A DNA stretch of 64,000 nucleotides from Candidatus Altimarinota bacterium (lineage in GTDB: Bacteria; Patescibacteriota; Gracilibacteria; 1-14-2-50-48-13). The notes below the pieces were generated by a model that saw nothing but the letters and a program-made list of their open reading frames with translations, ran no database searches and was not told where the DNA came from. The DNA is taken from positions 64,001 through 128,000 of the forward strand of contig JBKBWQ010000001.1 in the NCBI GenBank assembly GCA_046314355.1. Reading direction: 5' to 3'. This document shows positions 1 to 64,000 of the stretch, piece by piece. The position numbers and the translations under genes were made by a program. The stretch's first letter is position 1, and each line of letters begins with the position of its first letter.

Positions 1-614
1 AGCCAATGGAATTTGCAGTGATTGAAGTACCAGAAGAGTCTAGTGGAGCAGTGATTGAAAAACTTGGAAAGAGAAAGGGACTTATGAAGGACATGAAGCA
101 GGAGAATGGAATAGTACGTATGGAATATGAGATCCCTACACGAGGACTCCTCGGATTCCGAGCAGAGTTTATCATGGATACAAAGGGTGAAGGACTTCTC
201 TATCATAGCTATTCTCATCATGATGAGTTCAAGGGAGTTATCGGCGGAAGAACTGTAGGATCTCTTATTGCAGGTCTTCAGGGAATCGCAGTTGCTTATG
301 CACTTTGGAATCTTCAGGAGAGAGGATCTATCTTCATCAACCCTCAGACTGAGGTCTATGAAGGTATGATTATCGGAGAACATTCCAAGGGATCTGACCT
401 TGTGGTAAATCCTACAAAAGAGAAGCAGCTCACCAACGTACGAGCATCAGGTACGGACGAGGCGATCAGACTTATACCGCCTATAATCATGACACTCGAA
501 AAAGCTCTTGAGTATATCGAGGATGATGAGTACGTAGAGGTTACACCAAACTTTACACGAATCCGAAAGAAGTATTTGAAGGAGAATGATAGAAAGAGAT
601 TCGGGAAGAAGTAA
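1..614 (+). CDS. typA: Translational GTPase TypA/BipA, C-terminal part (5'-truncated by window edge)
   Basis: IPTRGLLGFR, LQERG, YEGMIIGEH, KQLTNVRASGTDEA and EYIEDDEYVEVTP are BipA C-terminal signatures. Confidence 0.97.
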   Translation, partial: PMEFAVIEVPEESSGAVIEKLGKRKGLMKDMKQENGIVRMEYEIPTRGLLGFRAEFIMDTKGEGLLYHSYSHHDEFKGVIGGRTVGSLIAGLQGIAVAYALWNLQERGSIFINPQTEVYEGMIIGEHSKGSDLVVNPTKEKQLTNVRASGTDEAIRLIPPIIMTLEKALEYIEDDEYVEVTPNFTRIRKKYLKENDRKRFGKK

Positions 615-643
615 GGGGCTCGAGTAATTAGGGCACAATAATT

Positions 644-683
644 AAATAACTAAGTAATTAATCAATTACTTAGTTATTTTTTT
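644..683 (+). terminator. AT-rich hairpin with T-tract after typA (between convergent typA and mscL)
   Basis: Perfect 16-bp stem AAATAACTAAGTAATT (644-659) / AATTACTTAGTTATTT (664-679), 4-nt loop, followed by Ts. Confidence 0.65.
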
Positions 684-721
684 ATGAAAAACTCTAATAT
701 ATCTCCAGAATAATTACTTTT

Positions 722-1162
722 TTACTTCTTTTCCTTTTTACCCTGCTTCTTCAACAAATCCCGTATTTCCGTCAGCAACTCCTGATCCTTCGTTACCTTC
801 ACCTCTTTTATTTCTTCTTTCTTCTTTTCCTCATGACGCTTCAGTCTATTTACGATCTGTATTATCAAAAATATCGTAAACGCAATAATCGCAAAGTCAA
901 ATACGGTCTGGATAAAATTTCCGTAATTTAATGTTACGGCATCTGTTACTTTACCTGCACTACTTACACTTGCCTGTTTGATGACGAGTTTGAGATCTGT
1001 GAAGTTTACTCCACCCAGGAGGAATCCGATAGGAGGCATTACCATATCTGAGACAAGAGAGCTTACTATTTTTCCAAAGGCACTACCGATGATGACACCG
1101 ACTGCAAGATCTACCACATTACCTTTGATGGCGAATTCTCTGAACTCCTTTAATATATTCAT
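722..1162 (-). CDS. mscL: Large-conductance mechanosensitive channel MscL
   Basis: EFREFAIKGNVVDLAVGVIIGSAFGKIVSSLV and C-terminal LLTEIRDLL. Confidence 0.98.
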   Translation of the reverse strand: MNILKEFREFAIKGNVVDLAVGVIIGSAFGKIVSSLVSDMVMPPIGFLLGGVNFTDLKLVIKQASVSSAGKVTDAVTLNYGNFIQTVFDFAIIAFTIFLIIQIVNRLKRHEEKKKEEIKEVKVTKDQELLTEIRDLLKKQGKKEKK

Positions 1163-1283
1163 ACTGAGAAAATTTATAATAATGTGTACAGCCTAGCAGA
1201 TTTTAGAAATTAAAAAAGTAAAAGTATTTTCCAATATTGCGCTTTTTACGTATACTCATTCATACAGTTATTATCTTTCTTTT

Positions 1284-2807
1284 ATGCGCTATCTTTCTCT
1301 CTTCGTATTTTGCAATGGTATGGCTATCATGGCTCTTGAAATGGCAGCTGCCCGTTTTCTTGCTCCCTATTTCGGAAGCTCTACTATCGTCTGGGCAAAT
1401 ATTATTGGTGTTATTATGGCAGCGCTTGCGTTGGGATACAGTCTAGGTGGAAAATTTGCTGATAAGCATCCGAAATTTTCTTACTTCTACGGGATTGGTA
1501 TTCTTGGTGGTATTCTGTTGAGTGTGCTTCCTCTTTTTGTACAAGTGCTTCTTAACCCTATTACAGGAGCCATTCTTACACTTCCTCTCTGGGAAATACT
1601 TGGTTCTTTTATCATGTCAGTACTCTTTTTTGGTATCCCTGTGACTTTTCTTGCTATGCTCAGTCCCTACGCGGTAAGGCTTGCGAGTCATGAGGTATCA
1701 AGTGTAGGTAGTAAGGCAGGTAATCTCTATTCCTGGTCTACAGTCGGAAGCATTCTAGGAGTATACATCAGTACCTTCATTACTATTCCATTTGTAGGTG
1801 TAAAAGAGACAATGTGGATTTTTGCATTGCTCATACTTTTCTTAAGTATCTGCGGTCTGTTGATCTTAAATAAGGGAAAAATCGGAAAATTATGGATGGT
1901 GTTACTAGTACCTATTGTATTTTCTATACTTAATGCAGCAGTCACTATACCAATATCTGCGAAAGTACTTGTGCAGAAAGAAAGTCTTTATCAGCATATT
2001 AAAGTACTTGAGAATGAAAACAATGACCGTTATTTAGTATTTAATGAAGGCGGCGGGATCCAGTCAGTTTATAATCCTAATAAACTGCTTTCAGGATTTT
2101 ATTATGATTCATATCCTTTGTTTACCTTACAGGAGGGGTGGCAGAATAAGAAAGATCTCAATGTCCTGATTATTGGTTATGCCGGAGGTACTATAGGAAA
2201 ACTATTTCATGCAATGAATATGCCGGGGCAGAATCTCCATATTGATGGAGTGGAGATTGATGAAGAAGTGACTGATATAAGTAAAAAATATATGGCTGTA
2301 ACAGATGCGGAACGGCAAATCTATACTCAGGATGGTCGTACATATCTGAAAAGCACTGATAAAAAATATGACATTATTATCGTAGACGCATATACAAGAG
2401 AGCATTATATTCCTCCTCACCTTATTACAGAAGAATTCTTTAATGATGTTTCAGAGCATCTTACCTCTGATGGACGCGTACTATTTAACATCAATGCAAA
2501 GAACCGTGATTCAGTGCTTCTGAATACTACGATCAATACTTTACATCAAATATTTCCTGAAGTTGAACTTATGCCCATTAAAGGATCATACAATTACATC
2601 CTTACAGCGGGATCGAAGAAAATAGTATTTCAGAATGAAGTACCACAGTACCTTTCTGAAGATATTGGTGCTCTGTTTCTCAATATAAAAACAGCACTCA
2701 TCTCTGCTCCTAAAGAGCAAAATGCTGGTATTTTTACAGATAATAAAAATGCCATTGAGCATATGACAAATAATGATATTTGGGATGTCTTTTTTGTTCA
2801 AAAATAG
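1284..2807 (+). CDS. Fused MFS-like membrane domain / spermidine synthase-like SAM-dependent transferase
   Basis: N-terminal TM block (MALEMAAAR, GSSTIVWANIIG); C-terminal VLIIGYAGG, VEID, DGR, YDIIIVDAY. Confidence 0.88.
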   Translation: MRYLSLFVFCNGMAIMALEMAAARFLAPYFGSSTIVWANIIGVIMAALALGYSLGGKFADKHPKFSYFYGIGILGGILLSVLPLFVQVLLNPITGAILTLPLWEILGSFIMSVLFFGIPVTFLAMLSPYAVRLASHEVSSVGSKAGNLYSWSTVGSILGVYISTFITIPFVGVKETMWIFALLILFLSICGLLILNKGKIGKLWMVLLVPIVFSILNAAVTIPISAKVLVQKESLYQHIKVLENENNDRYLVFNEGGGIQSVYNPNKLLSGFYYDSYPLFTLQEGWQNKKDLNVLIIGYAGGTIGKLFHAMNMPGQNLHIDGVEIDEEVTDISKKYMAVTDAERQIYTQDGRTYLKSTDKKYDIIIVDAYTREHYIPPHLITEEFFNDVSEHLTSDGRVLFNINAKNRDSVLLNTTINTLHQIFPEVELMPIKGSYNYILTAGSKKIVFQNEVPQYLSEDIGALFLNIKTALISAPKEQNAGIFTDNKNAIEHMTNNDIWDVFFVQK

Positions 2808-2868
2808 GACATACTTGTCTACTTCCAGTAACGGTCTCTTAGTTTATCTCAGATATTAGTGTACGTGG

Positions 2869-3717
2869 TTATAAGACCAATTCATACATACGCATAAAGA
2901 CACAGATTGCTCCTACTGCTGTATTAACCCAAGGAAATAACCAATAGAACCTCTCTAGACTTTTTTCCGAAAAGAAAAAATTTAAAACCATCAGTACGGG
3001 ATATATACCTAAAAGCAGTCCTATCCAGGATGAGAATAAACTAACTATATAAGCACTGCCTATATAACAAAGTGTACAGAAGATCAGAGTTCCATTTTTT
3101 CCTAGAAAAGTCGCTATAGTATTGAGAGAAGCATTTTTGTCTACTTGTATGTCAGGAATGGCAGAATATGCATGCATTCCCATACACCACAGTACTCCAG
3201 CGGCAACTATGAAAGCGGGAGGCAGCATGTGTGTAGAAAGATAATATCCGATAATTCCCGGCACTACATACAGACTATTGAAAAGTGTATCTATCAATGG
3301 AATGGCTTTTGCACGGATTGGTGTAGCGCTATAAAAAGCTGAGAGAAAAAGAAATATTAGAAAAAGAGATCCCAGTACTGGACTATAGAAAAGTGAAGTG
3401 AGTATTATACCTACTGTGATAGCTATACTAATCCAGCTTTTCAGCAGTGCATGTTCTTCTTTGATTACCAATGCTTCTTTAGTGTGTTTTTTTGGATTAT
3501 TTTTGTCGGTATCGTAATCAAAGATATCATTTATGCCATATACGAAAAGATTCGCTGGAAATGTAAACCAGAGAAAAAAGAAGATCAGCGAGGAAGTCTG
3601 AAGCAGGTTTAAAGAAGGTATTCCGTATATAACTCCAAGCAGAAAAGTTCCGGCAAGGTATGTCCAGAATCTTGGACGGGAAATTTTGAGAAGTTTAGCT
3701 AGAAGTTGTAGCGTCAT
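2869..3717 (-). CDS. UbiA-family prenyltransferase, lycopene elongase/hydratase-like (LyeJ/CrtEb type)
   Basis: SRPRFWTYLAG, FPANLFVYGINDIFDYDTDKNNPKK, YSATPIRAK, MHAYSAIPDI match the LyeJ-type pattern; last gene of a crt operon; start moved to ATG 3717. Confidence 0.85.
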   Translation of the reverse strand: MTLQLLAKLLKISRPRFWTYLAGTFLLGVIYGIPSLNLLQTSSLIFFFLWFTFPANLFVYGINDIFDYDTDKNNPKKHTKEALVIKEEHALLKSWISIAITVGIILTSLFYSPVLGSLFLIFLFLSAFYSATPIRAKAIPLIDTLFNSLYVVPGIIGYYLSTHMLPPAFIVAAGVLWCMGMHAYSAIPDIQVDKNASLNTIATFLGKNGTLIFCTLCYIGSAYIVSLFSSWIGLLLGIYPVLMVLNFFFSEKSLERFYWLFPWVNTAVGAICVFMRMYELVL

Positions 3718-4720
3718 GACTATAAGTATCAATAAGTTTTTGAATTACCTCCGAATCATCTAGTCCGAGAAGACCCATTTTTACTCCTGCAATAAGTAGA
3801 AAATCATTAATATCTACTTGTATATCTTTGAGGATTCCCACTTCGTGAATTTTAGCAATAATTTCTTTTTCGTCATCTTCTGAGAGTATGGTTTGCAGAA
3901 CATACGCTTTTTCCACTCGCGCTTTTAACTCTTCAGATAAATGAGGGAGTACATCAATAAGAATTGGAGTCATTTTTGCTCTCATAATATCTCCACAACG
4001 ATCAGAATCTGCCATTCTTTTCTTTGTACCGATAATCTCACTCATATCATCATAGAGTTGATATGCAATACCGAGATTATCTGAAAAATCTAAAAGATAA
4101 TCTAAAGAAATTTTATGAGAATGTTCTGCATCAGTATAATAAGCTGCAATAATGAGGGGAAAATAAATGGAATATTCTGCAGTTTTCTTCTTATAGAAAC
4201 TGAGAGTCTCCGCTGTTGTAGGAGTCTTTGCTGAAGTAAATTCAAGTATTTGTCCATTTGCGGTATTAGAGCAAATTTCTAATGTCTTTTCTTGAATAAT
4301 TCTAAGTGTTTTATCTGAAGCTCCCTGACTAATGCACTTGAGAGCTTCCGTATAGAGAAGATCTCCTAATACTAAAGCAAGTGCACGTCCTGCTGTCTCG
4401 GATCTTCCTTTTGCAAAATATGCATGAAGAGTAAGTTTATCACGACGCATCTCATCATTATCCATAATGTCATCATGGATAAGAAAAAAATTATGGATTA
4501 GTTCAATTCCTGATGCTATATGTAATGTTTGTTCATTGATCGTTCCTCCCCAAATGGAGCATGCCTCTAAGAAAAGAAGAGGACGCACTTGTTTGCCGCC
4601 TTCGAGAATATAGGATTTTAAATAGTGGTATTCTTCAGGATATGGTTCAAGAATTCTATCAATTAAAGCAGAAAAATAGGTATCAAAAGATTTCTTTAAA
4701 TCTGCGAGAGGTATTTTCAT
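3695..4720 (-). CDS. crtE: Polyprenyl (geranylgeranyl) diphosphate synthase
   Basis: GGKQVRP, ELIH, LIHDDIMDNDEMRR (FARM), GQ, KTA, YQLYDD (SARM); within crt operon. Confidence 0.85.
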   Translation of the reverse strand: MKIPLADLKKSFDTYFSALIDRILEPYPEEYHYLKSYILEGGKQVRPLLFLEACSIWGGTINEQTLHIASGIELIHNFFLIHDDIMDNDEMRRDKLTLHAYFAKGRSETAGRALALVLGDLLYTEALKCISQGASDKTLRIIQEKTLEICSNTANGQILEFTSAKTPTTAETLSFYKKKTAEYSIYFPLIIAAYYTDAEHSHKISLDYLLDFSDNLGIAYQLYDDMSEIIGTKKRMADSDRCGDIMRAKMTPILIDVLPHLSEELKARVEKAYVLQTILSEDDEKEIIAKIHEVGILKDIQVDINDFLLIAGVKMGLLGLDDSEVIQKLIDTYSHDATTSS

Positions 4721-4732
4721 GTGAAAGTGAAA

Positions 4733-5569
4733 CTATGCGTGAAGTAATAGGTGCAGAAAGTTGCACATCATGCGTCTTCTGCTGCTCTTTATTTTTCTCT
4801 GGAACACTACCAGCGGATTTTTTTCTATCTCGAGGAGTGTATCATAATACGTAAATGCCGCAAGTCTTACGGCAATACGGCAAGAAAAGGGGAGATAGTC
4901 AAATCCCTTATTTGCTGTTTGTTGTATATCTTTTGTTCTTTGTATCTCAAATTGAAGTAAAGAAAGTATCTTCTTTTCATCTAGAAAATGTCCATTCCAC
5001 CACTCCTCCTCCGTAATACCAAACTTTTTCAAATCCTCAAGCGGCATATATATTCTCTCCCGCACGCTATCTTCTTTTATGTCTCTTATAAAATTTATGA
5101 GCTGCATGGATTTTCCAAGTGCCTGAGCATACACCAAACCCTCATTTTTAATTCCCATAAGCTTCGACATCATGAGCCCAATGACTTCTGCTGAACCAAA
5201 AATATAAGTTTCTACTTCAGGATAAGTGTCATAAGTCTTTTTCCATAGATCCATCTCCATTGAATCAAGAAAAGCATCTACCCACTGTTTTTCAAAATCA
5301 AACTTATGGGCAAGCTTTGTAAAAGTAAGGATCACTATATTTGTGCTTTTACCTGTACTCCAGCAGTTTTCAAACTCACTTCTAAATTGTTTCAAAGCAC
5401 TTCTGGGATCTTCACTAGGATTATCTACTATTTCATCTGCAAGCCTTACAAAAGCATACAGAACATATACGTTATGGCGTATTTGGCGGGGAAAAAGCAG
5501 TGTAGAGTAATAGTATGTCTTACTATGAGCTTTAAATATATTTTTGCAGAGTTTAATTTCTTCGGACAT
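4733..5569 (-). CDS. crtB: Phytoene synthase
   Basis: HSKTYY, LYAFVRLADEIVD, FLDSMEMDL, GSAEVIGLM, MQLINFIRDIKED, RIYMP. Confidence 0.93.
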   Translation of the reverse strand: MSEEIKLCKNIFKAHSKTYYYSTLLFPRQIRHNVYVLYAFVRLADEIVDNPSEDPRSALKQFRSEFENCWSTGKSTNIVILTFTKLAHKFDFEKQWVDAFLDSMEMDLWKKTYDTYPEVETYIFGSAEVIGLMMSKLMGIKNEGLVYAQALGKSMQLINFIRDIKEDSVRERIYMPLEDLKKFGITEEEWWNGHFLDEKKILSLLQFEIQRTKDIQQTANKGFDYLPFSCRIAVRLAAFTYYDTLLEIEKNPLVVFQRKIKSSRRRMMCNFLHLLLHA

Positions 5570-7037
5570 ATTTTTTGATTTGTTGTGAAGTGAGCTGAGA
5601 ACTTATGAGACACATAGGTACTCCAATTCCAGGAATCGTATTTGCTCCTGTGTAAAAGAGATTATGTACTTTATTACTCTTATTTCTAGGCCGGAAAAAA
5701 GCTGTTTGAAAGAGTGTGTGTGCAAGTCCTAGAGCAGAGCCCTTATGACTATTGTATTTTTTCTTAAAATCCGAGACAGTAAAGATTTTTTTAATATGAA
5801 CATGATTTTCAATACTTTCTCCCAGCCATTCTTCAAGCATAGAAATGATTTTTGACTGATAGAGAGTCCTAATGGTCTCATCATCTTCTAAGCCGCTTGC
5901 GACGGGGACAAGTACAAATACATTTTCTCCGTAATGCGGAGCAACAGTATCATCTGTCTTTGATGGACAGCCAATATAGATGGAAGGATTCTCGGGCCAT
6001 TCCGGCTGGTCAAATATCTCAGCAAAATGTTTCTGCCAGTCACTGGCGAAGAAGAGGTTATGATGCTGAAGTTTTGCGAGCTTTTTATTAAGACCTAAAT
6101 AGATAATAAAGGCGGAAGGTGATTGTGTGCGTTTTTTCCAGTATGTTTCAGAGTACTGCTGATATTTTTTTGGAAGCAGACGTGTTTCTGTAAAATGGTA
6201 GTCTCCATTAGACAGTATGACATCTCCTTTTACATATGTTCCATTTGTAAGCATGATGCCTGATGCTTTCTTTGTACCTGGATCAATGCATATTTTCTCC
6301 ACAGATATATTTGAGTGAAGTTTTGCTCCAAATTCCTTTGCAAGTTTTATGAGTGCGCAAGGGATTTCATACATTCCACCTTTGGGATACCATACTCCCA
6401 TATTGAAATCTATGTGGGACATGATGTTGTAAAGTGCAGGTGTATTTTTGGGAGACCCACCCAGGAATACAAGAGTATACTGCATGATCTGCTGTATTCT
6501 TTTATCCTTAAAGAATCGTGATACATATTTATCCATGTTTTCAAAGACATGAAGCTTGCTGCCCTCTATGAGGAGCTTTTTATTGAAAAAGCTAAAGATA
6601 GAAGAGTAATTCTTATATACAAAATCCTTCATGGCAATGTGATAAGACTCTTCACTTCTTTGTATGAATTCTTTTAACTTTGCTTTTGAACCTTTTTCCC
6701 AAGATTCGAACAAATCACCAAGCTCATCAATATCCGTCGAAATATCATAGTAAGTCTTGTCCTCAAAAAATACCCGGTAACTGGGGGTAAGCTGCTGGAG
6801 TGATAAATAATCTTCAATGTTTTTCCCAACGGATTTGAAGAATTTTTCAAATACATCAGGCATGAGATACCAGGATGGTCCCATATCAAAGCGGAATCCA
6901 TCTTCAGAAAAGGTATTCGCTCTGCCTCCAAGATTCTCATTTTTTTCAAAAAGCTCCACGTCAAAGCCTTCTTTTGCGAGCTGTACTGCGCTTGCAAGTC
7001 CTCCGATCCCTCCCCCAATAATAAGAACTTTCTTCAT
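5553..7037 (-). CDS. crtI: Phytoene desaturase family protein (CrtI/CrtD)
   Basis: IIGGGIGGL FAD motif, GFRFDMGPSWYLMP, YPKGGM, GLAHTLFQTAFFRP, PGIGVPMCLIS. Confidence 0.92.
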   Translation of the reverse strand: MKKVLIIGGGIGGLASAVQLAKEGFDVELFEKNENLGGRANTFSEDGFRFDMGPSWYLMPDVFEKFFKSVGKNIEDYLSLQQLTPSYRVFFEDKTYYDISTDIDELGDLFESWEKGSKAKLKEFIQRSEESYHIAMKDFVYKNYSSIFSFFNKKLLIEGSKLHVFENMDKYVSRFFKDKRIQQIMQYTLVFLGGSPKNTPALYNIMSHIDFNMGVWYPKGGMYEIPCALIKLAKEFGAKLHSNISVEKICIDPGTKKASGIMLTNGTYVKGDVILSNGDYHFTETRLLPKKYQQYSETYWKKRTQSPSAFIIYLGLNKKLAKLQHHNLFFASDWQKHFAEIFDQPEWPENPSIYIGCPSKTDDTVAPHYGENVFVLVPVASGLEDDETIRTLYQSKIISMLEEWLGESIENHVHIKKIFTVSDFKKKYNSHKGSALGLAHTLFQTAFFRPRNKSNKVHNLFYTGANTIPGIGVPMCLISSQLTSQQIKKYVRRN

Positions 7038-7049
7038 TACAAGTGTTAA

Positions 7050-7307
7050 TTATTTCTTCTTGCTTCCCCAGCGCCACTCTGGCTTTTCACCGGTTCTATA
7101 ACAGATAAGAATAAGTAAAATAGTCAGTATAAGAATTTGTAAAAATGCACCATAAGGTAGAGTTTTTTCTATCTCCGCATTCCGCGTCACTGGAATAAGT
7201 ATGGCAGCAAGCAAGACAATATAGCCAATAAGAATACACCACCCTTGCCAGCTTGCTGGCGTCCATCCATAGCCGTATGTCTTGTTTTTGAACCAAAGGT
7301 GCTTCAT
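7050..7307 (-). CDS. Small two-TM membrane protein (WFxxKxYGxGWxP...W type)
   Basis: MKHLWFKNKTYGYGWTPASWQGW ... TGEKPEWRWG; ATG at 7307; 12 bp upstream of crtI. Confidence 0.8.
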   Translation of the reverse strand: MKHLWFKNKTYGYGWTPASWQGWCILIGYIVLLAAILIPVTRNAEIEKTLPYGAFLQILILTILLILICYRTGEKPEWRWGSKKK

Positions 7308-7557
7308 AGAACATGTGAAAATCTTTTCGCTCACTATAATCTTTTTTAGATAGAAAATGAAGAGGAAAATATGCATTGATATCTCTATCAATTTGAAATA
7401 CTAACAGCATTATGTCTTGTGAGTGGCTATCTACATACTGTGCCTTATTTTTCATGAGTACATTATGTGTATGGATAGATACTATTTTTACGTTGTTTTG
7501 ACAATAATAGGGAAACCGCTACCATTTGGATCATATCTTATTACCTTCCTTCCTTTT

Positions 7558-7842
7558 ATGGAAACAAAGTCACAGGCTCAGTTTAATGCAGAGTTCAGTG
7601 AAAATATTTCACGTCTTTTCATCTTCCGGTTTCTCTGGATGTACATCTGGATTTTTCCTCTAGCAGTTTGGGGACTCTGGATCGGGATTATTTCTTTTCT
7701 TCAGTTCTGGTATATGCTCTTTACTGGAAAACGACACAGAGGGTTCTGGGATAGGACTGTGCGGTTTACAAAGTATGTCACTAAATGGGGTGCATATTTG
7801 AAATATGTAACTGATGAGCGTCCGCAGCTTATTGAGGATTAA
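7558..7842 (+). CDS. DUF4389-like membrane protein
   Basis: SRLFIFRFLW ... MLFTGKRHRGFWD ... AYLKYVTDERP; ATG at 7558. Confidence 0.8.
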   Translation: METKSQAQFNAEFSENISRLFIFRFLWMYIWIFPLAVWGLWIGIISFLQFWYMLFTGKRHRGFWDRTVRFTKYVTKWGAYLKYVTDERPQLIED

Positions 7843-7851
7843 TAGGTAATA

Positions 7852-7883
7852 GAAAGACCCCTTCATCAATGAGGGGTCTTTTT
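7852..7883. terminator. Intrinsic terminator between convergent genes
   Basis: AAAGACCCC-T-TCAT-CA-ATGA-GGGGTCTTT followed by Ts. Confidence 0.8.
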
Positions 7884-7905
7884 AGATACTACAACCTGGT
7901 ATTTT

Positions 7906-8568
7906 TTAAGATTGCTTGGGATAATTATCCATCTTCCACGCTATATGCGATATGGTGCGTCCCACAGCCAGATGCTTCTTTTCATAATATGTTTGTATCG
8001 CTAGCGCTCCATCAGGTGTGCCTTTCTCATATATATCTTCCTGATTGTCCACGATCTCAAGTCCTAAATCTTTCAATGTCTCTTTTGTATATTCATAGAG
8101 ATCCCGATCATCTGTCTTCAAATGTACAATTCCTCCTGGACGGAGTATCGGAACGTACCGCTCAAGGAATCTCGGGGATGTAAGGCGTTTTTTTGCATCG
8201 CCTTTGAGAGGATACGGATCAGGAAATGTTATCCATATTTCATCGACTTCACTTTCTCCAAAGTACTCAAGTAGATGATCTATATATCCCTGTAAGAAGC
8301 GTACATTTTTAAGTTCTGCCTGCAGTGCATTTCCAGCTCCTTTCCAGAGACGTGCACCTTTAATATCCATTCCGATAAAACTATTATCAGGATATATCTT
8401 ACCTAAGGAAAGAGTGTAGTCTCCCTTGCCGCATCCAAGCTCTAGAATAATCGGATAATGATTCTCAAACACTCTTTCTCTCCATTGTCCCTGAATACCC
8501 TTTGGTTCAAAAAGGACATTTGGAAAAGTTTTTAGTTCTTCGTAGCGCTTGAGTTTTTTGCGGGGCAT
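7906..8568 (-). CDS. trmB: tRNA (guanine-N7)-methyltransferase TrmB
   Basis: LELGCGKG, GMDIKGAR, IWITFPDP, HLKTD, TYYEKK; ATG at 8568. Confidence 0.95.
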   Translation of the reverse strand: MPRKKLKRYEELKTFPNVLFEPKGIQGQWRERVFENHYPIILELGCGKGDYTLSLGKIYPDNSFIGMDIKGARLWKGAGNALQAELKNVRFLQGYIDHLLEYFGESEVDEIWITFPDPYPLKGDAKKRLTSPRFLERYVPILRPGGIVHLKTDDRDLYEYTKETLKDLGLEIVDNQEDIYEKGTPDGALAIQTYYEKKHLAVGRTISHIAWKMDNYPKQS

Positions 8569-8698
8569 AAAGTAGCAAATAGTGTATAGCATTAGCAATA
8601 GTAGAATTTGAGAGAGAAAAGTAAATAGAAAATGCAGATGGTGTGATTGAATTTTTTCTAAACTTATCTATTGTAGGTATATATTTCTTATCTATTTT

Positions 8699-9529
8699 AT
8701 GCAGCAGCTTCATTCATTTCTTGCCGCAGACGGTCTTGAGCTTCACGGACTTCTTCATACTTCTGGCTCCAAAAGCTGCGTCATACATATTCATGGATTA
8801 GGAGGGAATTTCTATAAGGATTGGTATACACCTGCTATGGTCTCTCTCTATAAAGAAAAAGGATATGATTACTTTACATTCAATAACCGTGGAGCTGACT
8901 TTGTAAAACGTATGAAATATCCCAAGGAGGATCGTCAAAGATGGCTTGGATATAGCTATGAAATTTTTGAAGAGTCAGTATATGATATTGAAGGAGTGAT
9001 AGAATATCTGAAATCTCTAGGATACACTTCCTTTATTCTGCAGGGGCATAGCAGCGGATGCCAAAAGGCGCTTTTTGCGATTACGCAGAAAGAGTTTAAA
9101 GAAGTACAAAAATTGATACTACTCTCCCCATGTGATGATAGGGGACTTTACCTGAGAGACTGGAGTGAAGAAGGACTGGAAAAGAGACTTGAACTTGCTT
9201 CTAAACATTTAGATACGCTTATTACAGATCCTGATTTTTTTATGGGGATGCCGATATCAGGAAATACTTTCTTAAGCCACTTTGCAAAGGGAAGTGCCTT
9301 TGATTGTTTTCATTATTACGATGAAGATCGTACATTTGCTGAATTAGAAAAGAATCCTTTACCGACACTTGTACTCTTTGGAAGCGACGATTATGTGATA
9401 GACTTTAAAAATATTGAGCGGGTTTTTGCTGAGCACAATAATTACGATCTTCATATCATTGAAGGAGCCGGACACAAATATGACGGCTTTGAGAATGAAC
9501 TCAAAACCGTCATATCATCTTTTTTATAA
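8699..9529 (+). CDS. Alpha/beta hydrolase (DUF1749-like)
   Basis: HIHGLGGNF, nucleophile elbow GHSSG, GSDD, GAGH. Confidence 0.88.
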   Translation: MQQLHSFLAADGLELHGLLHTSGSKSCVIHIHGLGGNFYKDWYTPAMVSLYKEKGYDYFTFNNRGADFVKRMKYPKEDRQRWLGYSYEIFEESVYDIEGVIEYLKSLGYTSFILQGHSSGCQKALFAITQKEFKEVQKLILLSPCDDRGLYLRDWSEEGLEKRLELASKHLDTLITDPDFFMGMPISGNTFLSHFAKGSAFDCFHYYDEDRTFAELEKNPLPTLVLFGSDDYVIDFKNIERVFAEHNNYDLHIIEGAGHKYDGFENELKTVISSFL

Positions 9530-9536
9530 GTATATA

Positions 9537-11471
9537 CTATTGTATATAGTCTACCCATTTTCCAGCTACTTCCTTAAGTCCGAGATCATTGACTAGTCTC
9601 GTTTCTTCAGCATTCTGTCTATAGAGATTCGCTGATTTTTCTGAGAGAAGTTTTTCAAAGAAAAGCTTATAAAGGTTTGGCCCTGGAAGGAATCCTGTTT
9701 CCTGAGACATATATTGTTTAAACTGAAGTGCAAATGTTTCAGAAAGGGTATTATTTTCTTCATATTGAGGTATCGCGTAGTATACAGGAATATCTTTTAT
9801 TCCCTTAAGGAGAGCAATATTCTCTTTTATTGATACAAAGATCTTTCTCATCTCATCAAGATTACTCTTTGCATTCTCAGGAAGAGTACTCGCACTCACC
9901 TGAATTAGAATACCTGTAGGCATCAGCTGAGCATAACGGTCTTTGAGACCAGTCTTAGCTCCTCCGATGTATTGAGCAAATTTATCAAGGGTAAGAGAGA
10001 GCGGCATACCTTCATTGAGTATAAATACGGGGTATCCTTTTTTCTGAGTAAGTTCTGCTGTTAGACTTGATGTCATACCATATAAGAGCCGAGTCTGATC
10101 TTTACATGCAGTCTTAAGAAAAGCTGCGGTCTCACATTCCTTGGTAGGCTGTGCTTTGCCTCTTCCCTGAAGCTTATCTGCTCCGATCTCGTCGCTCCAT
10201 GCTTCACCATCATATCCAGTGAGTGTGCCATCTCCTAAGGCAATATAGATGTCTCCGATGCCGATAGTTCCTACTTTACTTCTTTTTACAATTTCCTGTG
10301 TTGTATTATCCGCATCAGTACTTTCAAGTATAAGTCTTGATATAAGTGTATATTCACCCTTAGGCAATTTTGAGAAATAGCCATACCATGTTGTTTTTGT
10401 ACTTTTGACTGGAGTGAGTACTTTCTGTGATTCAGTAGTAGCTACGATGCTTCCTTCTTTATTATAGAGAGTAAACTGTGTATAGTATTTCTTTTCCTGA
10501 AGGAGAGCACCGCTTGCGTTGACTACTCCTTGAGGTAGGATACTTTCCGCTTTGATCTGGAGAGTAGGCTCTGTTTGAATATAAGGAACAGATAGTTTTT
10601 CAACTGTTGATTTTCCCTGAGAAGAAGTTGTATATGAAATCTCACGCATAGCTTTACCAGGCGTCTTTACATCTATGGCAGGAGAAAGAATCTTAAAAAG
10701 TGGATCTGTATTATTTTCCTCTGAATAAATCTCCAAAGGATCAGCCTTCTTTTCAAAGGTATCCTGGATTGCAGCTGCAGGGTACATTTCACTAGTACCT
10801 CCAATACTCATACATCCTGGGATCGCAAGGATATTGTAGCTTCCGGCTGGAAGGTTTACAAGAGAGAGGGAGCCGTCTAGAAATAGATCTTTTGTGACCT
10901 CACTCGTACTGCCAAAAGGGCTGCTGTGTACAATATAATGCATAGGCACAGCTGCTGGAGAGGACTGAATATAGTATTGGACAAGTAGTTCTCTCTGAGC
11001 CGCAGGTGTCATAAGAGCTCCGCTTGAAGAAAGGACTGAAGGGGAGATAGGACATGCTCTATCCGCAAAATCTTTTAAAAAGAGCGGGGCATTGACTTTC
11101 GCTTTTACATTTAGAAGATCCTGGTACGTATTTACCTGTGAAAGACCTAGAGATATATATGTATTGCTGCTGGTAATCATTTGTCCTTCCTGAGGTGCAG
11201 AGGAATTCATCTTCACGGTCTCGGCGAGAAGACTAATGCGGTCCTCAAACATCTTCATAAGAGGTTCCATATGTTTCATAAAGCTATCTGAAAGCTCAAG
11301 AGCACCAGTCTCTTCCTGAGCACTGGAGTGAATACTTCCTGTAGAAGTCTTTTGTACGAGACTTGAAGCTCCGCTATTTTGATTGATGTTCCATGTGGCA
11401 AATGCAAGGATAGAAAAGAGTATCGCAAGCGATCCGACAAGGAGCAGGAATTTTTTGTTTGAGAATTTCAT
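9537..11471 (-). CDS. Large exported/membrane-anchored protein with degenerate C-terminal SGNH-like domain
   Basis: 644 aa; N-terminal hydrophobic helix; IYIALGDGTLTGY / ILNEG / VNDLG resemble SGNH blocks without the catalytic residues. Confidence 0.7.
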   Translation of the reverse strand: MKFSNKKFLLLVGSLAILFSILAFATWNINQNSGASSLVQKTSTGSIHSSAQEETGALELSDSFMKHMEPLMKMFEDRISLLAETVKMNSSAPQEGQMITSSNTYISLGLSQVNTYQDLLNVKAKVNAPLFLKDFADRACPISPSVLSSSGALMTPAAQRELLVQYYIQSSPAAVPMHYIVHSSPFGSTSEVTKDLFLDGSLSLVNLPAGSYNILAIPGCMSIGGTSEMYPAAAIQDTFEKKADPLEIYSEENNTDPLFKILSPAIDVKTPGKAMREISYTTSSQGKSTVEKLSVPYIQTEPTLQIKAESILPQGVVNASGALLQEKKYYTQFTLYNKEGSIVATTESQKVLTPVKSTKTTWYGYFSKLPKGEYTLISRLILESTDADNTTQEIVKRSKVGTIGIGDIYIALGDGTLTGYDGEAWSDEIGADKLQGRGKAQPTKECETAAFLKTACKDQTRLLYGMTSSLTAELTQKKGYPVFILNEGMPLSLTLDKFAQYIGGAKTGLKDRYAQLMPTGILIQVSASTLPENAKSNLDEMRKIFVSIKENIALLKGIKDIPVYYAIPQYEENNTLSETFALQFKQYMSQETGFLPGPNLYKLFFEKLLSEKSANLYRQNAEETRLVNDLGLKEVAGKWVDYIQ

Positions 11472-11549
11472 ATGTGTTTTTACGAATCAAATTGAAGGTA
11501 TCGAGTAAGTATAACATAGAAGGGGGAAAATGAAAAGGAGGGGGGAAGG

Positions 11550-11720
11550 AAGTAATTGAGTAAGAAGGGGAATTAGGTAAGAAAGTAATTGGGGCTCGTT
11601 ATTGGGCTCTTATCATTGGACGCAATAATTGAGCTCAATTATTCGAGCCTAATTATGTGCCCCAATTATTGAGCCCAATAATTTTCGCCCAGTTATTGAG
11701 TCTATTTCCCGAGCCTCTCA
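11550..11720. repeat. Degenerate ~13-14 bp tandem/palindromic intergenic repeat array
   Basis: Units such as ATTGGGGCTCGTT, ATTGGGCTCTT, ATTGAGCTCAATT, ATTCGAGCCTAATT, ATTGAGCCCAATA around perfect 20-bp palindrome AATAATTGAGCTCAATTATT (11624-11643). Confidence 0.8.
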
Positions 11721-11775
11721 TTGACTTCTTCTCATATTTTTAGTATATATACACTACGTTCATATAAGTTCCCTC

Positions 11776-12594
11776 ATGGAATCCCAAATTCAGTTAAAAA
11801 CTATACTATTTTATATTGCAGTAGGCATCCTTGCTCTGTCTTTCATAGGGCTTGCTGTATATATCAATAATTCTCTTGTCGCGCGTCCTGATACAGGAAA
11901 TAGTGCTATTCAGGCTGTATTTTTAGATGTACCTACTGATGCACCTTATGCCAAAGCGGTGTTCGAGCTTAAAAAACAGGGAATATTACAGGGATATCCT
12001 GATAATACGTTTCGTCCTGAAAAAATTGCTTCCCGTGTAGAGGCACTTAAAATGCTTCTTGAATCCTCAGCTCTTGAGAGAAGTGATGTCATTCCATCTT
12101 ATGAAAGGTATATGGAAAACGAAAAAGTTGGAGATTTCATTGTCTTTAATGATATTCCTAAAGACTCATGGTTTGCTCCATATATTCTAAAAGCTTCCCG
12201 TCTCAATATGATCTCAGGAAATCCGGATGGTGCATTCGTAGCTACGAAGCCGGTAAACTATTCTGAGTTTCTGAAAATGATGCTTCTCTTGGAGAGAGAT
12301 AGTATTTCTGAAGATGAGGGAAAGACATCTCCATTCCCAGGAGTAGATCCAAATCAATGGTACACCCCTTACTTCGCAAGAGCAAAGGCTTTAAAGCTGC
12401 TCCCTATTGATGGAGAGACAGAAATGAATCCTTCTGAAGAACTCTCACGAGGAAAAATTGCAATGCTTCTCTACACTGCACGAGTTCTCCGTACAAAATC
12501 CAGTGAAAATATGAACGGCGGAAAAAATATGCAGGAACTAGATAGAATGAGAACGTATCTGGAAGATCCTACTGCAAGCGGAAGCACATTGTAA
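11776..12594 (+). CDS. S-layer homology (SLH) domain protein
   Basis: N-terminal TM; FLDVP..GILQGYPDNTFRP..SRVEALKM; FNDIP..WFAPY; FPGVDPNQWYTPY. Confidence 0.9.
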   Translation: MESQIQLKTILFYIAVGILALSFIGLAVYINNSLVARPDTGNSAIQAVFLDVPTDAPYAKAVFELKKQGILQGYPDNTFRPEKIASRVEALKMLLESSALERSDVIPSYERYMENEKVGDFIVFNDIPKDSWFAPYILKASRLNMISGNPDGAFVATKPVNYSEFLKMMLLLERDSISEDEGKTSPFPGVDPNQWYTPYFARAKALKLLPIDGETEMNPSEELSRGKIAMLLYTARVLRTKSSENMNGGKNMQELDRMRTYLEDPTASGSTL

Positions 12595-12613
12595 CATGGA
12601 CCTTCCGAGCCTA

Positions 12614-12642
12614 TCCCCCTGACAAGGGGGACCTAGGGGGTT
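12614..12642. repeat. REP-like GC hairpin (CCCCCT-GACA-AGGGGG plus extra G-run)
   Basis: TCCCCCTGACAAGGGGGACCTAGGGGGTT between convergent genes. Confidence 0.55.
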
Positions 12643-12673
12643 TGAGCCCAGATCTAAGTTTAGGCTCTCAGCT

Positions 12674-13036
12674 CTAAGCCCAGCCTCTTTCCTTGAGTGC
12701 TGGATGGTCAAGTCCCAAATAATGTCCAATCTCATGCATGAGTGTTTTTGTGATCTGTTCCATCACATGATTTCCATGCAGTCCAAATTGTTCTATGATG
12801 GGACGTGCATACACTACAATATCTGGAGGAGTAAGATTGCTTCCGTCAGAGGCAGCAAGTGAGACCCCAAAAAAATCTCCATATCTATCATGTTCTGGTG
12901 AATCCCAAAGTACTCTGATATGTGTTCGTTTAATCATATCTCTAAAAGCAGGAGATTCTTTTTCGAGGATCTCTTCAAAGGCTGTATCTACAAGTGTTTC
13001 TATGTGAGCGAGTTCAGTTTGCTGATGTTCAGTCAT
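12674..13036 (-). CDS. Zincin-like metallopeptidase family protein
   Basis: PPDIVVY..PI and TLMHEIGHYLG (HExxH). Confidence 0.88.
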   Translation of the reverse strand: MTEHQQTELAHIETLVDTAFEEILEKESPAFRDMIKRTHIRVLWDSPEHDRYGDFFGVSLAASDGSNLTPPDIVVYARPIIEQFGLHGNHVMEQITKTLMHEIGHYLGLDHPALKERGWA

Positions 13037-13096
13037 AGGATAGGTGTATGGAAAAAATGTACAATATTATTTTACACTATAATGCTGTAGTTTTAC

Positions 13097-13127
13097 AAAA
13101 AACTCACCTTGGTTTGGTGAGTTTTTT
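13097..13127 (-). terminator. Intrinsic terminator of atp operon
   Basis: AAAAAACTCACC / GGTGAGTTTTTT inverted repeat just past the atpC stop. Confidence 0.85.
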
Positions 13128-13129
13128 CT

Positions 13130-13540
13130 TTATTCCTTTATATCCTGCATCTGCTTCACAAGCATAATCCTTTCTTCCTCCATGAACTTCAGCTGAGATT
13201 TAGAGAGATCATCTCCTCTTCGGAGAGCTTCTTCCACATAAGCTAAATATGCTGCAGCTGAAACATGGGAGATCTCTTCAATTGGTTCGCAGGCAATAAG
13301 GAGCACTTCACAATTATTTGTAGTATTTGTGAAGGTAACTAATCCTCGTCTTCCAATATATTCATCTGATCTATCCTGATTTTTTACGAAAATACGCGTA
13401 TAGGCAACTGAACCTAGAAAATCAGCATGATGTCCCAGAATAGTAATCTGACCCGTCTCTGTTTTTAGACTGATGCTTTCTGCATTTCCTTCAAATACAG
13501 TTTTATCAGGAGTCTTTATAGTAAGTGTAAATTGTGACAT
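13130..13540 (-). CDS. atpC: ATP synthase F1 epsilon subunit
   Basis: LTIKTPDKTVFEG, GQITILGHHA; position after atpD. Confidence 0.9.
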   Translation of the reverse strand: MSQFTLTIKTPDKTVFEGNAESISLKTETGQITILGHHADFLGSVAYTRIFVKNQDRSDEYIGRRGLVTFTNTTNNCEVLLIACEPIEEISHVSAAAYLAYVEEALRRGDDLSKSQLKFMEEERIMLVKQMQDIKE

Positions 13541-13549
13541 TGAAAATTA

Positions 13550-14959
<1,410 letters not shown>

Positions 14960-15853
14960 TTAAGATGCAATAGCTTCTCCAGCTGCTACAATCTCCGCAA
15001 TCTGCTGGGTAATTGCCTGTTGTCTGGTTTTATTATAAACAAGTGTAAGTTCTCCTACTTTCTTTTCAGCGGCTTCAGTAGCGCTCTGCATTGCTACCAT
15101 TCGACTTGAGTACTCAGAAGCCTTTAGTTCAAAGAATGACTGAATGAACGCAGACTGAATGAGTTGCTCATAGAGTGTATCAAGTACAGATTCTTTAGAT
15201 GGTTCGTAAAGTACATCACGGTCAAGGATAATCTCGGGTTTTTGCTTACTTATCATATCTTTTTTAAAGGAAGATATCATCTCCTCTGAAAAAGGTAGAA
15301 ATGTCTTAAGTCTCGGATAGAACGTAAAAGAGTTGTGATAATGGGGAACTACAAAGAGAATTTCCTTTGTTTCTTCAGAGTTCCACAGATTTAACAGCTC
15401 ATCAACGATACCTAGGGCATCAAGCGTCGTCAGATCCTCTGAGAGTCCTACAAAACTTTTCTGTACACTTACTCCAATAGATCGTGCATATTCTGTAGCC
15501 TTTTTACCAATGGTAATCAGTATACGCTGTTCAGGCGGTAGCTCATTCCATTTATTGGACTGAAAAAGTGCTTTTTCAAGCTGAGTATTGAGCCCTCCGC
15601 AGAGACCTTTATCTGAGGTATAGAGCACAAAAACGCTTTTACCTTCCTCGCGGATCTCACTAAATATAGTGCTCGCTGAATTCTGCATGTTTTCTTCCAG
15701 CATATGTAGCAAAGAAAGTACATATGATCTTGTAGAAAGAGCTTTCCTTTGAAAATTACGCATCTTGCTTGCTGCTACCAGCTGCATAGCTTTTGTAATC
15801 TTCTTTGTGCTTTTTACACCCTCGATTTGTTTCTTTACTTCGAGTAGGGACAT
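14960..15853 (-). CDS. atpG: ATP synthase F1 gamma subunit
   Basis: KITKAMQLVAASK, TSDKGLCG, ASEYSSRM, RQQAITQQIAEI. Confidence 0.97.
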   Translation of the reverse strand: MSLLEVKKQIEGVKSTKKITKAMQLVAASKMRNFQRKALSTRSYVLSLLHMLEENMQNSASTIFSEIREEGKSVFVLYTSDKGLCGGLNTQLEKALFQSNKWNELPPEQRILITIGKKATEYARSIGVSVQKSFVGLSEDLTTLDALGIVDELLNLWNSEETKEILFVVPHYHNSFTFYPRLKTFLPFSEEMISSFKKDMISKQKPEIILDRDVLYEPSKESVLDTLYEQLIQSAFIQSFFELKASEYSSRMVAMQSATEAAEKKVGELTLVYNKTRQQAITQQIAEIVAAGEAIAS

Positions 15854-15858
15854 GAGTT

Positions 15859-17373
15859 TTAAGCGTTATGAAAAAATGATTCGAGAGCTTTTTTCAAAGC
15901 TGCCTTTATCTCGTCTGTATATTCTTTTTTAGTTTCCATCTCTTCGGTAAGTGCTTTATGTTCCATTTCCATATAGGAGAGCAGATCCTGTATCTTTCTA
16001 GTACAATCTTCAGGTGCAACTGCATCTAGATATCCATCTGTAGAAGCAAGTAGAATAGTAACTTCCTGCCACAATGCATATGGAGAATTCTGCTTCTGTT
16101 TCATCGCTTCCACTACTCGTCTTCCTCGTACAAGCTGAGACTTTGTAGATTCATCTAGTTCTGATGCAAACTGTGAGAATGCCTCTAGTTCATAATACTG
16201 CGCAAGGTTCAATTTTGCTGTACCTGCTACTTTTTTCATGATCTTTGTCTGAGCTGATCCACCTACTCGCGATACAGAGATACCTACATTGATCGCAGGT
16301 CTGATACCTTTGTAAAAGAGATCTGCCTCAAGAAATATCTGTCCGTCTGTAATAGAAATTACATTCGTCGGAATATATGCTGATACATCTCCAGCCTGAG
16401 TTTCAATGATTGGAAGGGCAGTTATACTACCTCCTCCATGCTCATCGTTCATCTTTGCAGCTCTCTCAAGGAGTCGGCTATGAAGATAAAATACATCTCC
16501 AGGATATGCTTCTCGACCCGGTGGTCTTCGAAGTAGGAGAGACATTTCTCTGTATGCAACTGCATGTTTTGAAAGATCATCAAAGACAACGAGTACATCT
16601 TTTCCCTGATCCATAAAGTATTCAGCAATGGCCATACCTGCAGCAGGAGCAAGATATTGAAGTACTGCAGAAGATGCAGCTGATGCAGAAACAATAGTCG
16701 TATATTCTAGTGCTCCCTTTGATTTGAGAGTCTCATAGACCTGGGCAGTCTTAGATTCTCTCTGGGCGATGGCAACATAAATACAGATCATATTCTGACC
16801 TTTCTGATTGAGAATTGTATCTATTGCTACAGCGGTTTTTCCTGTCTGTCGGTCACCAATGATAAGTTCTCTCTGACCTCGTCCCACTGGGATAAGTGAA
16901 TCAATGGCAAGTATTCCGGTCTGGACCGGCTGATGTACTGATTTTCGTGAGATTACTCCTGGTGCTATTTTTTCAATTGGCATACTAGTTTTTGCCATTG
17001 CAAGTTCTTTACCATCAAGAGCTTTACCTAATGGATTCACCACTCGACCTATAACTTTTTCATCTACAGGAATACTCAGTGTATGACCGTTTGAGGTAAT
17101 AAACATTCCTTCTTTAATCTCTGTACTATTCTGAAGAACTACAGCAAAGGCAGCATCTTTTTCAAGATTGAGCACAAGTGCCTGAATATCAGTACCTTCA
17201 ATGGTAACCACTTCATTCATCTGAAGGTCGTATAGGCCCTTGATGTGGATAACTCCGTCTTTGTAGGACTCTATGACGCCCTGTCTTTTTTTCTCGGTAT
17301 TCTGAGAAAGCGTATCATTATCAAGTGCCTCCGATATGGTTTCTAAAAATGTATGTAAGGATTTATGAACCAT
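15859..17373 (-). CDS. atpA: ATP synthase F1 alpha subunit
   Basis: [39 protein letters not shown]. Confidence 0.99.
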
Positions 17374-17376
17374 AAC

Positions 17377-18009
17377 TTAAGCTTGTTTGTAAAGTAAGTG
17401 TGAAAGATTCATTACTCGTCCGTACCAAGAGTGATCTTCTGTGCGGCCGTCTACGAGTATACGCATTCCTCCGATGAGTTTTTTGTTCACTGCAAAGGTT
17501 GGAAAAGCATAGGTATACTTTGAGAGCATATTTTCCCGTATTTCGTGTTTATCTTTATATGTGAGATGTGTAGGTGTCTGTACGACAATATACGGTACTT
17601 TCGTATATATTCCTATAAATTTTGATACTGCCTGTGAGATTTCCTGTTCTGATCTGAGATGTATGATCTCTTTCACTGAAGCACTTATGGCGCTATCAGT
17701 TGTCGATTCCTTAAAATCATGTAATACAGAGGGGAGATCCTGCACAAGAAATGAGAAAAATGTTTTCAAAAGAGAATTCTGCTTACTATCTTCATTTGGA
17801 GAGAGTAGAGAATGTAGAAAGTTTTTTAAGTCATTCATAAAATCTTCTTCTGACACTGCGAGCAGATATGAGCTTAATGCAGGATAAAGACTAAAATCTT
17901 TTTCGAGCAAAGCTTTTTTCTCTTCAGCAGCAGCTGGAAAAAAATCAGGATTCTTCCTTAGAAAAAGACAGATATCTTTTATGACTGATTGTGCCAAGGC
18001 ATGTACCAT
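17377..18009 (-). CDS. atpH: ATP synthase delta subunit (divergent N-terminus)
   Basis: Position between atpF and atpA; C-terminal VNKKLIGGMRILVDGRTEDHSW OSCP motif; ATG at 18009. Confidence 0.8.
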   Translation of the reverse strand: MVHALAQSVIKDICLFLRKNPDFFPAAAEEKKALLEKDFSLYPALSSYLLAVSEEDFMNDLKNFLHSLLSPNEDSKQNSLLKTFFSFLVQDLPSVLHDFKESTTDSAISASVKEIIHLRSEQEISQAVSKFIGIYTKVPYIVVQTPTHLTYKDKHEIRENMLSKYTYAFPTFAVNKKLIGGMRILVDGRTEDHSWYGRVMNLSHLLYKQA

Positions 18010-18026
18010 TGTGTATAAAAGAATCT

Positions 18027-18524
18027 TTAAGATGTATACTCTTTCCAAGCGTCCTTCACACTACTCTCCACTACATCAGCAGGAACCTTGTTCTGCAGAA
18101 CGTAAAATATTACTTTCTGCATAGTTTTAATAGTTTCCTCTTCCGCAGCTTTAAGAATAGTATGTTTTTCCTCTTCTATCTGAGCTCTTGCTTCAGATAG
18201 AAGTCTTTCTCTTTCTGTTTCCATTTCAGCGAGAAGTGCATTGTGCTTCTCTGTAAAGGAAACCTGCACCTGTTCCGCCTGGATACGGATTTTTTCAGTT
18301 GCTTCTTCTTTTTCTCTTCTCATCTCTTCAAGTTTCTTTTGAAACTCAGATTTGAGTAGGTCGGCCTCATTAATGTTGCCGACTATCAAATTTTTTCTTT
18401 CATCAAGAAACTTTAAAAGAGGCTTGTATAAAAGCCAAGTAAGCAGTACCAACAGGACGCCTATATTGAGCAGATAAAGCCCAATACTGACAAAATCTAT
18501 TCCTAATTTGGAAAGTGCTTCCAT
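18027..18524 (-). CDS. atpF: ATP synthase Fo b subunit
   Basis: N-terminal TM, LYKPLLKFLDERK, long charged coiled coil. Confidence 0.93.
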   Translation of the reverse strand: MEALSKLGIDFVSIGLYLLNIGVLLVLLTWLLYKPLLKFLDERKNLIVGNINEADLLKSEFQKKLEEMRREKEEATEKIRIQAEQVQVSFTEKHNALLAEMETERERLLSEARAQIEEEKHTILKAAEEETIKTMQKVIFYVLQNKVPADVVESSVKDAWKEYTS

Positions 18525-18528
18525 TTAA

Positions 18529-18798
18529 TTATTTAACAAAGAAGATAATAAGTGACAGTACGAGAGCGAAAATTGCCGTAGACTCACAGAGAGCCATCGC
18601 AACAATCATTTTTGGAAAGATGCTGTCAGCAGCCTCAGGGTTTCGTCCCATAGCTTCCATAGCTTTTGATGCAATCCATCCTTCAGCGATAGCCGGTGCA
18701 ACTACACCTATTGAGATTGTCATTCCTGTTGTAACGATTCGAACTGCGTCAAGATTACTTGCGATACCTGCTACTGCACTTGTAGTTTCTACTACCAT
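18529..18798 (-). CDS. atpE: ATP synthase Fo c subunit
   Basis: Two hydrophobic helices, RNPE loop, conserved Glu in LCESTAIF. Confidence 0.97.
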   Translation of the reverse strand: MVVETTSAVAGIASNLDAVRIVTTGMTISIGVVAPAIAEGWIASKAMEAMGRNPEAADSIFPKMIVAMALCESTAIFALVLSLIIFFVK

Positions 18799-18836
18799 AG
18801 GATAATAAATTATGAGTAAATATATTTATAACTATC

Positions 18837-19640
18837 TTAATGACTTGAGTGATGTGCTGCCTGTACTGTCTGAGCCATAAATAATATGGATAAGAAGGTA
18901 AAGACAAATGCTTGTATGAGCCCTACAAATATTCCTAGAGCTAGGAACGGCATAGGAAGAATAAACCATGTGAACGGTGCCATGATGGATGCAATAACGG
19001 CTACCATCATTTCTCCCGCAAAAATGTTTCCAAATAAACGGGCAGAGAGGGATACTGGACGTGCAAATTCTCCAATAATTTCCATAATTCCTATAAAGAA
19101 ATTAATGAAGGCGTTCATGATATCTCCAAAGCTTCGCGCTTTCCAGAATCCTTCAACTCTGATAAAAGCACCGATATGTTTGATCGGATGAATCGTGAGA
19201 GCAATAATATGTGCTCCAACTACAGTGATAAGACCTAGTGCCAGAGTCTGACTCCAGTCTGACGTGGAGACTCTAAATAGTGGGAACGTATGTCCGTCAC
19301 TATTTACAAAGGTACTATTGATAAGCGGGATGATGAAGAAAAGATTTGCCATCAAAAGGTACAAAAAGTACGTCATGATAAGTGGCAGAAATTTTCTAGC
19401 TCGCTCCTCAGATCCATATGCATCCTTCAATGTCCCTAAGAAGAAGTTCACAAGCAACTCAAGCACAATCTGGATTCTGCTTGGGATAACTGCAAAGTTT
19501 CTTCTGATAATGAGAGCCACAATTACAAGCAACACAGTCACAGTAAAAGATGCCAACACGCTGTTAGTGATGTGCAAAAAACCAAAATCAAATACGATAT
19601 TTGAAGGCAGTTCAGGTCTGTGAAAGGGATTATTTGTCAT
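18837..19640 (-). CDS. atpB: ATP synthase Fo a subunit
   Basis: SLSARLFGNIFAGE, IQAFVFTFLS. Confidence 0.97.
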   Translation of the reverse strand: MTNNPFHRPELPSNIVFDFGFLHITNSVLASFTVTVLLVIVALIIRRNFAVIPSRIQIVLELLVNFFLGTLKDAYGSEERARKFLPLIMTYFLYLLMANLFFIIPLINSTFVNSDGHTFPLFRVSTSDWSQTLALGLITVVGAHIIALTIHPIKHIGAFIRVEGFWKARSFGDIMNAFINFFIGIMEIIGEFARPVSLSARLFGNIFAGEMMVAVIASIMAPFTWFILPMPFLALGIFVGLIQAFVFTFLSILFMAQTVQAAHHSSH

Positions 19641-19890
19641 TGCTGCGTGTCATGGATGTGAATGTGATGTAGACCATGTACATTGAGAGTACAAAAGCAA
19701 GAATTATACCAGTAGCTAACCCAAGAGGTGCTATCTTGAAGTGTTTATCCACGAGATATCCTCCACTAGCTAAAATAGCAAGCGGAATCAAGGTAAGCAA
19801 AATCACCCTGTAAGTTATCTCAAAATGATTTTGAAATATCAAGGCTGGTAGAGATCTTTTTTTTGGATCAGAATCAGTCGTGGGCATCAC
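19630..19890 (-). CDS. AtpZ/AtpI family protein (first gene of atp operon)
   Basis: Two TMs, GGYLVDKHFKIAPLG motif; overlaps atpB start; GTG 19890 or ATG 19887. Confidence 0.82.
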   Translation of the reverse strand: MMPTTDSDPKKRSLPALIFQNHFEITYRVILLTLIPLAILASGGYLVDKHFKIAPLGLATGIILAFVLSMYMVYITFTSMTRSNDK

Positions 19891-19948
19891 TATATGTTAT
19901 CTAGACCCTATTAAACTATAGAGGATCGATCTCTATTGGGTCATGGGA

Positions 19949-19977
19949 TTTGTAACGTGTTTTGGAGGAAAAAGCAA
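19949..19977 (-). promoter_or_regulatory. Candidate sigma70 promoter of atp operon
   Basis: Minus strand TTGCTT-17 bp-TACAAA, followed by a leader hairpin at 19904-19942. Confidence 0.4.
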
Positions 19978-20177
19978 GTGCTATAAATGAAATCTGTCCT
20001 GGCACTATTTTAAATATTATCAAAAAACCTATTGTGATGGCTTTAGCACTTCTGAAAAGCTTTTTTTGATTTATTTGATATTTATGGTGTGAAATTGCTT
20101 TACAAGAATAAAAATTTAGGTAGATTAACTACCTATCATTCAATTTGTCGAGATTGGAATGATGGGAGATTTTTGAA

Positions 20178-21556
20178 AATAAGATCAGTTTATAAAAAGT
20201 ATTATGCGTGAAAAGGAGGATTTATCATGCTGTCATATATAGCTTTCTTATTAATATTAATTTTAATTGCTCAATTTCATGATCAAAAGAAACAAATAAA
20301 TATTGTTTTTGTTGGATTCATTATTGAAACAATACTATTTATATTTTTTAAGGGTATGCATGCATGGATTCATCATTTTGGTGAATACAGTAGATACATG
20401 TTATTTATTAATCTAGCTCTGTTACTCCCTGGCTTTGGAGTCTTAGCACATTATTTTGAAGAAAGTGGTGTTGCAAAAAGGATTGCAAAGTTTGTGACCA
20501 GTGATGGTCAGCTTTTGTGGATTGTATTTGGGTTATCTATATTGTTAGATAACATTGCAGCAGCCTTAATTGGATGTGTATTCTTGAAAGCGCGTTACGG
20601 TCAACCACCTTTTAAATTGTTGGTTGGCTGTATTGGAGCATCAAATTTAGGAGGAGCTGCAAGCTTTATAGGCGACACAACAACTGTAATGCTGTATCTC
20701 TCCGGAGTCTCACCGCTTGTCCTTTCAAAGGCATTTGCAGCAAGTATTCCGGCTCAATGGCTCTTAGTGAAATATGTTTCAAAACATGAAGCACAACCAA
20801 TTAAATTGAGCAGGAAAGAACCAACTCCTTTAAAGGTAAGAAACTTCGCACCTTTACTAGGCATTCCAGGTTTAATTCTCGGCAATCAATTTCATGACCA
20901 AGCTGGTCTAGGATTAATTGTCGGTATTACACTAGGTTTAGTATTAGCAAAAGTAAGAATCTCTAAAAAACTTATTCTTGATGCTGTACCGTCTACAGTA
21001 TTTCTTTTACTATTAGTAGCCTCAGCTGAATCTGTTCCTTTGGAACCAATTAAGGCATTAATGGTAGGAAAAAATACAAATGCTGTCGCAATAATAACTG
21101 GAATATTATCAAGTTTCTTTGATAATATTCCACTGACTGCACTATGTATTGCTCTTAAGGACTTTGACTGGTCCTTGTTGGCATATTGTGTAGGATATGG
21201 TGGCTCTATGATGTGGTTTGGCTCAAGTACAGGGATTGCTGTAGTCAAAGAATTCAGAGAAGTTGGAAACACTAAAAAATGGATTAAACCATTTTTTGTA
21301 TTACTAGGAATTTATTTCTCAGGGGTACTCTCATATCTTCTAATATGGCATGGAATTATTCCGACTTTGGAAGGATTCTTCCAGGTTGTTGTGGGGAGTA
21401 TGATTTTATTAAGTGTGGTAAGTGTGGCATTTGCAGGAATACTCTATATACAGTTTAGACTTGCAAAAGCTGGGAAAAGATATTTTCCAGGAAATAAAAT
21501 TTTTCGTAGCTGGTTAGCCGAATTAAAAGCTGACTGGCATTAAAACTGATCTTATT
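20178..21556. repeat. Perfect 14-bp inverted repeat pair flanking the NhaD-like gene
   Basis: AATAAGATCAGTTT (20178-20191) and AAACTGATCTTATT (21543-21556). Confidence 0.75.
20227..21543 (+). CDS. IT-superfamily transporter, NhaD-like Na+/H+ antiporter / CitMHS family
   Basis: LLDNIAAALI, SNLGGAASFIGDTTT, SSFFDNIPL, GGSMMWFGSSTG; SD AAGGAGG at 20213-20219. Confidence 0.82.
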   Translation: MLSYIAFLLILILIAQFHDQKKQINIVFVGFIIETILFIFFKGMHAWIHHFGEYSRYMLFINLALLLPGFGVLAHYFEESGVAKRIAKFVTSDGQLLWIVFGLSILLDNIAAALIGCVFLKARYGQPPFKLLVGCIGASNLGGAASFIGDTTTVMLYLSGVSPLVLSKAFAASIPAQWLLVKYVSKHEAQPIKLSRKEPTPLKVRNFAPLLGIPGLILGNQFHDQAGLGLIVGITLGLVLAKVRISKKLILDAVPSTVFLLLLVASAESVPLEPIKALMVGKNTNAVAIITGILSSFFDNIPLTALCIALKDFDWSLLAYCVGYGGSMMWFGSSTGIAVVKEFREVGNTKKWIKPFFVLLGIYFSGVLSYLLIWHGIIPTLEGFFQVVVGSMILLSVVSVAFAGILYIQFRLAKAGKRYFPGNKIFRSWLAELKADWH

Positions 21557-21557
21557 A

Positions 21558-21596
21558 AAAACCCCTGAATCAAAATAATTCAGGGGTTTTCTTTTT
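21558..21596. terminator. Bidirectional intrinsic terminator
   Basis: AAAACCCCTGAAT / ATTCAGGGGTTTT between convergent antiporter genes. Confidence 0.88.
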
Positions 21597-21598
21597 GA

Positions 21599-23365
21599 TT
21601 AATCCAAAAACCTTATCGGTATATTCATCGTCTTGAAATGCTCAAGTCTAAAGTCCAATACTCTTCGCCCTACAAAGATCACAGATAACTTCTTCTCCTC
21701 GTTGGAAAGTTTGGCAACGTTCTCTTCGAGCAGTCCTCTGTGATGTACGATGGAGAGGTTTACCTGAGGGAGTCCTTCATTGTGATTTTTTGCATTATAA
21801 TCTGCTGCTGCTACTGTTGCGTTCTTTGTGATCTCATTTGCTTTCTCCTGGGTATACTTGTCCTCCATACAATTGAGTATAAGAAGCTCATGAATATTGT
21901 GCTTCATACACCATTCCATAGCAACGGGGAGTCTTCTTTCATATGAATTACCACGGGTAGCTAGTACTGCGCTTTGCTTCTTCAGTACTACTTCATCCTC
22001 ATCATTATTTTCAATTTTATCAGCTACACCAAGTACCTTCGCTACAAGCGGAGTAAGAGGCGGCTGAATGATAAGGGTACAAAGGATCACCCACATACCG
22101 ATAGGAAGTAATCCCTCGATACCAGTAATACCGCTACTCACTACAGTTACGAGGAGTACAGCAGGGATCGCTCCTGTCTCACGTACAAATGAGATGAATA
22201 CAAGGTCCTTCCATTTTAACTCTTCGTTTTTAAAGAGCTTAAATGGAGCAAGACTTACGAATACTGCAATAGGTCTAATAATGAACATGAATATAAATGC
22301 AGCTACTAGACCGATTCCGGCATAGGAAATCATCGCTGCAGGATCTACGAGAGCTCCTAACAATAGAAAGATAAATGGCTTTAGGAAACCATCGATTGTT
22401 CTATTAAAGAAATGTTCTGTTTCCTTTAAATGTTCCGAAAGAATAAGTAGAAGTCCCGCAATGAACGCTGCAAGATATCCAGATCCACCGAAAAGAAGTG
22501 CTACTGTAAATACAATAATCGGAATGAAAAGAAAGAAAGCTGCATCTGCTTCGTTCTCAGATCCCTGTTTTTTCTTGAATTTTACAAAAAGCTCTAAAAG
22601 TCCCCATCCGAAAATACCGAAAATAACTCCGAATAAAATCTGCATTCCTAGAATACTCGCCGTCTCTCTAGAGAAGAGTAGACCAAAGTTTGCAAGCATA
22701 TCTGTCTGGAAAACAACTCCAGTACTTGCCATTGTAAGAAACGCAATAGTCAGGAGTGTGCCTGTTACGTCTGTCATCGCGCTCTCTGAGATAATGATAT
22801 CCTTTGTATCTCTATTCTTGAAACGAAGAACTTTAAGCACCGGAATGATTGCAGCAGGATCAGTTGAAGCAAGTATTGCTCCAAGTAATACTACTGTTAC
22901 TGCTGTAAGCGGAGACCCAAGCAATCCTGATATGGGAAGTAAGCTTCCTGAAAATAGAAGTGCCGTGAGTCCAAGTCCAATGAAAGAAAGTGAGAGAATT
23001 TTCCAAAACAGTCTTTTAAAGTTTTTGAAGGGAACCTCCAGACCTCCTCCAAAGAGGATAAGTGTAGCTCCAAGTCCCACGATAGTACTCAAAACTTCCT
23101 GATTACCCGTAATACTTCCTAAAAGCGGACGTGCTGCGATACCAAAGAATATGGCAACTACGAAAGAGGGAAGTATTGTCTGCGAAGAGACATAAATCAC
23201 CAGAGCACTAAGACTAAGCATCAATGACATCTCAAAGAAAATGAGAAGCATTTCTGCCTCACCATTATGGTGAATAAACTCATGAATAGCTGTATTCTGT
23301 TGTCCAAGGAGTACTACTAGAATAAGGGACACAGCTATGCCAAGATACGGAAGGAATTTACGCAT
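21599..23365 (-). CDS. Cation:proton antiporter (CPA1/NhaP family) with C-terminal USP-like domain
   Basis: ILFGGGL, GAILASTDPAAIIPVL, ESAMTD, SGYLAAFIAG, FIIRP; soluble C-terminal alpha/beta tail. Confidence 0.88.
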   Translation of the reverse strand: MRKFLPYLGIAVSLILVVLLGQQNTAIHEFIHHNGEAEMLLIFFEMSLMLSLSALVIYVSSQTILPSFVVAIFFGIAARPLLGSITGNQEVLSTIVGLGATLILFGGGLEVPFKNFKRLFWKILSLSFIGLGLTALLFSGSLLPISGLLGSPLTAVTVVLLGAILASTDPAAIIPVLKVLRFKNRDTKDIIISESAMTDVTGTLLTIAFLTMASTGVVFQTDMLANFGLLFSRETASILGMQILFGVIFGIFGWGLLELFVKFKKKQGSENEADAAFFLFIPIIVFTVALLFGGSGYLAAFIAGLLLILSEHLKETEHFFNRTIDGFLKPFIFLLLGALVDPAAMISYAGIGLVAAFIFMFIIRPIAVFVSLAPFKLFKNEELKWKDLVFISFVRETGAIPAVLLVTVVSSGITGIEGLLPIGMWVILCTLIIQPPLTPLVAKVLGVADKIENNDEDEVVLKKQSAVLATRGNSYERRLPVAMEWCMKHNIHELLILNCMEDKYTQEKANEITKNATVAAADYNAKNHNEGLPQVNLSIVHHRGLLEENVAKLSNEEKKLSVIFVGRRVLDFRLEHFKTMNIPIRFLD

Positions 23366-23429
23366 ACGAGAAGATTAAAAATAGCTAGGATATATTATGC
23401 TCTTTTTTCTTCACATCAACGGAAATTAT

Positions 23430-24608
23430 TTATTTTTTATCTAAAGCGTTAATCTCATGCATTATCTCCTGTGCCTCATCAGTATGTAGTACCCAAATAT
23501 CTGCAGTAGAGTCTTCCTTTTTTATATTAGAAGGGGCAATGTTTGCGTTATTTTTCTTTGTATCAATTACAATTCCTAATGCCTCAAGTCCAGAGATGAT
23601 TTTTTCCCTCAGGTAAAAGGATGCTTCACCGGTTCCTGCTGTAAATACAATTGCGTCGCACCCTCCCAAAGCTGCTGTATACCCTCCAATATATTTTTGA
23701 ATATGATACACATAAGATTTAATGGCATTTTGACAGAGATCATTGCCTGCATTTGCTTGCTCAATGATGATTCTCATATCAGAGATGCCGCCTGTAAGTC
23801 CTTTTAGGCCTGACTCATAGTTGAGAATATTTTCTACTTTTTCTATAGCTTCATGAAGAGTGAGATTCTCCTCCTGATGCTTTAGAAGTTCTATAACAAC
23901 CCCTGGATCCATATCTCCGCCTCGTGTACGCATGATGATTCCTTCTAGCGGAGTAAGCCCCATGGACGTATCAAGACTTTTACCGTTTTTAATTGCTGTA
24001 ATACTTGAACCACTGCCGAGATGACAAATAATAATTCTACCTGGAAGCTTTTTTTTATAAAGAATAGTGAGCTGTTTGAGAATTGACTGACATGAAAGTC
24101 CATGAAAGCCGTATTTTCTTATTCCAAAGTTATTTTCAAAAGCTTTAGGAAGCGCATAATTAGCTATGTACTCAGGTATGGAACTATGAAATGCCGTATC
24201 AAACGAAGCATAAATGGGAGTATGTGGAACTCTACGAAGAAGTTTTTCTATAATTTTTATTGCTGGCGGATTATGAAGAGGAGCAAGACTGCTGATCTTT
24301 TTTAAATTTTTGAGTACTTCCGGAGTTATTCTTGTGGTTTTCTTGAATGTAGGACCTCCATGTACTACACGTATGCCAATAGCTGCAAAATCTTTCTGAG
24401 ACACTATTATTTTCTGTTTTTTCAATGTTGAAAAAATCATTTTGAGAGGATCAAGAGCTTCCTCTTTCGTGAGACATTTTTCACTTCCCTGACAGAGGAC
24501 ACACGAGTACGGTCCTGAATGCTCAAGAGTCCCTGATAAAATCTCTTTTTTATTTGAATATACTGCAAATTTTGTACTGGAACTTCCAGGGTTAAGGACA
24601 AGTATCAT
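23430..24608 (-). CDS. ackA: Acetate kinase
   Basis: VLNPGSSSTKF, RVVHGG, APLHNP, FDTAFH, YGFHGLS, HLGSGSS, DTSMGLTPLEG; ATG at 24608. Confidence 0.96.
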   Translation of the reverse strand: MILVLNPGSSSTKFAVYSNKKEILSGTLEHSGPYSCVLCQGSEKCLTKEEALDPLKMIFSTLKKQKIIVSQKDFAAIGIRVVHGGPTFKKTTRITPEVLKNLKKISSLAPLHNPPAIKIIEKLLRRVPHTPIYASFDTAFHSSIPEYIANYALPKAFENNFGIRKYGFHGLSCQSILKQLTILYKKKLPGRIIICHLGSGSSITAIKNGKSLDTSMGLTPLEGIIMRTRGGDMDPGVVIELLKHQEENLTLHEAIEKVENILNYESGLKGLTGGISDMRIIIEQANAGNDLCQNAIKSYVYHIQKYIGGYTAALGGCDAIVFTAGTGEASFYLREKIISGLEALGIVIDTKKNNANIAPSNIKKEDSTADIWVLHTDEAQEIMHEINALDKK

Positions 24609-24622
24609 ATAGTGTTGTTTTA

Positions 24623-26965
24623 TTATTCCCACTTCCATTCAGTGATCCACTCAGGATCAGTACCGAATTCTGTGATATAAGCTCTATGGGAGAGAAGAAG
24701 ATTTTCGATCTCTTTTCTTGCTACATCGCAGGTTCTGGAAGGTGCAAGGTTCTGTTCCTTCATAATTTCGAGTGCATCCATGATGAGATGGTATCTGCTG
24801 GTCTGATTTCTCACATGCATATCAAAAGGTGTCGTCGTAGAACCCTCTTCCATATATCCATGAATATGGAATCTAGAAGGCGCCTCCTTAGTATCAAAAA
24901 TGAGATGTTTTACATCTGCTGTATATCCGTGATAGTTGAAAATTACGTGTTTATCAGGAGTAAAATATGAATTAAACTCTTTATTCGTAGTAAGAGATCT
25001 TGGATCTGAAACACCTAGTGCAGTCATTTCAGAGACGTTTACATACCTTGTCTTGATTTCAGGGAATCTCTCTCTAAGCCATTTGACTGCAGCAAGAGTC
25101 TCTGTTGTCTGATAGAATCCTGCACTTGCGAAGACGATATCAGGATTCTTCTTACTTGCAAAATCCCAGATACCAATACCCGTTTTTACCTGTTTTCGGG
25201 CTTCATCAAGACTAAGCCACTGTAGTGCTTCCTGTTTGCAGGTAACAATTACATTAATACAATTTGTATCAGTAAGACACTCTTCCATTACTGCGATAGT
25301 ACTATTCAGATCTACAGGGAAGTACACACTTGCGAAGTTTCCATTTTTTTCAAGAATATTACTTACAAATCCAGGATTTTGATGAGAGAAACCGTTGTGA
25401 TCCTGTCTCCATCCAAGACTTGCAAGTAAATAATTGAAAGATGGAACTGGCTTTCTCCATGCGTATTCACGTGAAGCTTTTAGAAATTTTCCATATTGAT
25501 CGCACATGCTTGAGACGATCTGGATGAAAGCTTCATAGGAAGAAAAAATCCCGTGCCGTCCTGTAAGAACGTATCCCTGCATCATTCCCTGAAGCGTGTG
25601 TTCCGAGAGCATTTCTACGGTTCTACCATGTGGAGAGATGGATACATCATGCTGAAGAATTGGCCATTGAAAAGCTCTAGGTGCTGCTTCATAGACAGCA
25701 TCGAGTTTATTTGAAGTGGTCTCATCAGGACAGAAAAGCCGTGCGGAAGTAGGATTATTTTTGATAATATCTCTAAAATAGGTTCCTGCTCCTTTTGTGG
25801 CAAAACCGATATCATGACCTCTTTTTCCTAGAGGGAATGCATAGTTTTTGAGTTTCGGAAGTTTCAATGCTTTTCTGATTTCTCCGCCGAAGGCATGTTT
25901 ATTGTTTCCCATTCGTAGCTTTTCGGGAGGCAGCATGGCAAGGATATCCTTTGAAAATCCTTTTTTAGCATCATAAAGTTCTTCAATCTTGTAGCTTTTC
26001 AGCCATTTTTCAAGGGCTTTAAGTTCTGTGGGATCGTTTTTTGGATCGTGTACTACTATCTGATGTGAGAGATTATTATTTTCAATATCTTGTCCATGAA
26101 GTGTTTTGATCCCAGTCCATCCCTTCGCACTTCTTAGGATAACCATCGGCCACTGAGGTTTAAGTACATCCTTTTCGGTACGTGCCGTAGTCTGAATAGC
26201 TTTAATCTCTTTATATGCAGCATGCATTGTCTCAGACATTATTGCATGTGGATCTTTTGCTTTGAAAATGTCTACGAAGTGAACTTTGTATCCGTATCCT
26301 TCATAAAGCTTTGTAAGTTCCTTATCACTCATTCTTCCTGTGATAGTTGGACCTGTAATCTTGTATCCATTTAAATGAAGAATAGGAAGCACGGCTCCAT
26401 CCTGCTTAGGATCGAGAAACTTATTACTATGCCAAGCAGCGGCTGTAGGACCAGTCTCAGCTTCACCGTCTCCGATGATACATGCGGCGATAAGATCAGG
26501 GTTATCCATCACTGCGCCGAAAGCTGTAGAAAGACTATACCCAAGTTCACCTCCTTCAACGATCATTCCAGGAGCACCAGGATTGGAGTGACTTGGAAAT
26601 CCGTATGCTTGCGAGAATTTGTGAATTAATTCTGAAAGACCTTTGTAGTTATATGGAAGATTTTTGTAATATTTTGTAAGTGTTTTCTCTAAGAAAAGAC
26701 TAGCCTGAATAGCAGGGAATCCATGGCCGGGACCCAGGATAAACATCATGTTTGCATTGTTTTCTTTGATGATTTCATTGAGATGCATCCATGTAAAATT
26801 GATACCTGGTACCGTACCCCAATGTCCAAGAAGGCGAGCCTTGATATGCTCGGGTTTAAGCGGCTCTTGTAGGAGAAAGTTATCTTGAAGGAAAATCTGC
26901 GCGGCAGCTACGTAGTTTAGTGCCCGGAAATATTCAGGAAAATGAGAGGAAGAGGATGGTTTCAT
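24623..26965 (-). CDS. xfp: Xylulose-5-P/fructose-6-P phosphoketolase
   Basis: LLGHWGT, GPGHG, EGGELGY, GDGEAETGP (TPP motif), PDETTSN, LSEH, QDHNGFSHQNP, EEGSTTTPFDM. Confidence 0.97.
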   Translation of the reverse strand: MKPSSSSHFPEYFRALNYVAAAQIFLQDNFLLQEPLKPEHIKARLLGHWGTVPGINFTWMHLNEIIKENNANMMFILGPGHGFPAIQASLFLEKTLTKYYKNLPYNYKGLSELIHKFSQAYGFPSHSNPGAPGMIVEGGELGYSLSTAFGAVMDNPDLIAACIIGDGEAETGPTAAAWHSNKFLDPKQDGAVLPILHLNGYKITGPTITGRMSDKELTKLYEGYGYKVHFVDIFKAKDPHAIMSETMHAAYKEIKAIQTTARTEKDVLKPQWPMVILRSAKGWTGIKTLHGQDIENNNLSHQIVVHDPKNDPTELKALEKWLKSYKIEELYDAKKGFSKDILAMLPPEKLRMGNNKHAFGGEIRKALKLPKLKNYAFPLGKRGHDIGFATKGAGTYFRDIIKNNPTSARLFCPDETTSNKLDAVYEAAPRAFQWPILQHDVSISPHGRTVEMLSEHTLQGMMQGYVLTGRHGIFSSYEAFIQIVSSMCDQYGKFLKASREYAWRKPVPSFNYLLASLGWRQDHNGFSHQNPGFVSNILEKNGNFASVYFPVDLNSTIAVMEECLTDTNCINVIVTCKQEALQWLSLDEARKQVKTGIGIWDFASKKNPDIVFASAGFYQTTETLAAVKWLRERFPEIKTRYVNVSEMTALGVSDPRSLTTNKEFNSYFTPDKHVIFNYHGYTADVKHLIFDTKEAPSRFHIHGYMEEGSTTTPFDMHVRNQTSRYHLIMDALEIMKEQNLAPSRTCDVARKEIENLLLSHRAYITEFGTDPEWITEWKWE

Positions 26966-27097
26966 AGACTTAAATCTAGAGATAGAATCTGTCTTTTAAG
27001 TATACCACGTAAGCCTTTTTAATACAAAGAACTATAATAACTTATTGTGATTTAATCATAGTATCGAATATTGCTTCATTTCATAAGTAAACAAAAA

Positions 27098-27919
27098 TTA
27101 ATTTACAAACTGCATATTATATTTCTGAATCAGTCCAGTAAGGATTATAGCAACTTCCCCTTTTGTGATAGAGTTTCCTGCGTTCAGCCTCTTAGATTCA
27201 TCTTTTAGTATATTGTTTGAAACAAGAATATACACATATGGAGCATACCAATCTTGTACTGAGACGTCAGTGAAATATACGTAAGTATAGTCTGAGTGCT
27301 GACTTTTCCATAAGGCGAATGATTGTGATATTTGTGATGGTGAATATTTGGCAGAAGCGATGAGTTTTAGGGCTTCTGCTTTTGAGAGAGTTTTATTTGG
27401 TCTAAAGGTGCGGTCTGAATAACCGCTGATCAATTTGCTCTCATACATGCTCATCACTGCAGAATAAAAACTATCTTTCTCTGAAATATCGCTGAAGGGA
27501 TTGAGGCTGGTTCTATCTGCAGTCGGTATTGAAAATGTTTTCGCAAGCAGAGAAGCTATCTCTCCTCTATTCAAAGGCTGATCTGGAGTGATAATACGGT
27601 CAGATGATTCGGGAAAAATATTCGCAGCTAACAGTAGCATGAGTGCGTATCTAGCTGGATGTGTCTCTGAAAGATCTGTGGGAATATATGGAGTGACACA
27701 GTCGGGAGGACAATAGGATAGTTTTTTTGTTTCCTCAATAACTGCTCCTGTACCAGAGATACTGTTGTCATTAACATTGACTTCTGCTGAACTTCGCAGA
27801 TTTTGTGAAGGAGTTTGTATAAGACTACTTTCTAAAAACCTTCCTCCAAGAAATGCAGGTCCAGAGGCAACCGCAATGATAAATACTCCTAGTACAATTT
27901 TTTTTGTTTTTGTGGTCAT
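27098..27919 (-). CDS. S-layer homology (SLH) domain protein
   Basis: N-terminal TM; PLNRGE, PFSDI..ISGYSDRTFRPNKTLSKAEA, FTDV..WYAPY, ITKGE. Confidence 0.9.
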   Translation of the reverse strand: MTTKTKKIVLGVFIIAVASGPAFLGGRFLESSLIQTPSQNLRSSAEVNVNDNSISGTGAVIEETKKLSYCPPDCVTPYIPTDLSETHPARYALMLLLAANIFPESSDRIITPDQPLNRGEIASLLAKTFSIPTADRTSLNPFSDISEKDSFYSAVMSMYESKLISGYSDRTFRPNKTLSKAEALKLIASAKYSPSQISQSFALWKSQHSDYTYVYFTDVSVQDWYAPYVYILVSNNILKDESKRLNAGNSITKGEVAIILTGLIQKYNMQFVN

Positions 27920-28025
27920 ATGGCGAAAAATAATTACTTCACATAATTATACACTAGTTCATCCCCATGCCTTTGTATTTTTTCTCTTTTCCCGAAGCAA
28001 CTTTCATGTAGAATACATCTCGTAC

Positions 28026-28112
28026 GGGCAAATGGCGAAATTGGTAGACGCACTAGCTTCAGGTGCTAGCGGTAGCAATACTGTGAGAGTTCGAATCTCT
28101 CTTTGCCCACCA
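28026..28112 (+). tRNA. tRNA-Leu (CAG)
   Basis: Acceptor GGGCAAA/TTTGCCC, anticodon stem CTAGC/GCTAG with loop TTCAGGT, long variable arm, GAGAG-TTCGAAT-CTCTC, encoded CCA. Confidence 0.97.
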
Positions 28113-28259
28113 TTCTTCGCTGCTAGACGCAGCTACGAATGGCACGGCCATCATGGAATTATTTCGCAAGCGAAATGACTATAAGATGCACGAAGAAGAA
28201 TGTCCCTCGTAGCCTGCACCTGAACATAAAGGTTGTAGTTATTTGTGGCGTAGAGGGAC
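28110..28259. repeat. Structured palindromic element at the tRNA-Leu 3' end
   Basis: CCATTC-TTCGC-hairpin-GCTAC-GAATGG (28110-28142), ATTTCGC-AA-GCGAAAT (28161-28176), and an oppositely oriented GTCCCTC-GTAGC...GCGTA-GAGGGAC (28202-28259). Confidence 0.7.
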
Positions 28260-28418
28260 TCCCAGGCTTAAAGAATAGATGTATATTGGTGCGCTGTGAG
28301 TCTACTCAGGCTCTTTTCAAAACACACCGTAAAAAATTTATCCCTCACTACTAAGTACTCTCACTATCACTCACACTCCGAGCCTATTCATGTATAACTT
28401 TGATTCTCATCACAAACA

Positions 28419-28450
28419 AAAAAAGCTCTTCAGTATTGAAGAGCTTTTTT
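28419..28450. terminator. Bidirectional intrinsic terminator
   Basis: AAAAAAGCTCTTCA-GTAT-TGAAGAGCTTTTTT. Confidence 0.88.
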
Positions 28451-28458
28451 AAACGAAT

Positions 28459-28854
28459 CTATTTATTGAATAGAGGCTTATACTTATCCCAGTTTCTCCA
28501 AAGGAAGTAGATATTCAACACAAGTAGTAAGTCTGCCATGATTGCTCCTGGTGTAAATAACCCTGAGTCAAGAAATGCATGGAATCCTACGATATTTACT
28601 GTAAATGGGAGCAAAAGTAATGCAGCGAGTGCTTCGCGGCGGATCCATAGACATACTACTACAGCGGCAAAGACGATGGCTTCGATAAACATTATATATT
28701 TACTGTCCATAAGCAGTTTGATGAACGCAAACGCTTCAGGAGTACCGTACATGTCAGCAGTTGGTGCAGGGAATATGCCTGTAACACCTAGGATAGGCAT
28801 GATGAGGAGCAATGAAAGGAGTACTTTGCAGATAATGTCGATGACTTTTTTCAT
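28459..28854 (-). CDS. DoxX-like membrane protein
   Basis: Several TMs, ALLLLPFTVNIVGFHAFLD, YKPLF C-terminus; ATG at 28854. Confidence 0.75.
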   Translation of the reverse strand: MKKVIDIICKVLLSLLLIMPILGVTGIFPAPTADMYGTPEAFAFIKLLMDSKYIMFIEAIVFAAVVVCLWIRREALAALLLLPFTVNIVGFHAFLDSGLFTPGAIMADLLLVLNIYFLWRNWDKYKPLFNK

Positions 28855-29023
28855 AGGAAAGATGAGGTAATAATATTGCTCAAATCCTAGCGTAAAATCG
28901 TGAAATGACAAGATTTTTCACTGTTATAGATTGAAAAGATGCTCTTTTATTGAGATAATTATAAAGTAGTATTACAGTTAGATAGATCTCATATATCTCA
29001 TTTATTAAGTAGTAAATAATCTT

Positions 29024-29476
29024 ATGGAACAAGATATAAAAATACTCTACAGCTCTCTCCTCAATGCTTGGAATGCTCAGAATGCTCTAGGTTTTTCAGA
29101 ACTTTTCCTGGAAGACGGAAATGTAATCGGCTATGACGGCAGTCCTTTGAATGGTAAAAAGGCTATTTTCGAAGAGCTTGAACGTATTTTTTCTCATCAT
29201 CCTACATCAAGATTTGTGTATAAAATTTGGGAAATTCGTGAGATAAGTTGTGACACAGTACTTTTAAGATCAGTAGTGGGAATGGTTCCGCGCAGTAATT
29301 TAAACCTTATAGAATCTGTAAATGCTCTGCAGAGTTTGATTGCAGTTCAAAAAGATGGAGAATGGAAGATTGCATTATTCCAGAATACACCTGCTGCTTT
29401 CCATGATAGACCAGAGGAGGTTGCTTCCCTAACTGCTGAACTGAAAGAAGTTATTTTATTACAAATACAAGTATGA
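29024..29476 (+). CDS. SgcJ/EcaC family (NTF2/SnoaL-like) protein
   Basis: AWNAQNA..F.EDG.VIGYDGS, GEWKIALFQNTPA. Confidence 0.88.
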   Translation: MEQDIKILYSSLLNAWNAQNALGFSELFLEDGNVIGYDGSPLNGKKAIFEELERIFSHHPTSRFVYKIWEIREISCDTVLLRSVVGMVPRSNLNLIESVNALQSLIAVQKDGEWKIALFQNTPAAFHDRPEEVASLTAELKEVILLQIQV

Positions 29477-29988
29477 TCACTCTCTACATTGCTCAATCCA
29501 TTGATGGTTACATAGCGACTCCTGATGGTTCCGTAGATTGGCTTTCGCCCTTTGAAGGACTTGAAGAGGATTATGGGTATAAGGTTTTTCTAGATACTGT
29601 AGATACTCTGATCATAGGTAGAAAGACCTTTGATCAGATTGTTTCCTTTGGTGTCTGGCCGTTTTTTGATAAAAAAGTATATGTACTCTCGAGAAATAAT
29701 GCTCCAGAGAATATACCTGAAGGTGTAACTTTCTTTAAAGAATTTGAGGAAATAAAAAAAGTAATGGAGGTTTCGAAGGGTAATGCCTGGCTTGTAGGTG
29801 GAGGAGAAATTATCAAATTATTTCTCGAATCTTCATCTATTGATGAATTAATCCTTTCTACAATTCCGGTCATGTTAGGAGATGGCATTCCACTTTTCCC
29901 AAAAGGATCTTATAAAGGTAACTGGAGTTTTTCGGAAATAAAGACGTATAAGAACGGTCTCATAACAGCTATCTATAATAAATCCTAG
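29473..29988 (+). CDS. Dihydrofolate reductase-family (RibD C-terminal) protein
   Basis: YIAQSIDGYIA, IGRKTF, WLVGGG, IDELIL..IPVMLGDGIPLF; ATGA overlap with upstream gene. Confidence 0.9.
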   Translation: MITLYIAQSIDGYIATPDGSVDWLSPFEGLEEDYGYKVFLDTVDTLIIGRKTFDQIVSFGVWPFFDKKVYVLSRNNAPENIPEGVTFFKEFEEIKKVMEVSKGNAWLVGGGEIIKLFLESSSIDELILSTIPVMLGDGIPLFPKGSYKGNWSFSEIKTYKNGLITAIYNKS

Positions 29989-30051
29989 AGAACATTTTTG
30001 TTTTTAAGAAAAGAGGCGTATGCTAGAGGATGATATTTTTTCAAATATATT

Positions 30052-30969
30052 ATGGATAGATCAAAATATAACCCTCTCACGGAAGAAGAAAGATATATTA
30101 TAGAAGATAAAGGAACAGAAGCTCCATATAGCGGTGAATACGAAGAATTTTTTCAGCAGGGAACTTATATTTGTAAAAGGTGTAATACGCCTCTCTACCG
30201 GTCAAAGGATAAGTTTAAAAGCGGATGCGGATGGCCGAGTTTCGATGATTCCATTTCAGGACGCGTTACTGAAACAACGGATGCCGATGGGAGAAGAACT
30301 GAAATTACATGTACCACATGCGGGGCACATTTAGGACATGTATTTAAAGGAGAAGGTTTTACAGAAAAAGATACAAGACACTGCGTAAATTCTCTTTCCA
30401 TGAAATTTATTCCTGAGAAATTAAACGATGCTGAAGAAGAAACTGCAACATTGGGAGGAGGATGTTTTTGGTGTGTTGAAGGCACACTTAGTCTTTTAAA
30501 AGGAGTGTTGAAAGTAGAATCTGGATATAGCGGAGGCAAAAGAGAGAATCCAAGCTATGATCAGGTTTCAACCGGTGCTACTGGACATGTCGAAGTTGCA
30601 CAAGTCACTTTCGATCCGCGCATAATAAATTTTAGACAATTACTTGAAGTGTTTTTTACAATTCATGATCCTACAACTTTAGATAGACAGGGAAATGACA
30701 TAGGAACTCAATATGCATCTGCTATTTTTTATCATTCGTCTGAACAGAAAGAAACTGCTCTGGAAGTCATACAAGAACTCAACGATCAGGATATTTGGGT
30801 TGCTCCTATTGTTACAAAGGTACTGCCTCTTGAAAAATTCTGGAAAGCAGAAGAATATCACCAAGAGTATTTCAAAAATAATGCTTCACAGCCATACTGT
30901 AAAATTGTCATTGACCCGAAGGTGAAAAAACTAAGAGAGAAATGGAAGGACTGGTTGAAAGATAGTTAA
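30052..30969 (+). CDS. msrAB: Bifunctional methionine sulfoxide reductase MsrB-MsrA fusion
   Basis: MsrB: GTE, CxxC, GCGWPSF, HLGHVF, RHCVNS; MsrA: GGCFWC, GYSGG, GHVE, HDPT, AEEYHQ, YC. Confidence 0.96.
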   Translation: MDRSKYNPLTEEERYIIEDKGTEAPYSGEYEEFFQQGTYICKRCNTPLYRSKDKFKSGCGWPSFDDSISGRVTETTDADGRRTEITCTTCGAHLGHVFKGEGFTEKDTRHCVNSLSMKFIPEKLNDAEEETATLGGGCFWCVEGTLSLLKGVLKVESGYSGGKRENPSYDQVSTGATGHVEVAQVTFDPRIINFRQLLEVFFTIHDPTTLDRQGNDIGTQYASAIFYHSSEQKETALEVIQELNDQDIWVAPIVTKVLPLEKFWKAEEYHQEYFKNNASQPYCKIVIDPKVKKLREKWKDWLKDS

Positions 30970-31169
30970 AAGAATTTAGCTCTAGTTCCGAAAATATAGA
31001 GATAATACCTTCTATAAATGTATATTGGAGTTGAGAAGCGACAGAATGGTACTGATATTTTTAAGCAACTGCTCTCAAAATTTAAAAGTCTCTAGTTATA
31101 TCTTTGTCAGTTATTGTCTTAAGTTTTTGAAGTGCTATACTACTGATATATTCTTTCACAGTTAGCGTT

Positions 31170-31706
31170 ATGAATAACTTACAAAAGACTGCTGCTTCGT
31201 TTGCTGCACTCATGCTTTTGACTGCATGCGGTACAGTAGAAAATGCTAACCAAAATGTTCTTCAAGTAGAAACAAGTACAGGTACTACTCTCAATGAAAA
31301 TAGTATGGATCTTGTGAATGCAAATACAAATAGTAATGTGAACTTAAATCTTAATACAAATATAGCTGTACCCGTACAGTCTGAGTATGTCAGGAATCTT
31401 TCATTAGTACAGAATCAGACAGTGGAAAGTCCTTTGGTAATAAGCGGTGAAGTAAAGGGATGGTATTTTGAAGGATCTTTTCCAATAGAGATTCAAGATG
31501 CAAACGGAAAAGTACTTGCAATTGTACCTGCACAAGCAAAAGGTGAGTGGATGACTGAGAACTTTGTGCCGTTCAGTGCTTCACTAAATTTCTCAGCACC
31601 GACAACTGCTACAGGAAATGTTGTACTCAGAAAAGACAATCCGTCAGGACTTCCTGAAAACGATATGTCCTATACTGTTCCTGTAAAATTTGTAGGAGCA
31701 CAGTAA
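31170..31706 (+). CDS. Lipoprotein with Gmad2-type Ig-like domain
   Basis: Lipobox LLTAC; SPLVISG..WYFEGSFP, EWMTENFVPF, KDNPSGLPEN. Confidence 0.85.
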   Translation: MNNLQKTAASFAALMLLTACGTVENANQNVLQVETSTGTTLNENSMDLVNANTNSNVNLNLNTNIAVPVQSEYVRNLSLVQNQTVESPLVISGEVKGWYFEGSFPIEIQDANGKVLAIVPAQAKGEWMTENFVPFSASLNFSAPTTATGNVVLRKDNPSGLPENDMSYTVPVKFVGAQ

Positions 31707-31717
31707 TATGAAATTAT

Positions 31718-31752
31718 AAAAAAAGAGGAGTCTTATGAGACTCCTCTTTTTT
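31718..31752. terminator. Bidirectional intrinsic terminator
   Basis: AAAAGAGGAGTCT / AGACTCCTCTTTT. Confidence 0.88.
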
Positions 31753-31755
31753 GTT

Positions 31756-32064
31756 TTACTGCGTAATCATCATGCTTCCTGATCCGTTCATTTTGTCCTG
31801 CATCTTGATGTATTTTACATCCTTAGCTCCCCGCATTTGAAGCCCCTTCTCCTTTGGATTTGCATCAATGTCCTTCATCATATGGACTCTCATAAAAGTA
31901 CCTGCTGCCGCTCCTAGAAGACCTAAGATAAGGAGAGTAATAATAAGTCTGAGCTGTGTTTTCTTGTCAGAATACTTGAAGCACCAGACGAAGAGAAGGA
32001 TCAGTCCGCTGACAAGCAGAAACGTTGATAATGGGAAGAGGATCATAGCGGGAGAATGCATCAT
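31756..32064 (-). CDS. Hypothetical two-TM membrane protein
   Basis: Two hydrophobic helices and Met-rich tail; flanked by terminator. Confidence 0.7.
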   Translation of the reverse strand: MMHSPAMILFPLSTFLLVSGLILLFVWCFKYSDKKTQLRLIITLLILGLLGAAAGTFMRVHMMKDIDANPKEKGLQMRGAKDVKYIKMQDKMNGSGSMMITQ

Positions 32065-32147
32065 AGAGTAATGGAAAAATATATTGTAAAAAGTATAGCA
32101 TATTTCAGAGAGAACAAAATATACTTTATTGAAGCTTGATTTTTTAT

Positions 32148-32162
32148 TTATAATAATTATTA
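32148..32162 (+). promoter_or_regulatory. Per-box-like operator upstream of PerR/Fur gene
   Basis: TTATAATAATTATTA, one mismatch to Per-box consensus TTATAATnATTATAA; second inverted repeat AATAAG-N5-CTTATT at 32165-32181. Confidence 0.6.
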
Positions 32163-32189
32163 TTAATAAGGATTTCTTATTGTTACTTT

Positions 32190-32600
32190 ATGATTTGTCA
32201 GACTGGCAGCTGCTCCATCTCCTTTGAGAAGAAAATGAAAGAGAGAGGAATGCGTATTACTCCTCAGAAGCGTGCTATTTATGAGACGCTTTGCGAGAGT
32301 AAAATGCATCCGACTGCAGAGGAACTTTATGACACGGTGCATAAAATATTTCCAAATATGTCCTTTGCTACCGTGTACGATAATCTCCGAAAGTTTGTCG
32401 CTACAGGTGTATGCAGAGAGGTATATTTCCAGGATGGGACTGCCCGTTTTGATGCAAATGCTGAAGAGCATCATCATATTCTTGATAAGGATGGGCGTAT
32501 TTATGATGTATGTCTGCCTGAAAATACAGATATACCGCTGCCGTCAGGGATGGATCGCAATGACATTAAAGAAATACGAATTACATACGTAACCAAATAA
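32190..32600 (+). CDS. Fur/PerR family transcriptional repressor
   Basis: RITPQKRAIY, HPTAEELY, SFATVY, RFDAN..HHH; heads a peroxide-defence operon. Confidence 0.9.
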   Translation: MICQTGSCSISFEKKMKERGMRITPQKRAIYETLCESKMHPTAEELYDTVHKIFPNMSFATVYDNLRKFVATGVCREVYFQDGTARFDANAEEHHHILDKDGRIYDVCLPENTDIPLPSGMDRNDIKEIRITYVTK

Positions 32601-32604
32601 CACT

Positions 32605-33339
32605 ATGTTGAAGAACAAAGAAGGTGAGAAAGTACCTCAGGTAACTTTCAAAAACAGAGTTGAAGGAAAATGGGTTGATATGACCACTGATGATATTTTT
32701 AAAGGAAAAACAGTAGTTGTTTTCTCTCTCCCGGGAGCGTTTACACCGACATGTTCTACTTCACATGTACCTAGATATAACGAGCTTGCAGAGACTCTAA
32801 AAGCTAATGGAGTTGATGAGGTAGTCTGTATCTCAGTAAATGATGCGTTTGTCATGAACGAATGGCAGAATGATCAGAAAGCTGAGAATATTACGTTCCT
32901 ACCAGATGGTAACGGAGAGTTCACTGATGGTATGGGAATGCTTGTAAATAAAGAAGATCTCGGGTTTGGAAAGAGATCTTGGAGATATTCCATGCTTGTA
33001 AAAGATGGAACAGTGGAGAAAATGTTTATTGAGCCGGATGAGCCGGGAGATCCGTTCAAAGTGTCAGATGCTGATACTATGCTGGATTATATCGCTCCAG
33101 GGACAAAGCGACCTGAGTCTATAGTGATGTTTGGAAAAGAGGGATGTCCTTATTGCGCACATGCAAAAGAGCTTTTTGATAAGAAAGGACTCAAATATAC
33201 TGAAGTACTTGTAGGGAAAGATGTTCCGACTCGAATTCTTTTTGCACTTTCTGGAAAAGCTACTACTCCTCAGATCTTTATCAGCGGAAAATATATCGGC
33301 GGAGCTGACGAACTAGAGACATATCTCAAATCTAACTAA
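32605..33339 (+). CDS. Hybrid peroxiredoxin-glutaredoxin (Prx5/Grx, PgdX-like)
   Basis: SLPGAFTPTCS, SVNDAFVM, GKRSWRYSM plus C-terminal CPYC..TTPQIFI..IGG. Confidence 0.95.
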   Translation: MLKNKEGEKVPQVTFKNRVEGKWVDMTTDDIFKGKTVVVFSLPGAFTPTCSTSHVPRYNELAETLKANGVDEVVCISVNDAFVMNEWQNDQKAENITFLPDGNGEFTDGMGMLVNKEDLGFGKRSWRYSMLVKDGTVEKMFIEPDEPGDPFKVSDADTMLDYIAPGTKRPESIVMFGKEGCPYCAHAKELFDKKGLKYTEVLVGKDVPTRILFALSGKATTPQIFISGKYIGGADELETYLKSN

Positions 33340-33340
33340 T

Positions 33341-34726
33341 ATGCAGCAATTTGATCTTATTATTATCGGATCAGGCGGAGGGACAAAAATGCGTCCCGCC
33401 GCCCTTCTTGGTAAAAAGGTAGCAATCATTGAAAAAGATAAGCTTGGAGGTACATGTCTCAATAGAGGATGTATTCCTAGTAAAATGCTTATCTATCCTT
33501 CAGAAGTACTGAAGCATGCGTACGATATGAAGAAATATGGTATCGATGCAGAAGTATCTTTTTCAGTGCGTTGGGATGATCTCGTGGGGCGTACTTCCCG
33601 GACTGTAGATGCGGATTCTGCTGCTATTGAAAGAGGATATGCTTCCAATCCAAATATTACTTTCTTCCATGGTCGAGCGAGATTCGTAGATCATAAAGTG
33701 ATTGAGATCAATGGCGAGCAGATCACTGCAGAGAGTATATATGTTGCTACAGGTTCCCGCCCTCAGACTCCGGATCTGCCTGGACTTGAAGGAACACCAT
33801 ATTGGACAAGCACTGAAGCACTTAGATCTGAATCACAGCCTGAGTCCATGATTGTTCTTGGTGGAGGATATATCGCTATGGAGCTTGGAGTGTTCTATGA
33901 AAATATGGGTACGAAAGTAACTTATATTGCTCGTTCAGGATTGCTTTCTGCTGAGGATAAAGACGTAAGACATTTCTTTGAAGAACATTTTTCGAAAAAT
34001 CATAATGCTCTGCTTTTTACTCAGGTCATAGATATAAAATATGAAAATAATCTTTTTATATTGAGAGTAAAAGATCGATTGGGAAATCAGCAGATACTTC
34101 AGGGAGAAAAGCTTCTCGTTGCAACAGGGGTTCGTCCGAATACAGATGATATGGGTATCGAAAAGACAAACATAACATTGGATGAAAAAGGATATATTAA
34201 GGTAAATGAGTATATGGAAACAGCAGAGCCAGGTGTATATGCGCTTGGTGACGTTATTGGAAAATATTTATTCAGACATAGTGTAAACTTTGAAGGAGAG
34301 TATCTCTTTGCTCAGCATTTTGAGAATCAGGAAAAGACACCTATCAAATATCCTCCAATGCCTCATGCTGTATTTACTTCTCCACAGATAGCTGGAGTAG
34401 GACTTACGGAGGATGAAGTCATGTTTAAAGGAATGTGGGAAGGAGATGATTATATTGCAGTTGTCCAGGAATATAAGAGCAGTGCTATGGGAATGGCAAT
34501 GATGCCTGAGATAGGTTTTGTAAAATTGATCGTAGACGTAAAATCAAAGACTTTGCTTGGTGCTCATATTATGGGAGACAAGGCAAGTGATATGATTCAT
34601 ATGCTGATTTTAGGAATGACGATGAATGCGAAAATAGAGGATTATTTAAAGATGATTTATATCCACCCTGCGCTTTCTGAGGTGGTGAAGAATGCGTTTA
34701 GAAAAGTGAAAGAGAAGATGAAGTAA
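33341..34726 (+). CDS. Class I pyridine nucleotide-disulfide oxidoreductase (dihydrolipoyl dehydrogenase/mycothione reductase-like)
   Basis: IIGSGGG, GGTCLNRGCIPSK redox disulfide, GGGYIAME, YALGD, YIHPALSE. Confidence 0.9.
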   Translation: MQQFDLIIIGSGGGTKMRPAALLGKKVAIIEKDKLGGTCLNRGCIPSKMLIYPSEVLKHAYDMKKYGIDAEVSFSVRWDDLVGRTSRTVDADSAAIERGYASNPNITFFHGRARFVDHKVIEINGEQITAESIYVATGSRPQTPDLPGLEGTPYWTSTEALRSESQPESMIVLGGGYIAMELGVFYENMGTKVTYIARSGLLSAEDKDVRHFFEEHFSKNHNALLFTQVIDIKYENNLFILRVKDRLGNQQILQGEKLLVATGVRPNTDDMGIEKTNITLDEKGYIKVNEYMETAEPGVYALGDVIGKYLFRHSVNFEGEYLFAQHFENQEKTPIKYPPMPHAVFTSPQIAGVGLTEDEVMFKGMWEGDDYIAVVQEYKSSAMGMAMMPEIGFVKLIVDVKSKTLLGAHIMGDKASDMIHMLILGMTMNAKIEDYLKMIYIHPALSEVVKNAFRKVKEKMK

Positions 34727-34759
34727 ATAAAAAAGCCCTGTAACTCAGGGCTTTTTTAT
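34727..34759. terminator. Bidirectional intrinsic terminator
   Basis: AAAAAAGCCCTG-TAACT-CAGGGCTTTTTT. Confidence 0.88.
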
Positions 34760-35434
34760 TTACTCTAAAATCTTAATCGTCTGATGATCTATCCAGCCTG
34801 GATCCTGACCTAGCTCCATAAAAATGAAGTTTTGTTTATCCTCCTGGAACTCAAAATACCGTGCGCCATTGATAAGTCCGTATTTACTACAGTGTTCCAC
34901 TGCCATTTCGTCATTTTTCGTTACGTCTGATTTAGGGATAAATTCATAACGCCTGAGGTTAGGATCCTCCGTTTTGCTATAGTATGCGTTGGTAGCGATC
35001 ATACAGTTACCTTGTTCTTCAGTGGTGAGTTTACTAAAATATAATCTTTTGAGAGCATCAGTGTCAGTTTCATTTGGAAGTTTCTTCCCGACTTCCATGA
35101 ATGTAGTATCACCAGAAGTAAGTGTATTGCCCTTTTCTACAAACTTATAATTGAAATTCTGGTATAGGAATGTAACAGGGAGACGGTCACTATTATACTG
35201 TTCCCATGAATATCCTTCTTCAGCTGGATGAGAAGCAGTAATAACTGTAGGGGAGCGCTTACTCTGAATGGGATTTTGATTGCTGTTTGCGGGAAGACTA
35301 GTGTTTATATTAGTATTAGCTGTATTTATATTGCTTTGCACGATTGGGGCAGTATTCATATTACTGACAGATGTAGTACTCGAACATGCGGTGAAGAAAA
35401 AAAGTGCAGGCAGGATGAGAAATGCTTTTTTCAT
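34760..35434 (-). CDS. Hypothetical lipoprotein with Asn-rich linker
   Basis: MKKAFLILPALFFFTAC lipobox; ATG at 35434. Confidence 0.78.
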   Translation of the reverse strand: MKKAFLILPALFFFTACSSTTSVSNMNTAPIVQSNINTANTNINTSLPANSNQNPIQSKRSPTVITASHPAEEGYSWEQYNSDRLPVTFLYQNFNYKFVEKGNTLTSGDTTFMEVGKKLPNETDTDALKRLYFSKLTTEEQGNCMIATNAYYSKTEDPNLRRYEFIPKSDVTKNDEMAVEHCSKYGLINGARYFEFQEDKQNFIFMELGQDPGWIDHQTIKILE

Positions 35435-35547
35435 GGAGGGTGTAAAAAGGTAATTTAAGATCAGTGTACCAGAGGGACTGCATTTAAACAAACAGTATCT
35501 ATTATCGAATTCTTTTATTTTTTCTCTCTAAGAGAGTCAGAAAATAT

Positions 35548-36699
35548 TTACTGTTTTAATGCTTCTTCGCTAATCGGCTTATTCTTTGGTAAAAACGAAT
35601 ACAAATAACACTGAATAGGTCCATTAAATAACTTTCTATTCTTATCCGCTCTTCTTCCAAATAACTCAGGGAAGTTATTGTCTGGAGTAATGAGAAAGAG
35701 AGAAGAATTTCTCGTCTCTTCAAATTTCTTGCCGAATTGCCTGTAGAGCATTTCTACATGCTTTTTCTCACTCAAACGCTCTCCATATGGAGGATTTGCG
35801 ATGAATGTTGCGTCCTGAAATTTTACATACATTAGATTATTAAAATCATTACATTCAAAATGTATGAATTCTGCGACCCCCGCACGTTCCGCATTAGCTT
35901 TTGCTATCGCAAGGGTCTCTTTGCTTAGGTCATATCCATGTATATTGAGATCAGGGAGATCTATAGCTGCATCCCGTGCTTCTTTGTAAGCAGCTGCAAT
36001 GTCCTCAGGATCTACCCATGTCCATTTTTGAAAAGGGAATTCTCTTCGAAGTCCTGGTGCGACATTCATCGCAATTAATGCAGCCTCAATTACTAAAGTC
36101 CCACTACCACAGAAGGGATCGATAAGTTTTTTATCTGGAGTCCAGTCCGTAAGAGTTACAAGCGCTGCGGCAAGTGTTTCTTTGATTGGAGCAAGATTAG
36201 CTTTTGATCGATATCCTCTTTTGTGTAGACTCTCTCCTGAGGAATCGATACTTACGAGGATATTATCTTTATTGATATGTACTCGTATTTGATAGGTTAC
36301 ATCCGAATCTTCTGTAAAAATAGATCGGTCGTAGTGTTGTTCAAGTCTTTTTACAATAGCTTTCTTGGTAATGCTCTGAATAGAGGGCTCTGAATGGAGT
36401 ACAGATTTTGCGCTGCTGGCAGCTACGGGAAATGCATCAAATTCTCCAATAAAATCCTCCCAAGGGAGATCTCTGATTGTGTCAAAAAGGGTATCAAAAT
36501 CTGTTGCTGAAAACTCATCCATCTTGATATGCACTCGTCCTGCTGTACGGAGCCAAAGGTTTGCGCGGATCATATCTTTTACCGTTCCTTCAAAAGTGAC
36601 TCGTCCATCCTCGGTTTTAAGAACCCAAAGACCAAGTTTCTTGATTTCGTTGAATACTAGTTTTTCTAGACCAAAGGCGCAGGTGGCTACGAGTTGCAT
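35548..36699 (-). CDS. THUMP-domain rRNA methyltransferase (RlmL/YpsC family)
   Basis: ATCAFGLE, ANLWLRTA, SLHKRGYR, APIKETLAAA, DPFCGSGT, NPPYGERL; ATG at 36699. Confidence 0.93.
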   Translation of the reverse strand: MQLVATCAFGLEKLVFNEIKKLGLWVLKTEDGRVTFEGTVKDMIRANLWLRTAGRVHIKMDEFSATDFDTLFDTIRDLPWEDFIGEFDAFPVAASSAKSVLHSEPSIQSITKKAIVKRLEQHYDRSIFTEDSDVTYQIRVHINKDNILVSIDSSGESLHKRGYRSKANLAPIKETLAAALVTLTDWTPDKKLIDPFCGSGTLVIEAALIAMNVAPGLRREFPFQKWTWVDPEDIAAAYKEARDAAIDLPDLNIHGYDLSKETLAIAKANAERAGVAEFIHFECNDFNNLMYVKFQDATFIANPPYGERLSEKKHVEMLYRQFGKKFEETRNSSLFLITPDNNFPELFGRRADKNRKLFNGPIQCYLYSFLPKNKPISEEALKQ

Positions 36700-36728
36700 G
36701 GTGAAGTATAAGTAAGAGGTTGAAAGTA

Positions 36729-37868
36729 TTATACGGAGACCTTCCATACTTCATAAGCTACATAGACTATGTAACAACTCATGAGGAATAGACTCGCAAT
36801 CTTTGTGATCTTAAATTTTTGAGCAAAGAGTAGGGCGATAAGAGCAAGTGAGGATGCAAAGAGGAGGATAGTGGATGCCTCCACATTGGGATTCTTAACG
36901 TAGAGTGCTGTCCCAGTGAACAATGTTCCTATAAGGTACGTGATACCTAGGTTTCCAAGAATATCAAAAATATTGCTTCCAACTGCATTGGCAATAGCAG
37001 TATCACCGTATCCTTCCTTAGCAGTCTTGACGCTTGCAAGTAGGTCAGGAATAGATGTGCCTGCCGCGAGGATCGTAAGCCCAACCACTGCTTCTGGAAT
37101 TGCAAGTGTATTGGCTAAAAGTACTGCATACTCTACCATGAGTGTAGAGAAAAGAATAACTCCTATGATAGAGAGGAGAATGTTAAATATTATTTTCCAC
37201 CAAGAAAGCTCTTTATGAGGCATAAAGAAAAGATATGCAAAAAGTTTCGCGATAAAGTTGCTCTTAGACCAAGGGGCAATATCAATAGCAACTGCGTCAG
37301 CTAAGGACTGCTCTTCTTTGAGATCTAGCACTGCTTTCTCCTCTGTATACTCTTCTTCTAAAGTAGTCTTCTTTGACTTCTTATCAAGCCACAGCGCTAC
37401 TTTTTTCCATTGTGATACGATGAGTGTATAAATGACGTATGTGATGAGCATGATGATGGATTCCACCATTGAGACATATCCATCAAAAAGGAAGAGGTAT
37501 ACCAGTGCTACTGAGATCACATAAAAGAGCATATCACGCATTACTGAGTGCCAAGAGAGGACTTTTTTGCTATACCATGCTGATGCTCCTACTATAAATA
37601 GGATAGAGAAAAGTGCAGATCCAATGACTGTGCCTGCTGCTAGTGATACCACCTCCATATTTCCACTTCGAACAGCTATACTCAGGGAAATAATCGCAAC
37701 CGATAGTTCCGGTGCTGAGGAGACAAAGGATATGAGAGTTCCAGCCTGATCATCGGATAAGTGCAGACGTTCTTTGACAATATAGATGGCAGGTATCAGG
37801 AAATGATCTACCATGAGAGATAGACCGTAGAAGGTGATAAGGATAATGAGGAGATAGAGGGCAATCAT
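36729..37868 (-). CDS. Calcium/sodium antiporter (CaCA), NCKX-like
   Basis: alpha1 SSAPEL..GTVIGSALF; alpha2 GLTILAAGTSIPD..GSNIFDI. Confidence 0.88.
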   Translation of the reverse strand: MIALYLLIILITFYGLSLMVDHFLIPAIYIVKERLHLSDDQAGTLISFVSSAPELSVAIISLSIAVRSGNMEVVSLAAGTVIGSALFSILFIVGASAWYSKKVLSWHSVMRDMLFYVISVALVYLFLFDGYVSMVESIIMLITYVIYTLIVSQWKKVALWLDKKSKKTTLEEEYTEEKAVLDLKEEQSLADAVAIDIAPWSKSNFIAKLFAYLFFMPHKELSWWKIIFNILLSIIGVILFSTLMVEYAVLLANTLAIPEAVVGLTILAAGTSIPDLLASVKTAKEGYGDTAIANAVGSNIFDILGNLGITYLIGTLFTGTALYVKNPNVEASTILLFASSLALIALLFAQKFKITKIASLFLMSCYIVYVAYEVWKVSV

Positions 37869-38077
37869 GATTGTAAGGATTGAATATGTATGGATACATT
37901 TAGTGGTTTTCTCGCATATTAGTCAATAGCGAGTTTGATTCTGCCGCCCTTTTTTCACTGACAGAAAGTCATCAAACGGATAGCTATAGACATATATGAA
38001 ATCTCGGAAAGTATAAAATATTGTACTCCTCCCAGGGTATGATATCGTAAAATTATTATATTTTTCTTAACGCAACT

Positions 38078-39049
38078 ATGGAACAATATCTCGTATATCT
38101 ACTTTTTATCCTGGGATTTTACTTCTTGTTACAAGGAGGATCCTGGCTTGTGGACGGCGCGTCTTCTATAGCCAAGCGTTATAAAATATCCAATCTTGTT
38201 ATAGGACTCACTGTGGTGGCCTTTGGTACTTCTGCCCCGGAACTTGTGATAAGTCTTCTTGCTAGTTTTAACGGGAATACGGATATTGCCATAGGAAATA
38301 TCCTGGGTAGTAATATTGCAAATATTCTTCTTATTCTTGGTATAGCAGCTATTATCTATCCTCTGACAGTTCACAAAAATACGGTTTGGAAGGAAGTCCC
38401 ACTCTCTCTTCTTGCTGTTGTGGTGCTTGGATTTCTGGCAAATGATGTTTTAATTGATGGTGCATCTGCTTCTATACTTGCCCGTAGTGAGGGTATTGTC
38501 CTCATAGGATTCTTTATTATCTTTTTATATTATATGTTTGGGCTTGCACGGAGCTCACAAGACAGTGAGATTGCTGTGGAAGAAGTGAAACAGATGGGGA
38601 TGGGGAAGTCAGTGCTACTTATCTTGACTGGACTTATAGGACTTGTCTTAGGTGGACAATGGGTTGTGGATGGAGCAGTACACATAGCACGATTATTTAA
38701 TATTTCAGACGGACTGATTGCTCTGACTGTAATTGCAGTGGGTACTTCGTTACCTGAGCTTGCAACGTCTGCAATTGCGGCATATAAAAAAGAGACAGAT
38801 ATTGCGGTGGGAAATGTCGTAGGATCAAATATATTTAACGTTCTTTGGATCCTGGGACTTAATGCAACAATTATTCCACTTCCTTTTAATACAAATAGTA
38901 ATTTTGATATCTTAATGACAGTCTTTGCAAGTCTCTTGCTACTCGTATTTACTTTCCTAGGTAAAAAACGCGTTATTGGACGTCTAAAAGGTATAGTCTT
39001 TATTTTGATCTATATTGCCTATGTGACTTATCTCGTTCTTCGTGGCTAA
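38078..39049 (+). CDS. Calcium/sodium antiporter (YrbG family)
   Basis: GTSAPEL..GSNIANI and GTSLPEL..GSNIFNV alpha repeats. Confidence 0.93.
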   Translation: MEQYLVYLLFILGFYFLLQGGSWLVDGASSIAKRYKISNLVIGLTVVAFGTSAPELVISLLASFNGNTDIAIGNILGSNIANILLILGIAAIIYPLTVHKNTVWKEVPLSLLAVVVLGFLANDVLIDGASASILARSEGIVLIGFFIIFLYYMFGLARSSQDSEIAVEEVKQMGMGKSVLLILTGLIGLVLGGQWVVDGAVHIARLFNISDGLIALTVIAVGTSLPELATSAIAAYKKETDIAVGNVVGSNIFNVLWILGLNATIIPLPFNTNSNFDILMTVFASLLLLVFTFLGKKRVIGRLKGIVFILIYIAYVTYLVLRG

Positions 39050-39075
39050 GGTTGAAGTGAGTGACACCTGGAAAT

Positions 39076-39948
39076 TTATACTCCTATTTTCCAAGTCCCC
39101 CTTTCTCTAAAAGCAGGTATAGTCTGTCTCTTTGCAGCATTCAGCAAAGTATGAATTCCGAGTTCATTGATTTTTGCAAACTCCGAGAGTTTCATTATTT
39201 TTTTTCCTTCGAGATAGGCTAGTCTCTTGTGCAGAGATTCCCGCATTGCCTTCGTGAAAACCTTCAGCATTGGGCTATGAATTTCTTTATCATCATACAT
39301 TTTAATGGCTTCATAGTATTTCTGCTTCTCCTTGTTACGCAATATTACAGGTGGGAAGCCTGCATTCTGAAGCTGAAAATTGATAAGTATTCGTCCGATT
39401 CGTCCGTTACCGTCGCAGAAAGGATGTATGTGTTCAAACTCCAGGTGGAAGCGCACAATATTTACCAATGGAGAAAGATCCACATTGCTGTTGTATTTTG
39501 TAACCGCAGCAGTCATGAGACTTTGAAGCTGTTCCGGCGCAGGAGCTATGTATTTTCCTACCCGTACATATTCTCCTGGTCCTCGAAGCCGTCCTGCAAT
39601 TCCATCCTCTATATTTGAAATGAGCATTTTGTGAAGAAGGAGAATAAGTTCTAGTGAAAATTCCTTTTTCCCGTGAGTAGGACGAAGATACTCTGTTACT
39701 TGTGCAAGATTCTTTGCTTCAAATACTTCTCTGAGGGATAAATTCCGGCTTACTTCCATATCCAAAAGAATCTTTTCTGTATCAAGAAGTGTCAGTGTTG
39801 AATTTTCTATGGCATTTGAATTATAGACGCTCTCAGGGATCTCAGCTTCATCAATAAGCACAAGCAGAGACTCTTTTCCTTGTCTTTGTTCTTCATACCG
39901 CGCTCTTAGTTCCTTAAGAGAATAGTTCTGCAAAGTGTTCTCTTCCAT
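39076..39948 (-). CDS. Fic family protein (class II-like) with C-terminal Xis/HTH_17-like domain
   Basis: HPFCDGNGRIGR catalytic motif; SNAIEN inhibitory motif; C-terminal LSEFAK..TLLNAAKRQTIPAFRERGTWKI. Confidence 0.92.
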   Translation of the reverse strand: MEENTLQNYSLKELRARYEEQRQGKESLLVLIDEAEIPESVYNSNAIENSTLTLLDTEKILLDMEVSRNLSLREVFEAKNLAQVTEYLRPTHGKKEFSLELILLLHKMLISNIEDGIAGRLRGPGEYVRVGKYIAPAPEQLQSLMTAAVTKYNSNVDLSPLVNIVRFHLEFEHIHPFCDGNGRIGRILINFQLQNAGFPPVILRNKEKQKYYEAIKMYDDKEIHSPMLKVFTKAMRESLHKRLAYLEGKKIMKLSEFAKINELGIHTLLNAAKRQTIPAFRERGTWKIGV

Positions 39949-40086
39949 ATAACTTAAAAGTAAGAATATACTCTTATTATAGTTAATTTTCTTTAAAAGT
40001 AAACAATATTAACGTTTTTAATTAATTAATTCGTTAATATTTGCAATAAATACATAAAATTAACAGTATTTGCTGATAAATAAAAC

Positions 40087-40551
40087 TTATAAATAGTGAA
40101 TTCCTTCCTCTTTAGTTTTCTTTAAGGTATCGATACCGTAGATTTTTAGTGCTTCTAAAAAAGTCATCTCCTCTACATCATCAGGAACTGTACTCCTCTC
40201 TTTATCAGATAATAGGGCATGGTCTATTTTTGAATAATAGAAGGGAACAATTAAGGTCTTACCTAATTTGTCTATAAACTCAGCATTAACAACTTTATTC
40301 TGACCAAGTAATCGGCTGATCTCCTCAGCAGTAAAAAATATTTCAAATTCCCAAAAGTTCTCAGGTGTAATACCATATGGATTTTTATTGAAGATGAGAG
40401 TAGCAGGATTCAGAGCAACTCTTATGTGTTGTATAACTTCCTTGAACTTTGGTTCAGGGGCTGCAAGTAGTTTTTTAACTTCTTCTGCAGTATCTATTGA
40501 ATTCTCGCTTAATATATCATTGTTTTTACTTTCTTCGTTGAGTGAAGTCAT
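40087..40551 (-). CDS. Hypothetical acidic protein
   Basis: 154-aa ATG ORF filling the gap, no recognisable motif. Confidence 0.65.
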   Translation of the reverse strand: MTSLNEESKNNDILSENSIDTAEEVKKLLAAPEPKFKEVIQHIRVALNPATLIFNKNPYGITPENFWEFEIFFTAEEISRLLGQNKVVNAEFIDKLGKTLIVPFYYSKIDHALLSDKERSTVPDDVEEMTFLEALKIYGIDTLKKTKEEGIHYL

Positions 40552-40629
40552 ATGAGAGAGGGTAAAAGCATGAAAAGATCTATCTATATTTTAGAAGATT
40601 TTTACAAAATGAACATACGAGAAATAAGA

Positions 40630-41214
40630 CTAATGGAATTTCTCTCCTTTTTTCAGCATTTCAAGCAGCTGATCAAATCTTTTTTGTCTTGTTTCAGACT
40701 TCTTTGCCGAAGTTAATCTAAAGAAAATACTAAATTTGTTGGTATTTGATAATTTTTCATAAAAAGATTTAGCCTCAGGAAACTTATCAAGTTCTTTTAG
40801 AAAATCCTCAGGCATAACCATATTTTTTTGAGATTCATATGCTGCATTCCATCTTCCATCAGCTTTTGCTTTATCAATCTCTATCTGACCTGCAGGCTGC
40901 ATCCGCCCTTCTTTTGTAAGTCTTTCTACATAAAGTGTATTTCTCTTTGACCATATGCTTTTAGCACGACGCGGTGTGAATTTCTGAAGCCACGAAGTTT
41001 CATCATATTTCTTACCTTGACCATCAATCCAGCCGAAACACAGTGCTTCATCAAGAGCGAGGGCATAATTGATACTTTTTATTTCCGAGTCTTTTTTAAA
41101 CATATGCAGCCAGATACCATCTACAGAATCGTGATTTTGCACTAGCCAATCATGCCAATCTTTCTGGGTAGGGAAAGAGAGTATGGGATATTTTGAAACA
41201 TCTGGAGTTGGCAT
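40630..41214 (-). CDS. YdeI/OmpD-associated family protein
   Basis: WHDWL..NH, ALDEALCFGWIDG, FTPRRAKSIWSKRN, AKKSETRQKR. Confidence 0.92.
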   Translation of the reverse strand: MPTPDVSKYPILSFPTQKDWHDWLVQNHDSVDGIWLHMFKKDSEIKSINYALALDEALCFGWIDGQGKKYDETSWLQKFTPRRAKSIWSKRNTLYVERLTKEGRMQPAGQIEIDKAKADGRWNAAYESQKNMVMPEDFLKELDKFPEAKSFYEKLSNTNKFSIFFRLTSAKKSETRQKRFDQLLEMLKKGEKFH

Positions 41215-41221
41215 GTGGTAA

Positions 41222-41860
41222 TTAATTATTTTCTTGGATAGTTTTTAATACTCTTTCTGCAAGGACTTTGTGCGAATCTTCAGTCATATGTACTCCGTCT
41301 GACCCAGTGAGTAAATCGCTACCATTAATATACAAACACTTATGTTTTTCAGATAATGATTTATAAATTTCAGCAAGTTTCTTTGATTTTTCTTCTGCAC
41401 CATCATATTTTCCCTTAGTATAGTCTGTATTTTCATTAACTCTTGGCGGTGCTATGACTATGAGCTTTGGAGTAGTATCTCGAAACTGTGATTTCCTCTC
41501 TAAAATCTTAATAATAAAAAATTCTTCCAGTAATTCACCGATTTTCTCAGCAGAATTAAGAAAAGCACTTTTCAATTCATTGGTACCTAGCATCAGTGCG
41601 ACAAAATCTAAAGGATCATGTGAATCAAGACAGGGAAGTATATAATCGCTTCCTTTTCTGCCTTCTTTGCCTGGTCTTGGATCCTCAGAGACAAGTGTTC
41701 TACTGTTAAGACCTTCTTCTATTACTTCAAAGTTACTTCCTAGAAGAGATTGCAGTAATTTAGGATAACGAACTTCCTCCGAGTAGCGTTCGTGGTGAGA
41801 ACCAGGAATATATCCCCAAGTGTTAGAATCTCCAAAACACAAAATGCGTTTTTTATCCAT
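41222..41860 (-). CDS. SGNH/GDSL hydrolase
   Basis: CFGDSNTWG, EEGLNSR, MLGTNE, DGVH. Confidence 0.92.
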   Translation of the reverse strand: MDKKRILCFGDSNTWGYIPGSHHERYSEEVRYPKLLQSLLGSNFEVIEEGLNSRTLVSEDPRPGKEGRKGSDYILPCLDSHDPLDFVALMLGTNELKSAFLNSAEKIGELLEEFFIIKILERKSQFRDTTPKLIVIAPPRVNENTDYTKGKYDGAEEKSKKLAEIYKSLSEKHKCLYINGSDLLTGSDGVHMTEDSHKVLAERVLKTIQENN

Positions 41861-41869
41861 ATAATAAAC

Positions 41870-42310
41870 TTATATTTTTTTTAAATCTAAAGCTGTAATT
41901 TTTGAAATACTCCTTTCTATTAACGCTTTTGTTGTATCAACTATAGTAACTTCAAATATCTGGTCTAAAGGAAACCATTTATAATTTGAAATTTCGTCAT
42001 TTGTGTTCAAGTTTTTTATTTCCTCATCTGAGGCATATGCCAGATAATCAATAAAATGAAATCGGGCATTTGATCTATGAAAATCCGTACTTGGCTCCTT
42101 CACTTTTTCTCCGAGTTTTTCTATTATTTTTACTGTTATATTCAGTTCTTCCTGTATTTCTCTTGTAAATCCGTCTTCATCGGTCTCGCCTTCTTCAACA
42201 GTACCACCAGGGACTACCCAGGCATTCCATTTTGGACTTTCTGCTAAGAATATTTCCTTTTTATTATTGATAATTATGCCTCCTGCAACCCGCTTTTCAA
42301 AAATATCCAT
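41870..42310 (-). CDS. NUDIX hydrolase
   Basis: Nudix box PGGTVEEGETDEDGFTREIQEELN. Confidence 0.92.
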   Translation of the reverse strand: MDIFEKRVAGGIIINNKKEIFLAESPKWNAWVVPGGTVEEGETDEDGFTREIQEELNITVKIIEKLGEKVKEPSTDFHRSNARFHFIDYLAYASDEEIKNLNTNDEISNYKWFPLDQIFEVTIVDTTKALIERSISKITALDLKKI

Positions 42311-42485
42311 AAGGTTAATCTTTATTAAAATAGGAACTAAATTTGGAAATAGGTACTATCTTGGCAACTCTTGATTCATAGGTTGCGTAAACTTACTGAA
42401 GTATATGCAATTTTTGTTTGAAGGCAAGCGGGCTCTTCTAGATTGACTTATGCGATATATGAGTATAATAAACATATAATTATTT

Positions 42486-42676
42486 ATGACGACTACCGTG
42501 TTTACAACGACAAAAGCGACTATAATGAGTGATGGTTCGACATTCAGAAGGATGTTTGGGCAATACTTTCTCTTTAGGAAAGTACAGTAGGCAGATTGCA
42601 ATGAGGAGATAACTATCTCTGTTATTTGTAATTGTGCCTTATCTGAATACCCGCAGGCTAGTACCTCGGTTTTTTT
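42486..42676 (+). promoter_or_regulatory. Candidate leader-peptide attenuator upstream of ABC-F gene
   Basis: uORF 42486-42590 (MTTTVFTTTKATIM..., 34 aa), long hairpin 42589-42649, terminator-like CCG-C-AGG/CCT-CGG plus T7 at 42651-42676; TTGACT...TATAAT at 42443-42469. Confidence 0.6.
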
Positions 42677-42695
42677 GCTTATAACACGATTTTTT

Positions 42696-44114
42696 ATGTT
42701 ACAAATTTCAAATATTACTATATCACATGGAGGACACACATTCCTGGAACAGTGCTCCTTTAGTCTGGAAGGAAAGTCCAGAAAACGCATAGCTTTACTT
42801 GGTACAAATGGTTCAGGGAAGTCCTCTCTCTTAAAAGTCATGGCGGGAGTGGATGAGGTCTCGGCCGGAACAATTTCTTTATCTCGTGAATCTATTGGAT
42901 ACGTAACGCAGGAGATCTCTCTCCCTGAAGATCAGATGATCGGAGAATATATGGAGGCTCTTCTGGAGGAATCCTGGATGTCTTACAAAATACAGCTAGT
43001 TCTGGAAGAAGTGGGACTTTCAGAATATATTATTTTACAAAATATTACTTCTCTCTCTGGAGGAGAAAAAGTGAGACTCGGTATTGCCATAGGCTTGCTG
43101 CTGGAGCCTACTATTTTATTACTTGATGAACCAACGAACCATTTAGATACACACGGTCTTCTCTGGCTTGGAGCATTTGTACAAAATTTTCCCGGAACCA
43201 TCATGCTCATTACTCATGATAGAACATTTATAAATACGTATATGACTGAGCTTTGGGAGATAGATACAGCTATGGCTTCTATCAAAAAATATACAGGAAA
43301 CTATGAGGCGTATTTAGCAGAGAAAGAGCGGTTACTTGCTCAGGAAGTGCAGGAATATGAATGGTATCAGAAGCATATTGATGAGATAGTCATGTGGCTC
43401 AAAGCCAATGAGTTTCATCCTAAGTATCAGTTCTCTGACCGCGTACTCTCCCGCAAAAAAGCTCTTGAAAACTATACCAAGAACCAGCCTCCTCGACCTG
43501 TAATACGTCCTCCTATGAGTCCGCTAGAATCTAAGGATATTAGTGAGCAGCGTCTTGTAAAAGTTGTCATTCAAAGTAAATGTATTGGTGATAAAAGCAT
43601 TCTCTTGAATAAAGAAATCATAGTGCGTACTGGAGATAGAATTAGAATATCAGGACCAAACGGAAGCGGGAAGTCTACACTGCTCAAAATACTTTCAAAA
43701 GTAGATAAGGACTTTGCAGGAGAATATATATCAAGTGAAACTTTAAGGATCGGATATTTGGCACAGGAAGTAGCTTTGCCAAAGGAGCGGAAAGTTCTTG
43801 AATATATTCGTGAAGTGATGCATACCAATGATACAACTGCGAGAGGAATCCTGACACATTTTCTGTTTACTGCGGGGCAGATGGAGCAGAGGATAGGGAA
43901 CTTGAGTTTTGGCGAAGAAAAGCGACTAAAGCTTGCTCTTATCCTGCAGGACAAGCCCAATCTATTGATTCTAGATGAACCTACGAATCATCTGGATGTG
44001 CAGTCGAGAGAGGATCTAGAGAGGTTCTTGGCTACAGTGCAGACGATGGTGGTGGTGACTCATGATACGTATTTCGCTGAGAAGATGGGATTTTCTAAGG
44101 AAATAGAATTGTAA
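42696..44114 (+). CDS. ABC-F family ATP-binding protein (ribosome-associated)
   Basis: Two NBDs (GTNGSGKS, LSGGE, LLDEPTNHLD; GPNGSGKS, LSFGE, ILDEPTNHLD), no TMs; ATG at 42696. Confidence 0.93.
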   Translation: MLQISNITISHGGHTFLEQCSFSLEGKSRKRIALLGTNGSGKSSLLKVMAGVDEVSAGTISLSRESIGYVTQEISLPEDQMIGEYMEALLEESWMSYKIQLVLEEVGLSEYIILQNITSLSGGEKVRLGIAIGLLLEPTILLLDEPTNHLDTHGLLWLGAFVQNFPGTIMLITHDRTFINTYMTELWEIDTAMASIKKYTGNYEAYLAEKERLLAQEVQEYEWYQKHIDEIVMWLKANEFHPKYQFSDRVLSRKKALENYTKNQPPRPVIRPPMSPLESKDISEQRLVKVVIQSKCIGDKSILLNKEIIVRTGDRIRISGPNGSGKSTLLKILSKVDKDFAGEYISSETLRIGYLAQEVALPKERKVLEYIREVMHTNDTTARGILTHFLFTAGQMEQRIGNLSFGEEKRLKLALILQDKPNLLILDEPTNHLDVQSREDLERFLATVQTMVVVTHDTYFAEKMGFSKEIEL

Positions 44115-44118
44115 TCAA

Positions 44119-44152
44119 AAATAAAGCCTCTGAATCTTCAGAGGCTTTATTT
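44119..44152. terminator. Bidirectional intrinsic terminator
   Basis: AAATAAAGCCTCTGAA / TTCAGAGGCTTTATTT. Confidence 0.85.
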
Positions 44153-44171
44153 AAAGTAATTTTTGATACAT

Positions 44172-44597
44172 TTAAGCTACATTATATTTCTTCTTCATCT
44201 CCTTCACAGAATCCACAATAATCTCTTTTAAAATCTCAATATCTATTTGCCCAAGCCTATTAATATAGAGACATGCTTTACTCTTCTTGAATCTGCCAAG
44301 TTTTTCCAGAAGATCATCGTATTTTTCAAATCCAGGCATAATGTAAATAGTGAGATTTGCTTTTCTTGGAGAGAATCCTGTCATTGGCCAATCGCCTTCT
44401 TGTGCACTTTTTTCTGATTTATAGTGATATTGTCCAAAACCTATGATGCTGTCTCCCCACATAGTAGCCTTTTCACCGGTCACATCTTCAAATATTTTTA
44501 GTAGAGTATGGGAATCTTCTCTTTTTCGCGGATCTTCGATTTTATTAATAAAATCTTCAACATTCATATCATTCTTTATTGTTTTGAGTTCAGACAT
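44172..44597 (-). CDS. DUF1801 domain protein
   Basis: MWGDSIIGFGQYHY, GFSPRKANLTIY, LGRFKKSKACLYI. Confidence 0.9.
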   Translation of the reverse strand: MSELKTIKNDMNVEDFINKIEDPRKREDSHTLLKIFEDVTGEKATMWGDSIIGFGQYHYKSEKSAQEGDWPMTGFSPRKANLTIYIMPGFEKYDDLLEKLGRFKKSKACLYINRLGQIDIEILKEIIVDSVKEMKKKYNVA

Positions 44598-44732
44598 AAA
44601 AGGAGCTTTTAAAAAATGGTAAATTTATTATAGAGATATTTTGTTGTGAGCATATAGCAAAACTTCATTTGAGAGGGCTATTTATAGCTATGAAAATAGC
44701 TATACTCAGTTCTTTATTTTGCGTAATTATAC

Positions 44733-44759
44733 AAAAAAATAACTTCATGAATGAAGTTA
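44733..44759 (-). terminator. Terminator downstream of tRNA-Asp
   Basis: TAACTTCAT / ATGAAGTTA hairpin, with an A-run on its left (U-tract on minus strand). Confidence 0.6.
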
Positions 44760-44800
44760 CATAATATCGATGTGCCATTCAATACCCAAAGGGCGAAGAA

Positions 44801-44878
44801 TGGCGGAATGGACGAGACTCGAACTCGCGACCTCGGCAGTGACAGTGCCGCGCTCTAACCAAACTGAGCTACCACTCC
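44801..44878 (-). tRNA. tRNA-Asp (GTC)
   Basis: Reverse complement GGAGTGG..GCTCAGTTTGGTTAGAGC..CGGCA-CTGTCAC-TGCCG..GCGAG-TTCGAGT-CTCGT-CCATTCC-G-CCA. Confidence 0.97.
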
Positions 44879-44999
44879 AAATTTTCAAACTACGTAGCGG
44901 AGTATACGGAATGGGGGCAGATTTTGCAAGCTTTTTTCTATAAAAAGATATAGTTAGTAGAGAAAGAGGTGAAAAGCATGCAGTTCACACGCCTGAAAA

Positions 45000-45028
45000 T
45001 TGACCTCCGGCTTTTCCTTGGGTAGTAT
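45000..45028 (+). promoter_or_regulatory. Candidate sigma70 promoter
   Basis: TTGACC-17 bp-TAGTAT, 29 bp before ATG 45058. Confidence 0.5.
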
Positions 45029-45057
45029 GAAAGTAGGTTTAGTATTTATGCGAGTGG

Positions 45058-46122
45058 ATGAATATTTTCAAAAACATAAAATGGCATGGGTTTATAAGCG
45101 CACTGATGATTTTGGGGTTTTTGATTCTCTCAACTGTGCTTTTTTACCGTGGGGAGCGCACTATTGATTTTTCGAAAGTAGCTCAGGTATCTATTCCAAT
45201 CACTTCTACTGGCAGTGCTGTATTTGCGGAAGGGACACTTGTTTCTGTCACAGGATTTCTTGATGTAAAAAACTATCTTGGTGATGATCTTTTGTTGCAT
45301 CCAGGTCCATATCTGCTGCTTAAAAGAGTAGTAGAGATGTATTCGTGGAAGGAAGAGATTGTACCTTCCCATGATAGTCCGGAAGGTGCTGTATTTAACT
45401 ATTATAAAGACTGGACAGCAAAGCCGCCTGAGAGTAAGAATTTTAGAAAGCCGGAGGGACATACTAATCCTCCTCTAAAGATACAGGGAATTACTTTATA
45501 TAATACCTTTGCGACGGTTGACGGCTATTTTATTGATCCTGAACGTATGGTACTGCCGGTGCCTATGAACCTTCCAATGACACCGGATATGATTGCTCTT
45601 GAGAATACTGGTGAAGAAAATTTTAGTAGCTCTGGAAGTTTATTTACGCATATTAGCGATATAGGATCAGGGGCAGTGCTGCCTGTATTAGGTACAGGTG
45701 CACTACTTAGAGATTTACGACTAGAGGGGAAATATTTGTATGTAGGGAAAGGTACGAGTATTTCTCCCCAAGTTGGTGATATACGTATTCATTATGAAGT
45801 AATCAAGGCTGGAGAATTAGTTACAGCCTTTGGCGGTTTATTTGGAAATGAATTAAGACCTTTCATATTTAATGATATAGATGCTCTTTCATCCCTTGCG
45901 CGGGGCGATCGGGAGACCGCAATATTTGGTATGAAAATAGATTATCATGTGGAGCAGAATATATGGAGAGTATTTGCTATAATGATTATTTGGATTGCAA
46001 TGCAGCAGATGCTAGGTGAAGATACGCTTCTTAAACAGATTAAACATAAAGGTATCTTTCAGCTTATTGTGATTAGTCTTATGAGTGTTGTAATTATTAT
46101 TTGTATACAGTTTTTTCAGTAG
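45058..46122 (+). CDS. TMEM43 (DUF1625) family membrane protein
   Basis: LKRVVEMYSWKE, F..PEGHTNP, PQVGDIRIHY, C-terminal TMs. Confidence 0.82.
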   Translation: MNIFKNIKWHGFISALMILGFLILSTVLFYRGERTIDFSKVAQVSIPITSTGSAVFAEGTLVSVTGFLDVKNYLGDDLLLHPGPYLLLKRVVEMYSWKEEIVPSHDSPEGAVFNYYKDWTAKPPESKNFRKPEGHTNPPLKIQGITLYNTFATVDGYFIDPERMVLPVPMNLPMTPDMIALENTGEENFSSSGSLFTHISDIGSGAVLPVLGTGALLRDLRLEGKYLYVGKGTSISPQVGDIRIHYEVIKAGELVTAFGGLFGNELRPFIFNDIDALSSLARGDRETAIFGMKIDYHVEQNIWRVFAIMIIWIAMQQMLGEDTLLKQIKHKGIFQLIVISLMSVVIIICIQFFQ

Positions 46123-46194
46123 CTTACGTTGAGCTTGCCTTGTTTTTATCCGTAAGGTTCCTATACTAAGGATACATATTTTTTATGTTTTGAA

Positions 46195-46806
46195 ATGATT
46201 GGATACCTGAAAGGAATAGTATTGGTGGAGCTTGAAAGAAGCATATTGCTTGATGTCTCTGGTGTAGGATATGAAGTGTTTGTACCGGAGCGGGTGCGGA
46301 TGACTCTCACTGCTGGTGAAGCTGCTGAATTTTATATCTACACTCATGTGCGTGAGGATACTCTTCAGTTATTCGGATTTCCTACATTTCCTGAAAGACG
46401 TGTATTTATTATGCTGCTTTCTGTAAATGGAGTAGGACCAAAGTCTGCTCTTGAAATCATGAATCTTTCTCTTGGTGATCTGGCCCAGGCAATTTCTTCG
46501 GGTGATGCTCTAAGAGTGCAGAAAGTGCCAGGCATTGGTAAAAAAACTGCTGAAAGAATTATCATCGACCTTGAAGATAAGATGTTGGAATTTGCTGGTA
46601 TGTCTTCAGAGGGCACATCGAACACTAGCAAAAAAGGCAGTACAAGCGGTCTTGAGCTTGAGCATCAGGATGTGGTAGATGGACTTATGGTATTAGGATA
46701 TGACCGCAAATATATTCTTGAAATTCTCCAAAAACTGGATAGCGAACATGATCTTTCAGTTCTTTCCGCGGAGGAAATTATAAAGCTTTGTCTTCGTTAT
46801 CTATAA
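46195..46806 (+). CDS. ruvA: Holliday junction branch migration protein RuvA
   Basis: MIGYLKG, GVGYEV, HVRED..LFGF, VNGVGPKSAL, VPGIGKKTAERI. Confidence 0.97.
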   Translation: MIGYLKGIVLVELERSILLDVSGVGYEVFVPERVRMTLTAGEAAEFYIYTHVREDTLQLFGFPTFPERRVFIMLLSVNGVGPKSALEIMNLSLGDLAQAISSGDALRVQKVPGIGKKTAERIIIDLEDKMLEFAGMSSEGTSNTSKKGSTSGLELEHQDVVDGLMVLGYDRKYILEILQKLDSEHDLSVLSAEEIIKLCLRYL

Positions 46807-46810
46807 AATT

Positions 46811-48064
46811 ATGGAATTTAGAAAAATATTTGCTACTGCTTTTTTATCGCTTTTTATAGCCGGTACTACATTATCTGCAGCTTATGCTCAGACAGCAGAT
46901 GAATTAGAAGCCGTGACGTCAGAGTCAGAAGCTCCAGCTATAGATGCTGCTGAACCGCAGGCAGTACCTACTTTTTCTATCGCTGAAAAAACAGATGTCT
47001 ATGTGGAAGCAGTAGTTACAAGAGTAGATGAGAGGGAAGAGCTGATTACTCCTGAAGATGGTGAATATAATGGTGCTCTAGAGGGAATTCAGAAGAGACT
47101 TATTCAACAGGTGGAAATCAAAGTATTTTCCAAGGGAGACTTTGAAGGAAAGGTATTTTCTACCGAAAATAGCGTCGCTAACCGTCCAAAGGATATTACC
47201 CTAAAGAAGGGAGATAGAGTTATAGCAGATATTATTCAGACAAAAGGAAGCGATAAACTTGAAGTAAATGTGATTGATTTTAGCAGGAATACAGTCATGT
47301 GGGCTTTTCTATTGGCTTTCACTATTGCGATTATTGCTTTTGGTGGCAGAAAAGGACTTGCAGCTGTACTAGGACTTGTAGTGACTTTTGTCATTATCTT
47401 TGCAGTATTTATTCCTTTTATTATGCAAGGCGGCAATCCAATGTGGCTTGCCATAGGGACGTCCATTGTGGTGACATTTCTTGTGCATATCTTTGTTGGA
47501 GGTTTCTCTCCTAAATCCCTCTCTTCCACAGCTGGTACTGCGGGAGGTATGTTAGTTGCAGGTCTATTTGCAAGTATTGCCACTGGGATGTCGCATCTGC
47601 ATGGTATTTCCACTGATGATTCTGTGAATCTTTTCTTGAAAAATCCAAATCTTGATTTTCACGGAATATTTCTTGCAGGTATCATTATAGGAAGTCTGGG
47701 AGCGGTAATGGATATCGGTATTTCCATCAGTTCCGCCATAAGTGAAGTAAAGTCTCACGCACCTCAGGCTACCTTCAAACAGCTGTTTACTGCAGGTATG
47801 AATATCGGTAAGGACACGCTTGGTACGATGACAAACACACTTGTACTTGCCTATGCTGGTAGTGCTCTTCCGCTTATTTTAATAATGGTCCTCTCTGCGA
47901 CCAACTGGAACATGGCCATAGGATACGATTTTATTGCTGATGAAATTGTGAGAAGTATGGCAGGTGCATTTGGACTTCTTGTTACTATTCCTATTACCGC
48001 ATATGTAAGCGCACTTCTTGAAATAAAACAAAGCGAGAAGAATGCAGCTAAGATATCATCATAA
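46811..48064 (+). CDS. YibE/F family membrane protein
   Basis: GSLGAVMDIGISISS, GMNIGKD..GTMTNTLVLAYAG. Confidence 0.92.
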   Translation: MEFRKIFATAFLSLFIAGTTLSAAYAQTADELEAVTSESEAPAIDAAEPQAVPTFSIAEKTDVYVEAVVTRVDEREELITPEDGEYNGALEGIQKRLIQQVEIKVFSKGDFEGKVFSTENSVANRPKDITLKKGDRVIADIIQTKGSDKLEVNVIDFSRNTVMWAFLLAFTIAIIAFGGRKGLAAVLGLVVTFVIIFAVFIPFIMQGGNPMWLAIGTSIVVTFLVHIFVGGFSPKSLSSTAGTAGGMLVAGLFASIATGMSHLHGISTDDSVNLFLKNPNLDFHGIFLAGIIIGSLGAVMDIGISISSAISEVKSHAPQATFKQLFTAGMNIGKDTLGTMTNTLVLAYAGSALPLILIMVLSATNWNMAIGYDFIADEIVRSMAGAFGLLVTIPITAYVSALLEIKQSEKNAAKISS

Positions 48065-48135
48065 AAAAATGTGTAGATGAAGGTTGAAGCTGCACATTTA
48101 ATTACTTATTTACTCACTTACTAATTACTTATCCT

Positions 48136-49446
48136 ATGACAATCTACTGTATCGGTATCGGAGGCATCGGAATGAGCTACGTTGCACGCCTTTTAAAGTC
48201 CGAAGGACATCATGTGATTGGTGCTGATGCTGTAGAGGGAAGCACAACATCTGAACTTCGCGCAGAAGGCATCGAAATAGTAATAGGTCATAAGGCTTCA
48301 AATATTCCTGAGGATGTAAGTCTTATATTGCTTTCCCCGGCTATTCTCTCTTCACAGCCTGAAGATTATTTGGAAGCAAAGAACAGAGGTGTTGAGACAA
48401 AGACTTGGCAGGAATATATTGGTGAGAAAACAAAGCAGATGAAAACTATTGCTGTTTGCGGAGCGCATGGAAAAAGCACCACTACAGCTATGGTAGGATT
48501 AATGCTCATAGAAGCAGGTTATGATCCTACGGTGCTAGTGGGTACAAAATTGAAAGAATTCAATGGATCTAATATACGTTTTGGAAAATCAGAGTGGCTT
48601 GTGATAGAAGCGGATGAATTTAACGATAATTTTTTAAACTATTATCCCACATACACGCTTCTTACTTCCTTTGAACCTGATCATCTTGATTACTTCAAGA
48701 CTCCGGAACGTTACCGTGCATCATTTGTAGAATTTCTTTCCCGCACTCCAGTGGATGGTAAGGTTTTTTATCATAATACACAAAAGGAGACTGAGATACT
48801 GATCCATGAACAAAATATTTCTTCAGCTCCAGTCAGGGAAGAAGTGGGTTATATGCTTCAAGTACCTGGTAAACATAATAGAGAAAATGCCTCCCTCGTT
48901 GATGCTTTGGGAGAAGAAATAGGGATCCCTGCAGAGATTCGGGAAAAATCCTTAAAAGCTTTTAAAGGAACCTGGAGAAGACAGGAGTTTAAGGGGGAAA
49001 CTGCTGGAGGTGCTCTCGTGTATGATGACTATGGTCACCATCCTACTGAAGTCCGAGTGACTCTTGCTGGTTTTAGGGAAATGTTTCCTGAGAAGAAAAT
49101 TATATGTATCTTTCAGCCTCATCAATATTCGCGTGTACGTACCTTCCTAAAGGACTTTAGTGAGGCATTCTCTGATGCAGATGCTGTGATTATTCCAAAT
49201 ATTTATGCTAGTAGAGATTCAGAGGAAGATAAAAGAAGTATGACTGCTCAAATAGTAGTTGATGAAATATCTAAACATCAAAATAATGTGTACTTTGGGG
49301 ATGGTCTGAAAGAGAGCATGGAACTTGTGAAAACGAATTCTGAATGGAATACTTCAAACAGTGTGATCATTACAATGGGAGCGGGCGATGTTACTTATAT
49401 ATCTGACTGGCTTGTAGAAAATAATCAATACGCAGTACCAGAATAA
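48136..49446 (+). CDS. murC: UDP-N-acetylmuramate--L-alanine ligase
   Basis: IGIGGIGMS, GAHGKSTTT, IEADE, DHLDY, DDYGHHPTE, FQPHQYSR, MGAGD. Confidence 0.95.
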   Translation: MTIYCIGIGGIGMSYVARLLKSEGHHVIGADAVEGSTTSELRAEGIEIVIGHKASNIPEDVSLILLSPAILSSQPEDYLEAKNRGVETKTWQEYIGEKTKQMKTIAVCGAHGKSTTTAMVGLMLIEAGYDPTVLVGTKLKEFNGSNIRFGKSEWLVIEADEFNDNFLNYYPTYTLLTSFEPDHLDYFKTPERYRASFVEFLSRTPVDGKVFYHNTQKETEILIHEQNISSAPVREEVGYMLQVPGKHNRENASLVDALGEEIGIPAEIREKSLKAFKGTWRRQEFKGETAGGALVYDDYGHHPTEVRVTLAGFREMFPEKKIICIFQPHQYSRVRTFLKDFSEAFSDADAVIIPNIYASRDSEEDKRSMTAQIVVDEISKHQNNVYFGDGLKESMELVKTNSEWNTSNSVIITMGAGDVTYISDWLVENNQYAVPE

Positions 49447-49471
49447 AATATTTTATTTATTACAAACTTCT

Positions 49472-50038
49472 ATGCCTTCTGAGATTCAGTATCTTGCACA
49501 GGAATATAATCTTTTTTTCCTATATCCGTATTCACGCTTAATTCTTCCAATACTCACTATCTACGCAGTAGTTTATTCTTATATATTGTGGAGAAAGCAG
49601 CATCCTGGGGAGAGAATTTTCAATAAAAAGCAGTTTTTAATATTTCTAAAAATATTTGCAGCAAGATTTCAGTACTTTCTCTATGGAATGATCGTAATTG
49701 CAGGAAGCTGGCATATTGTAAGTTTCATTATTGGACTTATTATTCCTGTTAATTCTGCTATATCACCTGATTCCTTGATTGCATCTGGTGCTACTTTAAC
49801 TAATAGTGTATCTCAGCAAAGTACGATAAGAGGCTTTCTTCCTTTACTCGGAGCTTTTGAAGTGCCAGAGATGCGGATTCTATTTGCCGAGTTAATTACA
49901 TCTATGTATGTGAATGTAGGTATTTTTATGACATTAGGCGTCCTAAATAAAGATTTTTATAAAGTAGCTAAAATCTTATTTATTCTATTATCATTTTTCT
50001 TATTCAGCATTGGAATGCTTGATGGCGCTGCATTGTAG
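49472..50038 (+). CDS. Hypothetical membrane protein
   Basis: About four hydrophobic segments; follows murC closely. Confidence 0.7.
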   Translation: MPSEIQYLAQEYNLFFLYPYSRLILPILTIYAVVYSYILWRKQHPGERIFNKKQFLIFLKIFAARFQYFLYGMIVIAGSWHIVSFIIGLIIPVNSAISPDSLIASGATLTNSVSQQSTIRGFLPLLGAFEVPEMRILFAELITSMYVNVGIFMTLGVLNKDFYKVAKILFILLSFFLFSIGMLDGAAL

Positions 50039-50041
50039 AGT

Positions 50042-50542
50042 TTATCTTTTGAACTCTATCGGCAATTCTTTCTGATCTTTTTTTCTACGTATAAACCGGT
50101 ACATCCATTTCCAGAAAGGCGGAAAGTATACAATGAGCATCAGTATTGAAACCGCCATAACTACGGCATCGGTACTAAAACGGTGGGTATATTTTATATC
50201 CAGATCCAGCAGCCAGAGTGCAGCTTCATCCAGTATAAGTGCTAGAAAGATACCATACATCATTGCCGAGATGTGAGGAATCCTCTCGATGACCTTGGGA
50301 TATGCAATACTAAAAAAGCTAAGTACTGATATACCAACGATACCATAACTCAGGTGATGAATATGGTATTCTTTTCCTTCCACAAAAACGTAAAAGAAAA
50401 ATGTACGCTCAAGATTAAACTCATATATCGTGAAAACCCATAACCTTGTCAGTGCAAAGGTTATAAGAAACGAAAGTAGTATAATAAAAGGCAATTCTTT
50501 TCTCCTAGATATAAAGAGAGAATGAATTGTTTTCTTTAGCAT
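50042..50542 (-). CDS. Hypothetical membrane protein (HIHH motif type)
   Basis: FLITFALTR..HIHHLSYG..LALILDE..LW pattern. Confidence 0.75.
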   Translation of the reverse strand: MLKKTIHSLFISRRKELPFIILLSFLITFALTRLWVFTIYEFNLERTFFFYVFVEGKEYHIHHLSYGIVGISVLSFFSIAYPKVIERIPHISAMMYGIFLALILDEAALWLLDLDIKYTHRFSTDAVVMAVSILMLIVYFPPFWKWMYRFIRRKKDQKELPIEFKR

Positions 50543-50682
50543 GGAAGCGAGAAACAGAAAAACTAGATGGTTTCAATTTATCATAAAAAACCACCTTAGC
50601 AAGAGAAAGAATACAGCACTTACTAGGAAGAAAGGGGGTGTCTGTGATATACTATTAAGATTTAAATCTTACTGATCACTCC

Positions 50683-50976
50683 ATGTCTTCCTCGTCCCTA
50701 CTAGATATTGCCCGTCTCAGAGAAATGAACTCTGACTTATTTGAAACCGGTAGGGTTACTGCCAGTAAAAAAGTGAAAGAAGAAGACTTATTTAAAAGAA
50801 AACTGAAGCGGCTTATGAAGCTATTGGTACAGTATGAGACGGACGGGAAAGATACAAATCAGAAAGATATTCAGGCTATGATCCATCTCCTCCGGGAAGT
50901 AATCCCGCATATGCAGAAACAGGAACGTGCACATTTAGAAAAAGTATACAAACATCTGGGAACTGAAGGGAAATAA
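50683..50976 (+). CDS. Hypothetical small protein
   Basis: 97-aa ATG ORF, helical charged composition, followed by hairpin-T tract. Confidence 0.65.
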   Translation: MSSSSLLDIARLREMNSDLFETGRVTASKKVKEEDLFKRKLKRLMKLLVQYETDGKDTNQKDIQAMIHLLREVIPHMQKQERAHLEKVYKHLGTEGK

Positions 50977-51053
50977 AAGACGCTAAGGTCTTTTTTCTAT
51001 TTAAAAAAATAACTTTTTGTGTAAGCTACATATACAGTAATTTATGAAGCTTT

Positions 51054-51674
51054 ATGAAAGTATTTATCAACGTAGCTACAGCTGAGAAAGGAATCATACT
51101 CTATGAAGATTCGCAAATTCGTGATGGTATTTTCTGGAATGAAGCAGGTGCAGAGCTAAAGTGGGTATTGCCCTCTCTTTATAAACTTCTTCAAAATAAC
51201 GAACTAAAAATAGAAGAGGACATAGAAAAAATAGTCATAGTAAGTGGTCCAGGGAGTTTTACTGGTATCCGTATTGCGGTAAGTATTGTGAATACTTTAA
51301 AATATCTCTATCCGCATATCCATGTTTCAGCACTTTCTACAGGTGAACTTCTTGCTGCCGTAGATTCCTCTAAACACTCGCAGTATCTTTTTCAAGTCTT
51401 TGCCTCAGATATATTTGTATTTAATAAGGAGGGGATATTCCAAGGCAGAAAGTCTATAGAAGATTTAACTGACTATGATATCGAGAATTCTACGGGTTCA
51501 CTCATGGGAGATGCATTAAAAAACTACCCTGAATTTGAAATGATTCCTGAGATGAGCCACTGGAGAATTGAAAAAATTCTGTGTATTGATACTAAATCTA
51601 TTGAAGTGCAGGATTTAGCAGAGCCATTTTATGGGAAAGGAGCAAATATTACTGTTCCGAAAATCTCCCAGTAG
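51054..51674 (+). CDS. tsaB: tRNA threonylcarbamoyladenosine biosynthesis protein TsaB (divergent)
   Basis: VVSGPGSFTGIR-like motif (VIVSGPGSFTGIRIA), C-terminal EPFY. Confidence 0.85.
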   Translation: MKVFINVATAEKGIILYEDSQIRDGIFWNEAGAELKWVLPSLYKLLQNNELKIEEDIEKIVIVSGPGSFTGIRIAVSIVNTLKYLYPHIHVSALSTGELLAAVDSSKHSQYLFQVFASDIFVFNKEGIFQGRKSIEDLTDYDIENSTGSLMGDALKNYPEFEMIPEMSHWRIEKILCIDTKSIEVQDLAEPFYGKGANITVPKISQ

Positions 51675-51683
51675 GCGACTATT

Positions 51684-52325
51684 TTATTCCTGCGGAGGTA
51701 GGCATCTTAAGCTTTCAGCTGACTGCTTAGGATTTTTACTCTTTAAGACAAAGGATCCTGATACAATAACATCAGCCCCTTTTTTATTTGCAATGGGAGC
51801 AGTGTCTTCATTCATTCCGCCATCCACTGCAATAATAATATCCGGCTTAAGATTTTTAATTTCCGGAATTTTATCCAGTGTTTCTAGTATACATTCTTGT
51901 CCACCCGCACCTGGATGCACGGACATGACAAGCACATGAGTAAAGTATTTTAGTATTGGTTCCAGATCCTCTGCAGTGGTTTCAGGATTTATTGTAATTC
52001 CTGCATGACTTCCGGCTGAAGTAATATCCTCGACGATTGCCTGAATATTTTTTCCCTGAAGAGTTTCCTCATGAATATAGACTACATCTGAATACTCAGC
52101 ATAATCTTTTGCCTGTTCTTCAGGATTTGTAACCATGAGATGAGCATCAATCGGTAATTTCGTTTTTAATTCCTTTAAAAGAGGTAAGCCGAAACTTATC
52201 TGATCTACAAAATGTCCATCCATCACATCATAGTGAAGGCGGTCTACAAAAGGTTCCACCCGTGAGAGCTGGTCTTGCAGATGGAGGAAATCTGCTGAGA
52301 GAATGGAAAGAGATACTTGAGTCAT
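51684..52325 (-). CDS. rpe: Ribulose-phosphate 3-epimerase
   Basis: SILSADF, HYDVMDGHFV, DAHLMV, VMSVHPG, VDGG. Confidence 0.96.
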   Translation of the reverse strand: MTQVSLSILSADFLHLQDQLSRVEPFVDRLHYDVMDGHFVDQISFGLPLLKELKTKLPIDAHLMVTNPEEQAKDYAEYSDVVYIHEETLQGKNIQAIVEDITSAGSHAGITINPETTAEDLEPILKYFTHVLVMSVHPGAGGQECILETLDKIPEIKNLKPDIIIAVDGGMNEDTAPIANKKGADVIVSGSFVLKSKNPKQSAESLRCLPPQE

Positions 52326-52326
52326 A

Positions 52327-52782
52327 TTATTTGAATTCTTTAGATTCTATTTCTTCTACTTTATGGAAACGTCTTTCATGGCGCCCACCGGTCTCAAAGT
52401 CTGTAGTCAAAAAAGTTGTGATCATTTTTCTCATATCTTCCAAAGAAGAATATCTCGCACTTAAGGAAAGGATATTTGCGTTATCATCCTTGCGAGCAAA
52501 TTTAGACTGCTCATCATTCATTGCGAGTACACACCGCGCATTTTTTACTTTATTTGCTACTACGCAAACTCCGCCACCACTCCCGCAGACTACAATACCT
52601 CGGGCATTTTCATCTTTTGATACTGCTTTTGCAACTGGATAGGCGAAATCAGGATAGTCATCATCAGAGACTAATTCTTTATTACTAAATGTTTCTACAC
52701 TGTGGCCATTTGTTTCTAACCATTCAATGAGTTTTGGTTCAATTTCATGTCCATTGTGATCGCTGCCGAGATATATTTTCAT
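52327..52782 (-). CDS. rpiB: Ribose-5-phosphate isomerase B
   Basis: GSDHNG, DYPD, CGSG, ANKV, NANIL, GRHERR; ATG at 52782. Confidence 0.92.
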   Translation of the reverse strand: MKIYLGSDHNGHEIEPKLIEWLETNGHSVETFSNKELVSDDDYPDFAYPVAKAVSKDENARGIVVCGSGGGVCVVANKVKNARCVLAMNDEQSKFARKDDNANILSLSARYSSLEDMRKMITTFLTTDFETGGRHERRFHKVEEIESKEFK

Positions 52783-52955
52783 AAGTGGAATGATAATATT
52801 TGTGTATTTATTGTACCACAGCTTATAATCCCTGTCATTCCAGACTGATACGGAGTCAATAATCATATCCGACTAAGAGATAGATAAGATTATTCTTCAG
52901 CTTGAATTTGAACTTTGAGAGAGTATGCTTTTCTTACTATTACAAATTCCCAATT

Positions 52956-53531
52956 ATGTTTACAGAAAAAGAATACGGTTCTGAAAATTTTAAAGACCTC
53001 ACGTGCTCAGGTGAAAGCTTTGAAAGTATAGAGTTCTATCAATGTACTTTCCAAAACTGTAATTTTGAAAAAACTATATTTAAGAAATGCATCTTTACTG
53101 AATGTACTTTCAAGCAATGTAATCTTAGTCTGATGAAGATCCCTACTTCTACTTTCATTGAGACTGAATTTCGTAGTTCTAAAATGGTGGGTATCAACTG
53201 GACTAGTATTTCTTCTCAGGTATTCTCTGTAGAGTTTCATGAATGTGTACTCAATTACTCCATCTTTGATTCAGTAAATTTAAATGGTACAAAGATGCTC
53301 GGATGTACCATCCATGAAGCTGACTTTTCAAATGCATCATTAAAAGAAGCTGTATGTACGGATACAGACTTTGCAGGATCTACTTTCTCAGATACGAATC
53401 TTACGAAGGCGGATTTTAGAAGTGCAAGGAATTATGGAATGGTTCCTGCGGACAATGTACTTACGAAGGCGAAGTTTTCGGTGCCGGAGGTGCTATGTTT
53501 ATTGGATGCGATGGGAGTGGAATTTGAATAA
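52956..53531 (+). CDS. Pentapeptide repeat protein
   Basis: Repeating F..CTF / ADFS / TNLTKADF pentapeptides; ATG at 52956. Confidence 0.92.
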   Translation: MFTEKEYGSENFKDLTCSGESFESIEFYQCTFQNCNFEKTIFKKCIFTECTFKQCNLSLMKIPTSTFIETEFRSSKMVGINWTSISSQVFSVEFHECVLNYSIFDSVNLNGTKMLGCTIHEADFSNASLKEAVCTDTDFAGSTFSDTNLTKADFRSARNYGMVPADNVLTKAKFSVPEVLCLLDAMGVEFE

Positions 53532-53554
53532 AAAAACTGACCCGAAGGTCAGTT
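53530..53554. terminator. Intrinsic terminator between convergent genes
   Basis: AAAAAACTGACC-CGAA-GGTCAGTT. Confidence 0.8.
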
Positions 53555-53559
53555 AGATT

Positions 53560-54189
53560 TTATTTTAGGATTTTGTATCCGTATATTTCTACTTTTTCTT
53601 TAATCTCTTCCAAACATCCTCTGCCTATATGTTTAATTTGCATGATCTCGTGGCTACTTTTTTCCAAGATATCTTTGAGATATAAACAATTAGCTCTTAC
53701 TAGACGATTGGAAACTTCATTACTGAAAGACATTTCCTCTACTGAAATATCTTTAGGATCCTTAAAGGAATATGGACGTCCAAATTCAAATTCATATAAA
53801 CTAAGTTTTTCCACGATCTCTTTATAAGCTTCTCGTCCAGCAAATGGGAGATCTTTTACTCTCCTCTTTCCTAGTTTAAGGATATCCTCAATTGTAGTAC
53901 AATGACCATATAGAGTAAGGGAGTTGTATACCTTAGTTGTAAAACCTAAATCTCTAATTAGTATGTTCTTTTTTACAGATTTATCCTCCTTTGTCTCTCC
54001 TGTATCATTCTGTGATGATTGAATATTGCTAGAATCATATGTTGGCATTTTGATTGTAAATGCTTCAATATGAACTATGAAATCCAATAATATGGCTACT
54101 GAGTCTTTTTCTTTTGTTATTTTTTGTAAGATACTATTTACAATACTGTGAGCAGCTGCAGATGTTTTCTCTTCTAAATTTTCTTCCAT
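53560..54189 (-). CDS. Stand-alone protein with two RNA polymerase alpha-CTD-like domains
   Basis: IRDLGFTTKVYNSL..TIEDIL..LPFAGREAYKEI and VEEMSFSNEVSNRL..YLKDIL..IKHIGRGCLEEI; SD AAGGAG. Confidence 0.8.
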   Translation of the reverse strand: MEENLEEKTSAAAHSIVNSILQKITKEKDSVAILLDFIVHIEAFTIKMPTYDSSNIQSSQNDTGETKEDKSVKKNILIRDLGFTTKVYNSLTLYGHCTTIEDILKLGKRRVKDLPFAGREAYKEIVEKLSLYEFEFGRPYSFKDPKDISVEEMSFSNEVSNRLVRANCLYLKDILEKSSHEIMQIKHIGRGCLEEIKEKVEIYGYKILK

Positions 54190-54280
54190 TATATTTCTCC
54201 TTTATATTTTTATGTGGAGAGTATAGATATTTGTAGATATTTTGCAATATAATCTAAGTGCGTAAAATGGTACGATAGCT

Positions 54281-55381
54281 CTATATAATTTCTGTTAAAT
54301 TCACAAAACAAATATCCTTTTTTCTCTTCTTAACAGACCCTATTGCATCAGTCGTAGACGTGATAAAAGTTTGAATTCCTTCTGGAATATGTGAAAGTAG
54401 TTGTTCCTGTCTCTCGTCGTCCAGCTCTGAAAATACATCATCAAGTAATAGAAGTGGAAGAGTTCCATTCCTTTCTTTGATAAAAGTGATCTCATTTAAC
54501 TTGAGAGCTAGTATCATACTTCTCGTATCTCCTCGTGAAGCGAAGGCTTCTATATTCTTTCCATTGAGCAGGAAAGTAAAGTCATCTCTATGAGGACCTG
54601 TAGATGTTGACTCTAAGATAAGATCTCTCTCTAATCTCTCATGTAAGGCTTGAAGATAATTCTCTTTATTTAAAACCTCTGACTTAAGAGATGGTAAATA
54701 TTCTAAGGCATATTCTGCATCTTTATTCTCAGAGATTTCTCTATATGATGCTCCAATATGCTGATTAAAAAATTCTATAAGTTCTTTTCTTTTTTCAATA
54801 AGAACCAGTCCAGCATCCACCAATCCTTCATTCCAGTAATCTAACTCAGATACACGATTTCTATTTTCCCGAATAATTTTCAGGAGAGCATTTCGCTGTT
54901 TGAGAATCTTTTGGTAATTCACATATGCTCTAAAATACTGAATGTCAGTCTGTGAAAGAAGGATATCCAGATACTTTCTTCGGTTACTTGGTGAAAGCAG
55001 CAAGAGATTAATATCATCAGGGGAGAAAAACACTACATTCAATTTACCGACATACTCTGCAATAGGCAGTTCCACTCCATTAACGGTATATCTTCTCTGT
55101 TTCTTTGGACGGAATACTGTTGTAGCTATCATATTCTCTATATTTCCATCAAGGAACTTTCCTTCGATGCTCAAAAAATTCTCTTCCCAAGTGACAAGGT
55201 CTTTTGTATCCACAGTTCTAAAGGACTTGAGAAGTCCGAGAAAGTACATAGCTTCAAGAATGTTTGTTTTCCCAAGAGTATTAGCTCCTACAAAGCAGAT
55301 AATGTCGCATGACTGATCTATATCTAAATGCAGATCATGAAACTTTCTAAAATTTGTGAGATGTAGCGACTGAAGGCGCAT
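54281..55381 (-). CDS. recF: DNA replication/repair protein RecF
   Basis: LTNFR, GANTLGKTNILEA, GPHRDD, SRG, LLLLDDVFSELD. Confidence 0.96.
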   Translation of the reverse strand: MRLQSLHLTNFRKFHDLHLDIDQSCDIICFVGANTLGKTNILEAMYFLGLLKSFRTVDTKDLVTWEENFLSIEGKFLDGNIENMIATTVFRPKKQRRYTVNGVELPIAEYVGKLNVVFFSPDDINLLLLSPSNRRKYLDILLSQTDIQYFRAYVNYQKILKQRNALLKIIRENRNRVSELDYWNEGLVDAGLVLIEKRKELIEFFNQHIGASYREISENKDAEYALEYLPSLKSEVLNKENYLQALHERLERDLILESTSTGPHRDDFTFLLNGKNIEAFASRGDTRSMILALKLNEITFIKERNGTLPLLLLDDVFSELDDERQEQLLSHIPEGIQTFITSTTDAIGSVKKRKKDICFVNLTEII

Positions 55382-55510
55382 ATAAGAGGTGATATCATTA
55401 TGGAATTATTGTAATACGTTTTGTGTGAAGAGACAAAGCATATTACTTGTTTTCATTTACTTCTTTTCTCTCTCCTTTTATACTTGGGCTACTTTTGTAA
55501 TTACTTCTGC

Positions 55511-56470
55511 ATGTCACTGGAAATTATAGTTAGGGAAGGAGTCCTCAATACACTTGCGTTTTTTTCTCTCTTTGGAAAAAGGCTTACTGTAGATGAACTT
55601 ATTCAGTATTTCTATATTGATAAAAATAAAAAAGACTATTTTTCTGTTCTTGAAGGAAAGAATGGAGAGATAAAGGAGATGCTGCCGGAATTATTATCTA
55701 AGATGGAAGAAGTCATCTTGGAGGAAGGGAAATACCGGCTGAAAAGTGGAAATTATGAATTCTCCGAAGATTCTACAAATATTTTAAACGAGCGGCTGAT
55801 TAAAAAATGTAAAAAGTACATTTCATTACTTTCATGGATCCCTTATCTCAGGATGGTGGGAGTAGGAAATACTCTTGCCTTTGGAAGTGCAGATGCAGAT
55901 AGCGATATTGATCTATTTATTATTGCTGAAAAAGACCACGTATGGCTTGTACGTTTTCTTACAGGAATTTTTTACCAGCTTCTTGGCGTGAGAAGGCATG
56001 GGAATAAAGTCTCTGAGAGATTTTGTCTCAGTTTCTATATGGATACTTCAGTGGAGGATTTTAGAAATATTATGCTGCAGCCAGATGATGTGTATATGAG
56101 GTTTTGGGTTGCAACTATGAAACCTTTTTTGGGAAGGGAAGAATACGCTCATTTTGTCGAAGAAAACAAATCAATGCTTCAGGAGTCTTTTCCTTTCTGG
56201 AAAAAGGAAGCGGAACTGGTGTATATTGTGCAAAAGAGAGATTCATGGCTAAAAGAATCCATGGAAAGGATGTTGAGTACTAACCTAGGGATGAAATATG
56301 AGAAGTTCTTAATGAATCTTCAAAAGAAAAAAATGACAGTACTTCCTGTTCACCTTACTCAAGAGGCATCAGTAGTAATCTCTGACCATATGCTTAAGTT
56401 TCATAATAAGGATCGAAGAAAAAAATACCGGGATGAGTGGGAAAAATTGACTACAATGAAGAATTCATAA
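55511..56470 (+). CDS. Nucleotidyltransferase-domain protein
   Basis: IPYLRMVGVGNTLAFG..DSDIDLFII, RFCLSFY; ATG at 55511. Confidence 0.78.
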   Translation: MSLEIIVREGVLNTLAFFSLFGKRLTVDELIQYFYIDKNKKDYFSVLEGKNGEIKEMLPELLSKMEEVILEEGKYRLKSGNYEFSEDSTNILNERLIKKCKKYISLLSWIPYLRMVGVGNTLAFGSADADSDIDLFIIAEKDHVWLVRFLTGIFYQLLGVRRHGNKVSERFCLSFYMDTSVEDFRNIMLQPDDVYMRFWVATMKPFLGREEYAHFVEENKSMLQESFPFWKKEAELVYIVQKRDSWLKESMERMLSTNLGMKYEKFLMNLQKKKMTVLPVHLTQEASVVISDHMLKFHNKDRRKKYRDEWEKLTTMKNS

Positions 56471-56485
56471 GTATTTGAATTATGC

Positions 56486-57073
56486 TTACCGCATACTACG
56501 TCCTTCACTAGATCCAGCACTGCTGGAGGAATTTTTTGAAGAGCCTGCATTACTTGCGGTACTCATATTGTTATATTGCTTTGCAGCTTCAAGTTGGGTA
56601 GAACTAGGGCGCACATTTTCTTGAGGAGTTTTCTCTGTCTTGAATTGAGGTGTGGGTTTTCCCTGAGAAAAATCCGGAGTTGCTTTTTTCCCTTCATACC
56701 CATTTGTTCTACTAGTACTTTCAATAGGTGAAGAGTCGACAGTATTTTTCTGGTTCTGAATTACAGTAATATTTGTCCTTAAAGTTTGAATTTTATTGAT
56801 GAGGTTTGCGTATTTAGGCGAAGCATTAAAACTTTGAGCAATGCCTTCTAGTTGTGTAAGCGTCTTTTGCGTTGCTTTAATGGTTTCACTATTTTTCTCT
56901 TGAGTAAGTTCAAGTGCTTTAGTAGTCCTATCAATCTGTTCATCTAGCTGCTCTGTGGTTGCAATAGTATCAAGATCCTTATCAAGTTTTATCAATGTAT
57001 CTACGTTTTGTAGAACATTTTTAGCAGGTTGATTTACTCCTGCATATTCATTATTTTGAAAATTTTCAGACAT
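56486..57073 (-). CDS. Hypothetical coiled-coil protein with Ser-rich disordered tail
   Basis: 195-aa ATG ORF; Q/T/N-rich helical N-half. Confidence 0.7.
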   Translation of the reverse strand: MSENFQNNEYAGVNQPAKNVLQNVDTLIKLDKDLDTIATTEQLDEQIDRTTKALELTQEKNSETIKATQKTLTQLEGIAQSFNASPKYANLINKIQTLRTNITVIQNQKNTVDSSPIESTSRTNGYEGKKATPDFSQGKPTPQFKTEKTPQENVRPSSTQLEAAKQYNNMSTASNAGSSKNSSSSAGSSEGRSMR

Positions 57074-57079
57074 GGTATA

Positions 57080-57259
57080 TTAAAGTGAAGAAAGTAATGA
57101 TTGAGCTTCGGATGAAGTATCTGCAGATTCAATCTGCTCAGCTTCTTTGACAAGCATTTGTGCAGCATGGTATGTGTCTGCAAGCTCCCGACTCTGTGTC
57201 TCTGCGAGTGCAAGCTTTGCCCGTAAATCATTAAGGATATTTATTTTTGTTTGGTCCAT
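57080..57259 (-). CDS. Hypothetical 59-aa helical protein (absent from supplied ORF track)
   Basis: MDQTKINILNDLRAKLALAETQSRELADTYHAAQMLVKEAEQIESADTSSEAQSLLSSL; stops 6 bp before the next ATG. Confidence 0.65.
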   Translation of the reverse strand: MDQTKINILNDLRAKLALAETQSRELADTYHAAQMLVKEAEQIESADTSSEAQSLLSSL

Positions 57260-57440
57260 AGAAGAATTTGGAATTGAAAAATTATGTTATTTTATTATAT
57301 CATAATAAAATAAAATTTATGCAAAAATTGATTAATAAGAAACTACCAAAAGTCAGACTATACTTAAGGCTGAAATCAAAAAAATAGTGGTATGTCTTTT
57401 TAGTGCCAGGTATACTAGTGGTATACTAAGATTTTATGAC

Positions 57441-57962
57441 ATGAATATACTGACTATCTCCGACACCCATGACAGGATAAGTCATATAGAAAAGGTGCTG
57501 GAAGAGACTAAAACAAGAGATATCGGGATGATTATTCACTGCGGAGACCTTGTGGAACCTGAGACTCTTTCTGCATTCAAAAATGTGAAGGTACCCATCT
57601 ATTATGTCTTTGGAAATAATGAAGGAAGAGAAGAAGAAATTGTGAAAACTTGTGAGAAAATGGGGATAAATTATTTCCTGGATATGGGAGAGTTTGTTGT
57701 AGATGGCAGAAAAATTGTGATTACTCACTATCCTAAAGTTGCAAAGTCACTTGCTGCCTTCGGCAATTTTGATCTGATTCTTTTCGGACATTCCCACAAC
57801 AGGTATAAAGAGCAGTTACCAAATGGAGGCTGGTATGTGAATCCCGGAAACCTTGCGGGATTGCGAGAGGATGCACACTATGCCATATATGATACGACAG
57901 CTCATAGTGTGGAAATAATAAAACTCCAGGCACGGATTACTCATTATCATTTCGATGACTAA
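57441..57962 (+). CDS. YfcE-family metallophosphoesterase
   Basis: ISDTHD, HCGD, GNNE, THYP, GHSH, NPG; ATG at 57441. Confidence 0.92.
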   Translation: MNILTISDTHDRISHIEKVLEETKTRDIGMIIHCGDLVEPETLSAFKNVKVPIYYVFGNNEGREEEIVKTCEKMGINYFLDMGEFVVDGRKIVITHYPKVAKSLAAFGNFDLILFGHSHNRYKEQLPNGGWYVNPGNLAGLREDAHYAIYDTTAHSVEIIKLQARITHYHFDD

Positions 57963-57971
57963 TACCTGAAA

Positions 57972-58763
57972 TTATAGAATTGATTCATTCAATTTCTTGT
58001 CATAATTCATAGATGACTGTTTTAAGAGAATGAATTTTAAGGATGCCTGAAGATTTTTACTGATGGTCGGACTCATCAGCACCGCACCGCTTAGTATATT
58101 CTGCTTTCTATCAATAAAAATAGTCATCTTCTCATCTAGGATAAAAATATCTGTGTCAAAGGGAAGCTGAGAGAGGCAATGCACCGGGATTGAATATTTT
58201 TTATCCAAGATGGATGCACTCTCTTGTCCACAGGTGTTTTGTTTAAAGAAAAAGCATGCTGGAGTAGTATGCTTTGTTAATTTCGGAAATACATAGTTAA
58301 TTAAATAGGGGATATAGCTTCCCTCAGTGTTATCCATCTGTGAAAGTATCAATAAAGACTCTGCTTTTACAATATCCGGGACGACACTTTTGAAACCTTC
58401 TATTCCTTGAAAGGATTTTACTTCTATTGGAGATAGATTTTGAAATTCTGGTATTTCAAGCAGCGTAATGGCTTCCCGGAGTTTATCCTGCATATCTTTC
58501 CATTCATCCTCCTTGCGGGAGGCAAACAGGAGAAGCTTTTCAGGATTATTAACACTAAAAAACTGCATTCCATTGCGGTAGCATGTTTGAGCTAGTCCCT
58601 TCTGAACGAGTTTTTTAAGAGTCATGTAGGTAGTGACCCGATTGAGACCTGTCTTCTCTGCAATAATACTCGCAGGCTGTGCTCCGATCTGTATTGCTGT
58701 AAGATAGATCTTGATCTCTTTCGGGCGGAAACCAATCTTCTTTAAAAGAGTAGAAAGTTCCAT
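57972..58763 (-). CDS. TrmB-family HTH transcriptional regulator
   Basis: LKKIGFRPKEIKIYL..ASIIAEKTGLNRVTTY..LVQKGL. Confidence 0.88.
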   Translation of the reverse strand: MELSTLLKKIGFRPKEIKIYLTAIQIGAQPASIIAEKTGLNRVTTYMTLKKLVQKGLAQTCYRNGMQFFSVNNPEKLLLFASRKEDEWKDMQDKLREAITLLEIPEFQNLSPIEVKSFQGIEGFKSVVPDIVKAESLLILSQMDNTEGSYIPYLINYVFPKLTKHTTPACFFFKQNTCGQESASILDKKYSIPVHCLSQLPFDTDIFILDEKMTIFIDRKQNILSGAVLMSPTISKNLQASLKFILLKQSSMNYDKKLNESIL

Positions 58764-58933
58764 GGGAGAGGGGGGAGGGGTTAGAAATCAAAAATATGTT
58801 TTTAACATAGCCACTGTACCTTTGCGAGTACTATTACTCAAAGAAAAGCATTAGAAACTAAAGATAAGAAATGTCCATATTTACTCTTTCTGTAAAGTGG
58901 ATACAATGAGCATATTTAAGGCTTTATACGAGT

Positions 58934-60028
58934 ATGAAACAGATTTGTATCATCGCAGACTGCATAGATGATCAGTATGCAGGTATCTATACTTATGCTA
59001 CGGAATTGATTCAGGAAATAGAAAAAAATACTCCTGAAGATATGTGGATAACTTATATTCATTACAAAGAGAATGATTTTTTTGATAATAAAAACCACTT
59101 GATCATTCCGATGGGAAAGAAGTTCCCGGGACGAAGTACCTTTAGAAAATTCTTTAGGCTACCTCATATTCTAAAAAAGAAAGGTTTCGATCTAGTGCAT
59201 GATCTCTATCATATAGCACCATTCCCTTTTAAAAAAACTCCATACAAAAAAGTGGTGACAATCCATGATCTGACACCAGTACTTTTTCCTGAATTTCATG
59301 TGCCGCAGGGAAGAATACAACATCTTATACTTCCGCTTGAGATCCGGAATGCAGATGGGATAATCACTGTTTCCGAGCATACAAAAAAAGATATTGAAAC
59401 GGTATACGGCAGAAAAGAAGCTGTAATAGCTATACCTCTTGCTGCAAGAAAGCTTGAAACTACGTTTGTTCCACAGGAAGAAAAATACATTTTATATGTA
59501 AGTACCATAGAACCTCGAAAAAATATTGGAGTTCTTATCCGTGCTTTTGAGGAGGTCAAAAAACAGGGATACTCAGGGAAACTGGTGCTGATAGGAAAAA
59601 AAGGATGGAAATGCGAACATATCTTTGAAATGATTGAAAAATCTGAATGGAAAGATGAGATTCTGTGGAAAGGCTATACTTCATCACAGGAACTTGGAGG
59701 GTACTTTTCTCATGCGGATGTTTTTGTATATCCTTCTCTCTATGAGGGGTTCGGTCTACCTGTATTAGAAGCAATGCAATATGGTATACCTGTTGTTACG
59801 GGTGATAATTCTAGTCTGAAAGAAGTGGTAGGTAAGGCTGGAATAGTATTTGATGTTCAAAATACTTCCCACCTATCTACTATACTTAAAAAGCTGCTTC
59901 TAGAAAAAGATAGTGAAAGTCTTCGCTTAGAATATGGTAAAAAATCTCTTGAAAGAGCTCAGCATTTTTCATGGAAGCAAACAGCTTTAAAAACCATTGA
60001 GGTATATAGAGCATTGTTAAAGAAGTGA
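58934..60028 (+). CDS. Glycosyltransferase family 4
   Basis: TIHDL, TVSEHTK, IEPRKN, PSLYEGFGLPVLEAM. Confidence 0.94.
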   Translation: MKQICIIADCIDDQYAGIYTYATELIQEIEKNTPEDMWITYIHYKENDFFDNKNHLIIPMGKKFPGRSTFRKFFRLPHILKKKGFDLVHDLYHIAPFPFKKTPYKKVVTIHDLTPVLFPEFHVPQGRIQHLILPLEIRNADGIITVSEHTKKDIETVYGRKEAVIAIPLAARKLETTFVPQEEKYILYVSTIEPRKNIGVLIRAFEEVKKQGYSGKLVLIGKKGWKCEHIFEMIEKSEWKDEILWKGYTSSQELGGYFSHADVFVYPSLYEGFGLPVLEAMQYGIPVVTGDNSSLKEVVGKAGIVFDVQNTSHLSTILKKLLLEKDSESLRLEYGKKSLERAQHFSWKQTALKTIEVYRALLKK

Positions 60029-60090
60029 TTTTTGGTTGAGTTTTAGTGTAGAAAGGCTACTATTCCTACAGTATTTTTTATGCGTCTACT

Positions 60091-60807
60091 ATGAAGGGAA
60101 TCATCCTTGCTGGAGGACGGGCAACACGTCTCCGCCCTGTAACACTTGTGACAAGTAAACAGCTCTTGCCGATCTATAATAAACCGATGATATATTATCC
60201 TATTGAAACTCTAAAGAGTGCAGGGATAACAGAAGTACTTATCATTGTAGCACCTGATAATGCTGGAGATTTCTTGAAACTGCTAGGCAGCGGAAAAGAG
60301 ATTGGGATGAAGTTCTCATACGAAGTGCAGGATAGTCCGAATGGTCTTGCTGAGGCGTTCTTAGTTGGTGAAAACTTTATTGGAGATGATGATGTTACTC
60401 TTATTTTAGGAGATAACTATTTTGATGCAGACTTTCATGAAGCAGTACAGACCTTTCAGTCTGGAGCAAGAGTATTTGCCTGCGAAGTGCCGGATCCTCA
60501 CCGCTATGGAGTGGTGGAATTTGATCAGCATATGAAAGCAGTAAGTATAGAAGAAAAGCCGACGAATCCTAAGTCTACATTCGCGGTGACTGGATTTTAT
60601 ATCTATGATAATTCAGTGATAGAAAAAGCGAAAACCCTTAAGCCATCTGCAAGAGGCGAGCTAGAAATTACAGATATTAATAATCTGTATTTAAATGAAG
60701 GTAATCTGGATGTTGCTTTAGTAAAAGGAAAATGGATGGATACAGGTACCTTTGAATCATGGTTTGAGACAAGTGCTTATGTACGTGATAAAGAATTACA
60801 AAAATAA
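60091..60807 (+). CDS. rfbA: Glucose-1-phosphate thymidylyltransferase (short form)
   Basis: GIILAGGRATRL, SKQLLPIYNKPM, LGDN, EEKP, PSARGELEITD, WMDTGT. Confidence 0.9.
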   Translation: MKGIILAGGRATRLRPVTLVTSKQLLPIYNKPMIYYPIETLKSAGITEVLIIVAPDNAGDFLKLLGSGKEIGMKFSYEVQDSPNGLAEAFLVGENFIGDDDVTLILGDNYFDADFHEAVQTFQSGARVFACEVPDPHRYGVVEFDQHMKAVSIEEKPTNPKSTFAVTGFYIYDNSVIEKAKTLKPSARGELEITDINNLYLNEGNLDVALVKGKWMDTGTFESWFETSAYVRDKELQK

Positions 60808-60814
60808 TCCTCGT

Positions 60815-61834
60815 ATGACAAACAAATCAACGGGAATTATTGTTCTTACCTATAATTCTGAAGCGGATATTAGAAACTGCATTTCCTCTATTCTTGCTCA
60901 AGATACAGAGATCTCTCTGATAGTGATTGATAATGCATCTCAGGATAATACATTGAAAATCGTAAAGGAATTTCCTGATGTAGAGCTCATAGAATCTAAG
61001 CAGAATTTGGGATTTTCTTGGGGGGTAAATACAGTGGCGAAGATCTTTTATGAACGTGGTTATGAAAATGCTGTATGTATCAATCCTGACACTACCATTG
61101 ATTCATCATGCATATCTGAGCTTTTAAAGACCAAAGAAAAATCAAAAGCAGGAATCGTACAGGCATCAGTGTATTTGCCGGATAGGACGCATGTAAACTC
61201 ACTTGGGAATGCTGTCCATTTTACAGGTATTTCGTACTGTCCTGAATATGGATCTACATTTAGATGCAGCAGTGACATAAATATAGCTGCTGCAAGCGGT
61301 GCCTGCATGCTTATGGACTTGCATTGCTGGAATAAGCTGGGAGGATTGAAAGAAGATTATTTTATGTACATGGAAGATACGGATCTTTCGTGGCGTATGA
61401 AATTAATTGATAAGCCCGTAATGCTCTCCGCAAAAGCATATTGCTATCATGACTATAGCCTGAGTTTGCCTTCATGGAAACTTGGCTATCTGGATAGAAA
61501 TAGAATACAGATGATTCTCGCGAACTATTCTCTAAGAACATTGCTTTTACTCCTTCCAGTACTCATTGTGTGTGAGATCGCTTTACTGCTCTGGAGTATA
61601 AAAAAGAGATATTTTCTGCAGAAAATCCATGGATACCTGCATATCGTGAAAAGACTGCCGGCAATTTTTCGAGAGCGTAGCAAGATAAAGGATATTCGAT
61701 TATTATCTGATAAGGATATATTTCGTATGATGGAAGTGGAACTTCATGTACCGGGTCTCAAAATACCGTTTCAATCTTTAGTAAACTGGTTGCTTCGAAA
61801 TTACGGAAGGATAATCTCTCCATTTTTGAAATAA
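60815..61834 (+). CDS. Glycosyltransferase family 2
   Basis: IIVLTYNS, VIDNASQD, NLGF, INPD, SGAC, FMYMEDTD; ATG at 60815. Confidence 0.92.
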   Translation: MTNKSTGIIVLTYNSEADIRNCISSILAQDTEISLIVIDNASQDNTLKIVKEFPDVELIESKQNLGFSWGVNTVAKIFYERGYENAVCINPDTTIDSSCISELLKTKEKSKAGIVQASVYLPDRTHVNSLGNAVHFTGISYCPEYGSTFRCSSDINIAAASGACMLMDLHCWNKLGGLKEDYFMYMEDTDLSWRMKLIDKPVMLSAKAYCYHDYSLSLPSWKLGYLDRNRIQMILANYSLRTLLLLLPVLIVCEIALLLWSIKKRYFLQKIHGYLHIVKRLPAIFRERSKIKDIRLLSDKDIFRMMEVELHVPGLKIPFQSLVNWLLRNYGRIISPFLK

Positions 61835-61904
61835 AAGAAGCTCTATTCTTGTTTATGTAAAGCACTTTTAGGCTTGCCAACAGTGATAATCCCGATAATA
61901 TAAA

Positions 61905-62723
61905 GTGTACATTTCTACCCCCATTTCTTCTGTGAAAAAGGTTCAACAAAATTATTGGTATACGGTCTGGATTCTTGCCAAAACAGATTTCAAACTTCGA
62001 TATAACGGTTCAATCCTTGGTATTCTTTGGGTAGTATTAAAGCCGCTTTTCATCTTTTCAATCCTAAACTTTGTATTCTCTCAATTATTTGGAGGATCTA
62101 AGGAATATTCTCTCTCACTTCTTACGGGACTCATTATTTGGAATTATTTTGCTGAGGGAACTATGGTAGGTATGGTCTCTTTGCTTCAGAAGGCGCATAT
62201 CATTACAAAGGTAAACCTGCCAAAGTGGATTGTGGTGTTTGCCTCTACACTAAATTCTCTCCTTACGTTTCTTCTCAATACACTAATCCTTGTATTTTTC
62301 TTTATTCTCTACGGAGTCTTTCCAAATATTTTTTCCATACTTACAGCTGTATTTTTCGCTTCACTTATTTTTATCTGGATCCTGGCTTTTTCTTTTCTCA
62401 CTTCTCCTCTCTTTCTCCGCTTCCGGGATCTCAATCAGATATGGGAAGTAATCTTAAATGCAGGTATCTATGCGGCACCAATTATTTACCCAATTACCAC
62501 TATACCTGAGGTATATAGAACTCTTCTCTATATTAATCCGGTAACTCTTATTCTGGTAAAGATCAAGGATGCTCTTTTTCATGGAAAAGAATATTTCTCT
62601 TTTATGGATGGTGTATTACTGATTGCTTCAAGCTGGTTGTATATACTTCTTTTAGTCTTAGTATTGGTAGGATCACTTTTATTCTTTCACCGTGCTTCTC
62701 GAGGAGCTGCAGAATATGTCTAA
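61905..62723 (+). CDS. Polysaccharide ABC exporter permease (Wzm)
   Basis: DFKLRYNGSILGILW, RFRDL..IWE, PIIYP, INP; GTG start. Confidence 0.9.
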   Translation: MYISTPISSVKKVQQNYWYTVWILAKTDFKLRYNGSILGILWVVLKPLFIFSILNFVFSQLFGGSKEYSLSLLTGLIIWNYFAEGTMVGMVSLLQKAHIITKVNLPKWIVVFASTLNSLLTFLLNTLILVFFFILYGVFPNIFSILTAVFFASLIFIWILAFSFLTSPLFLRFRDLNQIWEVILNAGIYAAPIIYPITTIPEVYRTLLYINPVTLILVKIKDALFHGKEYFSFMDGVLLIASSWLYILLLVLVLVGSLLFFHRASRGAAEYV

Positions 62724-63456
62724 AAAAGCCGTTATTCAGGTAGAAAATGTTGGAAAAAGCTTTGTTATTCCAAGCGAACATATCTCAAGTATCAGAGGTC
62801 ATTTTGTAAATATTTTCAAGAAAAAGAGCTATGAAACTTTTCATGCCTTATCGGATGTATCCTTTACGGTAAATGAGGGAGACTTCTTTGGAATTATTGG
62901 TAGAAATGGTTCTGGTAAATCAACGCTTTTGAAGCTCATAGCACAGATATACGAACCAAGTGAAGGAAAAATTACCATCAATGGAAAGATCTCACCTTTC
63001 CTAGAATTGGGAGTAGGCTTCAATCCCGAATTATCTGCGAGAGAGAATATTTATCTCAATGGTGCAATTCTTGGAATGCATAAAAAACAGATAGATGCTA
63101 TTTATGATGAGGTGATTGCGTTTTCAGAACTAGAGCAGTTCCAAAGCGTAAAACTCAAACATTTCTCTTCAGGAATGTATGTGCGTTTGGCTTTTACTGT
63201 GGCTATTCAAGCTCAGTCCGACATTCTTCTCATGGATGAAGTGCTGGCAGTAGGAGATCAGAGATTTCAGGAAAAGTGTTTTAAAGTATTTGAAGATCTT
63301 AAAGCTCAGGGTAAAACAATTATCTTTGTCTCACATGACATGGGAAATATTCAAAAATTCTGTAATAAAGTTGTAGTAATCGAAAAAGGAAATGTAGTGT
63401 ATCAGGGGGACAGTACTGAGGCTGCCGAGTATTATCACCGTCTTAATCATATCTAA
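62716..63456 (+). CDS. Polysaccharide ABC exporter ATPase (Wzt)
   Basis: GRNGSGKST, ELGVGFNPEL, FSSGM, MDEVLAVGD; ATG at 62716. Confidence 0.92.
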   Translation: MSKKAVIQVENVGKSFVIPSEHISSIRGHFVNIFKKKSYETFHALSDVSFTVNEGDFFGIIGRNGSGKSTLLKLIAQIYEPSEGKITINGKISPFLELGVGFNPELSARENIYLNGAILGMHKKQIDAIYDEVIAFSELEQFQSVKLKHFSSGMYVRLAFTVAIQAQSDILLMDEVLAVGDQRFQEKCFKVFEDLKAQGKTIIFVSHDMGNIQKFCNKVVVIEKGNVVYQGDSTEAAEYYHRLNHI

Positions 63457-63474
63457 GTAACTTGTATTTGTACT

Positions 63475-64000
63475 ATGAAGTGCGACATCATTATCCCTGT
63501 ATATAACGGCTATCACTTTCTAAAGGAATGTGTAGATTCTGTTATTGCTCACACAGATTTAAATCAATATAGAATTGTACTTATAGATGACTGCAGTACA
63601 GAGAAGGAGGCAGTGGAATATATGGATGCACTTGCACGGGATAATATTGCAACTCTGCTTCGAAATGAAGTAAATCTAGGATTTGTAGGAAGTGTAAATA
63701 AAGGGATGAAATGGAGTGAAATAGATGTGGTACTACTCAACAGTGATGCAGTTGTGACAAAAGGATGGATGGAAAAAATGTATGAATGTTACCAGAGTTA
63801 TCCAAATGTGGGATCTGTAACACCTCTGACAAATAACGGTACCGTGTGTTCAATTCCAAACTGGCTTGAGGATAATGCTATACCAGAGGGGCTTACCGCT
63901 GATTCTTATGCTGAGCTTGTAGAACGAATATCTCTGAGATCATACCCTCAGCTGCCGACGGCAGTAGGATTTTGTATGCTTATTGGCAGAAGATGTCTCG
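63475..64000 (+). CDS. Glycosyltransferase family 2, N-terminal part (3'-truncated by window edge)
   Basis: MKCDIIIPVYNG..IDDCS..NLGF..LLNSD..GFCM. Confidence 0.88.
   Translation, partial: MKCDIIIPVYNGYHFLKECVDSVIAHTDLNQYRIVLIDDCSTEKEAVEYMDALARDNIATLLRNEVNLGFVGSVNKGMKWSEIDVVLLNSDAVVTKGWMEKMYECYQSYPNVGSVTPLTNNGTVCSIPNWLEDNAIPEGLTADSYAELVERISLRSYPQLPTAVGFCMLIGRRCL

Follow-up and report, generated by a model that had tools for sequence, protein, structure and literature searches.

The genome of a Patescibacteria (CPR) bacterium contains an operon of four carotenoid genes, crtI–crtB–crtE–lyeJ. Judging from the gene sequences, the probable product is an acyclic C50 carotenoid, with bisanhydrobacterioruberin (BABR) as the strongest candidate; the IPP and DMAPP consumed would be imported and likely come from a host. 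The operon is located in the window, the 64,000-nucleotide stretch of DNA that was analysed, on a contig of 1,619,055 bp. An acyclic C50 product had been proposed in the original prediction, and it is still the best one, since the elongase is of the LyeJ type and a genome-wide search detected neither CruF nor a cyclase.

Carotenoid operon and its genomic context

The four genes are packed tightly on the minus strand, as originally described, and their reading frames have no internal stops. The crtI/crtD gene (positions 5553–7037, 494 residues) overlaps with crtB (4733–5569, 278 residues) by 17 bp. A 12-bp gap separates crtB from the crtE/idsA-like gene of a trans-isoprenyl diphosphate synthase (3695–4720, 341 residues), which in turn overlaps by 23 bp with the lyeJ-type gene of a predicted lycopene elongase/1,2-hydratase from the UbiA superfamily (2869–3717). 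The ATG start of lyeJ gives a protein of 282 residues, and an alternative upstream TTG at position 3732 gives one of 287 residues. The proteins match the Pfam families Amino_oxidase/crtI, SQS_PSY, polyprenyl_synt, and UbiA, all with E ≤ 1e-22. Scans for promoters (16 versus 17.9 expected) and terminators (3 versus 3.1 expected) gave results at the level of chance. Therefore, the operon call is based on the gene packing and on conserved linkage, as crtI, crtB, crtE, and lyeJ are also linked in genomes G003, G017, G021, and G032 and in most of the matches from the phylum.

The operon is preceded on the same strand by the gene of a small two-helix membrane protein (7050–7307, 85 residues), which likewise has no internal stop, is separated from crtI by 12 bp, and is probably co-transcribed with the operon. 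The presence of a small membrane gene at this position was noted originally, and the protein does contain two hydrophobic segments. It has no Pfam or NCBIfam match, its neighbours in the Atlas are hypothetical proteins, and tblastn identified no homologue in 204 loci, among which were all of the crt clusters that had been fetched. Thus, the gene is not conserved with the cluster, and we rejected it as a component of the pathway.

The assembly of the studied genome (G000) consists of 28 contigs, with 96% in a single contig, and is 98.26% complete. A contaminant contig and a very recent foreign insert were both rejected, given the length of the contig, the neighbours of the operon, which are typA-like, mscL-like, trmB, and ATP synthase genes (the names typA, mscL, and atp were assigned by reading the sequences, without a family scan), the GC content (36% versus 38%), and the codon-adaptation percentiles of 8–98 among 859 genes. 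The genome shares its GTDB class, presumably Gracilibacteria, with G032, which has a locus identical to that of a record labelled Candidatus Peribacteria, and with the TGA-recoded genome G042. Loss of the ribosomal protein uL30 is a hallmark of CPR bacteria, and uL30 (PF00327) was not found in the genome by a search in which 13 of 14 controls were positive. The kinship within the GTDB class and the missing uL30 support the assignment of the genome to CPR. It also fits the general deficiency of CPR bacteria in membrane-lipid synthesis, as E. coli queries for the synthesis of fatty acids and phospholipids (fab, pls, cdsA, and accA) had no match.

Enzyme families and the predicted product

The UbiA-family protein belongs to the LyeJ family, as it scores 296.9 bits against the model PRK12875 (cut-off 205; LyeJ of Haloarcula japonica scores 455.5). 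It fails the CrtEb model PRK13105 (115 bits, cut-off 217) and is 38.6% identical to Ha. japonica LyeJ and 27.9% identical to an Arthrobacter CrtEb-type protein. Models of quinone and heme UbiA proteins gave at most 33 bits, and BLAST against E. coli UbiA returned no significant match. A quick tree was calculated from 77 rows (from 36 chosen of 80 named loci) and a careful tree from 35 of these rows. The protein falls outside the CrtEb clade in the careful tree (support 99/100), and UbiA, MenA, and CyoE are set off from it by long branches in two trees. Therefore, the identities of CrtEb and of a quinone or heme prenyltransferase were both rejected, and the phylogeny agrees with the proposed LyeJ-type assignment. 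In the quick tree, the protein clustered with sequences from haloarchaea, Rubrobacter, and further CPR bacteria (SH-aLRT 94). This grouping was not recovered in the careful tree, which did not resolve the LyeJ-like backbone, and we therefore claim no donor lineage.

The motifs SRPRFWTYL (residues 13–21) and PANLFVYGINDIFDYDTDKNNPKK (residues 54–77) are both present as originally quoted, and the Asp-rich motifs are invariant across 30 homologues. However, contrary to the original claim, the first motif is not common to CrtEb: SRPRFWxYL is of the LyeJ type, whereas the aligned CrtEb-type proteins carry SRPISWxNTAYPF in its place.

CrtB (SQS_PSY, E 1e-59) contains both Asp-rich motifs and is predicted to be a C40-type phytoene synthase. 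It has T and L where the C30 enzyme CrtM has F26 and F233, residues that govern the product size of CrtM (PMC4510654). The nearest named homologues of CrtB come from Rubrobacter and Thermobaculum (43–46% identity), and CrtB and CrtI group away from CrtM and CrtN in trees. Thus, the identity of CrtM and CrtN of the C30 pathway was rejected.

CrtI is predicted to be a bifunctional phytoene/3,4-desaturase of the CrtI/CrtD family. It is 54% identical to the Rubrobacter homologue, 45% to C0507 of Ha. japonica, 35% to CrtN of S. xylosus, and 28% to CrtI of P. ananatis. It is unlikely that the enzyme has CrtI activity only, in which case the pathway would yield tetrahydro-BABR or a C45 intermediate. 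The protein passes the NCBIfam CrtID model NF058655 by only 31 bits (671.5, cut-off 640) and sits in the desaturase tree on a long branch with no starred grouping, as might be expected of such an enzyme. Nevertheless, the cut-off is passed with a score above that of the Rubrobacter homologue (659.1; C0507 scores 763.6), and a single desaturase was found in the genome, which resembles the bacterioruberin makers with one copy (PMC11946383).

The absence of a cyclase and CruF, originally noted for the window, holds for the whole genome. CruF (PF04240) and the C50 cyclase (PF18916) had no match, with positive controls for both (C. glutamicum for the cyclase), and nothing scored above the cut-off for a CrtY-type cyclase. 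The only two matches of a custom CruF profile were Nudix-domain proteins, and a hidden cruF was thus rejected. Type-1 rhodopsin was not found by a search with a working positive control; with no CrtY-type cyclase above the cut-off either, retinal supply for a type-1 rhodopsin was rejected as a function.

Because cruF, cyclase, and rhodopsin were not found, the acyclic C50 diol BABR is the predicted product. CrtE would build the prenyl diphosphate, and CrtB would couple two molecules of GGPP into phytoene, which CrtI/D would convert to lycopene by desaturation. At each end of lycopene, LyeJ would then attach a hydroxyl and a C5 unit derived from DMAPP, and CrtI/D would introduce double bonds at 3,4 and 3′,4′. 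In the absence of CruF, the expected end point is BABR, with two hydroxyls, short of bacterioruberin, with four. The roles of crtD, lyeJ, and cruF are taken from the genetically characterised Ha. japonica locus L084 (PMC11946383), and the order of steps follows PMC13061102.

Chain length and source of the prenyl precursors

CrtE (polyprenyl_synt, E 1e-41) is the sole trans-prenyl synthase match in the genome, and its AlphaFold model is all-helical (pLDDT 92.5). It has phenylalanines at positions −5 and −4 ahead of the first Asp-rich motif (FF). Aromatic residues at these positions are the type I FPP-synthase pattern, and the listing of a maize FF enzyme as bifunctional indicates that the chain-length rule has exceptions (PMC3679732). 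Two aromatic residues are present in eight of the nine closest homologues. Among 30 CPR synthases that were inspected, three have them, and these all belong to the family of the studied genome. An orthologue in genome G001 from the same family stands alone, with no crtI, crtB, or lyeJ within a 14-kb region, and CrtE may therefore descend from an enzyme that made FPP for housekeeping. Its product may thus be C15 rather than C20, a point missed in the original prediction, and the two-aromatic signature in the sole trans-synthase makes the C20 supply to the pathway uncertain. CrtE likely makes both FPP and GGPP, since as the only trans-synthase it must also prime UppS, which is present in the genome.

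We consider it quite improbable that CrtE is a strict FPP synthase for UppS and that CrtB uses GGPP of the host, which would still give a C50 product. The recurrence of the two aromatic residues among the relatives of CrtE and the stand-alone orthologue would fit such a role. However, crtE overlaps with lyeJ, and in G003 as well as in G000 it is located inside the operon. Furthermore, GGPP is scarce in non-carotenogenic bacterial hosts.

There is also a slight chance that this Gracilibacteria family moved a housekeeping FPP synthase into the LyeJ operon, so that CrtE would supply FPP made from IPP and DMAPP of the host, CrtB would form a C30 backbone, and LyeJ would elongate 4,4′-diapolycopene to a C35/C40 diol of the diapo-bacterioruberin type. 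The FF signature is compatible with this route, and engineered E. coli with CrtEb of C. glutamicum forms a C35 product by elongation of a C30 carotenoid (PMC4763220); in the cited literature, engineered E. coli is the only setting of such an elongated C30-backbone skeleton. Against it stand the missing F26 and F233 of CrtM, the description of CrtB as a specific C40 gatekeeper (PMC4510654), and the position of CrtB and CrtI nearest to Rubrobacter and Thermobaculum homologues.

Synthesis from imported precursors remains the preferred reading, since the claim that the carotenoid is self-made did not withstand the genome-wide search. Like cruF and type-1 rhodopsin, the genes of the MVA and MEP pathways and idi were not found. 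Family searches with positive controls detected no HMGR, DXR, IspH, GHMP kinases, or IDI-2, and dxs, ispD, ispF, ispG, HMGS, DPMD, PMVK, and IPK had no match. In the best IDI-1 match (33.6 bits, cut-off 105.8), the Cys found in Idi of E. coli is missing, and the two Nudix proteins matched by the CruF profile were rejected as hidden IDI for lack of this residue. Therefore, no known route would allow the bacterium to produce its own isoprene units. HMGR and IspH are both missing in 23 of the 25 elongase-positive genomes, several of which are in 1–10 contigs; in the phylum sample, HMGR or IspH is present in 2 of the 24 other elongase-positive genomes versus 53 of the 376 elongase-negative ones. 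These absences make it likely that the precursors are host-derived, and scavenging of IPP, DMAPP, or FPP has a precedent in Rickettsia (PMC6854040). Our literature search, whose coverage excluded most subscription journals, found no report of CPR carotenoid clusters without MVA and MEP. It is hardly probable that the bacterium makes its own IPP and DMAPP, whether by salvage of prenol or another pathway that escaped recognition, or through genes missing from the 28-contig assembly, where a single gap could hide the often clustered CPR MVA genes (PMC6107057). In the largely single-contig assembly, no gene of either pathway, GHMP kinase, or IPK was found, and most elongase-positive genomes share the same lack.

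Relation to known systems and possible role

The operon resembles crtI/crtD (c0507)–lyeJ (c0506)–cruF (c0505) of Ha. japonica, as the LyeJ and CrtI/D proteins belong to the same families over the same curated cut-offs and CrtB is of the C40 type. In contrast to Ha. japonica, where crtB is separate, the studied genome has crtB and crtE within the operon, and no cruF, mevalonate pathway, or IDI was found in it. In addition, the first Asp-rich motif of its trans-synthase is preceded by two aromatic residues, compared with one in Ha. japonica. The same gene order, crtI–crtB–lyeJ, occurs in Rubrobacter, Thermobaculum, and a Chloroflexia record (L015–L017, L032, L043), which show the highest identities among the named loci (CrtI 53–54%, CrtB 43–46%, LyeJ 43–46%) but have no crtE between crtB and lyeJ. 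The actinobacterial crtE–crtB–crtI–crtYe/Yf–crtEb clusters for decaprenoxanthin and sarcinaxanthin likewise combine a prenyl synthase with a C5 elongase of the UbiA family in one operon, and such clusters also occur in other Patescibacteria, where the cyclase mostly adjoins the elongase. However, the elongase studied here is not of the CrtEb type, and no C50 cyclase was found. Rickettsia similarly retains downstream prenyl enzymes without MEP or MVA; it inhabits the cytoplasm of eukaryotes, still has idi, and directs the precursors to essential lipids (PMC6854040), whereas the presumed episymbiont studied here, in which no IDI was found, would also spend them on pigment.

The supposed novelty of such a cluster in CPR bacteria is not borne out, since the type is common and lyeJ, crtD, and cruF were published for Patescibacteria of Lake Baikal (PMC9948471). 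The Baikal genes belong to the same phylum and gene families, and the same membrane role was proposed for them; they are partly scattered and include cruF, unlike the compact operon described here, and come from a Saccharibacterium and ‘Baikalibacteria’ bins rather than the class Gracilibacteria. The main text of that paper does not contain the words ‘phytoene’ or ‘mevalonate’.

LyeJ-type genes are present in 12 of the 401 sampled genomes. Phytoene synthase and trans-synthase were each found in 28 of the 30 elongase-hit genomes, and CruF in five of them. The studied genome also encodes a photolyase, as do 9 of the 24 other elongase-positive genomes versus 13 of the 376 elongase-negative ones (p = 6e-7, overstated because related genomes are not independent), and in three of the 11 LyeJ-type genomes the photolyase gene lies inside the fetched cluster region. 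This co-occurrence favours photoprotection. The C50 diol would span the membrane, and its main role is likely protection against damage by light and oxygen; the comparison of genomes favours a defence against light over the reinforcement of membranes. In contrast, the Baikal genes come from deep, dark water, and adaptation to cold was argued for them (PMC9948471). No report linking CPR carotenoid clusters to photolyase was found in the literature searched, most subscription journals being outside its coverage.

The cluster adds a further Patescibacteria lineage to an already known pathway and exposes a metabolic gap, as most sampled elongase-positive CPR genomes lack a known isoprene route, yet the pigment needs ten units. 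The association with photolyase suggests that the operon marks CPR lineages exposed to light. The FF synthase offers a cheap way to probe the chain-length rule and might, with low probability, lead to a natural carotenoid skeleton that is new. If the operon is expressed, its pigment could be seen and traced with isotopes, and would thereby report on the uptake of phosphorylated metabolites by CPR bacteria from their hosts.

Carotenoid operon and its organism

The window contains an intact minus-strand cluster of five open reading frames at 2869–7307, the place originally given. A frame for an 85-residue membrane protein (7050–7307) is followed by crtI (5553–7037), crtB (4733–5569), crtE (3695–4720), and a UbiA-family gene (2869–3717), with spacings of 12, −17, 12, and −23 bp, where negative values denote overlaps. 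The families of the four enzymes are borne out by both Pfam and NCBIfam. The GC content and codon use of the operon are within the range of the G000 genome, to which it is therefore either native or a long-standing addition. A fused membrane/spermidine-synthase-family gene (1284–2807, plus strand) converges on its end.

The G000 assembly has 1,688,208 bp in 28 contigs, of which the first, C1, is 1,619,055 bp long, and is 98.26% complete; the window spans positions 64001–128000 of C1. The genome was placed in the same class as G032 and G042, which we take to be Gracilibacteria of Patescibacteria in GTDB. A record under the label Candidatus Peribacteria is identical to the G032 locus; the G042 gene reads through ten TGA codons, and G000 itself reads in table 11. 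Ribosomal protein uL30 was not found in G000 in a search that detected 13 of 14 controls, which together with the class placement upholds the CPR membership. Queries from E. coli identified no orthologues of fabD/F/H/Z, accA, plsB/X, cdsA, pgpA, lpx, bamA, or cyo in G000, and fabG matched one generic reductase; housekeeping controls were found. The window also encodes a phosphoketolase adjoining acetate kinase (23430–26965, minus strand), a fermentative ATP module that also occurs near the prenyl synthase of the relative G001, and an ABC-F family ATPase (42675–44114, plus strand), whose nearest model is ribosomal-protection-like (341.8, below the cut-off of 380).

Elongase, desaturase, and predicted product

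The UbiA-family protein passes the PRK12875 model (296.9 bits, cut-off 205) and fails the CrtEb-family model PRK13105 (115 bits, cut-off 217). Two reference proteins show what the models stand for: LyeJ of Haloarcula japonica clears the cut-off of PRK12875, and that of PRK13105 is cleared by a CPR protein of the CrtEb type. The Ha. japonica locus carries the crtD-lyeJ-cruF cluster described in PMC11946383. The elongase shares 38.6% identity with Ha. japonica LyeJ, 43% with a Rubrobacter homologue, and 27.9% with an Arthrobacter protein of the CrtEb type, and E. coli UbiA gave no significant match to it. In two trees it falls outside the CrtEb clade and at a long distance from UbiA, MenA, and CyoE, in agreement with the predicted LyeJ type; the quick tree has a starred LyeJ-like clade, and the careful tree leaves the LyeJ-like backbone open. 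The SRPRFW.YL motif, originally ascribed to both LyeJ and CrtEb, is LyeJ-specific in the alignment. A 571-residue open frame of G136 (L200:5227–6942, contig C22) matches both crtB and lyeJ and is a possible CrtB-LyeJ fusion. At L091:4718–7849, crtI, crtB, and lyeJ are in short broken pieces under table 11, which may reflect another genetic code.

The desaturase, single-copy in G000, passes the bifunctional CrtI/CrtD model (671.5, cut-off 640), which also accepts Ha. japonica C0507 and the Rubrobacter homologue, and groups apart from CrtN and Pantoea CrtI. In CrtB, Thr and Leu occupy the positions of Phe26 and Phe233 of the C30 enzyme CrtM, described as size-determining in PMC4510654. Neither CruF, a cyclase, nor rhodopsin was found in the G000 genome. 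With the order of bacterioruberin synthesis taken from PMC13061102, the pathway would thus end at bisanhydrobacterioruberin, the product predicted by homology, in line with the acyclic C50-type carotenoid proposed from the window. The substrate range of elongases is covered in PMC4763220 and PMC6393565, and the elongase in PMC12650772 is haloarchaeal. The locus would work along the lines of the bacterioruberin pathway without being a complete member of it, since a search for CruF found none.

Related clusters occur in Saccharibacteria, Parcubacteria, Uhrbacteria, Paceibacteria, Peribacteria, Acidobacteriota, Chloroflexota, Rubrobacter, and haloarchaea. The original prediction is correct in outline, but the operon is less surprising than it was rated. 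The genes lyeJ, crtD, and cruF in Patescibacteria, with a proposed membrane role, already appear in PMC9948471; PMC11484240 describes a Saccharimonas genome with crtB, crtE, crtYf, and a ubiA. A second C50 cluster type of Patescibacteria (G170, G238, G273, G284, G349, G355, G370, G390, and G396; loci L107–L118) has a CrtEb-type elongase adjoining a C50-cyclase-family gene and groups with an Arthrobacter plasmid CrtEb-type protein. CruF homologues upstream of lyeJ in L018–L031 and other Blastocatellia/Pyrinomonadaceae loci have about 430–460 residues, and haloarchaeal CruF is much shorter. A profile built with the long homologues also matched Nudix/IDI-like proteins, a sign that CruF may be fused to IDI in them.

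Prenyl synthase and supply of isoprene units

CrtE is the weak link. It is the only trans-synthase found in G000, and its sequence HNFFLIH-DDIMD carries an aromatic residue at −5 and another at −4 (FF); archaeal GGPP synthases, the nearest relatives of solved structure, carry a single one. Two aromatics are the pattern of type I FPP synthases and one that of type I GGPP synthases (PMC3679732, PMC9385802), and it is possible that CrtE is a strict FPP synthase; a bifunctional maize enzyme with FF is listed in PMC3679732. Two aromatics are present in eight of the nine closest CrtE homologues, its own sequence included, and in three of the 30 CPR synthases that were compared, each of the three belonging to the family of G000. 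The third of these, from G001, belongs to the same clade as CrtE (support 100) and is encoded near trmB, in a 14-kb region that has no crtI, crtB, or lyeJ beside it; no lyeJ match was found in the G001 genome, which is 85% complete. UppS is present in G000. The simplest reading is that CrtE would be a resident synthase that primes UppS and also gives enough GGPP for CrtB.

The carotenoid had been proposed to be self-made, against which no known route to isoprene units was found in G000. HMGR, DXR, GHMP kinase, IspH, and IDI-2 were not found, with controls detected, nor were dxs, ispD, ispF, and ispG with E. coli queries, or HMGS, DPMD, PMVK, and IPK with CPR queries. An IDI-1 candidate, a Nudix protein lacking the Idi Cys, was far below the cut-off. 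Another gene, G000:C1:375569–376597, encodes a hydrophobic N-terminal domain fused to a C-terminal Nudix domain.

The phylum was sampled evenly with 401 genomes of 90% completeness or more. An elongase-like gene (E ≤ 1e-20) is present in 25 of them, and in 12 it clears the LyeJ cut-off; the 25, in this and the following counts, include G387 and G409, which lack crtB and crtE and whose genes are probably not in carotenoid clusters. HMGR occurs in 23 and IspH in 32 of the 401; either was present in 2/24 elongase-positive genomes (G000 left out) vs 53/376 negatives (p 0.55). Among 30 elongase-hit genomes (the 25 and five class relatives), GHMP kinase was detected in one, an IPK query match in none, IDI-1 in three, and CruF in five, so such clusters are usually in genomes without a known route to isoprene units. 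The explanation with the fewest assumptions would be putative uptake of IPP and DMAPP from a host, for which PMC6854040 gives a parallel inference in Rickettsia. The distribution of the mevalonate pathway in CPR is described in PMC6107057; passages of PMC13001223 report neither pathway in 2.61% of species analysed and do not mention Patescibacteria.

The genomes of G017:C3:165474–166298 (L008) and G032:C9:8428–9261 (L009) have IspH and no GHMP kinase was found in them, hence no IspE; they possibly have a truncated MEP tail that turns host HMBPP into IPP/DMAPP. The LyeJ-positive genome of G115:C8:54927–56006 has HMGR and IDI-1, with no GHMP kinase or IPK query match, and its mevalonate route is incomplete or unusual.

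Possible role of the predicted pigment

Photolyase genes are present in 9/24 elongase-positive and 13/376 negative genomes (Fisher p 6e-7, overstated since kin are not independent, although the positives span several families), and in 5/11 vs 17/389 when only the LyeJ type is counted. The photolyase lies inside the fetched cluster region in 3/11 LyeJ-type genomes; that of G000 is at C1:754474. A fused MsrB/MsrA methionine sulfoxide reductase, above its curated cut-off, is another oxidative-stress gene of the window (30052–30969, plus strand). Of the two originally proposed functions, ROS quenching and membrane reinforcement, the photolyase counts favour protection against light and oxygen more than a role in structure alone, although both could apply together. 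For dark water, the Baikal paper (PMC9948471) makes the case for adaptation to cold and curvature. We found no literature on the photolyase link or the precursor gap of CPR carotenoid clusters in searches that covered few subscription journals. The window holds a real, intact operon of an already known kind; its apparent reliance on isoprene units from a host and the chain length made by its FF synthase are still worth testing.

What the first reader, a model, noticed from the sequence alone, without database searches (positions are those of the whole stretch)
28110..28259. Structured element fused to the CCA end of tRNA-Leu and shared with tRNA-Asp
Seen: tRNA-Leu ends CCA-TTCTTCGC-[TGCTAGACGCA]-GCTAC-GAATGGCAC. 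The unrelated tRNA-Asp, 16 kb away on the other strand, ends CCA-TTCTTCGC-[CCTTTGGG]-TATT-GAATGGCAC. The flanks are identical and the inner hairpins differ. In both, GAATGG can pair back onto the tRNA's own CCA-TTC. At tRNA-Leu a second copy of the stem-T(T/A)CGC-loop-GCTAC-stem architecture follows in the opposite orientation (28202-28259), with a small hairpin between. Inference: a tRNA-3'-targeted non-autonomous element or nuclease-recognition scar, or a dedicated tRNA 3'-processing structure. I recall similar TTCGC/GCTAC palindromes beside small GIY-YIG nuclease genes but cannot verify this here.
Basis: partly seen in the sequence, partly recalled or inferred. Interest (0 to 1): 0.72.

Follow-up and report, generated by a model that had tools for sequence, protein, structure and literature searches.

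The report
Nuclease-cassette hairpins behind tRNA genes
The structured DNA fused to the end of tRNA-Leu is a gene-less copy of the hairpin module of a small selfish nuclease cassette that settles exactly behind the CCA end of tRNA genes in several bacterial phyla.

Summary
The element runs from the CCA of tRNA-Leu (28110) to 28384.

It has 13 full copies in this 1.69-Mb genome. Twelve directly follow the encoded CCA of different tRNAs and one follows a tRNA-like remnant. tRNA-Asp carries a short variant.

The core has two covarying hairpins. The base of the first hairpin pairs the tRNA's own CCA with a UGG in the element.

The same core follows tRNA, tmRNA or tRNA-fragment CCA ends in Verrucomicrobiota and candidate-phyla-radiation genomes. 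108 of 113 pattern matches are preceded by CCA.

Where the unit is complete, an 80-85 aa single-domain GIY-YIG nuclease gene follows on the same strand. Two decayed copies of that gene survive in this genome. In one genus, a cassette-free and a cassette-bearing allele of the same tRNA-Ala locus show that the cassette replaces the native trailer, starting exactly after CCA.

No Rfam 15 family matches it, and seven literature searches found no description of it.

The closest known system is Ssn/NTS (Chenal 2025), in which single-domain GIY-YIG ssDNA nucleases are paired with hairpin repeats. I read the window element as an ORF-less derivative of such a cassette.

- Verdict: a new variant of a known kind.
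- Still open: whether the hairpins act as ssDNA, as RNA, or both.

The parts
28026..28112 (+). tRNA-Leu(CAG), with its CCA encoded at 28110-28112
   Evidence: ARAGORN; Rfam RF00005, 56.5 bits
28110..28142 (+). Hairpin a (unit U1). The basal helix pairs CCATTC with GAATGG and so includes the tRNA's CCA. It has a 3x3 internal loop (TTC/TAC) and an inner hairpin, GCTGC-TAGAC-GCAGC.
   Evidence: Sequence; fold. Helices 1-2 of the covariance model are 97.7% and 92.9% paired, and 11 of their 12 pairs show compensatory change.
28140..28150 (+). Mini-palindrome TGGCACGGCCA. It shares its TGG with hairpin a and recreates a GCCA end.
   Evidence: Sequence. Conserved as TGG(C/T)-N2-4-(G/A)CCA across loci, with TGGT..ACCA variants.
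28159..28178 (+). Small hairpin in the spacer. In sister copies it is an 8-9 bp hairpin followed by a T-run, like a terminator. The T-run is lost in this copy.
   Evidence: The terminator scan found none on the + strand here.
28191..28202 (+). L' segment (..CGAAGAAGAATG), complementary to CA plus the element's first bases
   Evidence: Alignments. For L:L' pairing, 502 of 552 cells are Watson-Crick, but the variable triplet is only partly compensated.
28203..28259 (+). Hairpin M2 (unit U2): TCCCTC-GTA-GCC ... GGC-GTA-GAGGGA. It is a reverse-complement-like counterpart of hairpin a.
   Evidence: Helices 3-4 are 91.8% and 98.6% paired, and all 9 pairs are compensatory. G-T 26 versus A-C 5 on the sense strand.
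28260..28329 (+). Module M3, a spacer shared with 8 other full copies (2 more match partially)
   Evidence: nhmmer census. No GIY-YIG remnant detected.
28330..28384 (+). Module M4 (...CACTCCGAGCC), the right end of the repeat. It is also the right arm of the long AT-rich hairpin trailer ('fam2') found after other tRNAs.
   Evidence: It resembles the native trailer type in the cassette-free allele.
44801..44878 (-). tRNA-Asp(GTC)
44772..44803 (-). Short U1 variant after tRNA-Asp: CCATTC-TTC-GCCC-TTT-GGGT-ATT-GAATGG-CAC. It has no U2.
   Evidence: Weak covariance-model match, E = 0.0098.
44733..44759 (-). Terminator-like hairpin and T-run after the tRNA-Asp U1 variant
   Evidence: Sequence, read by eye. 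No scan was run on this stretch.

Best explanation
The element at 28110-28384 is a gene-less, MITE-like copy of the non-coding hairpin module of a small selfish cassette. In its complete form the cassette is [hairpin a - UGG(C)..(G)CCA - L' - hairpin M2] followed by an 80-85 aa single-domain GIY-YIG nuclease gene. It sits immediately 3' of the CCA of stable-RNA genes (tRNA, tmRNA).

**Shown:**
- The placement after CCA.
- The two covarying hairpins, whose G-T versus A-C asymmetry indicates that they fold on the tRNA-sense strand.
- The pairing of the element's UGG with the tRNA's CCA.
- The linkage to the nuclease gene.
- The presence/absence polymorphism, in which the cassette replaces the native trailer.
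- The frequent decay of the ORF.

**Inferred:**
- By analogy with Ssn nucleases, the nuclease recognises the sense-strand hairpin as single-stranded DNA, for example the non-template strand of these heavily transcribed genes.
- It then nicks close to the CCA/element junction.
- This drives copying of the cassette, by repair or gene conversion, into other CCA ends.
- In the window copy no nuclease is left, so the module persists as a passenger that also serves as the tRNA's trailer.
For: **This genome**
- 13 full copies. Twelve abut the CCA of different tRNAs and one abuts a tRNA-like remnant.
- The window copy is 73-80% identical to its sister copies over about 280 nt.
- PF01541 hits lie directly downstream of the tRNA-Leu(tag) copy (one in-frame TAA) and of a variant copy at C1:1415448 (frameshifted).

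**Other genomes**
- 108 of 113 pattern matches are preceded by CCA, and 61 of 113 abut an ARAGORN tRNA. One follows a tmRNA.
- 22 of 113 matches are followed on the same strand by a GIY-YIG ORF. 22 of the 25 GIY-YIG ORFs found in those loci lie just downstream of a motif. They were confirmed as PF01541.

**The genome's own class**
- 133 of 201 genomes carry such genes.
- Of the 29 GIY-YIG loci fetched from other genomes of the class and examined, 18 have a tRNA or tmRNA less than 450 nt upstream on the same strand. My union with the covariance-model hits gives 22 of 29.
- 45 of 151 genomes match the covariance model.

**Structure**
- 94.6% of cells are paired, 20 of 21 pairs show compensatory change, and 0 of 500 shuffles reach this. 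Controls with the partner slid give 31-45% paired.
- The element's first three bases covary with the bases before TGG: TTC/GAA, GCC/GGC, GAC/GTC, GGC/GCC, ACC/GGT, TTT/AAA.

**Empty versus filled site**
- G018 (empty) and G055 (filled) have flanks 91-94% identical. The roughly 367-nt cassette starts right after CCA, ends just after the stop codon and replaces a 66-nt native trailer.

**Precedent**
- Ssn is a 94-aa single-domain GIY-YIG that binds a hairpin repeat only as ssDNA, only on one strand, and cuts upstream of it (sections read).
Against: - No cleavage, binding or transcript data exist for this family.
- No RNA run holds the locus, so the RNA-versus-ssDNA question is untested.
- The mechanism that places the left end exactly after CCA at 12 different tRNAs is not explained by ordinary homologous repair, because acceptor stems differ between tRNAs.
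- The profile's nearest solved structures are UPF0213 and SLX1. Membership in the Ssn clade (cd10448) could not be tested.
- Unlike NTS-ssnA-NTS, the hairpins lie only upstream of the gene in most loci.
- Inner-hairpin mismatches show no G-T excess (6 versus 5).
- The sense strand folds only about 1.5 kcal/mol better than the antisense strand (43 of 67).
- The copies show no replication-strand bias (7 leading, 6 lagging).
- Copies within the genome may be homogenised by gene conversion rather than by recent transposition.
Confidence: 0.55

Rival explanations
1. The hairpins work mainly as RNA. They would be a cis-acting 3' trailer that is co-transcribed with the tRNA. It sequesters the CCA in a helix, directs endonucleolytic release or termination of the tRNA, and forms the protected 5' leader of the nuclease mRNA. 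The cassette could then ride on a strong tRNA promoter without harming the tRNA.
For: - The module always lies on the tRNA-sense strand, directly after CCA.
- M2 shows G-U wobble enrichment on the sense strand, 26 versus 5.
- The sense strand folds slightly better than the antisense.
- Sister copies carry a hairpin plus T-run between the two units.
- A U1-like unit sits inside helix P12 of the RNase P RNA gene, where it must be transcribed and tolerated.
- Two permuted layouts keep the same helices, as seen in RNA motifs.
Against: - There are no transcript data.
- G-T is also the best-tolerated mismatch in ssDNA hairpins, so the wobble excess does not separate RNA from ssDNA.
- The distance from M2 to the start codon varies from a few nt to more than 100 nt, so a common translational switch is unlikely.
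- The one characterised single-domain GIY-YIG family does not bind RNA.
- This reading does not explain how the unit reaches new CCA ends. It is compatible with the best explanation rather than exclusive of it.
Confidence: 0.25
2. The element is a host-owned tRNA 3'-processing or termination signal, conserved because it benefits tRNA maturation. The nuclease genes would be secondary lodgers.
For: - It occurs at 12 of 37 chromosomal tRNAs in this genome.
- Pairing with CCA is conserved across phyla.
Against: - Within one genus the same tRNA-Ala works with either the module or an unrelated native hairpin trailer.
- Only 45 of 151 class genomes have the module.
- 25 of the 37 chromosomal tRNAs in this genome lack the full module.
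- The near-identical core in distant phyla, together with decaying ORFs, looks like horizontal spread.
Confidence: 0.07
3. The element is a scar or attachment site of integrase-borne islands that target tRNA 3' ends.
For: - tRNA 3' fragments followed by the module occur at C1:1060990 in this genome and in many Verrucomicrobiota loci, as a 19-nt copy of tRNA positions 58-76.
- Two integrase genes lie beside tRNA-Thr(ggt).
Against: - The 13 full copies have no tRNA-end duplication and no nearby integrase.
- The shared sequence begins after CCA and is the same behind unrelated tRNAs, which an att core cannot be.
- The fragments are better read as native trailers displaced by later island insertions.
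Confidence: 0.03
4. The element is a REP/REPIN or IS200/IS605-type miniature element mobilised by a Y1 (HUH) transposase.
For: - It has an inverted pair of imperfect palindromes containing GTAG.
- Y1_Tnp genes exist in the genome.
Against: - The Y1 genes, at C1:772701 and 827760, are not near any copy.
- The linked gene is GIY-YIG in every locus where an ORF follows.
- There is no lagging-strand bias.
- The copies are not dispersed in ordinary intergenic space.
Confidence: 0.03

Closest known systems
Ssn nucleases with NTS/SRM hairpin repeats (Chenal et al. 2025, Nat Commun, PMC11893778). I read the abstract, Results sections 5 (part 1) and 10, the Discussion, and term searches. Supplements are closed.
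   Same: - A tiny single-domain GIY-YIG protein (94 aa there, 80-85 aa here).
- Its gene lies beside a directional, hairpin-forming repeat that also occurs as gene-less copies in the genome.
- The authors themselves note the likeness to an insertion sequence.
   Different: - The repeat sequence differs: their NTS consensus against the CCATTC-TTC-GC..GC-TAC-GAATGG core here.
- Copies here number 13 to about 19, not hundreds, and all sit at CCA ends of stable-RNA genes.
- The hairpin base-pairs with that CCA.
- The hairpins lie upstream of the gene only.
- The paper's main text has no occurrence of tRNA, Verrucomicrobia or Patescibacteria.
- Clade membership (cd10448) is untested here. The nearest solved structures are UPF0213 and SLX1.
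Free-standing GIY-YIG homing endonuclease genes of T4-like phages. SegB acts in the tRNA gene region. That statement is recalled; I only saw the listing and abstract of PMC13096335, which names SegB.
   Same: - A selfish GIY-YIG gene lodged in intergenic space next to conserved tRNA genes.
- Presence/absence polymorphism between close relatives with conserved flanks.
   Different: - Seg enzymes carry a DNA-binding domain and are far longer (recalled).
- Here there is only the catalytic domain plus a conserved structured nucleic-acid module.
- This family is chromosomal, not phage-borne: 1 match in the viral collection.
REP/REPIN elements with RAYT, and IS200/IS605 (as compared in the Discussion of PMC11893778; the details of guide pairing are recalled)
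   Same: - Hairpin repeats recognised on one strand.
- Gene-less derivatives outnumber the enzyme gene.
- Base pairing between the element end and the target, as in IS608 (recalled).
   Different: - The enzyme is GIY-YIG, a hydrolase, not a Y1/HUH transposase.
- The Y1 genes of this genome are unlinked.
- There is no lagging-strand bias.
Rfam release 15 families
   Same: None.
   Different: Only tRNA, tmRNA and RNase P RNA were recognised in or next to the loci. No family matched the module, even at E up to 10 in the window.

Membership tests
Ssn / SRM system (Chenal 2025) | Single-domain GIY-YIG protein of about 90-100 aa | tested here: met
   Intact ORFs are 80-85 aa and match PF01541 only. 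The invariant residues include Tyr5, Tyr17, Arg27, His31 and Glu63. Reading these as the GIY-YIG catalytic set is from recall.
Ssn / SRM system (Chenal 2025) | Protein belongs to CDD clade cd10448 (GIY-YIG_unchar_3) | not testable with these tools
   No CDD and no SsnA sequence were at hand. There was no NCBIfam hit. The profile's best solved relatives are UPF0213 (5e-8) and SLX1 (8e-8), which may point to a different branch.
Ssn / SRM system (Chenal 2025) | Hairpin repeat flanks the gene, often on both sides | tested here: inconclusive
   The module or a tRNA/tmRNA end lies upstream in 22 of 29 class loci (my union). Of the 21 of those loci for which I printed 260 nt after the stop codon, I saw hairpin-like or repeated-module sequence downstream in 3 (L138, L141, L152), by eye.
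Ssn / SRM system (Chenal 2025) | Repeat matches the NTS/SRM sequence | tested here: not met
   The core differs from the NTS consensus quoted. The dRS3-type palindrome ATTCCC-N8-GGGAAT occurs once in the genome, at C1:1363550, away from any copy. The degenerate SRM search string is in closed supplements.
Ssn / SRM system (Chenal 2025) | Cuts only ssDNA, on one strand, upstream of the hairpin | not testable with these tools
   This needs a biochemical assay. Indirect support only: sense-strand wobble excess in M2.
Free-standing GIY-YIG homing endonuclease gene | Nuclease domain fused to a DNA-binding domain | tested here: not met
   The ORFs end 80-85 aa after the start and have no second Pfam domain.
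Free-standing GIY-YIG homing endonuclease gene | Presence/absence between close relatives with conserved flanks | tested here: met
   G018 versus G055 at tRNA-Ala. This is one locus pair only.
REP/REPIN with RAYT, or IS200/IS605 miniature element | Linked Y1 (HUH) transposase gene | tested here: not met
   The PF01797 hits at C1:772701 and 827760-828114 are not adjacent to any copy.
tRNA-targeting integrative element att site | Direct repeat of the tRNA 3' end and an integrase at the element | tested here: not met
   I saw no duplication in the sequence printed around the 13 full copies. The integrases lie only at 322190 and 1067968-1069060.
Self-cleaving ribozymes that cut at their own 5' end (HDV-like, hatchet) | Match to the family covariance model | tested here: not met
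   No Rfam match in the module at E up to 10 or at E up to 0.01 in ten other loci.

The most novel reading that the evidence does not exclude
The hairpin module is the targeting half of a two-part machine. An 80-aa GIY-YIG nuclease with no DNA-binding domain would be aimed by the element's own folded strand. The element's UGG pairs with the CCA of a stable-RNA gene, on the non-template strand exposed by heavy transcription. The cut and the following repair would then insert the unit exactly after CCA and recreate a new GCCA target. That would be a previously unknown class of mobile element: GIY-YIG-driven, hairpin-guided and specific for tRNA, tmRNA and RNase P RNA genes.
Probability: 0.2. Interest if true: 0.85.

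Novelty: new variant of a known kind. Interest (0 to 1): 0.62.

Why it matters
If the reading holds, three things follow.

- It gives the newly described hairpin-plus-mini-GIY-YIG systems a natural case with a defined, universal target: the CCA end of stable-RNA genes.
- It offers a simple, testable rule for recognition. Three base pairs fall on the target side of the junction and three on the element side, and the element-side bases covary.
- It explains a recurrent oddity of candidate-phyla-radiation and Verrucomicrobiota genomes. They hold many tiny 'GIY-YIG' ORFs, identical trailers behind unrelated tRNAs, and tandem CCA-hairpin arrays.

Paired hairpin and nuclease specificities are also of practical interest as ssDNA tools, as the Ssn authors argue.

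Tried and rejected
**Searches that found nothing or little**
- Rfam at gathering and at loose thresholds: nothing in the module.
- BLAST of the element against 30 relatives: only the tRNA part matched.
- RNA evidence: no RNA holder listed. The only holder is DNA run X1, which may be the source of the window.
- Viral collection: 1 match, so the cassette is not typically phage-borne.
- Seven literature searches found no description of a tRNA-CCA-linked GIY-YIG cassette. led to the Ssn paper. Its supplements, which may list SRM variants and taxa, are closed.

**Models considered and set aside**
- Reverse-transcriptase template switching onto CCA ends: no RVT_1 in the genome.
- Y1-transposase model: the genes are unlinked.
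- Lagging-strand bias: none, 7 versus 6.
- M3/M4 as a decayed nuclease ORF: only the tRNA-Leu(tag) trailer scores (E = 1.6e-14); all others have E above 2.
- A promoter inside the window copy: none on the + strand.
- Shine-Dalgarno sequestration by M2: the spacing to the start codon is too variable.
- A hammerhead-like CTGATGAG in M3 of two copies: not conserved among copies.
- The idea that M2 acts on the bottom strand as a mimic of hairpin a: the wobble excess is on the top strand.
- L:L' as a strictly conserved helix: compensation of the variable triplet is incomplete, for example 1 of 8 for the GCC type.
- Nuclease clade versus hairpin variant as evidence of co-evolution: the clearest group, six loci with a CCGGC-type module, all lie in one host family (f7). 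It is therefore confounded, and I did not use it.

Full report
**1. The observation**

ARAGORN and Rfam find two tRNA genes in the window: tRNA-Leu(CAG) at 28026-28112 (+) and tRNA-Asp(GTC) at 44801-44878 (-). The combined pattern CCATTCTTCGC-N6-16-GAATGGCAC occurs twice in the window and never in 100 shuffles.

The energy is -52.5 kcal/mol, z = -3.56, and 0 of 200 shuffles fold as well.

**2. The genome-wide picture**

The window lies in a 1.69-Mb, 38% G+C assembly with one 1.62-Mb contig. All 37 tRNA genes on that contig encode CCA.

Thirteen places carry the full composite:
- Twelve lie directly after the CCA of different tRNAs: Leu-cag, Ser-gga, two Met, Glu-ttc, Leu-caa, Leu-taa, Leu-tag, Arg-cct, Ala, Tyr and Cys.
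- One, at C1:958802, lies after a tRNA-like 3' remnant.

The window copy is 73-80% identical to the others over about 280 nt.

The unit has four modules:
- M1: hairpin a, the TGGCAC(A)GCCA mini-palindrome, a spacer hairpin that in most copies is followed by a T-run, and a segment L' complementary to CA plus the first bases of the element.
- M2: the second hairpin.
- M3: a spacer.
- M4: the right end.

M1 and M2 occur nowhere else as full copies.

Weaker relatives exist:
- The short variant after tRNA-Asp.
- A sequence variant, CCATG...CATGGCACGCCA, after tRNA-Gln(ttg) (two tandem units), after tRNA-His, and at C1:1415448.
- A copy after a tRNA 3' half at C1:1060990.
- One copy inside helix P12 of the RNase P RNA gene.
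- One copy inside a 461-aa ORF, on the opposite strand.

**3. The same core in other phyla**

An exact-pattern scan of one genome per species (TTCTTCGC-N8-14-GCTACGAATGGCA) returned 108 loci with 113 matches. Titles were shown for 80 rows:
- 67 are Verrucomicrobiota.
- 9 are candidate-phyla-radiation bacteria (Falkowbacteria, Peregrinibacteria, Peribacteria, Saccharibacteria, 'Patescibacteria group').
- 4 are other or unclassified. One of these, labelled Streptosporangiaceae, lacks the CCA and looks like chance.

108 of 113 matches are preceded by CCA, and 61 of 113 abut an ARAGORN tRNA of at least 21 anticodon types. One follows a tmRNA. Many of the rest follow a tRNA 3' fragment. The search pattern fixes the outer arms, so those positions carry no information in this set.

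**4. The link to a nuclease gene**

Small GIY-YIG ORFs lie about 40-390 nt downstream of the motif on the same strand in 22 of the 113 matches. 22 of the 25 GIY-YIG ORFs detected anywhere in these loci lie just downstream of a motif. The other three lie beside a motif in another arrangement. The ORFs match Pfam PF01541 and nothing else of note.

Intact ORFs are 80-85 aa. About ten of the 25 are truncated, frameshifted or have lost their start.

In the window's own genome, PF01541 hits lie right after the tRNA-Leu(tag) copy (one in-frame TAA) and after the variant copy at C1:1415448 (frameshifted). The other 12 full copies show no trace of the ORF.

In the genome's own class, 133 of 201 sampled genomes have such genes, up to nine per genome. 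This class is probably a candidate-phyla-radiation class. I infer that from the small genomes and from in-frame TGA codons in some members' copies; no tool named the organism.

I examined the 29 GIY-YIG loci fetched from other genomes of the class:
- 18 have a tRNA or tmRNA less than 450 nt upstream on the same strand.
- My union with the covariance-model hits gives 22 of 29.
- Four of the remaining seven have fewer than 170 nt of upstream sequence in their contig.

**5. Structure and covariation**

I built a covariance model from 67 copies.
- In the own genome it finds the 13 full copies at E of 1e-13 or better.
- It matches 45 of 151 class genomes.

On 79 matches (74 distinct rows), 94.6% of cells are paired and 20 of 21 pairs show compensatory change. 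No shuffle out of 500 reaches any of the five measures. Sliding the partner by 1-3 columns drops pairing to 31-45%. That alignment was fitted to the model and contains some antisense and duplicate rows.

My own count used 64 cleaned rows and gives Watson-Crick 1130, G-T 28, A-C 9 and other 61.

The three element bases next to CCA covary tightly with the three bases before TGG: TTC/GAA, GCC/GGC, GAC/GTC, GGC/GCC, ACC/GGT, TTT/AAA. The alternative pairing with L' is only partly compensated.

G-T exceeds A-C in M2, 26 versus 5, but not in the inner hairpin, 6 versus 5 in 66 distinct hairpins. The sense strand folds about 1.5 kcal/mol better than the antisense, in 43 of 67 cases; these sequences are related. 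So the hairpins are selected to fold on the tRNA-sense strand. This does not tell RNA from single-stranded DNA.

Three further points:
- M2 is close to a reverse complement of hairpin a, and the model also hits the reverse strand at lower score.
- Two permuted layouts occur. M2 either follows hairpin a or is nested in its loop.
- Tandem arrays occur in which each unit follows the GCCA of the previous one.

**6. Empty and filled sites**

In one genus, G018 and G055 share flanks at 91-94% identity around tRNA-Ala. In G055 a cassette of about 367 nt (module plus ORF) starts right after CCA and ends just after the stop codon. In G018 the same interval holds a 66-nt AT-rich imperfect hairpin.

That native trailer resembles the second trailer family of the window's genome. 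This family follows eight or nine other tRNAs, and its right arm is M4. I therefore read M4 as the remnant of the native trailer, and M1-M3 as the incoming part.

The tRNA fragments followed by the module fit native trailers pushed aside by later integrase-borne insertions. This applies to C1:1060990, which has two integrase genes at the intact tRNA-Thr, and to the 19-nt copies of positions 58-76 in Verrucomicrobiota.

**7. How it probably works**

*Shown:*
- The position after CCA.
- The sense-strand hairpins.
- CCA:UGG pairing that spans the junction, with three pairs on either side.
- Linkage to a catalytic-domain-only GIY-YIG gene.
- Decay of the ORF.
- Gene-less copies.
- One empty/filled pair.

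*Inferred:* the nuclease recognises the folded sense strand and nicks near the junction, and repair then copies the unit.

The inference rests on the Ssn family. SsnA is a 94-aa single-domain GIY-YIG that binds its hairpin repeat only as ssDNA and only on one strand. It cuts upstream of the hairpin and does not bind RNA. Its gene is flanked by the repeat 'like an insertion sequence'.

Single-stranded sense DNA is available on the non-template strand of heavily transcribed genes. That would fit three findings:
- The restriction to tRNA, tmRNA and RNase P RNA genes.
- The fixed orientation.
- The absence of replication-strand bias, 7 versus 6.

An RNA role in trailer processing, termination or the mRNA leader is equally compatible with the data and may coexist. 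No RNA data are available. How the left end lands exactly after CCA at unrelated tRNAs remains unexplained.

**8. Comparison with what is known**

- No Rfam 15 family matches.
- Seven literature searches found no account of a tRNA-CCA-linked GIY-YIG cassette.
- The main text of the Ssn paper never mentions tRNA, Verrucomicrobia or Patescibacteria. Its supplements are closed and may list related motifs.
- The protein profile's nearest solved structures are UPF0213 proteins and SLX1. Membership in the Ssn clade (cd10448) could not be tested.
- The repeat sequence differs from NTS.
- Y1 transposases are unlinked, the genome has no reverse transcriptase, and the viral collection gave one match.

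**9. Verdict**

The finding is real and non-random. It is best explained as an ORF-less copy of the hairpin module of a selfish mini-GIY-YIG cassette that targets the CCA end of stable-RNA genes.

It is a new variant of a known kind, hairpin repeat plus single-domain GIY-YIG. Its new features are the obligate placement after CCA, the base pairing to CCA, and the spread across candidate-phyla-radiation bacteria and Verrucomicrobiota.

- Confidence in the identity of the element: fairly high.
- Confidence in the mechanism: moderate to low.
- Interest: 0.62.

Noticed in passing
G000:C1:1260936-1261045 (-), inside L210:99-539 (-): A U1-like unit (CCAGTC-TTC-GCC..GGC-TAC-GACTGG-CAAGCC, then an L'-like segment) sits in the 55-nt extension of helix P12 of the RNase P RNA gene, right after a GCCA. 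It scores E = 5e-5 with the covariance model. Rfam RF00010 scores 149 bits.
   Followed up: partly
G000:C1:464704-464808 (+): A U1-like unit with compensated arms (CCAGTC...GACTGG-CAGGCCAG) lies inside a 461-aa ORF on the opposite strand. I did not check whether the ORF is real or interrupted.
   Followed up: no
G000:C1, after tRNA-Leu(gag), Ser(gct), Asn, Phe, Arg(tcg), Lys(ctt), Lys(ttt), Ile; partly Val(tac): A second shared trailer ('fam2') follows these tRNAs. It has a short A/T hairpin right after CCA, then a long imperfect hairpin (GAGTAATTAGT.. / ..ACTATCACTC) with a T-run in its loop. Its right arm equals M4 of the window element. A similar trailer type was seen in relatives (L013, and G018).
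   Followed up: partly
G000:C1:923191 (tRNA-Gln ttg, two tandem units), 1591461 (tRNA-His), 1415448: A sequence variant of the module (CCATG..hairpin..CATGGCACGCCA, with its own long-range complement). The copy at 1415448 is followed by a frameshifted GIY-YIG gene whose C-terminal part reads differently from the tRNA-Leu(tag) one.
   Followed up: partly
G000:C1:1060990-1069520: tRNA-Thr(ggt) is followed by two integrase genes. About 8.4 kb away there is a tRNA 3' half plus a degenerate module. This looks like an island that pushed the original trailer aside.
   Followed up: partly
L022, L026, L038, L049, L093 and other Verrucomicrobiota loci: A separate conserved element of about 150-200 nt lies between an intact tRNA and a 19-nt copy of tRNA positions 58-76. 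It starts with a terminator hairpin whose stem includes the tRNA's CGCCA. It contains a stretch complementary to tRNA positions 61-68 and a TGGCATGGCCA-type palindrome. No Rfam match.
   Followed up: partly
L027, L035, L096, L113, L126, L055: Tandem arrays of the U1 unit, each starting after the GCCA that ends the previous unit.
   Followed up: no
G000:C1, upstream of tRNA-Arg(tcg), Lys(ctt), Lys(ttt), Thr(tgt), Leu(caa): TTACT-rich repeats (..AATTACT..ACTGAGCC) resembling M4 lie just upstream of promoter-like CTTGC/CTTGA boxes of several tRNA genes.
   Followed up: no
L146, L148 (G194, G167), and G151, G030, G088: GIY-YIG ORFs with 2-4 in-frame TGA codons and no other stops. This suggests that some members of the class read TGA as a sense codon.
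   Followed up: no
G000:C1:1363550-1363569: A single dRS3/NTS-like palindrome, ATTCCCGCGCATGCGGGAAT. I did not examine its neighbours.
   Followed up: no
G000:C1:1282927-1283200: A third, frameshifted small GIY-YIG gene of a different type, with the tail ..REKQIKNKKRDWKKRLI..NPEWKDL. It is not near a tRNA.
   Followed up: no
window 28419-28450: A 14-bp hairpin with T-runs on both sides lies between the element's right end and the ORF at 28459-28911 (-). It is probably that gene's terminator.
   Followed up: no
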